DNA from: Dehalococcoidia bacterium
GTDB taxonomy: Bacteria > Chloroflexota > Dehalococcoidia > Lucifugimonadales > UBA2985
Direction of reading: 5' to 3'
Length of the DNA: 64,000 nucleotides
NCBI GenBank assembly: GCA_965218945.1
Contig: OZ244718.1
Location: forward strand, 2,621,700-2,685,699
In this document: positions 1-64,000 of the stretch, piece after piece
Layout of the letters: every line of letters begins with the position of its first letter
Position numbering within the stretch: the first letter of the stretch is position 1
Made by a program: the position numbers and the translations under genes
The notes under the pieces: generated by a model
What the model saw: only the letters and a program-made list of their open reading frames with translations
What the model was told of the DNA's origin: nothing
Database searches by the model: none

Positions 1-1
1 G

Positions 2-3000
2 GCGACGACGGCGGCCGAGCCGACGACGTTCGCGGCGGCGGTGGGCGACGAGGAGGTCGTGCTGTCGTGGGACGCGCCGGATTCCGCTTCGGGCGTCACG
101 CGCCACGAGTACCAGTACAAGGAGGGGACCGGGGCCTACCAGGGCTGGGAGCAGATCGCCAACAGCGGGGTGGACGGCGCGAACGAGGCCGGCTTCACGG
201 TGACGGGCCTGACCAACGAGGTCCTCCACACCTTCCAGCTCCGCGCGGTGAACGCCCAGGGCGAGAGCACCGCGGCCGAGGCGGACGCGGTGACGCCGAC
301 GCCCGGCATCTGCGGCCGCACGGCGAAGATCCAGGAGGTGATCCTGGCCGAGCTCGCGGACGTCAGCGAGTGCGCGGCGGTGACCGTGGCCGACCTGGCG
401 TCGATCACGACGTTCGGGCTGAGCGCGCTCGGCACGTTCAACCAGGGGATCACCTCGCTCCAGGCGGGCGATTTCGCGGGGCTGACGGCGCTGACGCAAC
501 TTAACCTGAGTCAAAACCAGCTCACGACGCTGCCCGAGGGGATCTTCTCCGGCCTGACCGCGGTTGAGGGAATCAGCATGGAACAAAACCAGCTGACGGC
601 GCTGCCCGAGGGGATGTTCGCGGGGCTTCCAAATCTGACATTGATCCTATTGACGGGTAACAGTCTCACCGCCATCCCGCCCCGGGCGTTCGCCGGCCTG
701 ACGGGGCTAACAAACATCAGTCTGGGCCTTAACGATCTGACTGCCCTGCCCGCCGGGCTGTTCACCGACCTGACGACGCTGGAAAACATCAGTCTGGCCG
801 ATAACGACCTGACTGCCCTGCCGGCCGGGGTGTTCTCGGGCCTGACGGTGCTGGATACTCTCTATCTGGGCGGAAACGAATTGAGTTCGCTCGACGCCGG
901 GGTGTTCTCCGGCCTGACGTCGCTGGAGCGCCTCGAACTGGATCGCAACGACCTGAGTTCGCTCCCCGCCGGGGTGTTCTCCGGCTTGGCGGCGTTGACA
1001 CGCCTCAATCTGGACGACAACGATCTGAGTTCGCTCCCCGACGGCCTGCTCTCCGGCCTGACGGGGCTGACACGGCTCCAGCTGTTCGACAACCCCAACT
1101 CCGGCGATACGCTGGCGCTGACCGTGACGGTGGAGAAGTTCGGGACCGACCAGGCGCGGGCGAAGGTGCTGGCGGGGGCGCCGTTCGCGGTGAACTTCAC
1201 GGCGACGGTGGTGAACGGTTCGCTCCCGACGGGCGTCACGAAGCTTGCCGTGGCGGCGGGCTCGGTGGAGGGCACGGCGGTCACCGTGACCCGCACGTCC
1301 GGGACGATGGCGGCGGTGACGGTGGACATCGACCTGACCACCCAGCCGACCCTGCCCGAGTTCCACAGTGGCTACGAGTTCGTGAAGGCGACCTCGGGCC
1401 TGCCGGCGGAGATCCTGCCGGACACCAGGGGCCCCCAGAATTTCACCGCCAAGCCGGGCGACGGGCAGGCCGTGCTGTCGTGGACCGCGCCGGCGTCGGG
1501 TTCCGGCGTGACGAAACACCAGTACCGCCAGAAGGAGGGGACCGGGAGCTATCCCGCGAACTGGACTGACATCCCCAACAGCGCGGAGGGCGAGGCGAAC
1601 GAGGACGGCTACACGGTGCCGGGCCTCACCAACGAGACGGTATACACCTTCGAGCTCAAGCGGTTCGTCGGCACGACCGAGAGCGCGACGGCGGAGTCGA
1701 ACGCGGTGACGCCGACGCCCGGCATCTGCGACCGCACGCAGCAGGTGCAGGACGGCATCCTGGCCGGGCTCGCGGACGTCAGCGACTGCGCGGCGGTGAC
1801 CGTCGCCGACCTGGAGAGTTTCACGGCCTCCCTGGAGTTTGCGGGTGAGGACATCGCGTCGCTGAAGTCGGGCGACTTCGCGGGGCTGTCGAACCTGGAT
1901 GTCCTGGAACTTTCCAGAAACACCTTCACCACGCTTCCCGCGAACGTGTTCTCCGGCCTGACGTCGCTGACAAGCCTGAAGGTGTCAAACGGCGAGCTGA
2001 GTTCGATCGACGCCCGGGCGTTCTCCGGGCTAACGGCGCTGGAAGTACTCAAACTGGATACCAACGACCTGGATTCGCTCCCCGGGACCGTGTTCTCCGG
2101 TCTGACGACGCTGATAACCCTCGAGCTGAACGGTAACGACCTGGCCTCGCTTCCCGGGACCGTGTTCAATGGCCTGTCGGCGCTGCATACTCTTCATCTG
2201 CAGAGCAACGATCTGGAAACGCTCCCCGCCGGGCTGTTCTCCGGCCTGTCGGCGCTGTCAACCCTCACACTGGCCGATAACGATCTGACTGCGATCCCCG
2301 CCCAGGTGTTCTCCGGCCTGTCGGCGCTGGAAATCCTCAATCTGAGCGACAACGACCTGAACTCGCTCGACGCCGGGGTGTTCTCCGGCCTGAGCAATCT
2401 GCGATCCCTGTCGCTGCGAAACAACCAACTGAGTGCGCTCCCCGACGGGCTGTTCTCCGGCCTAACGGCGCTGACTGGTCTCAATCTGAGCGACAACACC
2501 ACCAACCCCATGCCGCTCACGGTGACGGTGGAGAAGTTCGGGACCGACCAGGCGCGGGCGAAGGTGCTCGCGGGGGCGCCGTTCGCGGTGGAGTTCACGG
2601 CGACGGTGGTGAACGGTTCGCTCCCGACGGGCGTCACGAAGCTTGCCGTGGCGAAGGGCTCGGCGGAGGGCACGGCGGTCACCGTGACCCGCACGACCGG
2701 GACGATGGAGGCGGTGACGGTGGACATCGACCTGAGCACCCAGCCGTCCCTGCCCGACAAGCACGAGGGCTACACCTTCGCCCGGGCCTCGGACCTGCCG
2801 GCGGAAATCCTGCCGGCGGAGGCGTCGCTGGAGCCGCCGACCGGCCTCAGCGCCACGCCCGGCGACCGGCTGGCGGTTCTCACCTGGACCCCGCCGGCGT
2901 CGGATTCGGGCTTCACGCGCCACCAGTACCGCTACGGGACGGACGGAGACTTCGTGGACTGGACGGATATCCCCGACAGCGGGCCGGGCGAAGCGAACGG

Positions 3001-6000
3001 GTCGCGGTACACGGTGACGGGGCTCGACAACGCGGTTGAGTACAGCTTCGAGCTGCGCGCGCGGGACGCGGGCGCCGGTAGGAGCCACGCGGCGACGGTG
3101 GCGGTGACGCCGGAGGGTCCGCCGCGGATCCTCTCGGTCGAGGTGACCTCGGTTCCGGTCCTGGACAACGAGACCACCTACGGCGCGGGCGAGGAGGTCG
3201 ATATCTCGGTGACCTTCGACCAGCCGGTGGTGGTCGAGGGCGCCCCGCAGCTCGTGCTCGACGTGGACGGATCGCGCCTGGCGGAGTACCACGAGGGCAG
3301 CGGCAGCAACACGCTGGTGTTCGCCTACGTGGTGACGGAGAGCGACCGAGATACCGACGGCGTCTCGGTCGGCGACAACGCGCTCCGGCTGGACGGCGGC
3401 GACGTCATCCGCAACGGCGCGGGCGACGCCGCCGAGCTGGACCACGAGGGGCTGGGCCAGCAGTCCGGCCACATGGTGGACGGCGGGCGGCGGGCTGGCG
3501 TGCACGATCACGGCGAGTTCACCCACTCGCATTCGCATTCCAGGCAACAGTATCCCGAGCACACGCACGAGGGCCACGAGCACCCCGACGAGGCCAACGA
3601 CCACAAGCGCCGGCCCGGGACGCACGTGCACCACGCGCAGGAGGACCTGAATGCGGAAATCTCCGGCGGCCCCGACCTGCGCGGGCACGACAATGTCGAG
3701 CACACGCACCTCTGCTATGACCTGAAACCCTCGTGCAACCAGGGCGACCTCTACAGCGAGCGGGGCGACGAGCTGGGGCTGCCGATCGAGGTGACCCATT
3801 CCCACGAGCACTCCGAGCCGGGCCACCGCTTCGACTGGCGGGCGTTCTTCGAGGGAGGCGGGTCCGGCGCGACGGTGTCGGTGGCGGACGCGGTGGCGGT
3901 GCGAGGCGAGGGCCGCACGCTGGACTTCGAGGTGAGCCTGGAGCCGGCGGTGGCGTTCGCGGTGCGGGTGGACTACGCGACGGTGGACGGCACGGCGACC
4001 GCGGGCGAGGACTACCGGGAGACGTCGGGCGTGCTGGAGATCCCGCCCGGGCAGACGCGCGGGACGGTGTCGGTGCGGATGCCGGCGGACGGGCCGGGGG
4101 ACGGCCCGGAACTGTTCGAACTGACGCTGGGCTCCGCCACGGCGACGACGGTGGCGGACGGCGAGGCGACGGGCACGATCCTGACGCCGGGGCCGTCGAC
4201 GCCGCCGGTGATCGAGAGGATCGCGGTGGCCTCGACGCCGCGGCTGAGCTCGGACGGCAACTGGAAGGACACCTACGGCGAGGGCGAGAACATCCGCATC
4301 GAGGTGACCTTCGACCAGCCGGTGGTGGTGGTGGGCGACCCGACGTTCGCGCTCGAGGTGGGCGACCCGTGCGAGTCGGTGTGCGAGGCCGACTACGAGT
4401 CGGGGAGCGGCGCGGACACGCTGGTGTTCGCGTACCTGGTGCTGGAGGTCGACGTCGACCGCAACGGCGTCGCGATCCGCGGCAACCCGATCGAGGTGGT
4501 GCTCGGCGACAGCATCCGCAACGCGGCGGGCCAGGAGGCGGACCTTTCCTCCAAGGGGAAGGGCACGCAGCACAACCACAGGGTGAACGGGTCGCGGTCG
4601 GCGGCGGCGCACCTGTCGGTGGCGAACGCCGAGGCGCGCGAGGCCGACGGCGAGATGACGTTCACGGTGCGCCTGGAACCGCACGGGCTGGGCATCGTGA
4701 CGGTCAACTACGCGACGAGCGACGGCTCGGCGCGGGCGGGCGAGGACTACACGGAGACGGGCGGCAGGCTGAGGTTCAATTCGCTGGAGACGGAGCGGAC
4801 GGTGACGGTGCCGATCACGGACGACACCGAGCCGGACGACGGCGAGACGTTCACGCTTACGCTGTCGAACCCGGACGGCGCGAAGATCAGGGCCGGCGAC
4901 GGCGAGGCCACGGGCACGATCCACAACAGCGAGCCGCAGGAGGCGCTGACGGCGTCCTTCGAGGACGTGCCGGCGGCGCACGACGGCGCCGCGTTCCGGT
5001 TCCGGGTGGCGTTCAGCGAGGACATCGGCATCAGCTTCCAGGCGCTGCGCGAGGACGCGTTCGCGGTGACGAACGGGCGGATCACGGACGGGGTGCCGGT
5101 GGACGACCGGCGGGACCTGTTCGATATGACGCTGGAGCCGGACGGCGACGGCGACGTGGCGGTCACGCTTGAGGCGGACCGCGACTGCGCGGAGTCCGGG
5201 GCGATCTGCACGAAGGGCGAGCCGCAGCGGCGGCTGACGACCACGGTGTCGGCGATGGTGGCCGGCCCGGACGGCGCGGCAAACGCCCCGGCCACGGGCG
5301 CGCCGGCCATCGCGGGCAGGCTCCGGGTGGGGGAGATCCTTTCCGCCCTGACCTCGGGCATCGCCGACGAGGACGGGCTGGAGGAGGCGGAGTTCGCCCA
5401 CCAGTGGCTCCGCGGGGACGCGGACATCGCCGGCGCCACCGGCTACAGATACACCCTGGCCGATAGCGACGAGGGCAGGACCATCAGGGTAAGGGTGACC
5501 TTCACCGACGACGCGGGCAACGAGGAGTCGCTGACCAGCGCACCCACGGAGCCGGTGTTGGAGGAGCCGGTGTTTGGGGACGGCCCGCCGGGAGCGCCGC
5601 GCAACCTCACCGTCACCGCCGGAGACCAGGAGGTCACCCTGTCCTGGGAGCCGCCCGACGACAACGGCAACGCGCCCGCGACGAGATACCGCATCGAGTG
5701 GAGGATAGACGGCAAGGACTACAAAAAGGGGCATTGGGGCCCATCGGGAGAGACTACCTATACGAAGACCGACCTGGCCAATGGAGTGAAGTACATCTTC
5801 CGGGTAAAGGCCGAGAACGGCAACGGCAACAGCTACGGACCATACGGACCGGCCTCTGAGGAGGTGAGCGCCACCCCTACGTCCGGCTCGGCGGTGGACC
5901 TGGGCACGCCGGTGCTGTCGAACACGAAGACCCTGCATCACGGCATGGTGAAGCTGGACTGGGAGGACGTAGAGGACGCCGGTTGGTATGTAGTCCAGTA

Positions 6001-7804
6001 CTACCACGTCAAAGGTGGGGAGTGGCTGGACCTGCCCGCCGCCGGAGTGGACATCGCGTTCCACGGTTCGAGCGCGGTGGTGAGCAACCTGCATGGGCTC
6101 TCGTGGCTGAGGGTTCGAGCGATGAGCTGTGCCGGAGAATCGGAGTGGTCGCAGATCGAGGAGTTGTACGGGACCAACGCATCGGACTGGGAGGGCGTGC
6201 CCGTGCCGGAGGTGGAGGAGGGCGACGAGATCGAGCCATGCCCCGTGATCCTGGGCACGCCGGTGCTTTCGAACACGGAGACCCTGCATCACGGCATGGT
6301 GCAGCTGGACTGGCAGGACATTGAGGACGCCGGTTGGTACGTGGTCCAGTACTACCACGCCAAAGGTGGGGAGTGGTTGGATCTGCCCGCCGAGGGAGTG
6401 GACATCGCGTTCCACGGGTCAAGCGCGGTGGTGAGCAACCTGCATGGGCTCTCGTGGCTGAGGGTTCGAGCGATGAGCTGTGCAGGAGCATCGGAGTGGT
6501 CGCAGATCGAGGAGTTGTACGGGACCAATGCATCGGACTGGGAGGGCGTGCCCGTACCGGAGGTGGCGGAGGGCGACGAGATCGAGCCGTGCTCCGAAGA
6601 CGCGGACACATCTGACAACACACCAGCCACCGGAGTTCCCACGATCAGCGGGACCGCCCAAGTCGGAGAGACCCTGACGGCGAACACGTCTGGGGTCGCC
6701 GACGCCGACGGCCTAACGAACGCCACCCACAGATACCAGTGGCTTGCGGACGACGCTGCAATCGCGGGCGCTACCGGCTCGACCTACACCCTTGCCGATA
6801 GCGAAGAGGGCAAGGCCATCACGGTGCAGGTGAGCTTCACCGACGACGCGGGCAACAATGAGACGCTGACCAGCACGGCCACGGACGCAGTGGCGGCAGC
6901 GCCCACGCCCAACAGTCCGGCCACCGGCGCGCCCACCATCAGCGGGACGGCCCAGGTGGGCGAAACGCTCACGGTGGACACGTCGGGGATCGCCGACGCC
7001 GACGGGCTTAGCAACGTCCAGTACGAGTACCAGTGGCTGGCCGACGATACCGAAATCGCGGGGGCTACAGGCTCCACATACACCGTGGCCGCCGCTGACG
7101 AAGGCAAGGCCATCAAGGTCCGAGTCACCTTCACCGACGACGCGGGCAACGAGGAAACGCTGACCAGCGCAGCGACGGCAGCCGTGGCCGGTGCGCAACC
7201 CACGGAGCCGCCCGCCAGGCCCACGGGCCTCTCGGCCACGGCGTCCCACGACTCGGTGACCCTCACCTGGGAAGACCCCGGCGACGACACCATCACCGGC
7301 TACGTGATCCTGCGGCGCGTCCGCGTGAACAATACCGGGGGCGACTTCAGTGAACTGGTGGCGGACACGGGCACAGCGGCGACCACCTACACCGACGACA
7401 CGGTGGCTGCCGGCACCACTTACACCTACCGTATCAAGGCCATCAACGGGGCCGGAACGAGTGAACGCTCGCGCTGGTTCCACATCGACACTCCGGCAGC
7501 GCCCGTACCCGATAAGCCCACGGGCTTGTCCGCCACGGCGTCCCACGACTCGGTGACCCTCACCTGGGAAGACCCCGGCGACGATAGCATCACCGGCTAC
7601 GTGATCCTGCGGCGCCTCCGCTACGACGACCCCTCGGGCCACTTCGATGAGTTGGTGGCGGACACGGGGACGGCGGCGACCACGTACACCGACGATACGG
7701 CAAAGGCCAACACTCACTATACCTACCGGATCAAGGCCATCAGCGGGGCCGGGGTGAGCGAGCGTTCCCGCTGGTTCCACATCCAGACCCAGGAGGCCCC
7801 GTAG
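2..7804 (+). CDS. Giant secreted/surface multi-domain protein, 5'-truncated by the window edge (FN3, two LRR blocks, Ig-like, His-rich, two Calx-beta, four ~95-aa beta repeats, duplicated C-terminal FN3)
   Basis: The reading frame is open from position 2, with no stop upstream of the GVDE... residues at 41. FN3-like 'VLSWxAPxxxSGVTxHxYxxKEG...Y.F.LRA' units recur. There are two blocks of ~24-aa 'LxxLxLxxNxLtxLPxGxFxGL' leucine-rich repeats. Two 'DYxxxxGxLxFxxGxTxxTVxV' Calx-beta-like units are present. Stop is TAG at 7802-7804. Confidence 0.8.
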   Translation, partial: ATTAAEPTTFAAAVGDEEVVLSWDAPDSASGVTRHEYQYKEGTGAYQGWEQIANSGVDGANEAGFTVTGLTNEVLHTFQLRAVNAQGESTAAEADAVTPTPGICGRTAKIQEVILAELADVSECAAVTVADLASITTFGLSALGTFNQGITSLQAGDFAGLTALTQLNLSQNQLTTLPEGIFSGLTAVEGISMEQNQLTALPEGMFAGLPNLTLILLTGNSLTAIPPRAFAGLTGLTNISLGLNDLTALPAGLFTDLTTLENISLADNDLTALPAGVFSGLTVLDTLYLGGNELSSLDAGVFSGLTSLERLELDRNDLSSLPAGVFSGLAALTRLNLDDNDLSSLPDGLLSGLTGLTRLQLFDNPNSGDTLALTVTVEKFGTDQARAKVLAGAPFAVNFTATVVNGSLPTGVTKLAVAAGSVEGTAVTVTRTSGTMAAVTVDIDLTTQPTLPEFHSGYEFVKATSGLPAEILPDTRGPQNFTAKPGDGQAVLSWTAPASGSGVTKHQYRQKEGTGSYPANWTDIPNSAEGEANEDGYTVPGLTNETVYTFELKRFVGTTESATAESNAVTPTPGICDRTQQVQDGILAGLADVSDCAAVTVADLESFTASLEFAGEDIASLKSGDFAGLSNLDVLELSRNTFTTLPANVFSGLTSLTSLKVSNGELSSIDARAFSGLTALEVLKLDTNDLDSLPGTVFSGLTTLITLELNGNDLASLPGTVFNGLSALHTLHLQSNDLETLPAGLFSGLSALSTLTLADNDLTAIPAQVFSGLSALEILNLSDNDLNSLDAGVFSGLSNLRSLSLRNNQLSALPDGLFSGLTALTGLNLSDNTTNPMPLTVTVEKFGTDQARAKVLAGAPFAVEFTATVVNGSLPTGVTKLAVAKGSAEGTAVTVTRTTGTMEAVTVDIDLSTQPSLPDKHEGYTFARASDLPAEILPAEASLEPPTGLSATPGDRLAVLTWTPPASDSGFTRHQYRYGTDGDFVDWTDIPDSGPGEANGSRYTVTGLDNAVEYSFELRARDAGAGRSHAATVAVTPEGPPRILSVEVTSVPVLDNETTYGAGEEVDISVTFDQPVVVEGAPQLVLDVDGSRLAEYHEGSGSNTLVFAYVVTESDRDTDGVSVGDNALRLDGGDVIRNGAGDAAELDHEGLGQQSGHMVDGGRRAGVHDHGEFTHSHSHSRQQYPEHTHEGHEHPDEANDHKRRPGTHVHHAQEDLNAEISGGPDLRGHDNVEHTHLCYDLKPSCNQGDLYSERGDELGLPIEVTHSHEHSEPGHRFDWRAFFEGGGSGATVSVADAVAVRGEGRTLDFEVSLEPAVAFAVRVDYATVDGTATAGEDYRETSGVLEIPPGQTRGTVSVRMPADGPGDGPELFELTLGSATATTVADGEATGTILTPGPSTPPVIERIAVASTPRLSSDGNWKDTYGEGENIRIEVTFDQPVVVVGDPTFALEVGDPCESVCEADYESGSGADTLVFAYLVLEVDVDRNGVAIRGNPIEVVLGDSIRNAAGQEADLSSKGKGTQHNHRVNGSRSAAAHLSVANAEAREADGEMTFTVRLEPHGLGIVTVNYATSDGSARAGEDYTETGGRLRFNSLETERTVTVPITDDTEPDDGETFTLTLSNPDGAKIRAGDGEATGTIHNSEPQEALTASFEDVPAAHDGAAFRFRVAFSEDIGISFQALREDAFAVTNGRITDGVPVDDRRDLFDMTLEPDGDGDVAVTLEADRDCAESGAICTKGEPQRRLTTTVSAMVAGPDGAANAPATGAPAIAGRLRVGEILSALTSGIADEDGLEEAEFAHQWLRGDADIAGATGYRYTLADSDEGRTIRVRVTFTDDAGNEESLTSAPTEPVLEEPVFGDGPPGAPRNLTVTAGDQEVTLSWEPPDDNGNAPATRYRIEWRIDGKDYKKGHWGPSGETTYTKTDLANGVKYIFRVKAENGNGNSYGPYGPASEEVSATPTSGSAVDLGTPVLSNTKTLHHGMVKLDWEDVEDAGWYVVQYYHVKGGEWLDLPAAGVDIAFHGSSAVVSNLHGLSWLRVRAMSCAGESEWSQIEELYGTNASDWEGVPVPEVEEGDEIEPCPVILGTPVLSNTETLHHGMVQLDWQDIEDAGWYVVQYYHAKGGEWLDLPAEGVDIAFHGSSAVVSNLHGLSWLRVRAMSCAGASEWSQIEELYGTNASDWEGVPVPEVAEGDEIEPCSEDADTSDNTPATGVPTISGTAQVGETLTANTSGVADADGLTNATHRYQWLADDAAIAGATGSTYTLADSEEGKAITVQVSFTDDAGNNETLTSTATDAVAAAPTPNSPATGAPTISGTAQVGETLTVDTSGIADADGLSNVQYEYQWLADDTEIAGATGSTYTVAAADEGKAIKVRVTFTDDAGNEETLTSAATAAVAGAQPTEPPARPTGLSATASHDSVTLTWEDPGDDTITGYVILRRVRVNNTGGDFSELVADTGTAATTYTDDTVAAGTTYTYRIKAINGAGTSERSRWFHIDTPAAPVPDKPTGLSATASHDSVTLTWEDPGDDSITGYVILRRLRYDDPSGHFDELVADTGTAATTYTDDTAKANTHYTYRIKAISGAGVSERSRWFHIQTQEAP
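5900..6601 (+). repeat. Near-identical tandem duplication (2 x 351 bp, 117 aa each) inside the giant CDS
   Basis: 5900-6250 and 6251-6601 both start 'ctgggcacgccggtgct'. They encode 'LGTPVLSNTxTLHHGMVxLDWxDxEDAGWYVVQYYH...' with only scattered substitutions. Confidence 0.85.
7220..7801 (+). repeat. Near-identical tandem duplication (2 x ~297 bp) of the C-terminal FN3 domain of the giant CDS
   Basis: Both units begin 'cccacgggc..tc.gccacggcgtcccacgactcggtgaccctcacctgggaagaccccggcgacga', at 7220 and 7517. Confidence 0.85.
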
Positions 7805-7942
7805 CAGGTATCGAGGACTGCGAAGGCGAGGGAGCCATCGGCACGAGCGACGGCAGAAAGCTGTCCAACGAGTTGGCGCCGACCGTCAGCGGTCCGGGCC
7901 GGTAGAGGGCAACGGAAAAAGGCCGCACACATGTGTGAAGCT

Positions 7943-7988
7943 GGGGAGGCCGCCGGAGCCTTTGGACAAGCCGAGCGGCGGCCTCCCC
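7943..7988 (+). terminator. Perfect 13-bp stem hairpin downstream of the giant CDS
   Basis: GGGGAGGCCGCCG (7943-7955) pairs with CGGCGGCCTCCCC (7976-7988). No U-tract follows. The same stem sequence recurs at 12902-12937. Confidence 0.4.
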
Positions 7989-8116
7989 CAGGGCTACGGG
8001 TTGGACTGGCTGTGGGCGCTTGCGCTCCGCACACCGTCCTGTAAGGGGATTGCGGACGGCCCGGACATCGCAGTTGGAGGAGATTGCAGCCGTCCTGCGG
8101 AAGGACCGGCGATTCC

Positions 8117-8362
8117 ATGCCGAGACAGCGCATACACCACACCAGAGAGACCTACGACTTCCCCGACGACTTCCCTGAGCGGCTGAAGCGGTTCAAGGAG
8201 GAGTCGGGCCTGACGTGGGCGGAGCTGAATCGGCGTCTCGGCACCCATCCCTACACCATGAGGCGCTGGAGGGATAAGGTGGTTCGGCCCAGCACGCGGC
8301 ACATGATAGCGCTGCTGAAGCTGGCGAACTCGCTGGACCTCGGCCACATATTCACCGAATAG
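8117..8362 (+). CDS. Small helix-turn-helix protein, paralog of 36943-37269
   Basis: ATG at 8117 inside ORF 8084-8362. 'FPDDFPERLKRFKEESGLTWAELNRRLGTHPYTMRRWR' aligns with 'LPDDFGQRLERLKEASGLSWRGFAKALGVDPKQLRLWR' of the second copy. Confidence 0.6.
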   Translation: MPRQRIHHTRETYDFPDDFPERLKRFKEESGLTWAELNRRLGTHPYTMRRWRDKVVRPSTRHMIALLKLANSLDLGHIFTE

Positions 8363-8435
8363 GGAGGCGGCGCCTCGGCGATGGCCTGCGATCCCCAGGG
8401 GCTTAAACGCAAAAAGGGCTGCATACATGGACGTG

Positions 8436-8472
8436 CGGAGGGAGGACACTTAGATTCTGTGTCCTCCCTCCG
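8436..8472. terminator. Perfect 14-bp stem hairpin between convergent genes
   Basis: CGGAGGGAGGACAC, loop ttagattct, then GTGTCCTCCCTCCG. It lies between the stops of 8117-8362 (+) and 8513-8995 (-). Confidence 0.4.
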
Positions 8473-8512
8473 TGACTTGCGCTCTAGCGTCCCGCGCCGA
8501 CCAGTGCGGACC

Positions 8513-8995
8513 TTAGAACAACCTCAACGACTCAGGCTCCTGCTGGTCTGCCTCTCCCTCGGTGGCCTCGGCCTGGGCCGCACCTTGCGAACGCCGTGGC
8601 TGACGCCTGACCGGGGAAGCGGGTCTCGCGTGCGCCGGATGCTTGGGTTCGTCCTCCCACCTGGCTCTTGCCCTTTCGACCACCGCCGGGACCTCCTGGG
8701 TCAGCCCGGATAGGTCAGGGTCATCGAAGGACTCGATGTGCGGGTCCGCCGAGGGCTGTTGCACCCCGATGGTGGCCCGGACTCCCTTGATGGACACCAC
8801 GACCTTCAGGTCCTCAGGCCCATCGATCTGCTCCTCGCCGTCCTCAGCGCCCTGAGGGTCCTGTTCGATCTCCTCGTTGTCTTTCAGTTCGTCGGCAACC
8901 GCAGCGGCTGCGTCGTCCGCCGCGTCGCCGAAGAGACTCTCGTCTGCGCTCGGGGCATCCGAGCGGGTTGCTTCCGTTCCAGTTTCGTCAGGCAT
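8513..8995 (-). CDS. Acidic hypothetical protein, last gene of the minus-strand block
   Basis: 160-aa ORF with D/E-rich termini and a central 'LKVVVSIKGVRATIGVQQP' segment. I recognise no family. Confidence 0.5.
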   Translation of the reverse strand: MPDETGTEATRSDAPSADESLFGDAADDAAAAVADELKDNEEIEQDPQGAEDGEEQIDGPEDLKVVVSIKGVRATIGVQQPSADPHIESFDDPDLSGLTQEVPAVVERARARWEDEPKHPAHARPASPVRRQPRRSQGAAQAEATEGEADQQEPESLRLF

Positions 8996-9047
8996 GGTTT
9001 CTCCTCTCCTTTGCTTCTTCTCTGACGGGGTCTCTATGCGCCGTTCA

Positions 9048-9420
9048 CTAGGCCGCTGTCCATCGCGACTGTCTCCTGATCTCGCCGAGGGTCTGCGGCT
9101 CCCAGTACAGGTCGCGCTCCACGGCGGGAACCTTTCCGAACACGGTTACTTCCGCCATCTCCGTGAGGTCGAAGTAGCCCAGTTCAGTCTCGAACCCTTC
9201 GACGAGGCCGAAGCACAGTCCGGTCTCGGGGTCCCACTCGGTGATGTACCAGCGCCAGCCGTTGTAGGGGGAGAACAGCTTCACCCTGGCAACGACGGCG
9301 TCGGGGTCGTCCGCGCCGTCATTGGCGTACAGGGGCGGGATCGTGTCGGCGAGCTCCTTGGTCATCAGCTTGTGTCCGCGGCGCTCGCTGTGGTTGTCCT
9401 TCCAGGTCGTGGTGGTCATC
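9048..9420 (-). CDS. DUF2958-family protein (common ICE/plasmid accessory protein)
   Basis: An internal ATG at 9420 gives 'MTTTTWKDN...IPPLYANDG...VKLFSPYNGWRWYITEWDPETGLCFGLVEGFETELGYFDLTEM...VERDLYWEP'. This matches the DUF2958 pattern I remember (LY..., FF.P...WtWY.tE, fGlV.G.e.ElGYfsl.EL). The upstream part of ORF 9048-9878 looks off-frame. Confidence 0.8.
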
Positions 9421-9475
9421 GCGTTTCCTTTCTCTTCAAGCATTGGTTTTCTGCTTGTTCCTTCTCTGATTGCGT

Positions 9476-10294
9476 CTACGTTCGCCAGGTCCCCGGCTCG
9501 GAGCCGGACGGCGCCACCCGCGCCACCGCCTCCGGGGTGGCGTAGGTCGGGGTGACAGAGCCCTGCTCCATGTCCAGGTAGAGGCCCATGAAGGGGCAGG
9601 AGCCCGCCACCATGCGGCGGACCACCTGTAAGACCAGCGACGCCATCATCTGGTTGATGGTGGGGTCCTGGTCGGTGAGGTCGAGGGCTGCCGCGCAGTC
9701 CACGTCCGGCGACCTGGTCGACACCGCCGTCAGCAGGTCGGGGCGCTGCACCGTGGGCGCGGGGAGCAGGTAGCAGGTCTCGTCGACGAAGGCGGGTTCG
9801 TCCCCAAAGTCCCGGTCGGCGACGTTCCCGACCAGGACCTGCCCCCAGTTGGTGTCGTTGCCCGCGTCGATGAGCCACCGGCGCGGGTCGCCCGGCAGGG
9901 ACTCGGCCATCGCCCTGCGTGCGGCGGCGTTGTCGGCGCAGCCGATGAGGAGGGAGTTCCCGTAGGAGGGAAGGCCGGGGTAGCGGCCCCCATCTGGGCG
10001 GGAGTCCTCCTCCCGGAAGGCGTAGACCGAGTAGCCGACGGGTCGCCGGTAGGCCCTGGCCAGCCGGTCGGCGAGGGCCTGGCTCTTGAAGTGCCCCACG
10101 TCCTCGGCGTAGAAGTTCTGGCGCAGCAGGTTGTGGGGCTCCACCCGGTCATGGTCGACCAGGACGATGGTGGCCTCCCGCCCCTGGAAGAGGCGGCAGA
10201 GGCCCTCGGCCACGAAGCCGCCGGTCCCGCCGCAGCCGACCACGGTGATCCAGGGATTGTCCAGCAGGAACGCGTTGTCCAGGTAGTAGGGCAT
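9476..10294 (-). CDS. ThiF/MoeB/E1-like adenylyltransferase (PRTRC ThiF-type)
   Basis: Rossmann motif 'VVGCGGTGGFVAEGL', then 'LVDHDRVEPHNLLRQNF'. The start is 2 nt after the JAB stop (TGAAAATG), with AAGGAGG upstream. Confidence 0.9.
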   Translation of the reverse strand: MPYYLDNAFLLDNPWITVVGCGGTGGFVAEGLCRLFQGREATIVLVDHDRVEPHNLLRQNFYAEDVGHFKSQALADRLARAYRRPVGYSVYAFREEDSRPDGGRYPGLPSYGNSLLIGCADNAAARRAMAESLPGDPRRWLIDAGNDTNWGQVLVGNVADRDFGDEPAFVDETCYLLPAPTVQRPDLLTAVSTRSPDVDCAAALDLTDQDPTINQMMASLVLQVVRRMVAGSCPFMGLYLDMEQGSVTPTYATPEAVARVAPSGSEPGTWRT

Positions 10295-10296
10295 TT

Positions 10297-10914
10297 TCAG
10301 GTTACCTCCTTGTCGTTGAAGTTGGTGTTGCGGGTCGGGTTAGGGCCGGAGAACACCTGCGGCCACTCCACCGGGGCGAAGTGGCCGTAGACCCCGACCC
10401 GGAGACGCAGCTCGGGCCGAAAGTCATCGAGGCGTCCGACGACCCCGTAGATGCGGAAGCCCTGCTCGTCCCGGTCGTCGGTGGCCGAGAAGAAGGCGCG
10501 GGAGCTTCCGTGGGAGTGGAACTCGGCGACCACGCCGGCAGGGGGCCGGTAGGTGAGGGACGCCGCGGTCCCAACCTGCGCGGGCGCCACCAGCCGGTAG
10601 GCGCGCCCGTCCCAGCGCACTGCGAAGAGCCGCTCGGTGTCCGGGGCGTCCTGGAACCAGCGCATCCCCTTCTCGAAGAGGCGCGCCGGGATGGGGCCGT
10701 TGGGCAGCGCCACCTTTTCGTCAACGGGAGCGAGCCCCCGCACCTCGCCGGGGGCCACCATTACCCGCGCCACCAGGTCAGCGCTCTGGGACTGGACGTA
10801 GACGCCCCCTGATCCCAGAACGTAGTCGTAGCCGATTCCCTGGACTCCGGCGAGTCCGGCGGGGTGGTTAACCAGGTAGCCCACCGGCCCCGGCGCCCCG
10901 CTAGCGGTAGCCAC
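10297..10914 (-). CDS. JAB/MPN (JAMM) metallopeptidase (PRTRC protein A-like)
   Basis: Intact JAMM motif 'EFHSHGSSRAFFSATDD' (HxHx7SxxD). I chose the GTG at 10914, which overlaps the upstream stop by 14 nt. The longest ORF extends to 10995. Confidence 0.8.
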   Translation of the reverse strand: MATASGAPGPVGYLVNHPAGLAGVQGIGYDYVLGSGGVYVQSQSADLVARVMVAPGEVRGLAPVDEKVALPNGPIPARLFEKGMRWFQDAPDTERLFAVRWDGRAYRLVAPAQVGTAASLTYRPPAGVVAEFHSHGSSRAFFSATDDRDEQGFRIYGVVGRLDDFRPELRLRVGVYGHFAPVEWPQVFSGPNPTRNTNFNDKEVT

Positions 10915-11605
10915 GTCTCCCCTCGGAGACCGCCATCGCCTGGCCCACCGTGCATTGGGGAACAAGGTCTTCAATCGGGTATGCAGTCTGTCCATCTAGC
11001 TCCTCCCATAGCGCTTGCAGGTTGTCGGGGTGCCTCTTCGAGCGGTCCCGGGTGTCTCCGGTAAGCGAGAAGAATGACCGGAAGAAGGACTCAGGCATCA
11101 GCCCAACCTCCTCGGGGAACCGGTGGCTTCCGGGGCAGACCCTCCCGTCTCTGAAGACGTTGAAGGCCGGGGCCCGGAAGAGGTGCTGCTCTGGGTCGGT
11201 CGGTCGGCCCGTTGCTGCGTAGACCCAGGGCGTTCGGCCCGGCGAGCAGACGAAGACCAACCCCGGCATGGGAAGCCGGAGCCGGGCGGGTGGCTTGAAC
11301 GCCTCCCGTTGCAGGGCCACCGACCACACCTGCGGCGGCCGCCACAGGGCCACCACCTGCCCGGTCTCGCCCTGGTTCCACCAGAGGGCGTCCTGGGGCA
11401 GCAGCCCCGAGGAGGACCCCAGGTGCTGGGTGAACACGTTGGCGATGGCGTCCGCCGAGACGGTCCTGACCCAGTTTGAGTCGTTCTCAAAGCCCCGAAG
11501 CAGGATGGTCTCCTTGTACACCTCCAGCTGCATCTGGATCTCGTCCTTTGCCGCATCCGCCGGACCCGGCAGGGACCATTCGGTCTTTTCGGCATCACTC
11601 GTCAT
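10901..11605 (-). CDS. E2/UBC-like protein (PRTRC protein B-like)
   Basis: 234 aa with a candidate catalytic-Cys segment 'FNVFRDGRVCPGSHRFP'. It sits between the F-position gene and JAB, as in PRTRC cassettes. The assignment rests on position and motif recall, not on a search. Confidence 0.65.
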   Translation of the reverse strand: MTSDAEKTEWSLPGPADAAKDEIQMQLEVYKETILLRGFENDSNWVRTVSADAIANVFTQHLGSSSGLLPQDALWWNQGETGQVVALWRPPQVWSVALQREAFKPPARLRLPMPGLVFVCSPGRTPWVYAATGRPTDPEQHLFRAPAFNVFRDGRVCPGSHRFPEEVGLMPESFFRSFFSLTGDTRDRSKRHPDNLQALWEELDGQTAYPIEDLVPQCTVGQAMAVSEGRRGYR

Positions 11606-12434
11606 CGTTTACCTCCTTTTCGTGATTGGGGAGCCGCTCCAGCGTGAAGTCCAGCATCTCGGCGAAGCGGCCGGGAAGGTCCTCCTCCAGCCAGTCGGCC
11701 AACCGGGTCACCGAGTCGATGAGGGCGCTGGCCTCGCGCCACTCCTCCGTGCCCGCATCGATGACCTCCTCCTCCCAGGGGTCGGAGAAGCCGTCGTAGT
11801 TCCCGTCCTCATAGCAGGCATCCAGGAAGAAGTTGCCCGTCTCGGCAAAGACCCAGGAGCAGGCCTGCGCCGCCCCCTCGAACCGGGTCTCCTTGAGCGC
11901 GTCGGTGAGGTCGTCCAGGGGTATGCCCCCCTGGGGAATTCTCTCCAATGTCTCCTGCGGGATGCGTTCGGCGGCCGACTCCAGCCAGGCCACCCGCAGC
12001 CCGTCGGGTCCGTCGTGGTAGGTGTCGGCGGGCTTGGCCAAGAGGACGAGGGACGAGATCCCCTCGCGGTAGCCGTCCCACATCTCGTGGAGGCCGTCGT
12101 AGCCGAAGCCCATCAGGTCAAAGGGGATGCCCTGCCTCAGCCAGGTCCAGGGAGGTTGGTCCCCCTCCTCCTCCGTCCAGAACTCGATGAACGGGGCGTA
12201 GAGGGGGAAGTGCCGCTCTCCGAAGAGCTGGCCGAACCGTTCCACCCTCGTGCGTATGTCTGGGGCCGCCAGCGCCGCATCCGCCTCCTGGGGAAAGAGG
12301 CGGCGCGCCAGCCCCGCGAACCATGCGTAGTCGTCGGCGTATCCGACCAGCGTGACCAGCTCCCGCAGCGACGGCGGACGCCGCAGGAGCAGTCCCGCCA
12401 GCCCGCTCAGTTGCGGCGGGGCCGCAGCTGCCAT
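11595..12434 (-). CDS. Hypothetical acidic protein in the PRTRC protein F position
   Basis: 279-aa ORF overlapping both neighbours (11 nt and 28 nt). No motif recognised. Confidence 0.55.
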   Translation of the reverse strand: MAAAAPPQLSGLAGLLLRRPPSLRELVTLVGYADDYAWFAGLARRLFPQEADAALAAPDIRTRVERFGQLFGERHFPLYAPFIEFWTEEEGDQPPWTWLRQGIPFDLMGFGYDGLHEMWDGYREGISSLVLLAKPADTYHDGPDGLRVAWLESAAERIPQETLERIPQGGIPLDDLTDALKETRFEGAAQACSWVFAETGNFFLDACYEDGNYDGFSDPWEEEVIDAGTEEWREASALIDSVTRLADWLEEDLPGRFAEMLDFTLERLPNHEKEVNDDE

Positions 12435-12637
12435 CGCAGCGCCTCCAGTAGCCGCCCCGTGGAGGCGGCGTAGTCCTGGGCCTGGAAGCAGGCCATCTCC
12501 ACCTCACCCTGCCGGGCGGCCGCGGCGTCCAGGTCGAAGGAGCCGTCGGGCCGTGTGAGCTCCGCCGTGAGCTCAAGGATTCTCAGGTCTGCCGGCGGCG
12601 TTGCCGCCATCAGACCGGCAAAGGTCCGGTTGTCCAT
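12407..12637 (-). CDS. Small hypothetical protein (76 aa)
   Basis: The ORF starts 12 nt downstream of the Ubl stop, on the same strand, and its composition is coding-like. Confidence 0.4.
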   Translation of the reverse strand: MDNRTFAGLMAATPPADLRILELTAELTRPDGSFDLDAAAARQGEVEMACFQAQDYAASTGRLLEALRWQLRPRRN

Positions 12638-12649
12638 CGGATGCCTCCT

Positions 12650-12856
12650 CTAGTTCCAGGCGTGGGGGAAGGCGCCCTTGGTGCCCACCCGCCGCTGGAA
12701 CTCGTAGATGGTGTCGTCGCCCCGCGTGGTCTCCTTGACCGAGGCGTTGGCGATCTCCCCGTAGAAGTCGCTCAGCGTTGCCTTCACCTGGTCGACGCTC
12801 ATCTGGGGGTCCGGGTCGGGGAACTCTCTGTCGTCGTATACGAATACTCTTGCCAT
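12650..12856 (-). CDS. Ubiquitin-like beta-grasp protein (PRTRC protein C-like)
   Basis: ATG at 12856 with GAAAAGGAG upstream. 'MARVFVYDDREFPDPDPQMSVDQVKATLSDFYGEIANASVKETTRGDDTIYEFQRRVGTKGAFPHAWN'. It matches the remembered PRTRC-C pattern (F.Y.g..lpDPdP.ms.e.Vk..y...yp.i..A........y.F.r.vGtKG). Confidence 0.8.
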   Translation of the reverse strand: MARVFVYDDREFPDPDPQMSVDQVKATLSDFYGEIANASVKETTRGDDTIYEFQRRVGTKGAFPHAWN

Positions 12857-12950
12857 CGTTCTTCTCCTTTTCTTGCTTCGCGCTGTTTCGTTGCCACCTG
12901 CGGGGAGGCCGCCGCTCGATTTGGCGACGGCCTCCCCGTGTCCGTGCGGT

Positions 12951-15263
12951 CTAGCGTCCCGCGCCGACCGGCTCCTCATTTCCCTCCCGCTCCATGCTCA
13001 TCGCCCACTCGAACATCGAGAGGGTCGCGGGCTGCGACTTGCCCTTCCGACCGTTGGTCTTGACCGGCTCCTCGGCCATGAACTCCGTCCAGGAGAAGAG
13101 CGACTGGTGCCCCTCCTCCGACCCACCGTCGCGGTGGCCGTTGCCCCCGTATCCGGTACGGGGCAGGCCGTTACCGTTAACATCGACGGCCTCCGGCTCG
13201 ACCCCGTGTCGAGCACTGGGCAGGCTCTCGACCACCTTCCATCCGTCGTCCACCAGCAGCTCTTCGGCGCTGGCCTCGGCGTCCCTGGCCTGGGTGAACG
13301 CCGCCTCCACCGAATCTTGGTCATCGTCCTCTCCGCTGACGATCCTCCGGGCCAGGGCCAGCATCAGGTCGTCCCCGTCGTCTCCGTAGGCCGCCAGTCC
13401 GTCCTCCGGCAGCTCCCCCTCGACTGCCAGCGAGCTCTGCAGCTTCTTCGCCACCAGCTTTAGGGCGTCGGCCTGCAGGGTGTTCCGGTAGGCCATGAAC
13501 ACCACCTTCACCGGGCGGGTCTGCCCGATGCGCCACGACCGCCGCGACGCCTGCCGCATGACGTAGACCGAGTAATCCGTCTCGAACCAGCAGAGGGTCG
13601 GGAAGTCGATGAGGTCGAGGCCGGTCTGCACCAGCCTGGGGTGGCAGATCATCACGTCGATGCCCTGCTTGACCTTCTCCGCCACCCACGCCTCTCTCTT
13701 CTCCGGGGCCACCGCCTCGGCCTTCATCACTGCCACCCGGAAGCCGTGCCGGCTGAGCATGTCCTCCATCCTCCCCGTGATGTCCCTGGTCCCCGTGTGG
13801 GTGGCGTAGACCAGCACCCTTCGGCCCTCCATCCGCTCGGCGGCCACCAGGTCCACCAGGGCCTTCTCCTTTGGGTAGAGCTTCTCCTCGGACAGGGACG
13901 GAATCTGGACGATGATGTCGCCCGTCCGGGGGTCGAAGACCGTCTCCCCCCTGGTGCAGCCCTCGGGGTAGGCCAGGAGCGTCTGCAGGTAGGTCGCCAG
14001 CAGTCGCTTGGAGCCGGCCTTCAGCGCTTCCGCCAGCTTCTTTCTGAGCTCCTCGTACACGGTGTTGTAGGCGCTGCGCTGGGAGTAGCCCGTCGCGTCC
14101 TCCTCCGAGTCCATCGAGGACAGGAGGATCTGCTCGTCGTAGCCGGGCAGTCCCGACGCCACGTCCGAGAGACGCAGGAACACCGTGTTGCCGATGATGT
14201 GAAACAGGGCGCTGGGCACGAGGCCGGGCCGCTCCCTGACCACCCTGCGGAATTTGCGCCGGCGGCTGATGCGCCCGTCCTCCACCGCGTCGTCGTCCTT
14301 GCCGACGGTGACCTCCTCGAAGCCGTACCGCTGTATCCAGCGATGCTCCTCGGAGCGCCCGAACTCCGTCCTGATCTCCGGCGAGAACCGGTAGAGCAGG
14401 TGGAACAGCGTGCTCGAATACCCTCCCATCAGGGTTCCCGACAGGCTGAGGGACTTGCCGCAGGCGTCGGCGAGGACCCCTGCGGCGATGCCCTGGGCCG
14501 AGCCTCGGCCCTTGTACTCATGGACCTCGTCGCCAATGAGCAGGTCGAAGAAGCCCTTCATCCGGTTCTTCACGTAGTCGGCCAACGGGTAGCGGGCAGG
14601 GCCGGACCTGTCGGCCTGCCACAGAGGACCGCCGCAGTCGGCGCAGGTGTGCTTGCGGCGGTTCAGGTCGGCGTCCGTCAGTGGCACGCCGTCCCTGTCC
14701 ACGATCTGCGCCGTGCAGCCGGGGCAGCAGGGGACCCGGAAGGGCTCCCCCGTCTCCTCGCCCCGCAGCAGCCTGCCCCTGGAGACGGCCCACCGCTGGT
14801 TGACGGCGGGCATCCAGCGGTAGGACAGCTTCGCCTTCTCCCGCGACATGACGGCGAAGAGGGGGCCGGGGCCCGTGGAGAGACGGAGCCGCTCCAGGTC
14901 GGTGATGGATCTGACGATGACGGCGCGGGCGCCGGGCGCCGTCATCTCCACCTCCCGCTTCCACTTGGGCACGAGATGCGGCGGCCCCAGCACGAGGACC
15001 CGCTTGAAGCCCGCCATGTGCGCTGCGGCTACGGCGATGAAGGTCTTGCCCGTTCCCATCTCGCCGACGACGGTGGTGCCCCGGTGGACCTCGAGGGAGA
15101 GGGCCGCGCCCCTGATGGCGTCGGCCTGCGCCCCCAGGGGCTTGCGGAGCAGGCGGGGGAGCCTGCGGCCGTTCTCCGAGGGCCGGTAGAGGGGCGGGTA
15201 GGACTCCACCACTCTTCTGGCGATGGCGTCCCTGAACGTGTCGATGAACTCTCCGAGGTTCAT
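12951..15263 (-). CDS. SNF2-family helicase with an internal zinc ribbon
   Basis: ATG at 15263. Motif I is 'GEMGTGKT', motif II is 'IGDEVHEYKG', and the zinc ribbon is 'CCPGC...CADCGG'. A C-terminal helicase lobe reads 'VLVYATHTG...LVQTGLDL'. The N-terminal 132 aa of the long ORF look off-frame. Confidence 0.9.
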   Translation of the reverse strand: MNLGEFIDTFRDAIARRVVESYPPLYRPSENGRRLPRLLRKPLGAQADAIRGAALSLEVHRGTTVVGEMGTGKTFIAVAAAHMAGFKRVLVLGPPHLVPKWKREVEMTAPGARAVIVRSITDLERLRLSTGPGPLFAVMSREKAKLSYRWMPAVNQRWAVSRGRLLRGEETGEPFRVPCCPGCTAQIVDRDGVPLTDADLNRRKHTCADCGGPLWQADRSGPARYPLADYVKNRMKGFFDLLIGDEVHEYKGRGSAQGIAAGVLADACGKSLSLSGTLMGGYSSTLFHLLYRFSPEIRTEFGRSEEHRWIQRYGFEEVTVGKDDDAVEDGRISRRRKFRRVVRERPGLVPSALFHIIGNTVFLRLSDVASGLPGYDEQILLSSMDSEEDATGYSQRSAYNTVYEELRKKLAEALKAGSKRLLATYLQTLLAYPEGCTRGETVFDPRTGDIIVQIPSLSEEKLYPKEKALVDLVAAERMEGRRVLVYATHTGTRDITGRMEDMLSRHGFRVAVMKAEAVAPEKREAWVAEKVKQGIDVMICHPRLVQTGLDLIDFPTLCWFETDYSVYVMRQASRRSWRIGQTRPVKVVFMAYRNTLQADALKLVAKKLQSSLAVEGELPEDGLAAYGDDGDDLMLALARRIVSGEDDDQDSVEAAFTQARDAEASAEELLVDDGWKVVESLPSARHGVEPEAVDVNGNGLPRTGYGGNGHRDGGSEEGHQSLFSWTEFMAEEPVKTNGRKGKSQPATLSMFEWAMSMEREGNEEPVGAGR
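13144..13167 (-). repeat. Palindromic element copy a (CCTGCCCCGTACCGGATACGGGGG)
   Basis: 7-bp stem CCCCGTA/TACGGGG with a 5-nt loop. It lies in the C-terminal tail of the SNF2 helicase and is read as 'GLPRTGYGG'. Confidence 0.6.
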
Positions 15264-15442
15264 GTGAGTCGTCCTCCTTTTCCGTGGTGGGCCGGAGAAC
15301 GACGCCGGGAGCCGGGCGCACCACGCCCCCTGGCGGGGACGTTTCCGGTGCGACAAGCTCCTGGAAACGTCCCCAGGCTGTGGTTGAACGTGCGAGGGTC
15401 CCGCCGCAGACGGGCCTCGTGATGCGGCTCGGTGTGAGCCGT

Positions 15443-15652
15443 CTATGCGGCTTTCAGGGCCTCCCTGCGGGCGGCTTGTTCCGCCTTTGCCTCGTCGTAG
15501 CAGCGTCCGCTGAGGTGGTATGTCTTCACCGGGGAGGAGACGGCCCTGCCGTTCATGTCCAGGTCCACCGAGGCGGTCTGCATGGCGGGTTCGCCGGGAG
15601 CGATGGGCTGCCCGCACCGGGCGCAGGCGTCGAGGGTCATGGTCGTCTGCAT
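15443..15652 (-). CDS. Small Cys-containing protein (69 aa)
   Basis: 'LDACARCGQPI...HLSGRCYDEAK'. The 3' end plus downstream hairpin duplicate those of the methyltransferase gene. Confidence 0.45.
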   Translation of the reverse strand: MQTTMTLDACARCGQPIAPGEPAMQTASVDLDMNGRAVSSPVKTYHLSGRCYDEAKAEQAARREALKAA

Positions 15653-15767
15653 GTCTCAACCTCTCTTTCCTTCGTGGGGTGTTGGTTTTCCGTCCGAGCG
15701 GAGCGAGGCCCCGCGGGTTCCCGGTAGAGGGAAGGCGGGGCCTTGTGTGCGGCTCAGTGCGAGCCGT

Positions 15768-16805
15768 CTATGCTGCGATGTCGGTGATCTCGCCGCCGTA
15801 CAGGTCCAGGGCGACGACGGTGGTCGTGAGCTTCTCCCGGTGGACCTCCTTCTCCGGGGAGTCCTCCACCATGACCATCTCCTTCGAGGTCCTCCCCTTG
15901 ACCAGGATGCGCCGCCCGTCCGCTTCCAGGACGAGGTTGTCGAGGAAGCCCGCCGACACCAGCATCGCCATGTGGCCCCTTCTGAGGGGCATCAGTGGAC
16001 GGGTGCGGGTGTCCCTCGCGGGCCAGAGTGTGTCGGTGACCTCAGCGCTGGTCCACAATCCCGACCGCCGCGCCTCGGCAGCAGCAGCGACGGGATCGAC
16101 GGTGCGGGTGGTGAAGAGGATGTCCCCGCTGGGCGTGGTCTCCGGGCTGTAGTCCGTGTAGGGGTGGGAGCGCAGCGGCTCCGGCTCCCCCACCGCCCAC
16201 TCCAGCACCATGCGCTCGGCGTGGGCGTCGGGAACGGGATCGGCCTTCCGGTAGGCCAAGAGCGCCACCTGGTCGAATACCTGCCGCTCCGGGTCGGGGA
16301 AGGCCCAGCATCGCATATACCCGTAGTGGGTGGACAGGTAGCGGGCCGAGACCGCCAGGCGCTGCCTGGGAACGATGAAGACCAGCAGGCCGCCATCGGC
16401 CAAGTAGCGGGTCGTGTGCGTCAGGAAGGCGTGCTCCGTCCGCTTGTCCTCCGAGTCGTAATCGTAGGGCGGATTGAGCAAGAGCAGCCCGAAGGCCCCG
16501 TTCGCTATCGACGTGGCGAAGAGGTCCGAGGCCAGGGCGTGGTCGAGCCGCTCCTCCGCCTCCTGCGCCCGGTCCCGGTGCAGCTCGACGCCGTAGGTCT
16601 CGATGGGGATGGCGTTGGGCCTGTCCAGCCGCTGGGCCAGCTGCGCCAGCGCCTCTCCGGCCCCGCAGCACGGGTCGAGGATGCGCAGCGTGTTCCGGCC
16701 CCGGTTGTAGTAGCCGGAGGGGGTGTTAATCAGCTCCGCGATCAGGTCGACGACCCTGGGCGGTGTGGGGTAGAATCCGCCCTTTGCCTGTGCAGCGAGT
16801 CTCAT
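15768..16805 (-). CDS. SAM-dependent N6-adenine DNA methyltransferase
   Basis: Motif I is 'ILDPCCGAGE' and motif IV is 'LLLNPPYD'. The start overlaps the upstream stop (ATGA). Confidence 0.85.
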   Translation of the reverse strand: MRLAAQAKGGFYPTPPRVVDLIAELINTPSGYYNRGRNTLRILDPCCGAGEALAQLAQRLDRPNAIPIETYGVELHRDRAQEAEERLDHALASDLFATSIANGAFGLLLLNPPYDYDSEDKRTEHAFLTHTTRYLADGGLLVFIVPRQRLAVSARYLSTHYGYMRCWAFPDPERQVFDQVALLAYRKADPVPDAHAERMVLEWAVGEPEPLRSHPYTDYSPETTPSGDILFTTRTVDPVAAAAEARRSGLWTSAEVTDTLWPARDTRTRPLMPLRRGHMAMLVSAGFLDNLVLEADGRRILVKGRTSKEMVMVEDSPEKEVHREKLTTTVVALDLYGGEITDIAA

Positions 16806-17239
16806 GTCGATTCTCCTTTCAACTGAGTGTCGTCCGTCGTCTTCAGGCCCACCACCTCGCCTGTGCCCAGGGTCCGCTGGTAGCAGAGAACCTGGGGAGC
16901 GCCCATCTCCAGGGCGCAGGCCGTGCAGAAGGCCGTGACTATCTCCGCCTCCCTGGACACCGTCATGCGCCTAACCGGCATCTTGCCGCCGTCCGGCCTC
17001 CGGTGCGTGTAGAGCATCACCGAGGTGTCGGCGACCTCGTCGGGCGTGGCCGGCCTGTAGAAGTGGGGCTGGCCCGAGGTCGACAGGTGCGTTGTGTTGT
17101 CGTGGGGGCAGAAGGGGCAGAGCCTGCCCCGTACTAGATACGGGGTCTTCCCGTCGGGGGAGAACCTCTGCCACGCCCTGAAGTTCCGGGCCCGCCTGCG
17201 CCTGTTGCCCCGCCTGGGCCGGTTCAGCATCCTATCCAT
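16802..17239 (-). CDS. Small basic zinc-ribbon protein
   Basis: ATG at 17239 overlaps the upstream stop (ATGGATAG). The Cys pairs are 'CPFCPHD' and 'FCTAC'. It contains palindromic element copy b in-frame. Confidence 0.5.
   Translation of the reverse strand: MDRMLNRPRRGNRRRRARNFRAWQRFSPDGKTPYLVRGRLCPFCPHDNTTHLSTSGQPHFYRPATPDEVADTSVMLYTHRRPDGGKMPVRRMTVSREAEIVTAFCTACALEMGAPQVLCYQRTLGTGEVVGLKTTDDTQLKGEST
17123..17145 (+). repeat. Palindromic element copy b (CCTGCCCCGTACTAGATACGGGG)
   Basis: It lies inside CDS 16802-17239, antisense to the gene, and is read as 'KTPYLVRGR'. Confidence 0.6.
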
Positions 17240-17885
17240 CGCTCTCCTCCTCCCTGGGCAGGGTGAGCCGGCCCGAAGCCACCGCCAGGGAGAGGTCCTC
17301 CCTGAGCGTCTTCCCGTCTGGGCTGCACCGGTAGGCCGTGATGCCCACCGACTGGAGGGGGACTGTCTCCCCCGTGTCCAGTCCCCGTTGCCAGAGCCAC
17401 TCCGCCCAGGAGCCGTGCAGGGGCAGCGGGCTGCGATTGTCGAGGAAGCGGTGGTGCAGCGCGGGCGCTTCCTCCCCCGCCTGCGCCAGCAGCAGGAAGC
17501 TGTCCCGCTCGAATCCGTACTCGGCGGTCTTGGTGTATACGAGCGCGTGCCAGCCGCCGGAGACCGGCAACCGGGCGATCTTGGTCGTCCACGTTCCGAT
17601 AGTCTCGTGGGGAACGACGCACCGCTTGTAAGCGCCCGAGAGGGCCATGCCGTCCGCGCCCTCGATGATGTGGGCAACGTCCGGCGGCTGCTTGAGCAGG
17701 GATGCCCAAATCGCCTTGAGCGCCGTCTGGGAGCCGACCATCGAGACGAACCAGAGGCCGTCCGTCTCCTCGTCGCGGGCGAAGGCGTCGGCGGTTGCCG
17801 AGAAGCCCCCGGCGCTAATGGTGTACAGAACTTGCCCCGTACTCGATACGGGGGCTTCGGGGTCCATTGTGTGAGTCGCGAGCAT
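17232..17885 (-). CDS. Hypothetical protein (217 aa)
   Basis: Coding-like composition, translationally coupled to the next gene. It contains palindromic element copy c near its N-terminus. Confidence 0.5.
   Translation of the reverse strand: MLATHTMDPEAPVSSTGQVLYTISAGGFSATADAFARDEETDGLWFVSMVGSQTALKAIWASLLKQPPDVAHIIEGADGMALSGAYKRCVVPHETIGTWTTKIARLPVSGGWHALVYTKTAEYGFERDSFLLLAQAGEEAPALHHRFLDNRSPLPLHGSWAEWLWQRGLDTGETVPLQSVGITAYRCSPDGKTLREDLSLAVASGRLTLPREEESDG
17831..17854 (+). repeat. Palindromic element copy c (CTTGCCCCGTACTCGATACGGGGG)
   Basis: It lies inside CDS 17232-17885 and is read as 'APVSSTGQV'. Confidence 0.6.
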
Positions 17886-17999
17886 TGCGACCTCCTTGCG
17901 TGTGAGTTGGGAACGATGCGCGGGGAGCGCTCCCCGGCGTGAGAGCCCGACGGCGTGCGCCGTCCGGTCGTGGAGCGCCCGTCCCGTAGAGGAGGCGGG

Positions 18000-18509
18000 T
18001 CAGGGCATCAGCCCCCGTTCCTTGAGGCTGACGAACCGCTCGCCGCCGATGACCACGTGATCCAGCAGCTCGATGTCCAGCAATTTGCCCGCCTGGACCA
18101 GATCGCGGGTGAGGGCCGCGTCCTCGGGGCTAGGCGTCGGGTCCTGGCTGGGATGGTTGTGGCTGATAATGATGCTGGGGACGGCCTCGATGACCGCCGG
18201 GCGGAAGACCTCGGCATTCCTCACGATGGCCGAGGACACGTTGCCCTGGTAGATGACCCGCTGACCCACAACCTGGTTCCTGGCGTTGAGAAGCAGCACC
18301 CGCATCTGCTCCTGGGCCAGGGGAGCCATCTCCGGCCCCAGCAGCCTGCGCACGTCGTCGGGGCAGGAGATGACGGGTAGGTCTTCCGTGGGGCGCTCCG
18401 GGTGGAACTCCACGTCGTAGCGCGCCGCCAGCTCTCCCAGCAGGTTCAGGTTGCTGCGAAGCGCCTCAAGCAGCGCGGCGTCCTTGGTGGTGGTCTTCTT
18501 CATGGTCAT
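18000..18509 (-). CDS. radC: RadC-family JAB-domain protein
   Basis: 'IISHNHPSQDPTPSPEDAALTRDL...LLDHVVIG' is the canonical RadC JAMM motif. AAGGAGG lies 5 nt upstream of the ATG. Confidence 0.9.
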   Translation of the reverse strand: MTMKKTTTKDAALLEALRSNLNLLGELAARYDVEFHPERPTEDLPVISCPDDVRRLLGPEMAPLAQEQMRVLLLNARNQVVGQRVIYQGNVSSAIVRNAEVFRPAVIEAVPSIIISHNHPSQDPTPSPEDAALTRDLVQAGKLLDIELLDHVVIGGERFVSLKERGLMP

Positions 18510-18615
18510 GTCGGCCTCCTTCGCTATCGGTTGGAACAGAGGCGGGGCCGCCCCTGTGGAGGGAAGCGGCCCCGTGGGTGCGCCCTCGGGAAGGCGTCGC
18601 TATGGGGTTGTGGGA

Positions 18616-18993
18616 CTAGAAGGGAGAGGCGTCGTCCGCCTGACCGTCGTCGCCGTCGTCCTGCCCGCCGTTGCGGGAGTCGAGGAAGACGACCTCGGAG
18701 GCGTGAATCTCGGTGCGGTACCGTCGCTGTCCGTCGTCCCCCTCCCAGCTGTTCTGCACCAGACGTCCGGCCACGTACACCCGCTGGCCCTTGCCGACGT
18801 ACTGGTTCACCGCCTCGGCGGTCTTGCCCCAGACGACGATGCTGTGCCAGTCTGCCTCGGTCTCCCCGTCCTGGCGGCGGCGGTCGGTGGCCAGCCGCAG
18901 CTGAACGACGGCGGTGCCGTTCGGGGTGTACTTCATCTCGGGATCCGTGCCGACCCTGCCCAAGAGCTCTACCTTGTTGATGGTGCGTGCCAT
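18616..18993 (-). CDS. ssb: Single-stranded DNA-binding protein
   Basis: 'INKVELLGRVGTDPEMKYTPNGTAVVQLRLAT...WHSIVVWGKTAE...GKGQRVYVAGRL', with an acidic tail ending 'DDASPF'. Confidence 0.92.
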   Translation of the reverse strand: MARTINKVELLGRVGTDPEMKYTPNGTAVVQLRLATDRRRQDGETEADWHSIVVWGKTAEAVNQYVGKGQRVYVAGRLVQNSWEGDDGQRRYRTEIHASEVVFLDSRNGGQDDGDDGQADDASPF

Positions 18994-19108
18994 TTCGGTT
19001 CCTCCTTAATGTTCTGGCGCTGGCCTTGCCGCGCCCGGTTGAATGAGAGCGGGGCCGTCCCCTGTAGAAGAGGATGACGGCCCCGTCCAGCGTTCCCTAT
19101 GGGAGCGT

Positions 19109-20272
19109 CTAGCTGACCCGCAGGTACTCCGACTCGCTCTCGGTGACGATCTCGGCCCGGACGTCCGGGGCGAGCAGGTTGTTGAGCCGCTTGTAGTCCA
19201 CCGAGTAGCGGCGGGACTTCACCATGCCCACGGAGCGGGTCTTCTCCCGCCCTTCGAGTTTCGCCTTGTCCACGCCCTGCTGGCCCAGCCAGGCCCGGAG
19301 CCTCTCCACCACCCACCGCTTCTCGTCCTCGAACTCGCGGATGGTGTCCTGGATCTCCTCGTACTCGTGGAGGGCATTGCGCGCCTCCTCGTCGGTCACC
19401 GGCGCCGCGGGCTCGGCGGCGTCTGCGGGTTCCCCCTCGCCTTCGGCCTCCGCCGCCGTCCCAGGCAGGCAGACCGCCAGGAAGGGGCAGGACCGGCACT
19501 GCCAGCTGTCTGCGGAGAAGTCCCGCTCCGGCAGGGCGTCGGGGTCTGGCCCGTGCCGGACATGGTGGGCGGCGAGCTCCCCCAGCCACTCGCAGGCCCG
19601 CTCCAGGGCCTGTCCCAGCCGCTCGGCGGGGATGACCTCGTAGTCCCAAACCCTGTTGCCCGTGTCCAGGGTGGCGATGGCGGCGTCCCGCAGGTCGCCG
19701 TAGGTCCCCACCGTGTAGAGGGCTGCCTGGGCAACCGACGCCGGGTGGCTGCGCTCCGCGCCCAGGGCGCGCCACCGTTTGAACGCCTCCGGTCCCCTGG
19801 TCTTGACCTCGACGACCATCTCGTCGCCGTGGGCGGGAGCGGGGTCCTCCCCGAATAGGAACGTCTGCGCCGTGGATTCCGGGGCGGCGGCCTCGCCCAG
19901 GGGCTGGGGCATCCGGCCCGTGGCGTCGGGGTGTCCCGTCACCACCAGGGCCTGCCCCGTACCCGATGCCGGGTTCGGGCCGATGCGCACCGAGACCGCC
20001 TGCGGGTCCCGGGGGTCGGCGGGATTCACCCGCCACCCCGCCCGCTCCATCGCCCGCAGGACGACGGGTTCGAGGGCGTTGCCCGCCTCCATAGCCGTGA
20101 GCGACTCCTCGGTCGGCGGGTTGGTGGGTCCGTGGCCGGTCGCCGCGTACCAGAGAGCTCGGCGGCATCCCAGGGCAGCCGAGGCCCGTATTTCGAGCTG
20201 CCCGTCCTCGCCGAAGCGGGCGTTGGGACGGGAGTAGACTTCCGCCCTGTTGTGGTCAATCGTCGTCGTCAT
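19109..20272 (-). CDS. PD-(D/E)XK nuclease of the Cas4/RecB type with a 4-Cys cluster
   Basis: ATG at 20272. An N-terminal Cys ('LGCRRALWY'), 'VVEVKTR', and C-terminal 'WQCRSCPFLAVC' are present. Palindromic element copy d lies mid-gene. Confidence 0.8.
   Translation of the reverse strand: MTTTIDHNRAEVYSRPNARFGEDGQLEIRASAALGCRRALWYAATGHGPTNPPTEESLTAMEAGNALEPVVLRAMERAGWRVNPADPRDPQAVSVRIGPNPASGTGQALVVTGHPDATGRMPQPLGEAAAPESTAQTFLFGEDPAPAHGDEMVVEVKTRGPEAFKRWRALGAERSHPASVAQAALYTVGTYGDLRDAAIATLDTGNRVWDYEVIPAERLGQALERACEWLGELAAHHVRHGPDPDALPERDFSADSWQCRSCPFLAVCLPGTAAEAEGEGEPADAAEPAAPVTDEEARNALHEYEEIQDTIREFEDEKRWVVERLRAWLGQQGVDKAKLEGREKTRSVGMVKSRRYSVDYKRLNNLLAPDVRAEIVTESESEYLRVS
19951..19973 (+). repeat. 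Palindromic element copy d, degenerate (CCTGCCCCGTACCCGATGCCGGG)
   Basis: It lies inside the Cas4-like nuclease CDS and is read as 'PASGTGQAL'. The right arm is mutated. Confidence 0.45.
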
Positions 20273-20385
20273 GTCGCTATCCTCCTTTGTCCTTTGTCCT
20301 GCAAATGTCCTGTAAATGGGAAGCGGGGCCGCCCCCGTTGGAGACAGCCCCGCTCGATTCCACGCTCTCGATTGTCGGCAGCCGT

Positions 20386-20787
20386 TCATGCGGCCTTCGC
20401 TTCCACCGCCTGCGCCGCCTCTCGCTCCTCCGTGGCCTTCAGGTGCGCCTTGAGGACGTGCGCTATCCCGTCGCCGAGGCCGAGGACCGCCACGCTCCTG
20501 CCGTCGGGCATCCGGTTGAAGAAGGGCTGCATCTCCTGAATCCCCCGGCACTGGTCGATGATTTCCTCGACCGGCGTACCTCTCCGCAGGTGCAGGGAGA
20601 TCAGCCGGCAGGCCAGCTCGGTGACGCCGTGCTGGAAGCTGCCTCCCTTGCCCAGCCAGCCGAAGACCTCGAAGGGCTCGCCGTCCTCGTCCGTCGAGAC
20701 GGTCACGTAGAGGTTGCCGAACTCCGTCTGGAGCTTGGTCGTCGTGCTGGGCAGGCTGCGGGGCCTGGGCCGTGTCGTCGCGGTCAT
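20386..20787 (-). CDS. Stand-alone TSCPD-like domain protein lacking the family cysteines
   Basis: ATG at 20787 (ATGA overlap). 'FGNLYVTVSTDEDGEPFEVFGWLGKGGSFQHG..ELACRLISLHLRRGTPVEEIIDQCRGI' resembles the RNR C-terminal TSCPD domain. Confidence 0.65.
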   Translation of the reverse strand: MTATTRPRPRSLPSTTTKLQTEFGNLYVTVSTDEDGEPFEVFGWLGKGGSFQHGVTELACRLISLHLRRGTPVEEIIDQCRGIQEMQPFFNRMPDGRSVAVLGLGDGIAHVLKAHLKATEEREAAQAVEAKAA

Positions 20788-21290
20788 GGCCTGCCCCCTT
20801 CCGCCCGGCAGAGCGGGAGCGTCCGGCTGCACTCGACGGCCTCCAGCCTCCCGTAGGCCCGCGCCATCCCGGCGTCGCCCACGAAGGACTCGGCCTCGAC
20901 GCGGGTGTCGAACCGCTCGAAGGTGTCCGTCCCGTAACCTCCCCAGTGGGCGACGGCGTGGTAGTGTAGGCCGGGCGAGCAGCTGCGGAGGTATGGGAGC
21001 GCCGGAGCGTACCGGTCGAAGTAGCCCGCGACCTTGAGGGCCATCTCCCGCTCCCCCTCGTCGCCCAGTCCCAGAAGCGTCCTGACGATGGGCTCCTCGC
21101 AGTCCTCCTCGGCGAAGGTCGGGGTCAGCATTGCGTCCCGGACGCAGCCGGGCAGCGAGTTCCACCGCTCCCGGCTGAGCTTCAGCCCGCCGTGGCTGGC
21201 GGTGGACACCCGCCAGACGCCCTCGGCCAGTTCCTCGATGTCCTGGGGAGGCCCCCAGGGCGTGTGCATCGTCGTTGTCATGGTTGTCAT
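20784..21290 (-). CDS. Conserved-looking hypothetical protein ('TPWG...STASHGGLKL')
   Basis: 168-aa ORF with GGAGG upstream. I remember an N-terminal motif of this kind from plasmid/ICE proteins of unknown function. Confidence 0.55.
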   Translation of the reverse strand: MTTMTTTMHTPWGPPQDIEELAEGVWRVSTASHGGLKLSRERWNSLPGCVRDAMLTPTFAEEDCEEPIVRTLLGLGDEGEREMALKVAGYFDRYAPALPYLRSCSPGLHYHAVAHWGGYGTDTFERFDTRVEAESFVGDAGMARAYGRLEAVECSRTLPLCRAEGGRP

Positions 21291-21383
21291 GGCTCGTAAC
21301 CTCCTTGTCCTGTAAATGGAGAGCGGGGTCGTCTCTTTCGGGGCGGCCCCGCTCGATTCCGAACCCGGCGATGGACCGGCCGG

Positions 21384-22166
21384 CTAGGCCGCCTTCGCCT
21401 GCTGCGCCTCTTTCGCCTCCTGGAGCTTATTGGCGGCGGCCTCCACCAGGGGAACCAGCTCCGCGGCCGTCAGGTCGTCGAGGTCCTTGCCCGTCCGGTC
21501 CGTGACGGCGCTCCGCACCTTGTCCTCGTCGAGGCCCTGCTCGGCGGCGATCTCGATGAGCCGCTTGCGCAGCGCCTTGGCCTGTGCGGGAGCGCGCTGG
21601 GGGCGGGAGGCACCGCCGTTTCTGGCCGTCTGCCTGGCGGCGGTCTGCTGGGCCTTGGGCTCCTCCTCCGGCTGGTCGCCGTAGAAGCCGTTGCCGAACT
21701 GGACGCCGAAGCTCCTGAGCGCCCGCTTCATGCCGTCCGTCACGGAGCCCTTGATGGCGGTCTCGTGACCCTCGGCGTTGTCCTCGGCCACGGCGTTGAA
21801 CCCGATGTCGGTGCGGGGCGGCGCGCCGGGGACGGTGACCCGCACCGGGGCGCTGTAGAACTGGATGCGCTTCACCTCGCCGGTCTTCGTATCGACGTTC
21901 TCGATCTCCCGCAGGGTCGCGTCGCCTGCCAGCTCGTAGCCCCAGCCGCCGAAGCCGAATATCCGGTTGGCCTGGTCGATGACGACGTGGCCCTCCAGGT
22001 AGTCATAGGTGCGCCCGGCGCGGCCCTTGCGCTGGGAGACCAGCGCGGGGTCGAGGGGTTGCCCCAGGGCGTCCGTGACGGCTGGCGATAGCCCGTCCCA
22101 GAGCAGCTCGTGCGTCGCGTCAAGCGCGGCGTCGTGTCCGTTGTTGTGTCCGTTCCTGTTCACCAT
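21384..22166 (-). CDS. Rad52/Rad22-type single-strand annealing protein
   Basis: 'YDYLEGHVVIDQANRIFGFGGWGYE...VRVTV...TDIGF......KGSVTDGMKRALRSFG.QFGN'. Confidence 0.85.
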   Translation of the reverse strand: MVNRNGHNNGHDAALDATHELLWDGLSPAVTDALGQPLDPALVSQRKGRAGRTYDYLEGHVVIDQANRIFGFGGWGYELAGDATLREIENVDTKTGEVKRIQFYSAPVRVTVPGAPPRTDIGFNAVAEDNAEGHETAIKGSVTDGMKRALRSFGVQFGNGFYGDQPEEEPKAQQTAARQTARNGGASRPQRAPAQAKALRKRLIEIAAEQGLDEDKVRSAVTDRTGKDLDDLTAAELVPLVEAAANKLQEAKEAQQAKAA

Positions 22167-22343
22167 GTCTGTCTCCTTCTTTGTGGTGTGTTCCTGTAGC
22201 GAATGGCCGGTGCGGTTTCCCTCTATGGGAAGCCGTGGGCGGGCGGAGCCCGTCGCGCATTGGGCATAGAACCTCCTGTGCGGTGATAGTGGGGAAGGGT
22301 GAATGGCGGGCGAGGGAGCCCGCCGACGAGCGGCGGGGAGCCG

Positions 22344-23399
22344 CTAGCGGGCGGAGCGGGCCGCCCGGTCAAGCAGGCGCAGGAGGAGGGCACGCCCCCG
22401 GGGATGCGCCGCAAGCTCGCCCACGTCGCCGACGCCCTGGGGTAGGGTGACGGCAGCGGCCCGGCGTCCAAGCAAGCCCGCAAGCCGCTCGGTGGCCTCA
22501 AGGCCAGCGTCGTCGTTGTCGAAGGCGAGGAAGACGCGGGGGCAGCCCCGCAGGCCCTCCGCCACCTTGTCGACTCCCTGGGTGCCCAGTGCTGCGACTG
22601 CGAGGAGTCCCCAGCCTGCAAGGGCAAGCCAGTCGAAGACCCCCTCCGCCAAGACCACCCAGGGAGGCGCAACCCCAAGACGCCCAAGCCCCAGCGCCGG
22701 CTTGGGGCCGGGCAACGCCTGGAACCGGGGCGTCCGGTCGGGGTCTATGGCCCGGCCCACGAGCCAGCGGACGAGGCCGCCGGAGAGGTCGGGCACGACC
22801 ACCGTCCCGGCGAACCGCTCTGTGCCCTGGGCCATGAACAGCCCGGAGTCCCTGAGACGCTTCTTGGAGAAGCCCTGGGACTCCAGGGCCTGCCGCAGCC
22901 CGCTGCCCGGCGCGTAGCCGAGGCCCAGGCGGGCGGCGGCGGCGGGGCCGACGCCCCGGGAGGCCAGGTACTCCTGAGCCTCGGATTCGAGACGCAGTTG
23001 TCCGGCGTAGAAGCGCGCCGCCACCGTCAGCAGGTTGGGGTCGCGGGGTGGCAGCGCCGCGGCCTCCGGAGGTTGCCGCGGGTCGGCTGGACGGTTGGCG
23101 GCCTTGGGCGCAAGACCTGGGCCGCCGTCCAGCCGCGCGATGGCTTCGGGGAGCGTCAGGTCCTCCATGCGCCGCACGAAGTCCAGCACGTCACCTCCCT
23201 CGCCGCACCCGAAGCAGTAGAACCGCTCCGTATCGCCGTACACCGTGAAGCTGCCCTCCGCCTCGTCGTGGAAGGGGCAGACGCCCTGTCGGACCCTGCC
23301 TCTTCCCTTGAGCCGCACGCCCGCCGCCTCCACCGTGTCTCCCAGGGGGTGCCGGGACTTCAGCGCGTCCAGGTCCACCTGGTCGCCGGCCGCTAGCAT
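22344..23399 (-). CDS. DnaG-like primase (CHC2 zinc finger plus Toprim)
   Basis: 'GVCPFHDEAEGSFTVYGDTERFYCFGCGEGGDVLDFV' is the CHC2 finger. Toprim-like 'VVLAEGVFDWL' and 'FLAFDNDDAG' follow. Confidence 0.85.
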   Translation of the reverse strand: MLAAGDQVDLDALKSRHPLGDTVEAAGVRLKGRGRVRQGVCPFHDEAEGSFTVYGDTERFYCFGCGEGGDVLDFVRRMEDLTLPEAIARLDGGPGLAPKAANRPADPRQPPEAAALPPRDPNLLTVAARFYAGQLRLESEAQEYLASRGVGPAAAARLGLGYAPGSGLRQALESQGFSKKRLRDSGLFMAQGTERFAGTVVVPDLSGGLVRWLVGRAIDPDRTPRFQALPGPKPALGLGRLGVAPPWVVLAEGVFDWLALAGWGLLAVAALGTQGVDKVAEGLRGCPRVFLAFDNDDAGLEATERLAGLLGRRAAAVTLPQGVGDVGELAAHPRGRALLLRLLDRAARSAR

Positions 23400-23851
23400 G
23401 ACGGGCGTCCATCGAGAGGTCTAAGACCCCGCAGGCTCCGGCGAGACAGGACCATGCCCGTCTGCCAGCGCATCCCCAGCGTCGCCACCACCTCCAGGAC
23501 GTCGTCCCTTCGCCTCAGGAGCACGGCCGCACGCCCCGCTCCCTGGGAGTAGAGCAGAGCGTTGCAGCCACGGAATCGCCGCCTTGCTATGTCCAGCCAC
23601 TCGGAGTAGGCCCAGCGCACCTCGCCGCTGGTGGCATCCGTCGCATCCAGCATTGCCAGGGTCCGCAGCGCACCGTCCAGGTCGCCGGCCTGCCGTCTCT
23701 TTCGTGCCTCGTGAACGGCCTTTGCAACGTGTCGAATCCCGGCCTTGCGGATGTGCAGGCACTCCAATACCCTGTCCACCAGCTCCTCCAGGTGTCGGTC
23801 GTGGCCGCCTTCCTGCGCCGGTGTTTCGTTGCTCGCTGCCAGTGTGGTCAT
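23393..23851 (-). CDS. Hypothetical protein, first gene of the long minus-strand block
   Basis: 152-aa ORF with AAGGAGG upstream of the ATG at 23851. It overlaps the primase start by 7 nt. Confidence 0.5.
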   Translation of the reverse strand: MTTLAASNETPAQEGGHDRHLEELVDRVLECLHIRKAGIRHVAKAVHEARKRRQAGDLDGALRTLAMLDATDATSGEVRWAYSEWLDIARRRFRGCNALLYSQGAGRAAVLLRRRDDVLEVVATLGMRWQTGMVLSRRSLRGLRPLDGRPSC

Positions 23852-24288
23852 CGTGTCCTCCTTGCCAATCTATGTATGGTGGTGTCCGATTTTCCGGTAG
23901 TCCGCCTTGTGGGTTTCTGTCCTTTCGTGAAGTTGCACCTCCTTGTCAAATTACTTATCGCCAGAAGCCGGCATCGCTTGGCAGGGGCATGTAGCCGGTG
24001 ATCTCGAGACGCGCGCGCCTCTCCCTCGGTGGGATGCCGGACAGTGAATGGAGAGTGCAGGCAAGAGGGTGGCGAATCGAGGGGTAATGGACGCAGCTCG
24101 GCCCAGTATCATCCAGGGACTATGGGGTTTGGGGAGCTGCGAGACGTGAGGCGGCCAGCCTGCTTCTCAGTCGCAGACCGGCGCGTGTTGGAGCTGCGGC
24201 CTAGTGATTCCCAGCCATGCCGCAGGCATGTCGAAGCGGCCGGGGCGACAGAGCCGCTCCGACCGACTGTTGAGGACGAAACGCAAAG

Positions 24289-24313
24289 CCTGCCCCGTAC
24301 TCGATACGGGGGG
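24289..24313 (+). repeat. Palindromic element copy e (CCTGCCCCGTACTCGATACGGGGGG)
   Basis: Intergenic, about 30 bp left of the iteron array. Confidence 0.6.
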
Positions 24314-24340
24314 CGCTCCGTTCCCGATGTCCAGCGGATG

Positions 24341-24530
24341 GAGCGATCAACCCCAACCGCCAGATCGGTGTCCAGCGACTGAAGCGATCAACGCCAACTC
24401 GCCGGACGGGCGCCGGACGGGTGAAGGACCAACGTCAAACTTCAACCGCCGGACTGGGCCAAGGACGAAGGATCAATGTCAACTCCGTCGATTCGGCCCG
24501 CGCTGGTTGCGAAGGACCAACGTCAAACTC
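24341..24530 (+). repeat. Five iteron-like direct repeats, GA(T/C)CAA(C/T)(G/C)(T/C)CAA(A)C
   Basis: Cores start at 24345, 24386, 24427, 24471 and 24515, giving spacings of 41, 41, 44 and 44 bp. Units 3 and 5 are identical over 'gaaggaccaacgtcaaact'. A tandem 'gccggacgg' x2 lies at 24401-24420. Confidence 0.6.
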
Positions 24531-24743
24531 CGCATCGCCAGCATTCCCTCGTGGGCGACCATTCGATCTGACCCGTGCAACAGGGATCACGCACCCAGGT
24601 TTCTATGGTCGGAAACCTTGGAAAAAGCCTAATAGCGCACCCATTATTGCCGCGCCCGCAAACCACGGGTGAGGGCCTACAGCCCCCCTCCGGAATATTG
24701 CCGCCAAAGTGTTCACAACTAAGCCGGCGCACTCCCGGCCCAT

Positions 24744-25586
24744 CTACCGCCGCCACAGGCCGAGGGTCAGGACGCTCCTGGCCCACCGCAGCAGCTCCTG
24801 CCGCTTCAGCGCTCTCCGCGTGTCGGAGAGCGCTGTCCTGCGCCAGTTGACCTGCCCGCTCCGGTCGAGGCCACGCAGCGGCTGCTTCTCCGGCGGCAGC
24901 GTCATCCCGTGCTCCTCCAGGAGCGCCAGTTCCACCACCAAGAGCCGCTCCCGGGCCGCCAGCCACTCAAGACCCTTCCCGTCGTTGGGGTGTGCGTCCT
25001 TCAGCTCCCGCCACTCGATGATCAGCGGCCACGCCTCGCCGAATATCTCCTCGTCGTCCGGGGCCGGCTCCCGCGTCGCCAGGTCGTGGTGCTCCCGCCG
25101 CATCGACGGCTTCGACGGGGGCTTCCTGCCCTGACCCGACGCACTCCTCTCTGAGCCGTCCGCTTCCGTCTGCGCAGGACCGGCGCCGGCATGACCGGCC
25201 CCGGTCCCCTGGGGGTCGTCACGACGCAGGGCCGCGACCTCGCCCTCGATGGCCGACAGCCGCCTGCGCGCCTCCTTGCCCAGCGTCTCCACCTCGCCCG
25301 CCACGCCCTCGACCCGCTCTTCGAGTTGCTCGTTACGCTGGCGCTGCCGCTCCGCTGCGGAGCCGACGCCCTCCTGCAACGCCCGCTCCAGGGCCTGGCG
25401 CACCCGCCGCGTCAGCTGCCCGGTCTTCGCGCTCTCGGTCACCGTCGCCTGGTCTATATCCAGCACCCGCGCGGCGCCCTTGTACCCCTTCTCCCGCACC
25501 AGCTCTTGCAGCAGCGTCATGAGCCGCATGTGGTAGATGTTCTCCACGTCCTTGCTGTCTTCGATGCCGTGTTCGGTGGTTTTCAT
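24744..25586 (-). CDS. Hypothetical coiled-coil protein with a possible N-terminal HTH
   Basis: ATG at 25586 with GGAGGAAA upstream. 'GYKGAARVLDIDQATVTESAKTGQLT' is followed by heptad-like 'ERQRQRNEQLEERVEGVAGEVETLGKEARRRL'. Confidence 0.55.
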   Translation of the reverse strand: MKTTEHGIEDSKDVENIYHMRLMTLLQELVREKGYKGAARVLDIDQATVTESAKTGQLTRRVRQALERALQEGVGSAAERQRQRNEQLEERVEGVAGEVETLGKEARRRLSAIEGEVAALRRDDPQGTGAGHAGAGPAQTEADGSERSASGQGRKPPSKPSMRREHHDLATREPAPDDEEIFGEAWPLIIEWRELKDAHPNDGKGLEWLAARERLLVVELALLEEHGMTLPPEKQPLRGLDRSGQVNWRRTALSDTRRALKRQELLRWARSVLTLGLWRR

Positions 25587-25932
25587 GGAATTTCCTCCTT
25601 CATAAAACTTGCCCTCAGACTCGGCCCAGTCTTGGCCTCGTTGTAGCCCCCGCCGTTTCCCCGCGTCACGCGCCGGCACGTCCCCCGCTCTTCACGCCGT
25701 GTTTTCCAACGCACCCGCTGCTTTCACGCCGCGTTCGCACCCCGACATCCCACGGGTTTTCTCGATTCAGTCCGGAACGCACTCTTTCAACCAAGTGTTC
25801 ACTGGTTACCTCCTGTAGGGGGGTGATTTACGCCTGTTCCAGCTTGCCAATGACCCGATTTGCGCCTTCCCGACAAAACTCAATCTCCTGTACACCCCCA
25901 ATACTGCACGAAAGAAGCCGTCGAAAAGAGGG

Positions 25933-25968
25933 TCTATAACAGGGCGCAGGTGTGCGCCCCGTTATAGA
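25933..25968. promoter_or_regulatory. 16-bp inverted repeat (1 mismatch, 4-nt loop) upstream of the T4SS operon, a candidate operator or oriT hairpin
   Basis: TCTATAACAGGGCGCA, ggtg, then TGCGCCCCGTTATAGA. It is flanked by direct 'agagggtc' repeats, about 90 bp upstream of the ATG at 26057. Confidence 0.4.
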
Positions 25969-26056
25969 GGGTCTTTTCCCGTGTTCGGTTTGTTCAGACT
26001 CTTTGGCGAGCGTTGCGGTCCCACGAACCGCAGCAGACCGCAGAGAGGTGAACGAG

Positions 26057-26667
26057 ATGGCGCTGAAATCGACACTCCGGTCCGCCAGGCGGCTATTGCC
26101 ACTGGCGTCTGCGCTGCTCCTGGCGGCGCTTATGGCAATCCCCGCAAGCAACCTTGCCCTGGCACAGGCCCCGCCGGACGCGATAGTCCTGGTCAACGTC
26201 GACCGGGATTTCGTGGAACGCAAGAAGGGCGGCGAGTTCGTCGCCCGTCCCGTCTTCGACCGAGAGATCGAGAGTCTCTTCTACGCCGTCCGCGACGCCG
26301 ACACCGGCGACTGGATAAGCGCCATGTACCGGGGCAGGGCGGAGAGAAGAAGCTCAGCGACGGCTGGGAGTACTCGTGGGAGTACCCGGCCCTGGCCGAG
26401 CAGCCCGACCTCGACCCCGACCGGGCCTACCTGCTGGTGATGCTGGCGGAAGCCGTCAGCGGTGAGAGGGGGGACTTCTACGCCGTCATCCCCTTCCACG
26501 AGCCTGGCCGCATCTGGGACAAGATTCTGTCCGCCCTCAGCCCCGGACGCTGGGCGCGGGCCTTCGCCGGCTGGGTCATCGAGGGCGTCCACGGGTCACT
26601 GTGCGGCGTGGTGGAGCGGGCGTCGGGCGAGGACGCCGACAACTGCCGGGGAGGTAGCCGTCCATGA
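26057..26667 (+). pseudogene. Signal-peptide protein at the head of the T4SS operon, apparently frameshifted near 26320-26345
   Basis: Frame 2 gives 'MALKSTLRSARRLLPLASALLLAALMAIPASNLALAQA...DWISAMYRG', then decays into R/S/T/P-rich text. Frame 1 becomes coding-like from 'GGEKKLSDGWEYSWEYPALAEQ...' and ends in an ATGA overlap with the next gene. Confidence 0.5.
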
Positions 26668-27632
26668 GTGACATACTCACCGGAACCCCTCCCGAACTCA
26701 CGTACGCCAACGACCTGGTGCGCCAGGCGTGGCTGGCCGTCTGGGCCATCACCTCCGGCGCGCTGGTGGTCATCCTGGGCTGGATGGGGCTGAACCTCGT
26801 CGTGGCCGATCACCTGGGCCGCCAGCAGGCGGGATGGCGGGAGATGGTCCCCCGCCTGTTCCTCGGGCTGGTGGCCGCCGCCTCATCCCTGTGGTGGTGC
26901 GCCCTTGTCATCGACGTGGCCGACGCCGTGTCCGGCTTCATCGCCGCATCACTGGGCGTCACCCCCGGAGACCTGCTGCGCTCGACCCTGGGCACACTCC
27001 TGACGGCGGTGCTGGCGGGGAGCGAGGGCATGGGCCTGCTGCTGGCCCTGCTCTACCTGGTATACGGCTTCTTCGTCCTCTACGTCCTGGTGCAGATGAT
27101 CCTGCGCCTTGCCCTCATCGACATCCTGCTGGCCCTGGCCCCGATTGCGCTGGGGCTGTGGATTCTGCCCCACACGGCGGGCTGGGGACGCCAGTGGCTC
27201 AAGCTCTTCATGACAACCGTGTTCCAGCAGGCGATCCAACTCATCGCGCTTGCGCTGGGTTTCGGGTTCCTCAACCAGTTCGCGTCGATTGCAGCCTTCG
27301 AGCCAGTGCAGGACCTGGTCTGGAAGCTGCTCATGTCCCTGTCCTTTGTCTACATGGCGACCAGGGTGCCCTCGATGATGGGCAACCAGGGGACTTTCGA
27401 CGCCTGGCTGCACACCCTCTACTTCGGAATGAACCTGCCCGGCTCGATGGTGCGGTCCGCCCGGACCATCGGGTTGATCGCCGGCGGAGCCGCCGGGGGT
27501 CCCGGGGGGATGGCGGTGGGGGCGATGGCCGCCGGAGCGGGCCTGTCGGCTGCGGCGAGCGGCATACGCTCGATGGCGGACATGGCGACCTCCTCCGGCG
27601 GGGGCGGCGCGCCCAGGAGCAGCGGCGAATAA
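26664..27632 (+). CDS. TrbL/VirB6-like polytopic T4SS membrane protein
   Basis: Multiple TM helices. The central part reads 'LALIDILLALAPIALGLWILPHTAGWGRQWLKLFMTTVFQQAIQLIALALG', followed by a Gly/Ala-rich tail. Confidence 0.8.
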   Translation: MSDILTGTPPELTYANDLVRQAWLAVWAITSGALVVILGWMGLNLVVADHLGRQQAGWREMVPRLFLGLVAAASSLWWCALVIDVADAVSGFIAASLGVTPGDLLRSTLGTLLTAVLAGSEGMGLLLALLYLVYGFFVLYVLVQMILRLALIDILLALAPIALGLWILPHTAGWGRQWLKLFMTTVFQQAIQLIALALGFGFLNQFASIAAFEPVQDLVWKLLMSLSFVYMATRVPSMMGNQGTFDAWLHTLYFGMNLPGSMVRSARTIGLIAGGAAGGPGGMAVGAMAAGAGLSAAASGIRSMADMATSSGGGGAPRSSGE

Positions 27633-27765
27633 CGACTACCAACGGCGCGACGAGACTCACGCCAACGGCGACGCAAAGGAGGTGGAGCGATGTATCACTA
27701 GGCAGACGCAATGGAACGAAATATGACGAACGGGACACTCTGAAGACAGAGAGGAGAGAGAACGA

Positions 27766-28062
27766 ATGGAAGACCTGACACAGACCATATCGAACCTGGT
27801 GGGAATCCTGCTGGGCATCGTCGGTGTCGTTGGCGTGGGCTTCTTCATCTACGGCGCGTACCTGTACCTCACGGCCAGCGGCGCGCCGCACCAGATGGAG
27901 CGCGGCAAGAGCGCAATGATGACCGCCCTGGCGGGCATCGTGCTGGCCCTGGTCGCCTACGGCGTCGTCGAGCTGGTGATGAACGCGGTGGTGAACCCGG
28001 CGGCGGACGTCAAGCTGCCCGACCCGGCCACCCCAACCCCAACCCCCACGCCAGACAACTAG
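27766..28062 (+). CDS. TrbC/VirB2-like pilin candidate 1
   Basis: 98 aa with two hydrophobic helices separated by 'TASGAPHQMERGKS', and a TPTPTPTP tail. GAGAGAACGA lies upstream. Confidence 0.6.
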   Translation: MEDLTQTISNLVGILLGIVGVVGVGFFIYGAYLYLTASGAPHQMERGKSAMMTALAGIVLALVAYGVVELVMNAVVNPAADVKLPDPATPTPTPTPDN

Positions 28063-28088
28063 GCGGACGAAGAAGGGAGGAACGAGAC

Positions 28089-29804
28089 ATGAGAGAACAC
28101 GAAGTGCCGACCCACGTGCAGGCCGAGGACAAGGTCCTGCTGGGGTTCACGTTTCCACAGATCGTGGCGGTGACTGCGGTGTGCGCCATCTCCTACGGCG
28201 TCTACCGCTACGCCCCCGTCGGCCCCTCCGAGGTGCGGATCGCGCTGGCCGTCGTCCTGGGCCTCGCCGGGGTCGCGATGATCGTGGGGCAGATCGGGGG
28301 TCGGCGGCTGCCTCTGGTGGCCGCGGACCTGCTGAAGTACCGGCTGGGGGCGAGGCTCTACGCCGGGCCTCCGTCCCAACTGGTGCGGAGCGAACCGCCG
28401 GCGCCGGTGCAGCCCGCCCGGAGCGGCCGAGGCCCACTGCGGCTGGTGGCGAGCAGCGCCCGGCGCGGCCTCCGCAGGCTGCGCAGGAAGCGCCTCAGGG
28501 ACGGGGAGCGCCGCAATGGGCGGATGCCCTTCCGTCCCAACGGCTGGTTCGGCAAGGGCCGAAAGCGCAAGGGTCACAACCACAAGGCCGAGACGCAGGA
28601 GGTCAGGAACCGGAAGTCCCGGAAGGGCTGGTTTCAAATCGTGGCCCTGGTCGTCCTCGCGGCGGTCGTAACGGTCCCCCAGGCGGCCCTGGCGGACGGT
28701 CACGAGGGCGGAGGCTGGAGTTCCGACGAGATCGAGTTCCAGCCTCCACAGCCGGTCGGTGGGCGGCGGCTCTACATCGAGGGGTTGTCAGTAACCGGCG
28801 ACCGGGCCAAGGTGACCCTGCGGGCCGCCACCGCCCTGGACGTCCGGGTGCGGGCCTTCGGCGGACAGACGGGGAGCGCCCTCCGATATTGGGGAGATAC
28901 CAGCCTGGACGAGGGGGAGCGCATCGACTACGACCTGCCCCTGGAGGGCGAAAGGCCGTCCCTCACTCTCTCCTGGGAGGACGCGCTGGGGCAGGCCGGA
29001 GCGGTAACCATCAAGGGCGAACAGATACCGTACCCGCTTCCAGCAATCGACGGGGAGCTTTGCGACCTGCGGGTCGTCTCCCTGGGCTGGACGCCGGGAG
29101 CCGTCAGCGGCGTCATCGAGTCCGAGTGCGTTACGCACACCGAGCACCCGGTGGAGCTTCAGATGGTGGCGGGACACGCCAGCGTCACAGAGACGTCCCT
29201 GATGGACGCCCAGGTGACGGCGGTCACGGGAACCGTCGCCGCCGCGACCGGCGCATCCCATGCAAGCGTCGCCCTCGTCCCCGATGGAGAGACCCGCTTC
29301 CGGCTTCCCATAGGGGATGGTCAGGCGATTCACGCCATGAGCGTGGACGTGAGTCTTGAGGCGTCCCTGAGCATCTCCATCTCACCGCTGACGCAGTTGA
29401 CCCACCACCCGGAGCGGGTGGAGCAGGTCACCAGGACCGTGCATCTCCATCGCCCGGGGGACAGCGACTACGACAGCGAGACGGCGACGGCCACCTGTTA
29501 CGACGGCACCGAATCGTCCGCCACCGCGACGGCCCACGCCTACGTCCCCAGCGCCACCATCGCCAAGCAGGTCACGGTGGACGTCCTGCACAAGGAGCAC
29601 GTCAAGGCCGAGACGGTGGAGCGGTCGCCCATCACGAGGACCAGGGGCGAAACGATGTCTCTGGCGTCCGGCGTGGGCAGCGACGACCCCTTCGAGGCCC
29701 TGGTCCTGCCCCAGCCAGAGCTGGAGGAGCCGCCCGCCGATCAGGAGCCCGCCGACGGCCTGCGCCGCTGGTTCGAGTCCCTGGGCTGGGAGTGGCCCTG
29801 GTGA
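28089..29804 (+). CDS. PrgI/VirB3-like N-terminal module fused to a large extracytoplasmic domain
   Basis: 'VQAEDKVLLGFTFPQIVAVTAVCAISYGVY' is followed by a second TM, a highly basic linker, a third TM and ~370 aa of beta-rich sequence. Confidence 0.65.
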   Translation: MREHEVPTHVQAEDKVLLGFTFPQIVAVTAVCAISYGVYRYAPVGPSEVRIALAVVLGLAGVAMIVGQIGGRRLPLVAADLLKYRLGARLYAGPPSQLVRSEPPAPVQPARSGRGPLRLVASSARRGLRRLRRKRLRDGERRNGRMPFRPNGWFGKGRKRKGHNHKAETQEVRNRKSRKGWFQIVALVVLAAVVTVPQAALADGHEGGGWSSDEIEFQPPQPVGGRRLYIEGLSVTGDRAKVTLRAATALDVRVRAFGGQTGSALRYWGDTSLDEGERIDYDLPLEGERPSLTLSWEDALGQAGAVTIKGEQIPYPLPAIDGELCDLRVVSLGWTPGAVSGVIESECVTHTEHPVELQMVAGHASVTETSLMDAQVTAVTGTVAAATGASHASVALVPDGETRFRLPIGDGQAIHAMSVDVSLEASLSISISPLTQLTHHPERVEQVTRTVHLHRPGDSDYDSETATATCYDGTESSATATAHAYVPSATIAKQVTVDVLHKEHVKAETVERSPITRTRGETMSLASGVGSDDPFEALVLPQPELEEPPADQEPADGLRRWFESLGWEWPW

Positions 29805-30118
29805 GGCCCGCGATTGCGGTCACCCTGCTGGCCGGGGCTGCGCTGGCGACCACCGGCGCGGCCCCGGCGGAGGAGCAGGAGATGCTCCACCAGTTCGACC
29901 GCGTGCTCACGGCGATGGTCTACGCCGCCGCCGGCCTCTGCCTGTTCGCCATCGTCTGGGCCGGTTTCATCCTCATGGCCGAGGGGAGCGAGGAGCGCGG
30001 CGGGGGCAGGGCAAGGACCGCCGTCGTCATGGCGGTGGTCGGCCTCGTCCTCGCGCTGTCGGCCAAGGGCGTGGCCGCGCTGCTCAGCAGCGGTCTCCTG
30101 GACTTCCCAACCCCCTAG
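29792..30118 (+). CDS. TrbC/VirB2-like pilin candidate 2
   Basis: GTG start overlapping the upstream stop. It has a signal-like N-terminus and two TM helices ('AAAGLCLFAIVWAGFILM', 'AVVMAVVGLVLALSA'). Confidence 0.6.
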   Translation: MALVRPAIAVTLLAGAALATTGAAPAEEQEMLHQFDRVLTAMVYAAAGLCLFAIVWAGFILMAEGSEERGGGRARTAVVMAVVGLVLALSAKGVAALLSSGLLDFPTP

Positions 30119-30137
30119 AGAAAAGGAATCTACCGAA

Positions 30138-32414
30138 TTGAAGAAGCTGCTTGAACGAATCACAAGACGCGGAGGGGAGACCCCGCCAATTGAGTCCGTC
30201 GCCCCGCAGGAGATGCCGGAGGGCCAACTCCCCACGGAGCCAGCACCCGGTGGAACGACGGAGGCCCCTCCCAAGATCCCGCCGGAGCTGCCCCTGTTCT
30301 TCATGCTGTCGCACCTGGACGAGGACGGGCCGGTGCGCCTGGACGGGGTGAAGCTGGGGGTGTGCGAGGTGATGGGCCTGGAGCTGGACGAGCCCAAACT
30401 GGGGGCCTTCGCCGGTGCCCTCAACGCCCTGGACTTCCCGGCGCAGCTGCTCATACGGCAGCACCCGCCTCGCCTGAGACGCCTGCGAGACGACCTTCGG
30501 GAGGCCCAGCCGAAGGACCTGCCCCCGCAGACGAGGGCCGCCGCCGAGTCCCTCGGGCGTCTGCTGACCGACCTGGAGGCCCGCGACGGCATCCTCGACC
30601 GGCGCTTCTACGCCGTGTGCGAGTTCGGCCGCATCGACGACCTACGGGGCCTGCTGGCTAGGGCCGGGCTCTCCGTCCACCCGCTGAAGGGCAGGCAACT
30701 CCGCATGTTCCTGGCGGCAGCCGCCCTGGGCGGCTCACCCACAGAGTTCGACGAGGAGAGTCCCACCGAGGTGGCGGTTGGCCGCCGCGACATCCGCGTC
30801 GGCGGTACCCTCGTTCGTTCGCTCCACCTGGGTAAATGGCCCCGGTCGCTGGCCCCGGGCTTCCTGCAAAGCCTCATGTCTGCGGGCGCGCCGATGGACC
30901 TGTCCGTCCACCTGGGGCCGATACCGGCGGAGCAGGCGGCGAGGACGCTGGAGTGGCAGAAGGTGCGCTTCGAGTCGGCCCAGTCCCTCTCCTTCAAGCG
31001 GGGGCGCACCATGTCCCCCGAGGCGGAGATCGCCCTGGAGGACATCACTCGCCTGCGAGACGAGGTGCAGAGGGGCAGGGAGAGGCTGTTTCACGCCTCC
31101 CTGTCCGTGACGCTCCATGCCAGGGACGAGGCTGCCCTCAAGGAAATGACCCAGCGGGCGAAGGCCCACTTCGCCGCCACCCTGGGCAAGCTGGACGACC
31201 TGGCCTTCCGCCAGAGGGAGGGCCTCTTGTCCACCCTGCCCCTGGCCCTGAACGCCGTGGCCGAGTGGCGCAGCCTGGACACCTCCAGCATCGCCCGGCT
31301 CTTCCCCTTCTCGCCGCCGGACCTGGACACCCGTTCCGGCACCCTCTACGGCATCGACATGCGGGCCTGCTCCCCGGTGGTCTACGACCCCTGGGACGGG
31401 ACGCACCTGAATGCGAACACGGCGGTGCTGGCCCGCTCCGGCTCAGGCAAGAGCTTCGCCACCAAGCTGGGGGTACTGCGCGGCATCACCCGCGGCGTCA
31501 CCGCCTACGTCATCGACCCCGAGGGCGAGTACGCGGACATGGCACGCGCGGCGGGTGGACGCGTGCTGTCCCCCGGCGTCCCCGGCGAGGGTATGAACCC
31601 CTTTGTCATCGAGCGGGGCGACTCCGAGGAGATGCTCCAGCGTATCGGCAGCCTGAGACGGCTCATCGAGGTGATGGTGGGGGAGAGCCTCGGCGCGGAG
31701 CGCAGGGCGTCCCTCGATCACGCCCTGGCGGGCTACTACGCCCAGCCCCGCGAGCGCACCGGCTTCCGCGATTTCTACAAGTATCTGCAAGAGGACGAGG
31801 CGGGCGACCCCGGTCTCGCCCGGCTTCTGAGGCCCTTCGCCACCGGCAGCCTGAGACACCTGCTGTCCGACGATGGCGACGACCTTCTGTCCAACGAGGC
31901 CCTGATCACCGTCTTCGACCTGCGGCTGCTGGAACCGGAGCTTCGCCCCGCAGCCGCGATGGTCTGCACCGAGACGGTGTGGTCCGCCGCCGCCCAGGAC
32001 CCCAAGCCGAGGCTGCTGGTGGTGGACGAGGTGTGGTCGATCATGCAGCACCCCGAGGGAGCGGCCTTCATGGTCAGCATGGCGAAGCGGGCCAGGAAGC
32101 ACCGCTTGGGCCTCCAATTCATAACTCAAGACGTCCAGGACCTGCTCAGCGAGGACTCCTCCCGCGCCATCACCGGGCACTCCGGTAGGGCGCTCCTGCA
32201 GAACGCAGCCTTCAAGCTGCTCTTGCAGCAGGACGCTGCCGCCATAAGCGCCGTGGGTGACGCCTTCGACCTTCCCGTCGAGCTTCAGCGATGGCTGCTG
32301 TCCTGCCCCCGGGGAGACGGCTTGTTGCTGGCGCGGGGCAACCGCTTCCCCGTTCGCATTGAGGCCACCCCGGAGGAGATGGAGGTCATCGAGTGGAGGC
32401 CCGGACGCCACTAG
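30138..32414 (+). CDS. VirB4/TrsE-family conjugative ATPase
   Basis: TTG at 30138 is preceded by AAAAGGAA. Walker A is 'LARSGSGKSF', Walker B is 'RLLVVDEVWSIM', followed by 'FITQDVQDLL'. Confidence 0.9.
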   Translation: MKKLLERITRRGGETPPIESVAPQEMPEGQLPTEPAPGGTTEAPPKIPPELPLFFMLSHLDEDGPVRLDGVKLGVCEVMGLELDEPKLGAFAGALNALDFPAQLLIRQHPPRLRRLRDDLREAQPKDLPPQTRAAAESLGRLLTDLEARDGILDRRFYAVCEFGRIDDLRGLLARAGLSVHPLKGRQLRMFLAAAALGGSPTEFDEESPTEVAVGRRDIRVGGTLVRSLHLGKWPRSLAPGFLQSLMSAGAPMDLSVHLGPIPAEQAARTLEWQKVRFESAQSLSFKRGRTMSPEAEIALEDITRLRDEVQRGRERLFHASLSVTLHARDEAALKEMTQRAKAHFAATLGKLDDLAFRQREGLLSTLPLALNAVAEWRSLDTSSIARLFPFSPPDLDTRSGTLYGIDMRACSPVVYDPWDGTHLNANTAVLARSGSGKSFATKLGVLRGITRGVTAYVIDPEGEYADMARAAGGRVLSPGVPGEGMNPFVIERGDSEEMLQRIGSLRRLIEVMVGESLGAERRASLDHALAGYYAQPRERTGFRDFYKYLQEDEAGDPGLARLLRPFATGSLRHLLSDDGDDLLSNEALITVFDLRLLEPELRPAAAMVCTETVWSAAAQDPKPRLLVVDEVWSIMQHPEGAAFMVSMAKRARKHRLGLQFITQDVQDLLSEDSSRAITGHSGRALLQNAAFKLLLQQDAAAISAVGDAFDLPVELQRWLLSCPRGDGLLLARGNRFPVRIEATPEEMEVIEWRPGRH

Positions 32415-32431
32415 AGAAAGGACTATCAAAT

Positions 32432-34012
32432 ATGAAGCTGAATCCGAAGAACATCCTGTTTGGAGACGACACCGAGAAGAAGCCCGTCCTGCTGGCGGTG
32501 ACGCCGCCGAGGACCGGCGAGCGCACCCTGCTGGGCGTCGAGAACCTCCTCCAGTCCATCGCTGTCCCGGAGCCCTTTTCCCTGGAGCTGGCCGGGGACA
32601 TGGACGGCGTCACTCTCATGGCCCGCTGCCTCGACGACCAGGTGGTGCGCAGTCAGGTCTCCGCCCACTACCCCCAGGCCCGCATCCAGAAGGTTGACCC
32701 CGAGGACGACCCGCTGAGGCCCGCAGAGGGAAAAAACGCCTGGTCTGTCACCCTGCGGGCCGACGGACCGGAGTACGTCCCCCTGCGCACCTTCCGGGAC
32801 GACGACCTGCTCGACCCCGGCTCCGACCCCTTGATAGCCCTGATGGGCGCGCTCTCGGCCCTCTACGAGGGAGAGCGTGTGGTGGCGCGCTTGATGCTGC
32901 GCTCCCTCGGCCCCGACTGGTCGCAGCCCCATCTCGAGAAGGCACACAGGAGGCCGGGCATGGAGCCGAGGGATCCCGCATACACCTATCAGACCAAGCC
33001 CCTCCAGATGGACGGCATCACGATGGCCGTCCTCGGCCTGGGCGCGCTTGCGGCCCTGAAGGGCTACCTGTGGGTGCAGGACGGGGAGATATGGAAGACG
33101 GCGCTCCTGGGGACGGGCGCGGTCCTGGGACTGGCCGTCGGAGGCTGGGCATGGCGCCGCTGGAAGAAGGCCCGCAACCCCGTCGAGGACCCGCTGCTCA
33201 TCAGGGAGAAGGTCTCACGCATCGCATTCGAAGCGGAGCTACAGGTCACGGCGATCCTGCCCCCGGACACGATGCCACACCGGGCCGGGGAGCTCCTCGG
33301 CAAGCTCACCGCCGCCTACCGGCACTTCGACAACCCCGCAGGAGCGCGGTTCAAGGTGGGGAGGGTGAAGCCCACCGAACCCGAACCGTCGCTGCTCCAC
33401 CCCGCAGGCCCGGGGATCTTCGGGAGGCGCAGCGTCCTGGGCGTCCGCGAGGTCGCCTCCCTGTGGCACCCGCCCGGCGCGGGCGACGAGACGCCCCTGG
33501 TGGAGCGGTCCGGCGCACGGGCGCTCAGCCCATCGGCCAAGGGCGTCCGGGGAGGCGCGCTGGTCGGCGACACCACCGCCGGGGCGAAGAGGGAGATCCG
33601 ATTCCCCGAAGACCTGCTCAGGCGTCACCACCTCTATGTGGCGCGCACGCGGATGGGCAAGTCCACTCTCATGCACCATCTTGTCACGCACAAGATGCGG
33701 GAGAAGGCCGAGGGAAGGGACAACGACGCCATCGTCGTCGTCGATCCCCACACCGACCTGGTGGCCGACATCCTCGAACAGGTCCCGGAGTCCCTCGTCA
33801 ACCGCGTGCGGCTCATAGACCTGTCCGACGAGTCCCGCTCCCCCGGCATCAACCTGCTTGACACCCGCGTCTTCGCCGACCGCGACCGCACCGCCGACTC
33901 GGTGGTGCGCGTGGCGCGGGGACTCTGGGAACAGTGGGGGCCGCGGATGCAGTCCATCCTCGAACAGACCGTCAAGACCCTCCACGAGGCCAACGAGCAG
34001 GTGGAGGCGTAG
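32432..34012 (+). CDS. Type IV coupling protein, N-terminal portion (TM helices plus Walker A), ending at an in-frame TAG
   Basis: ATG at 32432. TM pair is 'ITMAVLGLGALAALKGYLWV' and 'ALLGTGAVLGLAVGGWAW'. Walker A is 'ARTRMGKSTLM'. TAG at 34010-34012. Confidence 0.8.
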   Translation: MKLNPKNILFGDDTEKKPVLLAVTPPRTGERTLLGVENLLQSIAVPEPFSLELAGDMDGVTLMARCLDDQVVRSQVSAHYPQARIQKVDPEDDPLRPAEGKNAWSVTLRADGPEYVPLRTFRDDDLLDPGSDPLIALMGALSALYEGERVVARLMLRSLGPDWSQPHLEKAHRRPGMEPRDPAYTYQTKPLQMDGITMAVLGLGALAALKGYLWVQDGEIWKTALLGTGAVLGLAVGGWAWRRWKKARNPVEDPLLIREKVSRIAFEAELQVTAILPPDTMPHRAGELLGKLTAAYRHFDNPAGARFKVGRVKPTEPEPSLLHPAGPGIFGRRSVLGVREVASLWHPPGAGDETPLVERSGARALSPSAKGVRGGALVGDTTAGAKREIRFPEDLLRRHHLYVARTRMGKSTLMHHLVTHKMREKAEGRDNDAIVVVDPHTDLVADILEQVPESLVNRVRLIDLSDESRSPGINLLDTRVFADRDRTADSVVRVARGLWEQWGPRMQSILEQTVKTLHEANEQVEA

Positions 34013-34072
34013 CAGCAGTACACCATCCTCGACGGGCTGAAGCTCCTGTCGGACGATAACTTCCGCAAGGAC

Positions 34073-35011
34073 GTGCTGAAGAAGGTCTCCGACCCCTATC
34101 TCCTGGAGTGGTGGGAAAGGGACTTCGGCAGGTGGCACGCCCAGTACAAGGCCGAGGCCCTCGCCCCCGTCCAGACCCGCCTCTCCTACTACGCGTCCTC
34201 AAAGCGGGCAAGGGCCATTCTCGGACAGCGCCGCTCCACCATCGACATGCGCCGCACCATCCTGGACGGAGGCGTCCTGCTGGTCTCCACCTCCCAGGGG
34301 ACAGTGGGCAGAGATGTGGCCGCCCTGGTGGGCGCGTCGATGCTCAACCTCGTCGACGCCGTGATCCGGGAGCAGGGGAGTCTCCCCTTGAACAGACGGC
34401 GCGGTGCGCTGGTCGTCGTCGACGAGATGCAGTCGATGCCCGGCGTGGACTACGAGTCGATGCTCTCGGAGCTGGGCAAGTTCGGGGCGTCGTTCGTGCT
34501 CGCGACCCAAAGCCTCGCCAAGCTGGACGACCTCTCCCGCACCATGCGAGACACCCTGCTCGCCAACGTCGGCTGTCTCGCCGTCTTCCAGGTGGCGGGG
34601 TCCGACGCCCGTCAACTGGTGTGGGAGCTGGGCAAGGAGCGGGTGACCGAGGACGACATCACGTCGCTGCCCGTGCACCACTGCTACGTCCGCGCCACCG
34701 TGGGTAAGGAGCGGCTGCCCGCCTTCTCGATGATGGTGCGCAAGCCGGAGGATGGAGACCAGAAGACGGCCTCCCGCATCCGCGAGGCGGCAATTGCCTA
34801 CACGGTCTCGGCCCGCCAGGCCGACTACGCCGACGCCGACGGACACCGGAAGGTGGACGACTACCGCAAGGGCGTCGAGGACATCGAAACCGCCAGGCAG
34901 GAGGGCCGGCCGGAGGCTGAACCGGACCCGGAGCGGAGGAAGCAGACCAGCAAGCGGAGACCGGACGCCGCCGGGTCCGGAGGGGACGAGGCAGAGGAGG
35001 CCGTGGAATGA
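34073..35011 (+). CDS. Type IV coupling protein, C-terminal portion (Walker B), in the same frame as 32432-34012
   Basis: Walker B is 'ALVVVDEMQSM', followed by 'FVLATQSLAKLD'. The frame stays open from 34013 ('QQYTILDGLKLLSDDNFRKDV...'). Confidence 0.8.
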   Translation: MLKKVSDPYLLEWWERDFGRWHAQYKAEALAPVQTRLSYYASSKRARAILGQRRSTIDMRRTILDGGVLLVSTSQGTVGRDVAALVGASMLNLVDAVIREQGSLPLNRRRGALVVVDEMQSMPGVDYESMLSELGKFGASFVLATQSLAKLDDLSRTMRDTLLANVGCLAVFQVAGSDARQLVWELGKERVTEDDITSLPVHHCYVRATVGKERLPAFSMMVRKPEDGDQKTASRIREAAIAYTVSARQADYADADGHRKVDDYRKGVEDIETARQEGRPEAEPDPERRKQTSKRRPDAAGSGGDEAEEAVE

Positions 35012-36660
35012 AACCCGCAGGATGTGAGGCCGACCTGCTCGGCGCCCTGGCGTCGATGCCCTTCCTCGACCGGCTGGAGATGGTCGCCGTCTGTGGCTGG
35101 TCGAGGGGCGCGGTCTACGAGGCCATGGCGAGCCTGGAGTCCGGCGGGTTCTGCGCCTCCGTGCCCCACGCCGTAGACCCGCTTCCCCCGGCGCGGAGGT
35201 TCCATCTCACCGCCGCAGGGCTGCGCAGGCTTGCGGGAGAGGAGGGCGTCGCCCTCGACGAGCTGGTGCGCTCCCATCCGGTCTCCGCCCAGTGGCGGCG
35301 CATCCTGATGGACCGTCTCGACCCGCTCGCCTCCGTCTACCGCGTCGCCTCCTCCCTCTCCAACGTCGCCTACCCCATCCGGTTCCGCTGGTACCGGGCC
35401 ATGCCGTTGGACGCCGCCATGACGCTGCCGGACGGCAGGACCGTCGGGATCATCAGGCAGGGACGCACCGCCGACAGGTCGGGCTTCTCCAAGCGGCTCT
35501 GGCGGCTGCGCGACCTGCCGCTCCCCGGAACGCTCCTCATCCTCATGGCCGACGATGTGCGCCTCAGGCACGCCCGCAGACTCCTCTCGACCACCGACGT
35601 GCCGGCCCTGCTCACCCTGGAACGCGAGGCGGTCCTGGCCGGAGCGGGCGACCGGATATGGAGCCCCGTCAAGGTCTCCGCCGCCATCGACCTGCGCTAC
35701 GAGCTCGACCGGGCGGCCCCCATGGGCGAGCTGCCGCGGGAGCCGGAAGCAGAGCGGGCCGACCTCCCCGCCGATCTCCCCGACAGGTGGGCGGCGTTGG
35801 ACATATCCGATCATATGCTGCCCGTCATCCTCAAGTCCGCGGAGAAGCGCGCCCTCGACCTTATCTCGGACTGGCCCTGGATCGCACTCAAGGAGATGGC
35901 CGGAATGATGGGCGTCTCGCCCCAGAGGGCCTCCCAGCTCGTCAACCCCCTCGAAGGCTTCGGCCTCGTGAGCCGCCCCCGCGACGCGGGCGGGCGCATC
36001 GTCCTCACGGATCGGGGGTTAACACACCTGGCCCGTAGGGATCGCACGTCCGTCGGAGTGGCAAAGCGGCGGTGGAGCGTCGCCCTGGAATACGCCGAGG
36101 CCCCTCTGGAGTGGCGCAACCTTTCCGGCAGGAGGACGCGGCAGCTGCTGAGGAATCTCGATCACACCTCCGCCGTCCACGGCTTCCTGGCCGCGCTGTC
36201 GGTGCAGGCCCCCCTCTTGGGGTGGGAGATCGCCCAGCTCGACCCGCCCAGAAGGGCGTCCCGCTACTTCAGGCACGACGGCGGCATGCGCGCCGTCAGC
36301 CCCGACGCCTTCGGCGTCCTCACCAGGGGCGACACACGCTGGCCCTTCTTTCTGGAGTGGGAGCGAAGGGCCGTGCGGCCCTCAACCATGTCGGACCGCC
36401 TCGCCCCCTATCTGCGCTACTTCTCATCGCACAGGCCCACCGACGACCACGGCGTCCGGCCCGCCGTACTTGTCGTCTTTGACGACGACATCGCGGCAAC
36501 CCACTTCCTGCGCGTGGCGCGGGAGGAGATGAGGGAGGCGGGCGGGACGGTTCCCCTGTGGGTCTCCCACCGGGAGGCCATAGACGCCCTGGGGCCGCTG
36601 GGACGCGCCTGGCGCACTCCCACCGACTGGGAATCGCCCCAGGCCCTGCCGCCTCAATGA
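35008..36660 (+). CDS. Replication-relaxation (Replic_Relax) family protein, the candidate relaxase
   Basis: Winged-helix-like segments are followed by 'VSPDAFGVLTRGDTRWPFFLEWERRAVRP'. A degenerate first copy reads 'TLPDGRTVGIIRQGRTADRSGF'. ATGA overlap with the coupling-protein stop. Confidence 0.7.
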   Translation: MKPAGCEADLLGALASMPFLDRLEMVAVCGWSRGAVYEAMASLESGGFCASVPHAVDPLPPARRFHLTAAGLRRLAGEEGVALDELVRSHPVSAQWRRILMDRLDPLASVYRVASSLSNVAYPIRFRWYRAMPLDAAMTLPDGRTVGIIRQGRTADRSGFSKRLWRLRDLPLPGTLLILMADDVRLRHARRLLSTTDVPALLTLEREAVLAGAGDRIWSPVKVSAAIDLRYELDRAAPMGELPREPEAERADLPADLPDRWAALDISDHMLPVILKSAEKRALDLISDWPWIALKEMAGMMGVSPQRASQLVNPLEGFGLVSRPRDAGGRIVLTDRGLTHLARRDRTSVGVAKRRWSVALEYAEAPLEWRNLSGRRTRQLLRNLDHTSAVHGFLAALSVQAPLLGWEIAQLDPPRRASRYFRHDGGMRAVSPDAFGVLTRGDTRWPFFLEWERRAVRPSTMSDRLAPYLRYFSSHRPTDDHGVRPAVLVVFDDDIAATHFLRVAREEMREAGGTVPLWVSHREAIDALGPLGRAWRTPTDWESPQALPPQ

Positions 36661-36962
36661 ATGACTGGAAATGGAACGCCATGAGTTCGGAAAATATATA
36701 CAAGAAGAAAGGACACCGGAGGCGCAGAGGACGGGGAGTTGTCCGGCTCAACACGGCGGCCCTCTGGAAGCGGCTCACGACGCTGAACCGCTCCCAGAAC
36801 TGGCTCGCCAGGGAGACCGGGGTCAGCCCGGGGTACATGTCGATGCTGGTCAACGGGGAGCGCTCGCCCTCCGGACGCATCCGCCGCCGGATGCAAGTGG
36901 TCCTCGGCGTAGACGACTTCGACCAGCTTTTTACAATGGAGGATGGACATGAACAACCCTGA
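36657..36962 (+). CDS. XRE-family HTH transcriptional regulator
   Basis: 'LTTLNRSQNWLARETGVSPGYMSMLVNGERSPS'. The ATG at 36657 overlaps the upstream stop (ATGA). An alternative ATG lies at 36681. Confidence 0.7.
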   Translation: MNDWKWNAMSSENIYKKKGHRRRRGRGVVRLNTAALWKRLTTLNRSQNWLARETGVSPGYMSMLVNGERSPSGRIRRRMQVVLGVDDFDQLFTMEDGHEQP

Positions 36963-37269
36963 CGTTTCGTCCCGTTTCAACGGGCTTCACATCACTGGAG
37001 AGGAAGGCGCGCAGATCATACAGAGCGGCGTCCTGCCCGATGACTTCGGTCAGCGCCTCGAACGCCTCAAGGAGGCCAGCGGCCTCAGCTGGCGCGGATT
37101 CGCCAAGGCGCTCGGCGTGGACCCCAAGCAGCTGCGCCTCTGGCGCAAGAACGGCGTCGAGCCCTGCGGCGGAGCCATGCTCTCCATCTGCCGCTTCGCA
37201 GCCCGGTTGCCCGGCGGCCTGGAGATCCTCATCGGCGAGGGATTCCAGATGACCTTCTTCAAGCGCTGA
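36943..37269 (+). CDS. Small HTH protein, paralog of 8117-8362
   Basis: 'LPDDFGQRLERLKEASGLSWRGFAKALGVDPKQLRLWRKNGVEP'. Confidence 0.6.
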   Translation: MDMNNPDVSSRFNGLHITGEEGAQIIQSGVLPDDFGQRLERLKEASGLSWRGFAKALGVDPKQLRLWRKNGVEPCGGAMLSICRFAARLPGGLEILIGEGFQMTFFKR

Positions 37270-37459
37270 CCGGAACGCCCCGCCAGCGCGCAGGCGCAAC
37301 GGCGGCATGGCGGGGCATGAGTCGGCATGAAAGACGTCGGCGCCCGCCCATTCCGTCGGCGCCGGCTGTGAACTCACAGACCTAATGCGATATGGCGTCG
37401 GCTTGGCCGGTCGCTCTAACCAGGCAATATTCGAGGTCCCAAGAGAAAGGAGCGTCAGG

Positions 37460-37684
37460 ATGAACCAAAGGCTACTGCGTCGTCAAGAAGTGGAGGAGTT
37501 GACTGGATTGAGCCGCGCCTCGATCTACAGGCTTATCTCAGAGGGAGAGTTCCCGCGGCCCGTCCGGGTCAGCGCCACAGGCGTCAGGTGGAGGTCAAGC
37601 GACATCTCCGCATGGATACAGTCCCGGCCGTTGTCGACCAGCGAACTTGGCTCAGCCGCCGCCCCCTGGGTACCGCCTGATTGA
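37460..37684 (+). CDS. AlpA-family excisionase / DNA-binding protein
   Basis: ATG at 37460 with AAAGGAG upstream. 'LLRRQEVEELTGLSRASIYRLISEGEFPRPVRVSATGVRWRSSDISAWI'. Confidence 0.8.
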   Translation: MNQRLLRRQEVEELTGLSRASIYRLISEGEFPRPVRVSATGVRWRSSDISAWIQSRPLSTSELGSAAAPWVPPD

Positions 37685-37694
37685 TGCTTCGCGG

Positions 37695-38834
37695 CTAGGT
37701 TGTAAGGTAGTCCGCCCACTGCTGCATCAGCGCACGTCTCCGCACGAAAAGGTCGGACCTTGCGTACGCCTGCTCGACACTGCCTCCGAGCTGGTGGGCT
37801 AGGGCCGCCTCCGCAACCGCCCAGGGCGCGTCCGTCTGCTCCATTGCCCATGTCCTGAAGGATGTCCTGAAACCGTGCACCGTCGCTCGCTCCGCGAGAC
37901 CGGTCGCACGGAGTATCTTCGTCAGCGTCATGTCGCTCAGCATCCGGCCGCGGAGCAGGGGCGAGGGGAAGCATAGCCCCGACCCGTCTTCCAGACCCCG
38001 GGCCAGCATCAACACTCCCAGCGCCTGCTCGCTCAGGGGAACCCGGTGCTCTTCGCCCGCCTTCATGCGGGAGCCGGGTATCGTCCACGTCGCGCCCTCC
38101 ATATCAATCTCATCCCAGGTGGCGCCCCTCGCCTCACCGGAGCGCGCCGCCGTGAAGACCAGGAAGGCCAGGCAGAGCTTCGAAGCGGGTGAGGTCTGGG
38201 ACTCATCAACGGTCCTGAGCGCCGCGCCCACCTCATCGTAGGGGAGCGCCCTGAGATGCGCCTTCACCTTGGGCATCGACGGCAGGGCCCCGTCTATGGC
38301 CTCACCAGCAGGGTTGCTCTCAATGAGCTCGTTGGCCATGGCCCACCTGAATATGGTTCGCATCCTCTGGCGGACGCGCCGTGCTGTCTCGGGGCGTGTC
38401 GACCATATCGGTGTAAGGACCGACAACAGGTCTGAGCGCCTTATGGTGTCGATGGGTTTGTTCCCGATCCTGGGGAAGGCGTGGCGCTGCAGCGTCTGGA
38501 TCCACGCAGCCGCGTGGCTCCCGTTGCGCCAGCGGGGCCTGTTAGCCTCGTGCACGGCGCGGGCGGCCTCCCTGAATGTAGGCATCGCCGGCCTGTGTTT
38601 CTCCGCCACCGGGTCCTTTCCATTCTCAACCGCCTCGCGGTTGTCCAGGGCGCGCTTCCTGGCCTGGGCCAGGGACACCGTGGGATACCCGCCCAAGCCT
38701 ATGTCCCGCCGCAGGCCGCCTATGACTATCCTCTGCACCCAGCTCTTGCTGCCTGTCTTGGTGATGAAGAGGTGCAGGCCGTCCCCGTTCGAGTGGCGGC
38801 CCGGTTTGCGTAGAGCCTTCACCTCTGTTGCCAT
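37695..38834 (-). CDS. int: P4-type tyrosine integrase
   Basis: N-terminal arm-binding 'GDGLHLFITKTGSKSWVQRIVIGGLRRDIGLGGYPTVSLAQARKRA'. Catalytic residues appear in 'TAARSGEA', 'HGFRTSFRTW' and 'ALAH....VEQAYARSD'. Probable start is 'MATEVKAL' at 38834. Confidence 0.92.
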   Translation of the reverse strand: MATEVKALRKPGRHSNGDGLHLFITKTGSKSWVQRIVIGGLRRDIGLGGYPTVSLAQARKRALDNREAVENGKDPVAEKHRPAMPTFREAARAVHEANRPRWRNGSHAAAWIQTLQRHAFPRIGNKPIDTIRRSDLLSVLTPIWSTRPETARRVRQRMRTIFRWAMANELIESNPAGEAIDGALPSMPKVKAHLRALPYDEVGAALRTVDESQTSPASKLCLAFLVFTAARSGEARGATWDEIDMEGATWTIPGSRMKAGEEHRVPLSEQALGVLMLARGLEDGSGLCFPSPLLRGRMLSDMTLTKILRATGLAERATVHGFRTSFRTWAMEQTDAPWAVAEAALAHQLGGSVEQAYARSDLFVRRRALMQQWADYLTT

Positions 38835-39038
38835 TAGCTTCACGCCCAGTGACCTCCTCAATCTTTTACCACACAAATTACCACATTGTTGGCGAGACAA
38901 CAAGGGCTTTTGGGGGTAAGCGAGGGAGGCCGAATTCAGCCAAGTTAAGCCTTGTGTACACCTAACCTAGCTATGAAACAGAGGCATATTGAGACGTGTG
39001 CTGACCGATGGAGAATGGAGGAGACGGGGAGGGGAAAG

Positions 39039-39111
39039 TGGAGATAGGGGGACTCGAACCCCCAACCTCGGCGTTGCGAACGCCGCGCTCTCCCTGTTGA
39101 GCTATATCCCC
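39039..39111 (-). tRNA. tRNA-Ala (anticodon CGC)
   Basis: Hand-folded cloverleaf. Acceptor is GGGGATA/TATCTCC with the G3:U70 alanine identity pair. D arm is GCTC-AACAGGGA-GAGC. Anticodon arm is CGGCG-TTCGCAA-CGCCG. T arm is GGGGG-TTCGAGT-CCCCC. Discriminator is A and no CCA is encoded. Confidence 0.9.
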
Positions 39112-39321
39112 TCGTTCAGACAGACGCGGACGAGCCGCGCCACTGGATTGTAGCAGTGGTCTTCCTGGACTTCAACTACGCGTTGCCTTCAGTGGCGTAT
39201 GTGCAATAGCGAAAGGCGCAGCGTTATTGCCGTTGACTCTGAGTCTCAATATAATAGGCTACGGGAAGCACCATTACGGAGTGGTTCGGCTGCCCGAGAG
39301 GGCCGGCCTACCGGAGGCGTC

Positions 39322-40110
39322 TTGACGAATACAGCGCCAATTCTTGAGACCCGCGACGTAGTGAAGGACTTTGGAGGTCTGCGAGCCGTGGACCACTGCT
39401 CCCTCCAGGTCATGCCCGGCAACATAACCGGGCTCATCGGCCCCAACGGGGCGGGCAAGACGACACTTTTCAACCTGATTTCCGGCGCAATATCCCCCAC
39501 CAGCGGCCAGATACTCTTTGGTGGCCGGCGCATCGACGGTATGAGCATGCACGAGACCTTCGGTCTCGGCCTAATGCGCACCTTTCAAATCCCCAGAGAG
39601 ATGAAGCGCATGACGGTGCTGGAGAACCTCATGCTGGTCCCCGCGCCGCAGGTCGGAGAGCGGATCTGGGCGCCGTGGTTGATGCCCTGGCGGGTGTCCC
39701 GGGAGGAGCGTCGCATAGAAGCCCAGGCGATGGAGGCGCTGGAGCTGCTCAGCCTGACCCACCTGGCCGACGAGTACGCCGGCAACCTGTCCGGTGGTCA
39801 GAAGAAACTGCTGGAGCTGGCCCGAACGCTGATGGCCGAACCAAAGATGGTGCTGCTGGACGAGCCGGGAGCCGGGGTCAATCGAACGCTGCTCAGGAGC
39901 ATATCGGCCAACATCCTCCTGGCCAGCGTGGAGCGCAATATCACCTTCGTAATCATTGAGCACGATATGAGGTTCGTCATGGCCATGTGCGATCCCATTA
40001 TAGTCATGGCCAACGGCGCCGTGATCGCCCAGGGGACACCGCACCAGGTGCAGCAGGACCCGGAGGTCCTGGAAGCCTACTTGGGAGGTGCCGTCGGTGG
40101 TATTGCTTGA
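39322..40110 (+). CDS. livG: Branched-chain amino acid ABC transporter ATP-binding protein
   Basis: 'LETRDVVKDFGGLRAVDHCSLQV..GNITGLIGPNGAGKTTLFNLISG', 'LSGGQKKLLELAR' and 'LLDEPGAGV'. TTG at 39322 has GGAGG 5 nt upstream. The longest ORF starts at 39199. Confidence 0.88.
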   Translation: MTNTAPILETRDVVKDFGGLRAVDHCSLQVMPGNITGLIGPNGAGKTTLFNLISGAISPTSGQILFGGRRIDGMSMHETFGLGLMRTFQIPREMKRMTVLENLMLVPAPQVGERIWAPWLMPWRVSREERRIEAQAMEALELLSLTHLADEYAGNLSGGQKKLLELARTLMAEPKMVLLDEPGAGVNRTLLRSISANILLASVERNITFVIIEHDMRFVMAMCDPIIVMANGAVIAQGTPHQVQQDPEVLEAYLGGAVGGIA

Positions 40111-40801
40111 GGCGTCCGACATAGTGGCGGGATACGGCCAGACGGAGATACTGCACAGCGTATCCGTAACCGTCGACGCCGGAGAGATGGTCACAATAAT
40201 CGGGCCTAACGGCTGCGGAAAGTCGACACTTATGAAGGCCATTGTAGGACTTGTGCGGGTCAGGTCTGGAAGCGTGAAGTTCCAGGGCGCGGAAATATCC
40301 GGCGACCCACCGGAGCGGATAGTGCGGACTCGGCTGTGCTATGTCCCGCAGTCCAACAACGTGTTCCCCAATCTGAGCATACGGGAGAACCTTGAGATGG
40401 GCGCCTTCATCCGCAGCGACGACTATCGCGGCCGCATCGAAGAGATGTACGAGCTGTTCCCGGACCTGGCGCGGCAGCCGGGTCGGAAGGCCGGAACGCT
40501 CTCCGGCGGTCAGCGCCAGATGCTGGCGATTGGCCGCGCCATGATGCTCGACCCCATACTGCTGCTACTAGACGAGCCCTCTGCAGGACTGTCCCCGGCA
40601 ATGATGGGCATCGTATTTCAGCGTATTCGCGAGGTCAACCAGTCCGGAGTGGCGATGCTGCTGGTGGAGCAGAACGCCAGGGACGCGCTGCAAATGTCGG
40701 ACAGGGGTTACATCCTGGTCGCCGGTGAGAACCGGCTGGAGGACACCGGCAAGGACCTGTTGAGCAACCCGGAGGTGGCCAGCCTCTATCTTGGAGGATG
40801 A
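40088..40801 (+). CDS. livF: Branched-chain amino acid ABC transporter ATP-binding protein
   Basis: 'GEMVTIIGPNGCGKSTLMKAI', 'LSGGQRQMLAIGRA', 'LLLDEPSAGLSP' and the tail 'NPEVASLYLGG'. Confidence 0.88.
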   Translation: MPSVVLLEASDIVAGYGQTEILHSVSVTVDAGEMVTIIGPNGCGKSTLMKAIVGLVRVRSGSVKFQGAEISGDPPERIVRTRLCYVPQSNNVFPNLSIRENLEMGAFIRSDDYRGRIEEMYELFPDLARQPGRKAGTLSGGQRQMLAIGRAMMLDPILLLLDEPSAGLSPAMMGIVFQRIREVNQSGVAMLLVEQNARDALQMSDRGYILVAGENRLEDTGKDLLSNPEVASLYLGG

Positions 40802-40828
40802 GCAGAACCCGCTTTGGATTGACCGGAT

Positions 40829-41851
40829 ATGACTGCCATACAGAACACTGCAAGACGAATCGGCCAATCGTGGACGCCCATGTATACCACTATTGCGATA
40901 GTGGCCGCAGCGCTGTTTATCGGACTCCTCCCGGGCGTGAAGATGAACCTGGTGGTCAACGGCATATTCCTGGGAGCGATTATCGCTCTGGGCGCCATCG
41001 GCCTTACACTGGTCTACGGCATCCTGAACTTCGCCAACATAGCACACGGCGATTACATGACTATGGGCGCTTATGTTGCGCTGTTCATAGTCGGCAGTAT
41101 TCTGCCCCAGGTGGGTATAGAGGGCAAAGGCCTGGGACCTTTCACCTTCGGATACCCTATGCTCATTGCCCTGCCCATAGCCGTGGCCGCCGTAGCTGCG
41201 CTGGCTGTAGTCCTGGACATAGCCATTTATCGCCGGCTTCGAGAGCGGGGAGTCAACAACGTGGTGCTGGCAATGGCGTCCCTGGGCCTGGCCATTGCCC
41301 TGAGGGGACTGGTACAGATCATCTGGAGCGGCGACGTACAGCGCTATCCCCGGGAGACCAGGAAGTTCTATCAACTGGCTATGGACGTGCGCGTACCCCC
41401 GGATGCCATCTTCATCACGATAGTGACCGTCATCCTGGTGGTGGCCGTCTACCTGGTACTGAACCGCACCAAGATAGGAAAGGCCATGCGGGCCACCGCG
41501 GACAACCCGAGCCTGGCCCTCGTAAGCGGCATAGATACACAGCGCGTTATATGGTCAACCTGGATCATAGGCGCTGTGCTGGCAGCGACTGCCGGGATAC
41601 TCCTGGCAGTGTTTCAGGCGCAGCTGCTACCCGCTATGGGGTGGAGCTTCCTGATTCCGCTGTTCGCCGCCGTCATCCTGGGGGGCATAGGCAACCCCTA
41701 CGGAGCGCTGGTTGGGGCATTTATCATCGGAGTGTCCTCGGAGGTCTCGACCCAGTGGATCAACCCCAGCTACAAGCCCGCGGTGGCCTTCGCCATTATG
41801 ACGGCGGTGCTGCTGGTGAGGCCCAGGGGCATATTCGGAGGCGGCAGGTGA
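40829..41851 (+). CDS. livH: Branched-chain amino acid ABC transporter permease
   Basis: Polytopic. 'LTLVYGILNFANIAHGDYMTMGAY' and 'GGIGNPYGALVGAFIIG' are typical LivH motifs. Confidence 0.85.
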   Translation: MTAIQNTARRIGQSWTPMYTTIAIVAAALFIGLLPGVKMNLVVNGIFLGAIIALGAIGLTLVYGILNFANIAHGDYMTMGAYVALFIVGSILPQVGIEGKGLGPFTFGYPMLIALPIAVAAVAALAVVLDIAIYRRLRERGVNNVVLAMASLGLAIALRGLVQIIWSGDVQRYPRETRKFYQLAMDVRVPPDAIFITIVTVILVVAVYLVLNRTKIGKAMRATADNPSLALVSGIDTQRVIWSTWIIGAVLAATAGILLAVFQAQLLPAMGWSFLIPLFAAVILGGIGNPYGALVGAFIIGVSSEVSTQWINPSYKPAVAFAIMTAVLLVRPRGIFGGGR

Positions 41852-41903
41852 GCATCGCCATAGGTTGGAAACGCCCCGGCTCCTTGCCGGAGGGACGCGA
41901 GTC

Positions 41904-42896
41904 ATGGACATAGCGGGCATAGCCGACTACTTTGTGGGCTTTCTGGTCATGGCGGGTATCTACGCCGTGTTCAGCCTTGGGCTAAACGTCCATTGGGGAT
42001 ACACCGGCCTGTTCAACATTGGCATAGCCGGTTTCTTCGCGCTTGGAGCGTACACGGCGGCGCTTATGACAACCCAACCTCCCGACCCCACCCTGTTCGA
42101 AGACTTCAAGTTCGGAGGCAACTGGTCGGAAATCGCGTTCCTGGACCTGGGAATCGACCTGTGGTTCTTCCTGGGCCTGGGGGCCGCGGCGGCGGTTTGC
42201 GGGGTTATCGCACTGGTAATTGGCTACATCACCCTGCGACTCCAGGATGACTATCTTGCTATCGCAACCCTGGGCATCGCGGAGTCGGTCCGCCTCTTCT
42301 TCCTGAACGAGAAGTGGGTGGCAAACGGCTCCAAGGGGCTTTACAGGATACCCCAGTTCCTGGGCGATTGGGTATCGCCCGAACACTACGACTACCTGTA
42401 CGTGGTTGTGGTGCTGGTGGTCCTGGCCGTCCTTTTCCTGTCAGTAGAGCAGGTGGTCAAGTCTCCCTGGGGGCGGGTGCTGCGTGCGATAAGAGAGGAT
42501 GAGGTGGCAGCCGAGGCCAGCGGCAAGAATGTGTTCAAGTTCAAGCTTCAGGCGTTCATCTTTGGAGCGATAATCATGGGTATTGGAGGAGCGCTGTTTG
42601 CACACAACATACGCTTCCTCGCGCCCTTGACCTTCGATCCGCTGCTGGCGACCTTCGTCATATGGGCTATGCTGATGGTGGGCGGCGCGGGCAACAACAA
42701 GGGCGCCGTACTGGGAGCCTTCGTAGTCTGGGGTATCTGGACGGGCACTCAGTTTCTGCCCGGCGTCTTCTCCGACCCCAACGTCCGCTTCTTCATGATA
42801 GGCGTACTGATAGTCGCTGTGATCATGGCTCGCCCCAGCGGCATCCTGGGAGAGGAGCGCCGGATAGCGAGAGCGGCGACACCGGAGGAAATTTAG
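41904..42896 (+). CDS. livM: Branched-chain amino acid ABC transporter permease
   Basis: 'LNVHWGYTGLFNIGIAGFFALGAYTAA', 'DDYLAIATLGIAE' and 'VGGAGNNKGAVLGAF'. ATG at 41904. Confidence 0.85.
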   Translation: MDIAGIADYFVGFLVMAGIYAVFSLGLNVHWGYTGLFNIGIAGFFALGAYTAALMTTQPPDPTLFEDFKFGGNWSEIAFLDLGIDLWFFLGLGAAAAVCGVIALVIGYITLRLQDDYLAIATLGIAESVRLFFLNEKWVANGSKGLYRIPQFLGDWVSPEHYDYLYVVVVLVVLAVLFLSVEQVVKSPWGRVLRAIREDEVAAEASGKNVFKFKLQAFIFGAIIMGIGGALFAHNIRFLAPLTFDPLLATFVIWAMLMVGGAGNNKGAVLGAFVVWGIWTGTQFLPGVFSDPNVRFFMIGVLIVAVIMARPSGILGEERRIARAATPEEI

Positions 42897-43099
42897 TAGC
42901 CAGCGGGTTGGGATGCGCCTTCGTAGTTGTTTTCATTGCCATCTGCGCGAATCTCAAGGTTGGTTGAGGCCATTCTTATCAAGATTTGGCTTGACAACGG
43001 TAGTGTCCGGCATCATCATTGGGCCACACCAAAGAAGATCCCATCTATGTCTACAACGCAAGGATAGCGCCCCGATTCCAGTAGAGAGAAGGCCCACCA

Positions 43100-43300
43100 A
43101 TGTCAAGCATTGAGAACATTCAGCAGGCTATCCTAAACCTGTCCCAGTCAGACTACATTCAACTAAGACTATGGCTGAGCGAACTGGATTGGGAGGAGTG
43201 GGATCGGGAGATTGAAGCTGATTCGGCTGACGGAAAGTTGGAATTCCTGGTAGCGGAGGCAACGGAGGCCAAACAGCGAGGCACACTGGAAACGCTCTAG
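43100..43300 (+). CDS. Small antitoxin-like protein (addiction-module component type)
   Basis: 66-aa acidic helical ORF. A truncated RelE/ParE-like reading frame follows immediately. Confidence 0.5.
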   Translation: MSSIENIQQAILNLSQSDYIQLRLWLSELDWEEWDREIEADSADGKLEFLVAEATEAKQRGTLETL

Positions 43301-43401
43301 TGCATAGGACAACCCCCGGATTCTGGTCTCATTTTGACCGTCTCCCGGAACATATTCAGAGGACTGCTAGACGGAACTTCGAGCGGCTGGTGGTCTGACG
43401 T
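43300..43401 (+). pseudogene. Truncated RelE/ParE-family toxin remnant (33 codons)
   Basis: GTG overlaps the antitoxin stop. 'VHRTTPGFWSHFDRLPEHIQRTARRNFERLVV*' matches the N-terminal 'F...f..LP..iq..a...f..L' of this toxin family and then stops. Confidence 0.4.
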
Positions 43402-43496
43402 GAGTAAGCCGCCGAAACCCTGCGGGGTCTTGGCGGCTTACTCTATCTAATTACTTCTCAAACCAAGCAGATAACCCCCTGGGAACGGTGATTCCG

Positions 43497-44894
43497 CTAC
43501 GGAAGCTCGAACCTGCCGGTGGATATGATCTCCCCGTCCTTGACCTGCCAGACCTCGATGTAGCCGACAACGTCTCCGTTCTCGTCGAAGTCCACAGTGC
43601 CGGCTGCGCCTTCGTAGTTGATGTCCTCGCCGGCGGCAATGAGCTCCAGGGCCTTGATTATGCCTGCAATACCGGGGCCTACCACCTCTCCGGGGGGATT
43701 GGCGACTGAGCGCAGGGCGTCTCTGATGGCAGTGGAATCGGTGGTTGTGCCCGCCTTGGCAGCCGCCAGAGCAATCAGAACGGTTGCGTCGTAGGTCTCA
43801 GATGTGAACGGGTGCTGCACCTCTTCTCCGTAGGTCGCGTCGTAGGCGCTCTGGAACGCCTGGAGAGCAGGGCTGTCCGGCGCTCCCTGGGCGGTGCCCA
43901 AAGTCCCATCGAGAGCCGCCCAGCCGACTACTTCCATCATTTCGGGCGACTTGGTCGCATCCACGAACAGGAACTTGTCGGCGTAGCCACCCTCCAGGGA
44001 CTCCCGGAGGTATATCTCCGCCTGGCCGGGGTAGCTTATGGCGATGAGAACGTCCGGATCTCCCTCAGTGGCCTTCTCCAGCTCGGAGGTGAAAGTCGGT
44101 TGGGTCTCCTCATGCGCCACCTTGGCGGTTACCGTACCGCCAAGGGAATTGAATGTCTCCTCGAACTGGGCGGTCAGGCCGTCGCCGTAGGCGTTGTTGA
44201 TGTACATGATCCCGACTGTCGAGTAGCCCTGCTCCTGGGCAACCCGCGCCAGCACCACTCCCTGGGCGGCGTCTGATACGGCAGTGCGGAAGAGGAAGTC
44301 GTTGTCCTCAAGCACCGTAATGGCGGGGGACGTGGAAGCGCCGGTTACCTGGAGGACCCCCTGCGGGATCGTGACTGATTCAGCCACTGCGAGGGTCACG
44401 CCGCTTGCCAACGACCCCACTATCGCTACCACCCCGTCGATGCTCACAAGCGCTCGGGCGGCGTCGACTCCTTGCACCGGGTTCACGCCGGTGTCCTTCT
44501 CAATAACCTCGATCTGAGCGCCGTATATGCCTCCGGCATCGTTGATGTGCTTGGCAGCCAGGTTGACCGCGTTGAGGTGTGTTTCGCCGAAGTAGGAGAG
44601 GGAGCCCGTGAAGGCGTTTAGATGCCCAATAACCAGCGGGTCCGTCAACATCATGGCCGTCGGGTCCATCATGGCCTCGGTCGCCGTGGGATCCGGCATC
44701 GTGGCCCCAGTAGCCGTGGGATCCGGCATCATGGCCTCGGTAGCCGTGGGATCCGGCATCATGGCCTCGGTAGCCGGACTGGTGGCGGTGGGGTCTTCCT
44801 CACCATTGCACGCCATAGCGACCATCAGCATGGTGACAACCAAAACGGCGATGAGTTTCCTAGAGGCAATACTGGAATTCAAATGCTTCAACAT
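43497..44894 (-). CDS. Branched-chain amino acid ABC transporter substrate-binding lipoprotein
   Basis: ATG at 44894, 5 nt after AGGAGG. The lipobox is 'LMVAMAC'. A periplasmic-binding fold follows ('IGHLNAFTGSLSYFGE...AAKHINDAGGIYGAQIEVIEKDTG'). Confidence 0.85.
   Translation of the reverse strand: MLKHLNSSIASRKLIAVLVVTMLMVAMACNGEEDPTATSPATEAMMPDPTATEAMMPDPTATGATMPDPTATEAMMDPTAMMLTDPLVIGHLNAFTGSLSYFGETHLNAVNLAAKHINDAGGIYGAQIEVIEKDTGVNPVQGVDAARALVSIDGVVAIVGSLASGVTLAVAESVTIPQGVLQVTGASTSPAITVLEDNDFLFRTAVSDAAQGVVLARVAQEQGYSTVGIMYINNAYGDGLTAQFEETFNSLGGTVTAKVAHEETQPTFTSELEKATEGDPDVLIAISYPGQAEIYLRESLEGGYADKFLFVDATKSPEMMEVVGWAALDGTLGTAQGAPDSPALQAFQSAYDATYGEEVQHPFTSETYDATVLIALAAAKAGTTTDSTAIRDALRSVANPPGEVVGPGIAGIIKALELIAAGEDINYEGAAGTVDFDENGDVVGYIEVWQVKDGEIISTGRFELP
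44671..44776 (-). repeat. 3.5 x 30-bp tandem repeat encoding (MPDPTATEAM)n in the lipoprotein linker
   Basis: The units 44671-44700, 44701-44730 and 44731-44760, plus a partial unit to 44776, are nearly identical. Confidence 0.85.
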
Positions 44895-45357
44895 TGTTAC
44901 CTCCTGAGACACATTTCACCAACTTCACACGATACGCGATGAAATTCCACATCGTATTATAGCACTGCGTCCTTTAATCGTACACATTCTTACGAGGCGC
45001 TACGGCACATAAGCGTGGCAGCGCTGTGAGGAATGTTTACGGTGGGTCCGTCTACTTTACTCAGGATTGCTCGTCGAACAATATGAACAGGCGCGACAAC
45101 GGTTAGCTTCGCCGACATACGCCATAGATGCTTCGCTTTGCTCGTCATGACATTGATGCCGCGGCCCCGACTCCCCCCTTGGACGTCTTGGGCGTGAGCG
45201 GGTTATCGTGCAAACTGCTTTCCAGCCACCCGCACTGCCTCGCGTTACGAGTCTGGCGTTGGTCTAGTTCGCGCGTGCTATACTTATCATGTATAAGTGT
45301 CCATATTTGGGCCTGATAGTATCGGTTCTCCCCGGAGGAGGCGGAAGGAGTGTCTAT

Positions 45358-46407
45358 ATGGGTATCCAATGGTGGCTGCGCCTGGTGGGGCTGCCGCTTG
45401 CCGGGCTGGGTGGATGGGTGTTGGGATTGTGGGTTGGGGCGTCGGTGGACGAGCAGGCTCCCGTTCCGTGGGGCCTGGGAGGAATGCTGACCGGAGGCGT
45501 CATCGGTCTGGCTGTAACTCCCTATCTTGTTCTCACGCCAATCCGATGGACTCGCAGGGTCTTCATCGATATGAGCTTCAGCACGCTGGTGTCGGGAACT
45601 CTGGGCCTGGTAGTGGGTCTGGTTGTAGCAGCGCTTATTTCGGCAAGTCTCTCCAAACTGCCCGGCTGGCCCGGTGTGGCCGCTCCCATTGGCCTGAGCG
45701 TCATTCTCGGCTCCCTGGGCATGGTGGTCATGCTATTGCGTGAGCGCGACCTTGCCCCGATTCTCCAGGACCGCTCCCGCCGGGGTGGCCAGGCCGGACG
45801 ATTCAGCGCCAACGGGCGCGTCCTGATGGACACCAGCGCCATAATCGACGGCAGGATAGCAGACATCAGCAAGACGGGCTTCGTGAATGGCACAATGGTC
45901 ATCCCCAGGTTTGTCCTGGATGAGCTGCGACACATCGCAGATTCCAGCGACTCACTCAGGCGCACCCGCGGACGCAGGGGCTTGGAGATGCTAAACAAGC
46001 TGCGAAACGAGACGGACGTGCCCATCCAGGTCCTGGACGAGGACATCAGCGAGGTCTCGGAGGTGGACGGCAAGTTGGTGGTTATGGCCAAAAACCTCCG
46101 GGCGCCTATACTTACCACCGACTACAACCTGAACCGCGTCGCCGAGTTACAGGGTGTAAAGGTGCTCAACATCAATGAGCTGGCCAACGCCCTCAAGCCT
46201 GTGGTGATTCCGGGCGAGGAGATGATGGTGAGGGTTATCCAGGAAGGGAGAGAGACTGGTCAGGGAGTCGCCTTCCTGGACGATGGCACTATGGTGGTGA
46301 TAGAGGGCGGCAAGAAGTTCATCAACTCCCACCTGGACGTATCCATAACCAGGGTGCTCCAGACGGCTGCGGGTCGCATCATCTTTGCCCAGCCCAGCGC
46401 GACCTAG
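45358..46407 (+). CDS. yacL: Membrane-anchored PIN plus TRAM domain protein (YacL-like)
   Basis: Four N-terminal TM helices. The PIN domain shows 'VLMDTSAIIDGRI' and 'LTTDYNLNRVAELQGVKVLNINELA'. The TRAM domain shows 'VIQEGRETGQGVAFLDDGTMVVIEGG'. Confidence 0.85.
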   Translation: MGIQWWLRLVGLPLAGLGGWVLGLWVGASVDEQAPVPWGLGGMLTGGVIGLAVTPYLVLTPIRWTRRVFIDMSFSTLVSGTLGLVVGLVVAALISASLSKLPGWPGVAAPIGLSVILGSLGMVVMLLRERDLAPILQDRSRRGGQAGRFSANGRVLMDTSAIIDGRIADISKTGFVNGTMVIPRFVLDELRHIADSSDSLRRTRGRRGLEMLNKLRNETDVPIQVLDEDISEVSEVDGKLVVMAKNLRAPILTTDYNLNRVAELQGVKVLNINELANALKPVVIPGEEMMVRVIQEGRETGQGVAFLDDGTMVVIEGGKKFINSHLDVSITRVLQTAAGRIIFAQPSAT

Positions 46408-46416
46408 GGTGCAGCC

Positions 46417-47130
46417 GTGAGCCCAGACCCTTTGCCGGAGGGCGGACAGGAGCCCGGATCGAGTGTCGTCATTGTCGCTGCCGGCGTAAGCCGGCGAATG
46501 GTGGACGTGGACAAGGTATTCGCGCCGCTTCTGGGGAAGCCCCTCATTGCTCACACCGTCGCGCCCTTCGAGGATTGTCCGCAGGTGGGGGAGATTGTCC
46601 TGGTGCTGCATCGGGACAACCTGGAGCGGGGCCGCCGGTTGGTTGAGGTGGAAGGGTGGCGGAAGGTGAGCCAGGTGTGTCCCGGAGGCGAAAGACGGCA
46701 GGATTCGGTCAAGGCGGGGTTGGACAGCCTGTCGCCCTGCCGGTGGGTCATGGTGCACGATGGGGCGAGGCCCTGCGTAACGCAGGACACACTCCGGCGA
46801 TGCATACAGGAAGCGGAGCACACCGGGGCCGCCATACCAACCGTGCCCGTCAACGACACCGTGAAGAAGGTGGACGCGGAGGGAATCGTAGTCAGCACGG
46901 TCCCGAGGGAGGAACTGCGGGCGGTCCAGACACCCCAGGTCTTCCGATACGACCTTCTCCGGAAGGCGTACCAGGGCGATCTGGACGAGGTTACAGACGA
47001 CGCCTCTCTGGTGGAGAAGCTGGGGCATGAGGTTAGGGTGTTCGACGGGTCTCCCGACAACATCAAGATAACCACGCAAATCGACCTGCTGCTGGCCGAG
47101 GCTATCCTTCGCAACCGGGCCGGTCGGTAG
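46417..47130 (+). CDS. ispD: 2-C-methyl-D-erythritol 4-phosphate cytidylyltransferase
   Basis: 'VVIVAAGVSRRM..DKVFAPLLGKPLIAHT', 'VHDGARPCV' and 'VNDTVKKV'. Confidence 0.9.
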   Translation: MSPDPLPEGGQEPGSSVVIVAAGVSRRMVDVDKVFAPLLGKPLIAHTVAPFEDCPQVGEIVLVLHRDNLERGRRLVEVEGWRKVSQVCPGGERRQDSVKAGLDSLSPCRWVMVHDGARPCVTQDTLRRCIQEAEHTGAAIPTVPVNDTVKKVDAEGIVVSTVPREELRAVQTPQVFRYDLLRKAYQGDLDEVTDDASLVEKLGHEVRVFDGSPDNIKITTQIDLLLAEAILRNRAGR

Positions 47131-47143
47131 CTGGGGAGCGTTC

Positions 47144-47626
47144 ATGGCAGTCCGCGCCGGCATAGGGTACGATGTTCACAAGCTGGAGCCGGGCATCCCG
47201 CTATGGCTTGGAGGCGTCCGCGTGGAGTTCGAGGCGGGTCTGGCGGGACATAGCGATGGGGATGTCCTGGTGCACGCGCTGGTCGATGCCATGCTCGGAG
47301 CAGCGGGGTTGGGAGACATCGGCACATACTTCCCGTCATCCGATCCGCAGTATCGCGGCGCGCCCAGCCTCATGTTTTTGAGAGAAGTCGCCGATCTACT
47401 GGAGCGGCAAGGGTGGCAGGCGGTAAACCTGGATGCTACAATAGTCGCCGAACGCCCAAGGCTGGCTCCTTACGTACAGAGTATGCGCGAAAAGATTGCC
47501 GAATCAACGGGGCTGTCCCCGTTACAAGTGAATATAAAGTGCACCACCTCCGACGGTCTGGGGTTTCCGGGCCGTGGCGAGGGCATTGGGGCATTGGCCA
47601 TCGCCACCGTTGAGGCGAACGGATGA
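47144..47626 (+). CDS. ispF: 2-C-methyl-D-erythritol 2,4-cyclodiphosphate synthase
   Basis: 'GIGYDVHKL', 'GHSDGDVLVHALVDAMLGAAGLGDIGTYFP' and 'KCTTSDGLGF'. Confidence 0.92.
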   Translation: MAVRAGIGYDVHKLEPGIPLWLGGVRVEFEAGLAGHSDGDVLVHALVDAMLGAAGLGDIGTYFPSSDPQYRGAPSLMFLREVADLLERQGWQAVNLDATIVAERPRLAPYVQSMREKIAESTGLSPLQVNIKCTTSDGLGFPGRGEGIGALAIATVEANG

Positions 47627-49005
47627 GGCTGTACGACACCCTCTCCGGCGAAAAGCGCGATTTCGCTCCCCTTGGGGAGAAGGTGAGCATGTACGTATGC
47701 GGCCCCAACCTGTACGGCCCGTGCCACATAGGTCACGCCCTGTCCTACATCGTTTTTGACGTGCTGCGCCGCTACCTGGAACACCGGGACTACAAGGTCC
47801 ATCACGTACAGAACTTCACTGACATCGAAGACCGCATCATTGAGGTGTCCCAGAGAGACGACCTAAGCATAAGTGAGCTGGCGGAGCGCTACATCCAGCG
47901 CTTTCACCAGGAGATGGACGCCCTGGGCATCATGCGCGCCCACGACTACCCGCGAGCGACGGACTACATCGACCGCATGATAGAGATAGTCCAGCGCCTC
48001 ATTTCCAACGGGCACGCGTACGCCCTCGACGGAGACGTCTACTTCCGCGTCCGCGCCTTCGAGTCGTACGGGCAGCTCTCCAGACGTCCCCTGGATGAGA
48101 TGATGTCCGGCACGCGCGTAGAAGTAGACGAGCGCAAGGAAGACCCCATGGACTTCGCTCTGTGGAAATCGTCCAAAGACGGGGAGCCGGCCTGGCCCAG
48201 TCCCTGGGGTGCTGGACGCCCCGGCTGGCACATAGAGTGTTCGGCCATGTCCCTGAGCCTGTTGGGAGACCACGTCGACATACACGGCGGCGGTCAGGAC
48301 GTCATATTCCCGCACCACGAGAACGAGATAGCCCAGTCGGAGGTGTACACCGGGAAGGCTCCCTTCGTCCGCTTCTGGGTTCACAACGGCCTTCTGCGTC
48401 TCCAGGAGGGAGACGAGGAGAAGATGACCCGCCACCGGGGGAACATTGTCAGCTGCCAGCAGATACTGGAGCAGTACAATCCCGACGCCATACGCCTTTT
48501 CCTGCTCTCATCCCACTACAGAAGCCCCATCACGTACACCGACGATGGCATTGCCTCCGCCGAAAGGGCTCTTGAGCGCCTGACCAATGCCCTTCGCGTT
48601 GCTCCATCGGACGCTGCGAATGCGTCGATGGATGCGGCCCCTTTCCGGGACCGCTTCCGCGCCGCAATGGACGACGACCTGAACACGCCCCAGGCCATAG
48701 CCACCCTCTTCGATATGGCGCGAGAGATAAACCGCGACCGGGAGACGGGCATGGACGTAGGAGAGGCGCAGGAGGCGCTGCGGGAGATGGCCTCCGTATT
48801 GGGGCTGTCTCTGGAAGAGCGCCACAGTTCAGGAGGCGCCGAGGTCGACGCCTTCGTCGACCTTCTGGTGGAGACCCGCTCCCAGTTGCGCGCCGAGCGA
48901 AACTGGAAGCAGGCGGACGCCATTCGGGACCGCCTGGAGGAGTTGGGAGTGGTGATGGAGGACTCCTCCGCAGGTACGCAGTGGCGGTTCAGAGGCCCTC
49001 AGTGA
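47623..49005 (+). CDS. cysS: Cysteine--tRNA ligase
   Basis: 'MYVCGPNLYGPCHIGHALSY', 'GWHIECSAM', 'DIHGGGQDVIFPHHENEIAQSE'. ATGA overlap with ispF. Confidence 0.92.
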   Translation: MRLYDTLSGEKRDFAPLGEKVSMYVCGPNLYGPCHIGHALSYIVFDVLRRYLEHRDYKVHHVQNFTDIEDRIIEVSQRDDLSISELAERYIQRFHQEMDALGIMRAHDYPRATDYIDRMIEIVQRLISNGHAYALDGDVYFRVRAFESYGQLSRRPLDEMMSGTRVEVDERKEDPMDFALWKSSKDGEPAWPSPWGAGRPGWHIECSAMSLSLLGDHVDIHGGGQDVIFPHHENEIAQSEVYTGKAPFVRFWVHNGLLRLQEGDEEKMTRHRGNIVSCQQILEQYNPDAIRLFLLSSHYRSPITYTDDGIASAERALERLTNALRVAPSDAANASMDAAPFRDRFRAAMDDDLNTPQAIATLFDMAREINRDRETGMDVGEAQEALREMASVLGLSLEERHSSGGAEVDAFVDLLVETRSQLRAERNWKQADAIRDRLEELGVVMEDSSAGTQWRFRGPQ

Positions 49006-49044
49006 TTCACCTACGACCTCGGCTTGAATCGTAAGGAGTCTGCG

Positions 49045-50460
49045 GTGATATTGCAGTCTGTTGAGGCAGACCTCAAGCGCATCGTTGGGCCGGAGAACGT
49101 ACTCCTGGACGAGCCTTCCATAGCGGCCTACTCGATGGACGCCTTTGGCCGCTGGCGGGGCGAGCCGCTGGACTCCAACGCGCCACGAGTGTTCGCGGCG
49201 GTGCGCCCCGGCTCCACAGAAGAGGTCGCGGAGATTGTCAGCCTGGCCTGTCTGGAGAGCATACCCATCGTGCCATACGGCGGCGGCACGGGCGTAGCCG
49301 GCGCGGTGACTCCCCTCAGGGGTGGCATAGCCGTGGACCTGAAGCGGATGAACCGCATCCTGGAGATAAGCCCGGAAGACAGGACGGCGACCGTAGAGGC
49401 GGGCGTAATCCTTGGAGACCTGAACGATGCCCTCGGCAGAGAGGGCTTCATGCTGGGACACGATCCTTACAGCGTACCCATAGCCACTATTGGCGGCGCC
49501 ATATCCACAAACGGCGTGGGTTACAGGGCCGCCAAGTACGGCTCAATGGGTGAGCAGGTGCTGGGCCTGGAAGTGGTCCTTCCCAACGGAGAGACGCTCC
49601 GCACCAAGGCCGTGCCCAAGATGTCCGCAGGTCCTTCGCTTCACCCGCTGTTCATAGGAGCGGAGGGCGTTCTGGGCGTCATAACCAGGGCCACCCTCAG
49701 AGTCTTCCGCCTTCCCGAGACCCGCGTCTTCAAGTCCTTCACGTTCCCTGAGTTCGAGGACGGGTTCCATGCAATGCTGGAGATGTTCTCCCTGGGACTG
49801 AGGCCCGCCCTAATCGACGTCAGCGAAGAGCCTCTCTATTCGGCCGATGGCGCCGAAGAGTCGTCCACGGTGTTGATGTACCTGGTCTTTGAGGGGTACG
49901 CAGAGGAGGTGGAGGCCCAGGTTGCCAGGACGCTGAAGGTGTGCCTGGCCTCAGAGGGCAAGGACGTTGGCCCGGAGCCGGCTCAGCGATACTGGGACAC
50001 CCGCCACGACTCCGCCTACAGCTACAAGGAGAGGTTCCTGTCCGGCAAGCCTGTGGAACGATCCACGCGGGGCTGGCCCAGGACTACCGACTACCCCCAC
50101 GTCGCCCTTCCCGCATCCAGGGTGCTGGAGTACCGGCGCCACTGCCGAGAGCTGGCAGCTGAGCGCGGCCTGCACGTGAGGGAGTACTCGCTTTGGACGC
50201 AGCCGGAACTCTTCTCGATGATCCTGGTGGACGTAGCGATGGAGGAGAGGGGCGAACCTGGGCAGCTGGCCCGAACGTCGGACGAGGCGCTTTCTCTGGC
50301 GCAGGACATGGGCGGCTCAATGGAGTACGTCCACGGTGTTGGCATAAAGCTGGTCCACCTGGCGCCCCGTGAGTTGGGAAGCGGCCTGGAAGCGCTGCGC
50401 AGCATAAAGTCGGCTCTGGATCCCAACAACATTATGAACCCGGGCAAGCTGGGTCTTTAG
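49045..50460 (+). CDS. FAD-linked oxidase (GlcD / alkyl-DHAP synthase-like)
   Basis: 'VRPGSTEEVAEIVSLACLESIPIVPYGGGTGVAG' and the C-terminal 'HGVGIKL...LRSIKSALDPNNIMNPGKL'. GTG at 49045 lies 6 nt after AAGGAG. The ORF opens at 49024. Confidence 0.85.
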   Translation: MILQSVEADLKRIVGPENVLLDEPSIAAYSMDAFGRWRGEPLDSNAPRVFAAVRPGSTEEVAEIVSLACLESIPIVPYGGGTGVAGAVTPLRGGIAVDLKRMNRILEISPEDRTATVEAGVILGDLNDALGREGFMLGHDPYSVPIATIGGAISTNGVGYRAAKYGSMGEQVLGLEVVLPNGETLRTKAVPKMSAGPSLHPLFIGAEGVLGVITRATLRVFRLPETRVFKSFTFPEFEDGFHAMLEMFSLGLRPALIDVSEEPLYSADGAEESSTVLMYLVFEGYAEEVEAQVARTLKVCLASEGKDVGPEPAQRYWDTRHDSAYSYKERFLSGKPVERSTRGWPRTTDYPHVALPASRVLEYRRHCRELAAERGLHVREYSLWTQPELFSMILVDVAMEERGEPGQLARTSDEALSLAQDMGGSMEYVHGVGIKLVHLAPRELGSGLEALRSIKSALDPNNIMNPGKLGL

Positions 50461-50469
50461 GAGGTCTGG

Positions 50470-50682
50470 ATGGGATCGACAGCCCTGCGGACGGCGGTGT
50501 TCCTCATCATCGCGGTGGGGCTCATCCTGGGTGGAATACTGATATACAAGTTCTTCCTGAACATCTTCGAGATCTACGAAGTGCCTCTGCTGATAAGGCT
50601 TGCCGTAGTCGCCGGCGGCCTTGGGTTCGTGGTAATCCTCTTTTACGTTCTCTGGGAGAAGTTGCGCAATATGAAAGGGTAG
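50470..50682 (+). CDS. Small two-TM membrane protein
   Basis: 70-aa ORF starting 10 nt after the oxidase stop, with two hydrophobic helices. Confidence 0.5.
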   Translation: MGSTALRTAVFLIIAVGLILGGILIYKFFLNIFEIYEVPLLIRLAVVAGGLGFVVILFYVLWEKLRNMKG

Positions 50683-50702
50683 CAGTTCGAAGATAGAGAC
50701 TG

Positions 50703-50798
50703 ATGATAATTGTGACTACGGATGAGATAGAGGGCGTTCAGATAACCAGGGTGGCGGGGCTGGTGCGCGGGACGGCGGTGGTCGTGGATCAGGACTAG
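50703..50798 (+). pseudogene. YbjQ/UPF0145-like remnant (31 codons)
   Basis: 'MIIVTTDEIEGVQITRVAGLVRGTAVVVDQD*' resembles the N-terminus ('MIVTTT..i.G..i...lG.V.G') joined to the C-terminal 'GTAVVV' of this ~105-aa family. Confidence 0.35.
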
Positions 50799-50998
50799 CC
50801 GCTTCCCACTCAAGCTGGGGCTGCAGGAGGCGTCGATGGGCGATGTAGCCTTGAAAGTGGTCTTGAGAACGGTCTACTTTCTAATAGTGTCGGCACTCCT
50901 ACTATTGCCTGCCATAGTACTACTAAGCCTTCTATTCGGGCGCGACTAGCCGTACTTGCCATTAACGGCGCCTTAAAGCAGTATCACCCTCCAGCTGC

Positions 50999-51832
50999 TC
51001 ATCGCCGCAGCTCCACAATCACCTCGTCGCCCACTTCGACCCCAAGCTCCCGCGCCGCGTTGCCATTCCTGACCGCCAACTCAAGGCTCCCGTGGCTCCC
51101 GACGATAGCCAGGGTGTCCGGCCCTTCCTGATACGACCTGCTTATGCCGCGTATACGGCGTCCCTTCACCAGCGCCTCCACGTTCCTCTTCAGGAGCGGT
51201 TCCCCGTCTATGGTCGTTATCAGGTTCCCGTACCCGTCAACGTGGACTACGTGGCCGGCTATGCCGCTCCCGCGCTCCTCCGGATGAGGGATGCACAGGC
51301 ATATCATGGACTCCAGCCGCGCTCCAACTTCTGCTGGCGGTATGCCCAGGGACAGATGCGCCGCCGCGGGCGCAAAGACGTCCCGGCCGTGGAAGGTGTC
51401 GCTTAGGGGCGACAGCCGGAGGCTCTTGTTGGAAAGCTCGTAGGCGGCGTATCCTTCCGGTATGGACACGTCTGCAGGCTCACCGAACCCCTTGCCGCTG
51501 ACGGCCGTTTGATACTCGGCGCTCTCCCTGATTGCGTAGGTCAGGAGCCCGTTGTCCGGGGCCAGGAAACGGCCATCCGGCGAGGTCAGCAGAATGGCTC
51601 GCCTCGATGTCCCCACGCCCGGGTCCACTACAGCTGCGTGGATGGTGTCTTGTGGGAAGAAGCGGTAGGCAGACCCCAGGACATAAGCGCCCTCGAGTAC
51701 GTTCTGAGGGGCTATGTGGTGGGAGATGTCAACGAAGGCGGCGTGTGGGTTGATGCGCAGAGCGACTGCCTTCATCTCGGCGACGTATGGGTCGCGCGTG
51801 CCGAAGTCGGTGGTAAGGGTAATCAACGGCAA
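50999..51832 (-). CDS. SAM hydroxide adenosyltransferase family protein (DUF62)
   Basis: 'ITLTTDFGTRDPYVAEMKAV...FVDISHHIAPQNV' and 'VVDPGVGT.RR'. TTG start. Confidence 0.85.
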   Translation of the reverse strand: MPLITLTTDFGTRDPYVAEMKAVALRINPHAAFVDISHHIAPQNVLEGAYVLGSAYRFFPQDTIHAAVVDPGVGTSRRAILLTSPDGRFLAPDNGLLTYAIRESAEYQTAVSGKGFGEPADVSIPEGYAAYELSNKSLRLSPLSDTFHGRDVFAPAAAHLSLGIPPAEVGARLESMICLCIPHPEERGSGIAGHVVHVDGYGNLITTIDGEPLLKRNVEALVKGRRIRGISRSYQEGPDTLAIVGSHGSLELAVRNGNAARELGVEVGDEVIVELRR

Positions 51833-51863
51833 TCCGCCTCTACAAACGCAAGGGCCGGAGTGG

Positions 51864-52082
51864 TCAGAAGGGACCTACGACGCTCACAATGGCAATCAGA
51901 GTGAATACGACGGCCAGGGTGATGGTGAGCTGGAACAGCGTCTTCTCAATCCCGCGGCGTGTACGGAAAGACGCTTGCGCAGCACCGAAGAAGCCCGAAC
52001 CCTGTCCCCTCACCTGCATGAGGATGACTACTATGAGAAGGACGGACACCATTATCATAGCTATCTGGAAAAAGGACTCCAC
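51864..52082 (-). CDS. secG: Preprotein translocase subunit SecG
   Basis: 72 aa. 'VLLIVVILMQVRGQGSGFFG' is followed by a second TM helix. The GTG start overlaps the gatB stop by 1 nt. Confidence 0.85.
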   Translation of the reverse strand: MESFFQIAMIMVSVLLIVVILMQVRGQGSGFFGAAQASFRTRRGIEKTLFQLTITLAVVFTLIAIVSVVGPF

Positions 52083-53575
52083 TATCCACCCCCTATGGAC
52101 GCCAGCTTCTCCTGAAGCATTTCATTGACCAGCGCGGGGCTGGCGCGGCCCCTGGTCTCCTTCATCACCTGTCCCACCAGGAATTTCAGGGCGGTCTCCT
52201 TGCCCCCCAGGTAGTCCTGCACCGCCTGGTCATTCCTGTCCAGGACATCGGCGACTGTCCCGTCCAGCTGGCCGGCGTCGCTTATCTGGGTCAGGCCCTG
52301 CTCTTCGGCTATCGCCTGAGCCTGCTTGCCGGACTTGAACATCTCCTCAAGGACCGTCTTGGCCGCAGGCCCGCTGATGGCTCCCGCTTCGACCAGGTCC
52401 GTGAACTCTCGCAGTAGGCCAGGCGTGATCCTGGAGGCGTCCAGGTCCGCGCCGGAGGCGTTCACTAGGCCCATCAGATCGCCCAGCATCCAGTTGCTGA
52501 CGATCTTGGACTTGGAGGCCAGGACATCTGGCTGCGTCTCCTTCGCCTTCACGCACTCCTCGAAGAAGTCCGCTGTGGCCTTGGATGCGGTGAGCTGCGA
52601 GGCGTCGTTCACAGGCAGCCCGTACATGGAGATGAACCTGTCCCGACGCGCTGCCGGCAACTCCGGCAGTCGCGCCCTGATCTCCTCCACCCGCTCTCTG
52701 CTGATGGTGAGAGGAGGCAGGTCAGGCTCCGGGAAGTAACGGTAGTCGTGGGCAAATTCCTTGGTCCGCTGGGAGTAGGTGACGCCACGGTCTTCCACCC
52801 ATCCCCTGGTCTCCTGCACCACCCGGCCGCCCTCCTCAACCAACTTTATCTGCCTCTCCTCCTCGTACTGGAGGGCGCGGTAGACGGCCCGCAGACTGTT
52901 CATGTTCTTCACCTCCACCTTGGAGAAGAGCTCGGTGCTGCCGACCGGTCTGATGCTGATGTTTGCGTCGCACCGGAAGCTGCCGTCCTCCATGTTGCCC
53001 GTGGAGACGCCCAGGTACTGGAGAATGGCCCTCAGGTTCAGCAGGTACTGCCGGGCCTCCTCCGGAGAGTGCATGTCCGGCTCGCTCACCGTCTCCATCA
53101 GCGGCGACCCGGAGCGGTTAACGTCGACAAGGCTGTAGTCGTCGCCATTGGTCGCCTGGTGATGGTGCAGCTTCGCCACGTCCTCCTCCAGGTGGACCCT
53201 CGTTATCTGCACTTGCCTCTGCACCCCGTCCACCTCGATGTTGAGCCATCCGCCATTGGCGATAGGCTCGTCGTACTGGGAAATCTGGTAGCCCTTCATC
53301 AGGTCCGGATAGGGGTAGTTCTTGCGATGGAACTGGGTGTTCTCGGAAATTTCGGAGTTCAGAGCAAGCCCCGTCATAATGACGTACTCGACGGCTCTGC
53401 TGTTGATGACCGGAAGGGTCCCGGGCATCCCCAGGCACACTGGGCAGACCACGGTGTTGGGGTCAGCCTGGATGTAGTCCGAGGGACAGGAGCAGAACAT
53501 CTTGCTCCTGGTCAGGAGCTGCGCGTGCACTTCCAAGCCGATAACGACTTCGTATTTCCTGTTGGTTTCAACCAT
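52082..53575 (-). CDS. gatB: Asp/Glu-tRNA amidotransferase subunit B
   Basis: 'YEVVIGLEVHAQL.TRSKMFCSC', 'VCPVCLGMPGTLPV', 'RCDANISIRP' and the C-terminal 'GKETALKFLVGQVMKETRGRASP'. Confidence 0.93.
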   Translation of the reverse strand: MVETNRKYEVVIGLEVHAQLLTRSKMFCSCPSDYIQADPNTVVCPVCLGMPGTLPVINSRAVEYVIMTGLALNSEISENTQFHRKNYPYPDLMKGYQISQYDEPIANGGWLNIEVDGVQRQVQITRVHLEEDVAKLHHHQATNGDDYSLVDVNRSGSPLMETVSEPDMHSPEEARQYLLNLRAILQYLGVSTGNMEDGSFRCDANISIRPVGSTELFSKVEVKNMNSLRAVYRALQYEEERQIKLVEEGGRVVQETRGWVEDRGVTYSQRTKEFAHDYRYFPEPDLPPLTISRERVEEIRARLPELPAARRDRFISMYGLPVNDASQLTASKATADFFEECVKAKETQPDVLASKSKIVSNWMLGDLMGLVNASGADLDASRITPGLLREFTDLVEAGAISGPAAKTVLEEMFKSGKQAQAIAEEQGLTQISDAGQLDGTVADVLDRNDQAVQDYLGGKETALKFLVGQVMKETRGRASPALVNEMLQEKLASIGGG

Positions 53576-53756
53576 AGATTTAGAACACTCCGATGTGACT
53601 GTGACTTAGCGGTTAGTATAGCAAAGCGGGATTGGGGCTACAAGGAACGCGGCCTTGATGGATGCTCATGCGCGGAGGGTGGTCGCTCCGCACCTCCCCT
53701 GGATGCCCGTTTGCACGGGCATGACGTGGTAAAGGGATACATCACTCCCGAGAAAG

Positions 53757-53779
53757 CCCACCCCGTACCTGATACGGGG
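53757..53779 (+). repeat. Palindromic element copy f (CCCACCCCGTACCTGATACGGGG) in host DNA
   Basis: It lies in the gatB/GNAT divergent intergenic region, outside the island. Confidence 0.55.
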
Positions 53780-54044
53780 TCGGGAGTCCATTCTTTCTCC
53801 TTTGGGCTTGCCTCTTGTGCGATTTATAGATAGGGTTATGTAGGATGTCGACCCTATTAGGGTCAGATAGATGTCGGACACCAGCAAGAGAGATGAAAGG
53901 GAGGTATGCTGGTGTCAAGGTGAGCGTATATGGAGCCATACTGCCGGAAGCGGCGAGATTGGCACGGCTCCCATCGCCGCTCCTCCGACTGACAAGTGTT
54001 GAAGCGGGTTGGCCTCTACAGGGCAAGAGCTCGGAGGATAGTAG

Positions 54045-54524
54045 ATGAATTGGCAAATTCGATCATTTGATGATAAAGACCTCACCGAAATAGTCGAAGT
54101 ATCGTTGCTGGCCTGGGAACCGGTTTTCGTTTCTTTCAAGCAAATACTTGGGCCCGAAATCTATTCCTTCCTCTACCCTAATTGGCGTCAGAGTCAAAAG
54201 GAAGGAGTGGAAGCCTTTTGCAAAGATCGGGAGAAAGTTAGCGTTCTGGTTGCTGAGCTAGGCGGAAGAGTTGTCGGGTTTCTGGCATATCAGGTCAGAG
54301 GCCAAACTGGGGAAGTGGAGTTACTGGCAGTCCATCCCGACTACCAGGGTCTAGGCATCGGCACGGAATTGAACAACAGGGCTCTGGAGGAAATGAAAGC
54401 CGCCGGGGTTGTGATGGTTGAGGTAGGAACTGGGGGCGATGAATCCCACGCACCCGCCCGAAGATCATATGAGAAAGCGGGTTACACTGCCTTACCGTTG
54501 GTTCGGTATTACAAGCGCCTCTAG
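54045..54524 (+). CDS. GNAT-family N-acetyltransferase
   Basis: 'LAVHPDYQGLGIGTELNNRALEEMKAAG' is the acetyl-CoA binding motif. Confidence 0.85.
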   Translation: MNWQIRSFDDKDLTEIVEVSLLAWEPVFVSFKQILGPEIYSFLYPNWRQSQKEGVEAFCKDREKVSVLVAELGGRVVGFLAYQVRGQTGEVELLAVHPDYQGLGIGTELNNRALEEMKAAGVVMVEVGTGGDESHAPARRSYEKAGYTALPLVRYYKRL

Positions 54525-54740
54525 GCAATGCTGAACGAGCTGTGGGACCTGTAACCCTGTATTTAGAAACAGGTGTGCATTGCACCGGGCCTCTATTAAG
54601 CGCTCCCGACCCCAAGAGTTGATGGGATTTACCGAGAACCGGCTGGCGTGACCTAGGTTTTGCATTCCCCATCGGCTGCACCTCAGCCCTACCTTGCCAG
54701 TTTGCGCGCTTGCGGGTAGACTAGCTACTTGGATGTAGCT

Positions 54741-56492
54741 ATGACCACCTTAGACCACAACCACGACTTGCATTCCCTCCGCGAGCGTATGCGACACTCC
54801 GCCGCCCACGTGATGGCGGACGCCGTTCTCCAACTGTTCCCGGACGCCAAGCTGGGCATCGGCCCTTCCACAGATGACGGCTTCTACTACGACTTCGAGG
54901 TGTCCCGCGCCTTCACACCGGAAGATCTGGAGGCCATCGAGGAGCGCATCAGTGAGACCATCGCCGGTGACCTTCCATTTGTGTACGAGGAGATAAGCCT
55001 GGCCGACGCCAAGGCTATGTTCTCCGACCAGACCTACAAGCTGGAGATTATCGACGAGCTCCCGCCGGACGAGATCATCAGCGTCTACCGCCACGGCGAC
55101 TTCGTGGACCTGTGCCGTGGCCCTCACGTGAACTCCACAGCGCAGATAAGCGCTTGCAAGCTCCTGAACATCGCCGGCGCATACTGGCGCGGCGACGAGA
55201 AACGGCCTATGCTGCAACGCATCTACGGCACGGCCTTCGAGACCGGCGATGCCCTGGAGGAGTACCTGGAGCGTCTTGAGGAGGCGCAGCGCCGCGACCA
55301 TCGCAGGCTAGCGCGGGAGCTGGACCTGCTTTCGTTCCACGAGGAGTACGGCCCCGGGCTCGTCTACTGGCATCCCAAGGGAGGCCGGGTGCGGTCGATC
55401 ATCGAAGACTTCTGGCGCCGTGAGCACTACCGCGCCGGCTACGACCTGGTCTATTCGCCACACGTCGGGAAGTCGACCATATGGGAGACCAGCGGCCATC
55501 TGGATTTCTACGCCGAGAACATGTACTCCCCCATGGACGTGGACGGCCAGGACTATTATGTCAAGCCGATGAACTGCCCCTTCCACGTCCAGATCTACAA
55601 GAGCTCCCTCAGGAGCTACCGGGAGCTTCCCATGCGCCTGGGAGAGCTGGGCACGGTCTACCGCTACGAGCGCTCCGGCGTCCTGCACGGCCTGCTGCGC
55701 GTGCGGGGCTTCACCCAGGACGACGCCCACATCTTCTGCCGCCCCGGCCAGGTGGAGGATGAGATTGGCCGGTGCGTGGACTTCATGCAGTTCTTCCTGC
55801 GCTCATTCGGGTTCCAGGACTTTCACGTCTACCTGTCCACCCGGAACGAAGGCGGGAAGTTCGCAGGCTCCCTGGAGGACTGGGATATGGCGACCGGGAC
55901 GCTGCGAGACGTGATACAGTCCCGCGGCCTGCCCTATGACGTGGATGAGGGAGGAGCCGTGTTCTACGGCCCAAAGATAGACGTGAAGATGGTGGATGCC
56001 CTGGGGCGCGAGTGGCAATGCACTACCATCCAGTTTGACTTCAACCTGCCGGAGCGCTTTGACGTGACCTATATCGGAGAGGACGGCAATGAGCATCGCC
56101 CATACGTGGTGCATCGCGCCCTCCTGGGTTCCATAGAGCGCTTCTTCGGCGTGCTGATCGAGCACTACGCCGGCGCTTTCCCCACCTGGCTCGCCCCAGT
56201 TCAGGCGGTGGTCATACCCATAGCGGACCGTCACCTGGATTTCGCTCAAGGGGTATCGGACAGGCTTAGGGAGGGCGACATTCGCGTGGACGTGGACGGC
56301 CGCTCTGAGCGAATGAACGCCAAGATACGCCAAGCCCAGCTGAACAAGGTGCCCTTCATGCTCATCGTGGGCGACAAGGAGATCGACTCCGACTCCGTGT
56401 CGGTGCGCCTGCGGGACGGCCAGGACCTCGGCCCCAAGCCCGTCAGCGAAGTGATGGGTCTTATACAGGAGGCGGTGGACTCAAGAGTGTGA
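54741..56492 (+). CDS. thrS: Threonine--tRNA ligase, short form without an N-terminal TGS domain
   Basis: 'HSAAHVMADAV' (editing-domain His pair) occurs about 20 aa from the start. Also present are 'DLCRGPHV', 'FHEEYGPGLVYWHPKG', 'RGFTQDDAHIFC' and 'VVHRALLGSIERF'. Confidence 0.9.
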   Translation: MTTLDHNHDLHSLRERMRHSAAHVMADAVLQLFPDAKLGIGPSTDDGFYYDFEVSRAFTPEDLEAIEERISETIAGDLPFVYEEISLADAKAMFSDQTYKLEIIDELPPDEIISVYRHGDFVDLCRGPHVNSTAQISACKLLNIAGAYWRGDEKRPMLQRIYGTAFETGDALEEYLERLEEAQRRDHRRLARELDLLSFHEEYGPGLVYWHPKGGRVRSIIEDFWRREHYRAGYDLVYSPHVGKSTIWETSGHLDFYAENMYSPMDVDGQDYYVKPMNCPFHVQIYKSSLRSYRELPMRLGELGTVYRYERSGVLHGLLRVRGFTQDDAHIFCRPGQVEDEIGRCVDFMQFFLRSFGFQDFHVYLSTRNEGGKFAGSLEDWDMATGTLRDVIQSRGLPYDVDEGGAVFYGPKIDVKMVDALGREWQCTTIQFDFNLPERFDVTYIGEDGNEHRPYVVHRALLGSIERFFGVLIEHYAGAFPTWLAPVQAVVIPIADRHLDFAQGVSDRLREGDIRVDVDGRSERMNAKIRQAQLNKVPFMLIVGDKEIDSDSVSVRLRDGQDLGPKPVSEVMGLIQEAVDSRV

Positions 56493-56529
56493 GGGAATCT
56501 GGCTCGACTCTGAACCTGAAGAGTTACAT

Positions 56530-57150
56530 GTGTCCAAACTCGTCATACTAGCGGCTGCGACTCTACTACTGCTTGTAGTAGCCTGCTCACAGCCAGCAGT
56601 CAACATCTCGGAAGTACATTGTCAATCAGAAGACATTGCCCAAATTGCAGATGGCTATGTGATTATAGACACCGTCGGTCCAGAACTCCGGGATTCTGAT
56701 TCAAGAGGTTGGCGGGAGTCGCTCAGCACCGAATGGGCTGACCTTCCAGACGGTTTCCAGCTCAACATACACTGCTTAACGGTCGTCTACGACAGCACTG
56801 AGAACGCCCGGCTGGCGCTTAATTCCTCTACTGCCATACAAAATGTATGGCCAAAAGGGGAATTGGAGTTATTGGCGCAGCTACCGGTTCTCCCGCCAAC
56901 CATTGGCGAAGAATCTATAGCCTTCAAGATAGAAGCTGGAAGACGCTGGGGTACCGAGGTACACCGCAACTACGCTACGACCACAGTTATGTTTAACCGG
57001 GAGAATGTTGTGGTTATGGTCACTTCGGGCGTTAACTGTCTCGCCATTACCTCATTGGCCTGTGATTACTTGGTGAACAGGCTTAGTGTCGATGTGCCTG
57101 CCAACATTGCTAGTCGTATAGATCGGCGCATCCTTGCAGAACTGGGGTAG
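56530..57150 (+). CDS. Hypothetical lipoprotein
   Basis: GTG start. The lipobox is 'LLLLVVACSQP'. Confidence 0.6.
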   Translation: MSKLVILAAATLLLLVVACSQPAVNISEVHCQSEDIAQIADGYVIIDTVGPELRDSDSRGWRESLSTEWADLPDGFQLNIHCLTVVYDSTENARLALNSSTAIQNVWPKGELELLAQLPVLPPTIGEESIAFKIEAGRRWGTEVHRNYATTTVMFNRENVVVMVTSGVNCLAITSLACDYLVNRLSVDVPANIASRIDRRILAELG

Positions 57151-57329
57151 GTAAAGCCACCTCGCCTTGCGCAATAGGGCTCGTCAAAAGACGCCCCGCT
57201 CATCCTGAGACGGTTCACCAGCGCCATCGTGCATCATAGATTCCTGCTTCCGCAGGAATGGCGGAACGGGCGTGGCTATCCTTCCCGCTCATATGGTTCG
57301 CCAAGCTCACCATGAGCGCGTTGGATATA

Positions 57330-57596
57330 TCAGTTCTGGGGTACTTCTACGGGGGGAAGCATCTCCTCCAGCATTCGCTGGAGGGCCATGGAGTGACTGC
57401 AGAAGCCGTGACCTGGGAAGAAGGTGCAGGTGCATGTCAGGTTGCCATCGCTGTATTCCACCTTGTGGTCGTCGTTCTCGCCACGGAAGGTGACCACGAA
57501 GCTGCTGAAGGTAACCCGGCCTTTCTCTTCGGCGTATCTCTTGGCCTTCTCTATCTTGCCGATCACGCTTGAGTACATATATGCTCCTTCGAACAA
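57330..57596 (-). CDS. Small SWIM zinc-finger protein
   Basis: 'CTCTFFPGHGFCSHSMAL' fits CxCxnCxH. Confidence 0.65.
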   Translation of the reverse strand: MFEGAYMYSSVIGKIEKAKRYAEEKGRVTFSSFVVTFRGENDDHKVEYSDGNLTCTCTFFPGHGFCSHSMALQRMLEEMLPPVEVPQN

Positions 57597-57743
57597 TTAG
57601 GTATGATGTACTTTTATTTTATTCCCTGGGGCTTTCAAGGTCAATGAGTTGCACTGCGCAGTAGCGTGGTTTTGACCCCTCTCCTTGGTTGACACAGGGC
57701 AGCCCTCGGATATATTTTTATGCGAGGTTGACAAGTTCGTTGG

Positions 57744-59099
57744 ATGTGGCAGCCTTACGCATCCTCGCCCCAAAAACTATCTAAACCAGGTCTTGGGAAG
57801 GAAGGTCCAGAGTTGCAGGAGAGCAGACCAAGGATCTTCTATGGCTGGTGGATTGTTCTCGCCGCATTCCTGCTTCTGACCTTCAGCAGCATGACCGGCT
57901 CCTACGGCCTCAGCCTGTTCTACAAGCGCCTCACCGACCACTTTGACTGGGGCCGCACGGCCCTGGCGGGGGCCATCTCCCTCTCCAGGCTGGAGGCCGG
58001 GTTCCTGGGTGGAATAGAGGGGTTCCTGGTCGACAAGTTTGGGCCGCGAATCATGATTCTGCTGGGCGTCACCCTGACCAGCATCGGCATGATACTCCTG
58101 TCCCGCATCAACACCCTGCTGGCCTTCTACGTCATATTCATCATATTGGTGACTGGGGGACGGAGCCTCAGCTCCATGATCGCCATTGACACCACGGTGG
58201 CCAACTGGTTCATCCGGCGACGAGGCACCGCCTTCGGACTGCTGCGGTCTGCGGTGGCGGTCGGAGCGGCCGGAGTGATAGTGGTTGCGTGGTTCATCGA
58301 CATGTACGGCTGGAGAACGGCCTTCGTTGTCACGGGCATAGGCACGCTTCTCGTCGGTGTGCCCACGGCCCTTGTGATGCGCCACAGGCCGGAGCAGTAC
58401 GGAATGCTCCCGGACGGCGAAACGAGGGAGACGGAGCGCGGCCAGCCCCTGGACATCCGCGGCGGGTCTGAGGAGGCGACCGACGTAGCCGAGCCGGAAG
58501 CGGAGAAGGAGCCGGACATCGGCATGACTGTGATGGAGGCCCTGAAGACCAAGCCCTTCTGGGCCCTGTCCTTCGGCTTCTCTATACGGCTCCTTGTCAC
58601 CGGGGCCGCGACGCTGCACGCCATCCCACTGGTGGAGGACCTGGGGTACTCCCAGACCACTGCCGCCGCCGTTCTTGGCTCTATGGGAATGGTCAGCATT
58701 ATCGGAAGGCTGGGCGGCGGTTTCCTTAACGACGCCCTGGGCACCAAGATAGTAGCCGTCGGAAGCGTATGCTCCCTCGCTATCTCCTGCCTTGTCATCG
58801 CCTACGCCCAGAACCTCTGGCACATAATTCTGTTCGTGGCCCTGTACGCCCCATCCTACGGCTGCTCCGCGGCCACTATGCCGGCCATCAAGGCCGACTA
58901 CTTCGGTCGAAAGTCATACGGCACTATCCTGGGCCTCTCAGGGATGGTGCAGATGGCCGGATCCATGCTCGGCCCCGTCTACGCCGCATACGTGTACGAC
59001 GTCTCGGGCAGCTATCGATTAGCGTTCCTGAGCTTTGCGGTGCTGCTCATTATCTCAGCAGCGCTCTTCGCATCCCTGCAACGTCCCCGGTACAGGTGA
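57744..59099 (+). CDS. MFS transporter
   Basis: About 12 TM helices with a central acidic loop. The start is uncertain: ATG at 57744, or TTG at 57813 preceded by GGAAGGAAGG. Confidence 0.8.
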   Translation: MWQPYASSPQKLSKPGLGKEGPELQESRPRIFYGWWIVLAAFLLLTFSSMTGSYGLSLFYKRLTDHFDWGRTALAGAISLSRLEAGFLGGIEGFLVDKFGPRIMILLGVTLTSIGMILLSRINTLLAFYVIFIILVTGGRSLSSMIAIDTTVANWFIRRRGTAFGLLRSAVAVGAAGVIVVAWFIDMYGWRTAFVVTGIGTLLVGVPTALVMRHRPEQYGMLPDGETRETERGQPLDIRGGSEEATDVAEPEAEKEPDIGMTVMEALKTKPFWALSFGFSIRLLVTGAATLHAIPLVEDLGYSQTTAAAVLGSMGMVSIIGRLGGGFLNDALGTKIVAVGSVCSLAISCLVIAYAQNLWHIILFVALYAPSYGCSAATMPAIKADYFGRKSYGTILGLSGMVQMAGSMLGPVYAAYVYDVSGSYRLAFLSFAVLLIISAALFASLQRPRYR

Positions 59100-59165
59100 G
59101 TTGGCCTCCGCGGAAATTGATGTATAATACGGGCAGAGCAACGGCTGGATGAAGAGGGAATTGAT

Positions 59166-59543
59166 ATGGGTATTTTTCGTAAGAATGTAGTGGTGAGGGG
59201 AAGAAGCGAATCGGCCGTGGATATAGTTCCCGCTTTGGTAGATACAGGGGCTACCTATTCTATGCTTCCAAGCAGTTTGATGAGTGAGATGGGTGTAGAG
59301 GCAAGTAAGTATGACACGTTCACTCTAGCGGACGGCCGCAAGCAGCGGTTTCCTACCGGGGAAGTACGTCTTGGGGTCTGGTTCGAGAGGGATGGCTGGA
59401 ACTCCTTTGTAGAGCGTTATAGTCCTGTCATCTTCGGTCCGGATGATTGCTTTTTACTGGGGGCAATCACTCTTCAGATATTTGGGTTGATTGCCGACAC
59501 AACTAACCATAAAGTGATCCCCGCGCCAGAGATGACCTTATAA
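59166..59543 (+). CDS. Retropepsin-like (clan AA) aspartyl protease
   Basis: 'ALVDTGATYSMLP' contains the catalytic D-T-G. The size, 125 aa, is typical. Confidence 0.75.
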   Translation: MGIFRKNVVVRGRSESAVDIVPALVDTGATYSMLPSSLMSEMGVEASKYDTFTLADGRKQRFPTGEVRLGVWFERDGWNSFVERYSPVIFGPDDCFLLGAITLQIFGLIADTTNHKVIPAPEMTL

Positions 59544-59658
59544 AGGCGGTTAGTTGCGTCGGGAAAAGAAGGAGAGGGTCTGAGTCCTCTCCCCCGGCTG
59601 GAATGATATGTAATTCCCTGAGATAACCCCAGGCTGCTTTCCTGAAGGAGGCGTTCAG

Positions 59659-60381
59659 ATGCCCGTCATATCGCCGCAAGACCGCCAGACCCTGGAGGAG
59701 CGCTTTCGGAAGGAGCTCAAGAGGAAAATCACCCTGCGGCTCTTCACTTCCCAGTTAGCCGGACAGCTGTTTGTTCCGGGGAGGGAGTGCCCCACCTGCC
59801 CCCAGACCCAGCAGATTCTGGAGGAATTGACCTCCCTCTCCCCGCTGCTTGAGCTGGAGACCGTCGATTACTACAGCCAGGGCCAGACGGCGCGGGAGAG
59901 CGGCGTGGAGCGCATCCCCGCCATAGTGGTGACCAGGGGCGAAAACACCGGCGTCAAGTACTACGGAATGCCGTCGGGCTACGAGTTCGTCACCATCATC
60001 GAAAGCGCAATCGAGCTGTCCAAGCCCAGGACCTCTCTGAGCGCCGACACTCGGAAGAAGCTGCAACTGGTGGACGAGGACGTCCACATCCAGGTGTTCG
60101 TGACACCCACCTGACCCCACTGCCCCTCGGTGGCCCGTGTGGCCCAGATGATGGCGATGGAGAACGACCACATCAAGACGGACGTGGTGGAGGTGCAGGA
60201 GTTCCCTCAGATAGCCCAGAGGTACCGTGTCATGGGAGTGCCCAAGACCGTCATCAACGAGACCACCCAGTTCATCGGCGCAGTCCCGGAGGAGACCTTC
60301 ATAGGCAAGGTGCTGGAGGCCATTGGCAAGGCGGAGGCAGCCCCCGACTCTGAGGACCCAGCGCCGTCCACGTCAATCTAG
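59659..60381 (+). CDS. Two-domain glutaredoxin-like protein-disulfide oxidoreductase with an in-frame TGA (Sec candidate) at 60112-60114
   Basis: ORFs 59659-60114 and 60130-60381 are in the same frame. The first unit has 'ECPTCPQT'. The second reads 'IQVFVTPT-TGA-PHCPSVARVAQMMAMEN...FPQIAQRYRVMGVPKTVIN', so the TGA sits where the family has the first Cys of 'TPTCPxCP'. Confidence 0.65.
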
Positions 60382-60390
60382 GGCGCGGGG

Positions 60391-61191
60391 TTATATGGGA
60401 GCCTCAATCTCCACCGGCTCATTGAAGCCGGAGAAGGTGAATGTCACGGTAATGGCAAATCTGGTCCCTTCGGGTATGACGACGTTGGGGAAGCCAAATT
60501 CGTATTCGCCATCGGAAGTCCGTTCCTGAACATTTCTGGACTGTCGCACCAGATAGTCGTCTTTCCCTATCCAGACCTCGGCCCACTCTGCAAGCTCTGC
60601 TCTGCGGATACTCTCAACCCATGCTCTTAGAGACTCTATCGTTTCCAAGTCGGTTGCCTCTTCCAACTGCTCCAAGGCGCTGTCGAGCGTTCTGTTGTGG
60701 TCTACCCTGTAGCGCCAACACTCGACGCCGTCTATGGATTCGCTGGGAAGCTCCCTCACTTCTTCGACTGCGGCACTGATGAAGACATCCAAATAACTCG
60801 ATAACTCCCAGGCAGCCGGTCCCGGCCAATCCTCCGGGAGTTCTCTCATTCGCCATTCAGACTCGTCCTGTCGCCTTTCGTACGTCTTTCTACCGATGAT
60901 TATGGATTCTGTGACATCCGTCCCGTACGTGCTTGTGCCTTTCCAACGGTCCGGGGCGAGGAAATCACCCTCTGCCAGGGGTGAGGGACTGATGTCTCCC
61001 ATCCCCTCAGCGGAGACTACGTATGACAGGGCGCGATGGAACGAAGAAACCTCTTCGCTGGTGTTTGCGGCCTGCGCTCTCTCCAGCACCTGCTGAATCG
61101 CCGGTTCCCCGGTGTATCCGCAGCCCGCAAGAGCCAAAATCAGTAGCAACAGGACGGCCGCAACGACTGAAGGGTATCGGTCTACACTCAT
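60391..61191 (-). CDS. Hypothetical lipoprotein
   Basis: The lipobox is 'LILALAGCGYTG'. No family recognised. Confidence 0.6.
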   Translation of the reverse strand: MSVDRYPSVVAAVLLLLILALAGCGYTGEPAIQQVLERAQAANTSEEVSSFHRALSYVVSAEGMGDISPSPLAEGDFLAPDRWKGTSTYGTDVTESIIIGRKTYERRQDESEWRMRELPEDWPGPAAWELSSYLDVFISAAVEEVRELPSESIDGVECWRYRVDHNRTLDSALEQLEEATDLETIESLRAWVESIRRAELAEWAEVWIGKDDYLVRQSRNVQERTSDGEYEFGFPNVVIPEGTRFAITVTFTFSGFNEPVEIEAPI

Positions 61192-61239
61192 GGTAAGTTT
61201 GTCGAACCATATGAGCAGCGGGAAGAGTGGCCCAACGTC

Positions 61240-62344
61240 CTACCCCTCTTTCCCCACTGTACCCAGGAGGTACGCCTGAATCAGTGGGTCCAGCTCGCCG
61301 TCCAGCACCGCGCCCGGGTCCGATGTCTCGTAGCCGGTGCGGTGGTCCTTCACCATCTTGTAGGGGTGCAGGACGTAGCTCCTTATCTGGCTGCCCCACT
61401 CCGCCGAGACGTGCTCGCCCTTCAGCCTGGCCTGCTCCTCCGCTCGCCGCTTCATCTCCAGCTCCATCAGCCGGGCGCGCAGAACCTTCATGGCGAACTC
61501 CTTGTTCTGGAACTGGGAACGCTCGTTCTGACAGGTCACCACAACGCCCGACGGCAGGTGGGTTATACGCACGGCCGTGGCGTTCTTCTGCACCGCCTGC
61601 CCACCGTGGCCGCTGGCCCGGTAAACGTCGATGCGCAGGTCGTCCGTGTTGATGGTGACATCGACCCGCTCCTCCGCCTCCGGCAGCACCTCCACAAGGG
61701 CAAATGACGTGTGCCTCATGTGAGCGGAGTCGAAGGGCGACAGGCGCACTAGCCGGTGGGTCCCACCCTCGGCCTTCAGGTAGCCATAGGCGTGCTTGCC
61801 CTCCACGCTGATGACGGCGCTCTTGACCCCCGCCTCGTCTCCCGGCGACATGTCCAGGATTTCGCTCTTGTAGCGACGGCGCTCCGTCCACCGCAGGTAC
61901 ATCCGCATGAGCATCTGGGCCCAGTCCTGGGACTCGGTCCCGCCCGCGCCTGCGTGGATGGCCAGGATTGCGTTGCGGGTGTCGTACTCGCCGGAGAGTG
62001 TGAGCTGGAATTCCCTGTCCTTCAGCTCCTCGGAAATGGCCTCCAGCTCTGCGAACAGGGATTCCTCCAGGCTCGTATCGTCCTCCTCCAGCGCCAGCGC
62101 GATCAGGTCGCAGGCCGATGAAGCGCGGCTTTCGAAGTCTCTCCACGTTTCCACCACGTCCTTGATATCCGCCAGGCGAATCATATGCGGCTGGGTGGCC
62201 TGTGGGTCGTCCCAAAACTCCGGTCGACCGGCCCGGGCCTCAAGCTGTTTTATCTCTACCTCTTTGCCGGGTACGTCAAAGACGCTCCAGAAGCTGAGCT
62301 ATCCTCTCCCTAAGGTCTTCTGCGCGTCCTCTGAGTTCCTGCAT
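61240..62344 (-). CDS. prfB: Peptide chain release factor 2, with a programmed +1 frameshift
   Basis: Frame 0 reads ATG(62344) 'MQELRGRAEDLRERIAQLLERL' then CTT TGA C. The +1 frame continues 'DVPGKEVEIKQLEARAGRPEFWDDPQ...'. The SPF ('RLSPFDS') and GGQ ('ASGHGGQAV') motifs are present. Confidence 0.92.
62275..62290 (-). promoter_or_regulatory. prfB +1 frameshift site (GGAGCG-tCTT-TGA-C)
   Basis: On the minus strand CTT is 62281-62279, TGA is 62278-62276 and C is 62275. A Shine-Dalgarno-like GGAG lies a few nt upstream. Confidence 0.85.
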
Positions 62345-62398
62345 TGCGTTACACCTTTCTTGTCATCTAAAGCGGCAACCCCGTCAAGAGCGCCGATG

Positions 62399-63121
62399 TC
62401 ATGAGAGCCGGCCCGCAGCGGCCAGGTGGGCCAATCGCGTAGGCTCCGGTATACGATACCCCTTGCAGCAGGCCAGCGTCCACTCTATAGCGCTCCCCAG
62501 GCTGATCTTGTGGCCCACGGAGACGTATACGGGCCTGACCGATTTCCTGGTGCGGACTGCGGCGCCCACCACTTCTCCCTTGTCCACCAGGTGAACGTAC
62601 GCCCCGGCGTCGGAGTCCAGATCATCGTCCGGCCGTCCCCTGAGGATCGACTTGGCGCACCCGATGGAAGGCGTGTCGGTCAGAAGCCCCAGATGGCAAG
62701 CTATGCCAAACCGCCTGGGGTGTGCAAGGCCCTGCCCGTCGACGAGAATGACGTCCGGGGCAGTCTCCAATCGCTCCAACGCTCCCAGGACGAGGGGGGA
62801 CTCCCGAAAGGAGAGCAGCCCGGGCACATACGGGAAGCCGGGCTTTCCCCTGTACACCTTGACCTCGACCGTCCTGAGATCCGGCAGCTCCAGGAGAACT
62901 ACGGCCGCGGCTGCGATGCCGTCGGCGTCCGGCGGGGATATGTCCACTCCCGCCACGTAGCGCGGCGGGGCCTCAAAGCCGTCTTCCGCGCTCACCCTGG
63001 AGGCCAGGTCGCGCTGGATCTCTACGGCCTCCCGCGCTTCTACGTCCCAGGAATGCAAAACCAGACTCTTCACGAAGCCGATTATAGCAAATCCGCAGCG
63101 CTCTAATGGGCAGAGATTCAT
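62399..63121 (-). CDS. nfi: Endonuclease V
   Basis: 'VAGVDIS', 'PYVPGLLSFRE', 'ILVDGQGLAHPRRFGIACHLGL' and 'IGCAKS'. The true start may be the GTG near 63073. Confidence 0.85.
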   Translation of the reverse strand: MNLCPLERCGFAIIGFVKSLVLHSWDVEAREAVEIQRDLASRVSAEDGFEAPPRYVAGVDISPPDADGIAAAAVVLLELPDLRTVEVKVYRGKPGFPYVPGLLSFRESPLVLGALERLETAPDVILVDGQGLAHPRRFGIACHLGLLTDTPSIGCAKSILRGRPDDDLDSDAGAYVHLVDKGEVVGAAVRTRKSVRPVYVSVGHKISLGSAIEWTLACCKGYRIPEPTRLAHLAAAGRLS

Positions 63122-63287
63122 TGCTTACCCCAAGCCCGCCTGTGGAAGTGGGCAAGCGGAAGGCGCGCGAGCGAGTTACCACTCCGGGTATTCTTATGGA
63201 GTATTCTCTGGCACAATAGGTGTTGATATGCCTCGTTCAAACGCTGCCCCAGCAAGTCGGAAGACCAGCGCGGATGGTAGAGGAGCC

Positions 63288-63704
63288 ATGAGAAAAAAGA
63301 TATGGCTTATCTCAGGGGCGGTCTTGGGGCTCCTGGCCGGAGTTGTCCTCACGTACCTGGTGATGAACACGTATGACCGGCTGACCCATCCCGGCGAAGG
63401 TGACGTGGCCGCCCCTCTGCGCAGCTATCTTGAGGCGGCAGCCCTGGGCAACGACAGCCTGGCCTACGATCAGCTTTACCAGGGCCCCGGCAGGCAGGGC
63501 CCCCTATACAGCCAAGGTGTGTCCTCCGACCCTGAGCTGTATTTTGGCTATGCGGATTTGGAGATTGACTATAGCTTCAACGGCGAAGAGGACGGCTATA
63601 TTCAGGGGAGCATAAGATACCATAACGGGTCCAGCAGGCCCGTCAGCGCAATCGTGCGGAGGGGCGAGTCCGGCTGGGGGGTGTATCGCCTGTGGTTCGA
63701 ATAG
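63288..63704 (+). CDS. Membrane-anchored hypothetical protein
   Basis: 'MRKKIWLISGAVLGLLAGVVLTYLV' is an N-terminal anchor. The ORF opens at 63228. Confidence 0.55.
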   Translation: MRKKIWLISGAVLGLLAGVVLTYLVMNTYDRLTHPGEGDVAAPLRSYLEAAALGNDSLAYDQLYQGPGRQGPLYSQGVSSDPELYFGYADLEIDYSFNGEEDGYIQGSIRYHNGSSRPVSAIVRRGESGWGVYRLWFE

Positions 63705-63723
63705 GCCCCAAAACGCAGGGCGG

Positions 63724-64000
63724 CTATAGAGCCTGGCCGGCTTGGGGGCTTGGAAAGATGAAGTGGGGCATCTCCTCCAGCATCAGTTGGTCGTGGTTCT
63801 GGCAAATGAGAATAAAGAGCTTGTCTACCAGGATTACCCCCACCCCTTCTACGTCCATGAGGCTCTTAATGGCCCGTGTCAAGGGTCCCAACACCAGGGT
63901 GTTGCCGTTCAGGATGTCGGTCGCCAGATAGAGCCTGCCCTGCACATCATCTGCCCTGAGTTGGCCAAGCAGGCTGCTGAGCTCGTCCAGGCCGCTCTGG
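63724..64000 (-). CDS. Hypothetical protein, 5'-truncated by the window edge
   Basis: The minus-strand frame is open from the window end ('QSGLDELSSLLGQLRADDVQGRLYLATD...') to the stop at 63724. Confidence 0.45.
   Translation of the reverse strand, partial: QSGLDELSSLLGQLRADDVQGRLYLATDILNGNTLVLGPLTRAIKSLMDVEGVGVILVDKLFILICQNHDQLMLEEMPHFIFPSPQAGQAL

Follow-up and report, generated by a model that had tools for sequence, protein, structure and literature searches.

The interval 59659–60381 on the forward strand of the 64,000-nucleotide stretch of Dehalococcoidia DNA that we analysed (the window) is very probably a single gene for a selenocysteine (Sec)-containing protein disulfide oxidoreductase (PDO) of the known AhpF-N-terminal-homolog/Grx-like/PDO family (TIGR02187). 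A preliminary description of this DNA had drawn attention to two open reading frames (ORFs) in the same frame, parted by the TGA at 60112–60114 alone. Our analysis confirmed that this TGA is the sole interruption of one reading frame on the + strand, which runs to a TAG at 60379–60381. The upstream ORF (59659–60114) encodes 151 aa, has the C-terminal end ...DVHIQVFVTPT and is terminated by the TGA. Past the TGA, the frame reads PHCPSVARVAQMMAMEN...AQRYRVMGVPKTVINE... (which includes GVPKTVIN) and stays open until the TAG. The composition is of coding type on both sides of the TGA, with GC3 values of 0.85 and 0.86.

The joined protein of 240 aa (~26 kDa), translated with Cys in place of the TGA, matched Pfam Thioredoxin_3 in two stretches, together with DUF7088, and its residues ~224–240 form an Ala/Pro/Glu-rich C-terminal tail. 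Both Cys residues of the N-terminal CPTC motif are invariant in a five-sequence alignment of the clade (alignment A2), and CPTC lines up with the N-terminal CQYC of the Pyrococcus PDO. The [U/C]xxC motif of the second thioredoxin-fold unit is present as U-P-H-C. The positions of these features, and of others discussed below, are collected in Table 1.

Table 1. Coordinates of the predicted selenoprotein gene, its motifs and candidate RNA elements in the window, and of the selA-containing stretches on two metagenome contigs
Feature	Coordinates	Strand	Basis or remark
Complete predicted selenoprotein gene	59659..60381	+	240 codons + TAG, Sec = codon 152; frame, Pfam, TIGR02187.2, PDB homology
N-terminal redox motif C44-P-T-C47 (TGC CCC ACC TGC)	59788..59799	+	Sequence, alignments
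In-frame UGA, putative Sec U152	60112..60114	+	TGA at same codon in relatives; aligns with first Cys of CPYC
C-terminal active site U-P-H-C (TGA CCC CAC TGC), residues 152–155	60112..60123	+	Sequence, PDO structure alignment
Candidate SECIS apical hairpin	60130..60145	+	Same structure in 36 class B sequences
Possible extended SECIS	60121..60156	+	RNAalifold consensus and pair counts (93% paired; U-G/U-A and C-G/U-G alternation)
selA-to-PDO stretch, contig L042	4510–9050	+	Metagenome contig
selA-to-PDO stretch, contig L022	~350–5078	-	Metagenome contig

The joined protein matches the NCBIfam equivalog model TIGR02187.2 "PDO_seleno_TRX" (protein disulfide oxidoreductase) with 244 bits against a cut-off of 185, and the alignment is full length, with residues 6–221 lying on model positions 2–209 of 209. 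Homology to PDOs of solved structure likewise spans the full length (PDB 1J08, E = 3e-40, residues 5–222; 1A8L, E = 8.6e-40). The nearest structures are the Pyrococcus, Aquifex and Aeropyrum PDOs (E values from 3e-40 to 5e-25); the AhpF N-terminal domain comes next. With Thioredoxin_3 found twice, these matches bear out the earlier assignment to two-thioredoxin-fold PDO or glutaredoxin-like proteins. In alignments with Cys homologs and with 1J08 and 1A8L, the TGA falls on the first Cys of the C-terminal CPYC (TPT-U-PHCP versus TPT-C-PYCP), which is the N-terminal, nucleophilic Cys of TPTCPxCP, where the preliminary description had placed it.

The window protein shares two thioredoxin folds, an N-terminal CxxC and a C-terminal site in an FVTPT context with the hyperthermophile PDOs, namely those of Pyrococcus furiosus (1A8L), P. 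horikoshii (1J08), Aquifex aeolicus (2AYT, 2YWM) and Aeropyrum pernix (2HLS). Those enzymes, however, read '...FVTPTCPYCP...', with Cys at the attacking position where the window protein has a putative Sec, and they lack its Ala/Pro/Glu-rich tail. The AhpF N-terminal domain (PDB 1ZYN, 1HYU, 4O5Q; E ~1e-9) is a homologous double thioredoxin fold with a redox-active CxxC in its second unit, but AhpF carries a fused FAD/NADH thioredoxin-reductase module that the window protein is without. Identity as AhpF itself was considered and rejected, given a score of 66.8 bits against the TIGR03140 cut-off of 502.9 and a length of 240 aa with no flavoprotein module. In one JGI record of a relative in which the gene is split, a fragment is named 'alkyl hydroperoxide reductase subunit AhpF' (P0081).

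The AhpF N-terminal-domain homolog/Grx-like family has been tabulated as a UxxC selenoprotein with one Sec; it is credited to Kryukov & Gladyshev 2004, with ABB15282.1 as its representative, and the Sec status of the whole family is "predicted with high confidence", with no experimental verification (PMC13188914, PMC9312934). Its occurrence in Asgard archaea is likewise reported (PMC13188914, PMC9312934). We find no essential difference between the window protein and the catalogued TIGR02187 selenoproteins, a family in which Cys-containing homologs are widespread: it belongs to the same HMM family and has the UxxC motif, in which a single putative Sec opens the C-terminal redox site. What sets the window copy apart is its origin in an uncultured Dehalococcoidia lineage, its U-P-H-C motif and a comparatively weak SECIS-like hairpin. 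The gene is almost certainly a genuine selenoprotein gene of an already catalogued kind, the family having been known since 2004, and is not a discovery.

Conservation of the TGA carries most weight in this reading. A search of 5.8 billion proteins returned ~45 distinct proteins of 151–152 aa that are 76–97% identical to the N-terminal part, and the C-terminal end of every sequence retrieved is ...VFVTPT. A stop at exactly one column in dozens of distinct relatives is far beyond chance. At the DNA level, a TGA at the identical codon, an open frame after it and the homologous TAG are found in seven species-level Dehalococcoidia/Chloroflexota genomes, two of which are complete chromosomes, and the same TGA, open frame and TAG occur in three more divergent members of the clade. 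Close relatives with complete chromosomes include OZ253466.1 (protein 95% identical) and OZ242025.1 (92%). Downstream of the TGA, dN/dS is 0.05–0.18 among the window and six relatives (L001–L006) and 0.19–0.30 in comparisons with L007, the most divergent genome; synonymous divergence upstream of the TGA reaches ~0.9 among the window and its relatives. The presence of TGA in every close relative (76–97% identity), purifying selection after it and the match to a curated selenoprotein family favour the Sec reading that had been proposed from the window's letters.

The same data bear on two ways in which the stop could be spurious. The first is that the gene is a pseudogene, in which a TGC-to-TGA nonsense mutation in a Cys-type PDO has left a 151-aa remnant or nothing at all. 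One C-to-A change would be enough, the local hairpin is at chance level (see below) and no Sec machinery is seen in the window. Against these points, TGA with an intact frame is present in 10 related records and dozens of protein clusters across synonymous divergence of up to ~0.9, and decay would bring frameshifts and non-synonymous changes, whereas downstream dN/dS is 0.05–0.2 among the closest genomes. All relatives that are at least 76% identical carry TGA, and the nearest TGC forms, which are full-length Cys relatives reading TPT-C-PYCP, are at most 58% identical to the window protein. We therefore reject the pseudogene option that the preliminary description had kept in reserve; its probability is very close to nil. 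The second is a sequencing or assembly error that created a false stop, the least credible explanation of all, because the same codon recurs in independent assemblies from different projects, complete long-read chromosomes included. A conserved TGA, an open frame, low dN/dS and the translated codons described next dispose of both.

Another possibility is a split gene, with the two thioredoxin-fold units made separately and the second started from GTG 60130 or a later ATG, with no Sec involved. This is exactly what gene callers predict (151 aa plus 76–83 aa). As anticipated in the preliminary description, the homologous genes in records L136, L137 and L138 are annotated as two pieces, 1201–1656 (151 aa) and 1693–1923 (a 76-aa 'Thioredoxin_3' protein). 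Separate translation would also account for purifying selection downstream of the TGA while needing no Sec machinery. However, the first possible in-frame restart after the TGA is GTG 60130, and the five codons in between encode P-H-C-P-S, a conserved stretch that is part of the catalytic motif and that a re-initiated product would miss. Within the clade, the changes in these five codons are synonymous (CCA, CAT, TGT, TCT, TCC) apart from one conservative S-to-T replacement; the P-H-C-P codons vary by synonymous changes only, and the frame offers no start codon between the TGA and these codons. The five codons thus evolve as protein and are therefore translated, which is achievable only by read-through of the TGA. 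The conservation evidence set out above is itself a strong argument against two separately translated fragments. Furthermore, the stop is always TGA and never TAA or TAG, also in the 10 records retrieved through protein similarity, and family-wide selection acts on a hairpin at SECIS spacing. We regard the split-gene explanation as very improbable and retain the single selenoprotein gene. In the window's clade, the case for the predicted decoding rests on conservation, not on the hairpin.

The TGA form is not confined to this clade. Metagenome contigs were scanned with the DNA pattern F-[V/I/M]-T-P-T-TGA-P-x-C-P, and matches to highly varied copies were obtained on at least 120 contigs from soils, sediments, peat, groundwater and seawater. 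All of the matched contigs encode the two-domain homolog, with an open frame of ~70–95 codons after the TGA and few exceptions. In more than 130 TGA-form copies, the active-site stop is invariably TGA, with no TAA or TAG; the metagenome copies among them were chosen by the TGA in the pattern, but the 10 Dehalococcoidia/Chloroflexota records, all with TGA, were found by protein similarity. A protein-pattern scan of metagenome contigs with N-terminal peptides confirmed no copy. A few TGA-form copies have aberrant C-terminal parts (46 codons in L103; out-of-family tails in L052, L048 and L017), which may reflect frameshifts, assembly errors or genuine decay.

We also considered whether UGA might be read through as, or reassigned to, a standard amino acid such as Trp, Gly or Cys, a reading left some room by the fact that we infer the inserted residue from sequence. 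Yet ~21 of the 51 other called genes in the window end in TGA. In addition, prfB, encoding RF2 (PCRF and RF-1 domains), lies ~1 kb downstream of the PDO gene and convergent to it (61240–62330, - strand), and it contains a UGA-dependent +1 frameshift site, CUU UGA C, at 62275–62281 (-), after which the +1 frame goes on ...FWDDPQ...MIRLADIK. The TGA stops and the prfB site together argue that UGA is not reassigned here, and the position in question is that of the catalytic Cys in a catalogued UxxC selenoprotein family. Insertion of a standard amino acid is accordingly highly improbable, and Sec remains the predicted residue. In records L136–L138, prfB is also found downstream on the opposite strand. 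A scan of the window and L001–L007 for other conserved in-frame TGAs gave antisense artefacts only.

The E. coli fdhF type of SECIS is an intracoding hairpin: its minimal upper stem-loop lies ~11 nt past the UGA, its apical loop contains G-U, and a bulged U makes contact with SelB. To describe the corresponding region in the TGA-form family, we aligned 122 distinct TGA-form sequences without gaps (alignment A3); the alignment columns correspond to 60103–60174 of the window. Two hairpin types, in different registers, were found to track the peptide that follows C-P. In class A (n = 86; peptide ...x-A-V-x-L-A), the stem starts 11 nt past the UGA, the loop is CGUGxx and the stem varies by subgroup (GCGAGC/GCUCGC, GCCGGC/GCUGGC, CAGGC/GCCUG and GGCUGC/GCAGCU). 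In class B (n = 36, the window included; peptide ...[V/A/M]-A-R-x-A), a GGCC-loop-GGCC hairpin lies 3–4 nt further downstream than in class A; it has a bulged pyrimidine, its lower stem varies, and its loops are CGUGU, AGGUU or AGGCU. Class A thus resembles the fdhF element in having its stem exactly 11 nt past the UGA and GU at loop positions 2–3, and the class B hairpin of the window resembles it in its bulged U and CGUGU loop. The window's apical stem differs in having just 4–5 bp, in lying 3–4 nt further downstream and in having a stability no greater than that of codon-shuffled controls.

The stability of these hairpins was compared with that of shuffles of each gene's own synonymous codons. 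For the 27 nt at codons +4 to +12, the mean z was -1.68 in class A (p = 4e-27, n = 79) and -1.24 in class B (p = 1e-7, n = 33), versus -0.01 and -0.25, respectively, for an upstream control segment. Over the 45 nt after the UGA, z was -0.84 (p = 2.5e-15), and two controls lay close to zero. Counts of base pairs gave a similar picture. In class A, 78.7% of cells are paired in the fixed register versus 33–57% when the partners are slid, and the 29 cells changed on both sides were equalled by none of 500 shuffles. In class B, the corresponding values are 86.3% and 32–49%, and three pairs have compensatory changes, a result equalled by 4 of 500 shuffles. RNAalifold gave no meaningful consensus for the 86 class A sequences, because the register slides by 1–3 nt between subgroups on an ungapped codon alignment. 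On these sequence statistics, a SECIS-like hairpin with G/U in the loop, ~11–17 nt past the UGA, is under selection in the TGA-form family.

In the window itself, the candidate hairpin consists of a G60130–C60145 pair, a bulged U60131, GGCC 60132–60135 paired with GGCC 60141–60144, and the loop CGUGU (60136–60140), which begins 24 nt after the U of the UGA. The preliminary description had recognized only short stems and a GUGGCCC direct repeat. Both are present, the repeat at 60130–60136 and 60139–60145, and its two GGCC cores are the arms of the hairpin. The hairpin is conserved in the clade, and it could be extended by pairing of UGC 60121–60123 with GCG 60154–60156 and by the pairs U60127–A60148 and C60128–G60147 around a G.A mismatch. 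The evidence for the extension is weak because conserved Cys and Ala codons already dictate most of these bases. In the window and its closest relatives, the computed stability of the hairpin is at chance level (window, -6.8 kcal/mol versus -6.9 kcal/mol for synonymous shuffles), as is that of the 45 nt downstream of the UGA (z = +0.74, synonymous shuffles), and folding of 60100–60190 was not significant against dinucleotide shuffles (z = +0.96). A stronger hairpin, of ~-11 kcal/mol, is found in the L007 subclade, where Q-to-H and M-to-L replacements create GGUGG...CCACC. As for the SECIS-like structure sought after the UGA, a rightly placed hairpin with a G/U loop does exist, but it is weak and at chance level in the window's clade. 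The window's hairpin is consistent with a SECIS and is not itself evidence for one in this clade. A canonical SECIS has been recorded in only 87.4% of curated bacterial selenoprotein genes (BSepDB, PMC13326102).

Comparison with Cys forms suggests where such a hairpin may come from. Eight Cys-form relatives have three to five of the five apical pairs of the class B hairpin, with a mean stability of -6.2 kcal/mol versus -10.6 kcal/mol for Sec class B sequences. A nearly identical hairpin in Cys forms means that the hairpin is not diagnostic for the window's clade. A pair of metagenome sequences provides a close comparison between the two forms. L029, with TGA, and L128, with TGC (gene 601–1344, protein P0011), are 91.1% identical in DNA and differ at 17 aa, with four differences in the first 90 nt from the active-site codon. 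L029 retains an AGGAGG ribosome-binding site and an intact frame. To judge from its sequences, this pair represents a recent switch between a putative Sec form and a Cys form. We offer as a tentative and rather doubtful possibility that the SECIS-like hairpin of the window's branch is a by-product of the conserved [V/M]-A-R-x-A peptide with GCC Ala codons, and that it pre-existed in Cys forms, such that one TGC-to-TGA mutation would suffice to turn a Cys form into a Sec form, and the opposite mutation to turn it back. A hairpin pre-encoded by the peptide would account for the very weak, 'non-canonical' element of the window's clade as well as for the 91%-identical L029/L128 pair.

The machinery for Sec insertion was sought near the PDO gene and its relatives. 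With ARAGORN, neither the 64-kb window nor a set of 128 sequences (746 kb in total) yielded a tRNA-Sec, and Rfam at gathering thresholds returned one tRNA (Ala) and nothing else in the window. No selA, selB or selD was detected by Pfam among 20 window genes or by motif scan in 20-kb loci of relatives. Motif scans for SelA, SelB and SelD yielded only selA, in the metagenome contigs L022 and L042, where it lies on the same strand as a TGA-form PDO gene and 3.4–4.5 kb from it (PF03841, 446 bits in L042). An M24 peptidase gene and tsaD lie between selA and the PDO gene, with an ECF sigma factor gene also present in L022. Indirectly, selA on one contig with a TGA-form PDO gene and the selenoprotein-rich Dehalococcoidia of BSepDB speak for Sec machinery in the host.

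Within the window, the PDO gene is neighboured by genes for an MFS transporter, a 125-aa ORF and a putative lipoprotein, and by prfB and nfi; no thioredoxin reductase or peroxiredoxin (ahpC) gene was found by Pfam among 20 window genes. Immediately upstream of the PDO gene, the 125-aa ORF (59166–59543, +) contains 'VDTGAT', a retropepsin-like motif, but has no Pfam match at E <= 1e-5. The left 38 kb of the window (1–39111) has a GC content of 0.64–0.70 per 4-kb window, versus 0.57–0.62 at 40–64 kb. This part contains a 2587-aa ORF (41–7804, +) and genes for a DnaG-like primase (22344–23399, -), a DUF6094 methyltransferase (15768–16805, -) and RadC (18000–18509, -), and it ends near a tRNA-Ala(CGC) gene (39038–39111, -). 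Positions 1–39111 are probably an integrated mobile element.

We propose that the UGA at 60112–60114 would be decoded by Sec-tRNA(Sec) to give Sec152. The SelB-GTP-Sec-tRNA(Sec) complex would be recruited by a hairpin in the coding sequence after the UGA, most likely that at 60130–60145 with its CGUGU loop. In the protein, the selenolate of U-P-H-C would attack substrate disulfides, and Cys155 would resolve the resulting selenenylsulfide. By analogy with the Pyrococcus, Aquifex and Thermotoga PDOs, thermophile Grx-like proteins and the AhpF N-terminal domain, the active site would probably be recycled by a thioredoxin-reductase-type flavoenzyme, and electrons would probably be handed to protein disulfides or peroxiredoxins; homology to AhpF suggests an electron-relay role toward the latter.

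For a Dehalococcoidia lineage that is widespread and uncultured, joining the two annotated fragments amends the proteome. Two Dehalococcoidia metagenome-assembled genomes are among the top ten bacteria by number of selenoproteins, with 49 and 46 genes (BSepDB, PMC13326102), and the gene described here adds to the evidence for extensive selenium use in this class. Because the selenoprotein family, its UxxC motif and the use of Sec in Dehalococcoidia are already known, the scientific addition is small. Of mild interest are the weak SECIS-like element that is common to Cys forms in the clade and the evidence for easy switching between Sec and Cys. If the hairpin is indeed pre-encoded by the peptide, the family would lend itself naturally to testing which minimal features SelB recruitment requires in Chloroflexota.
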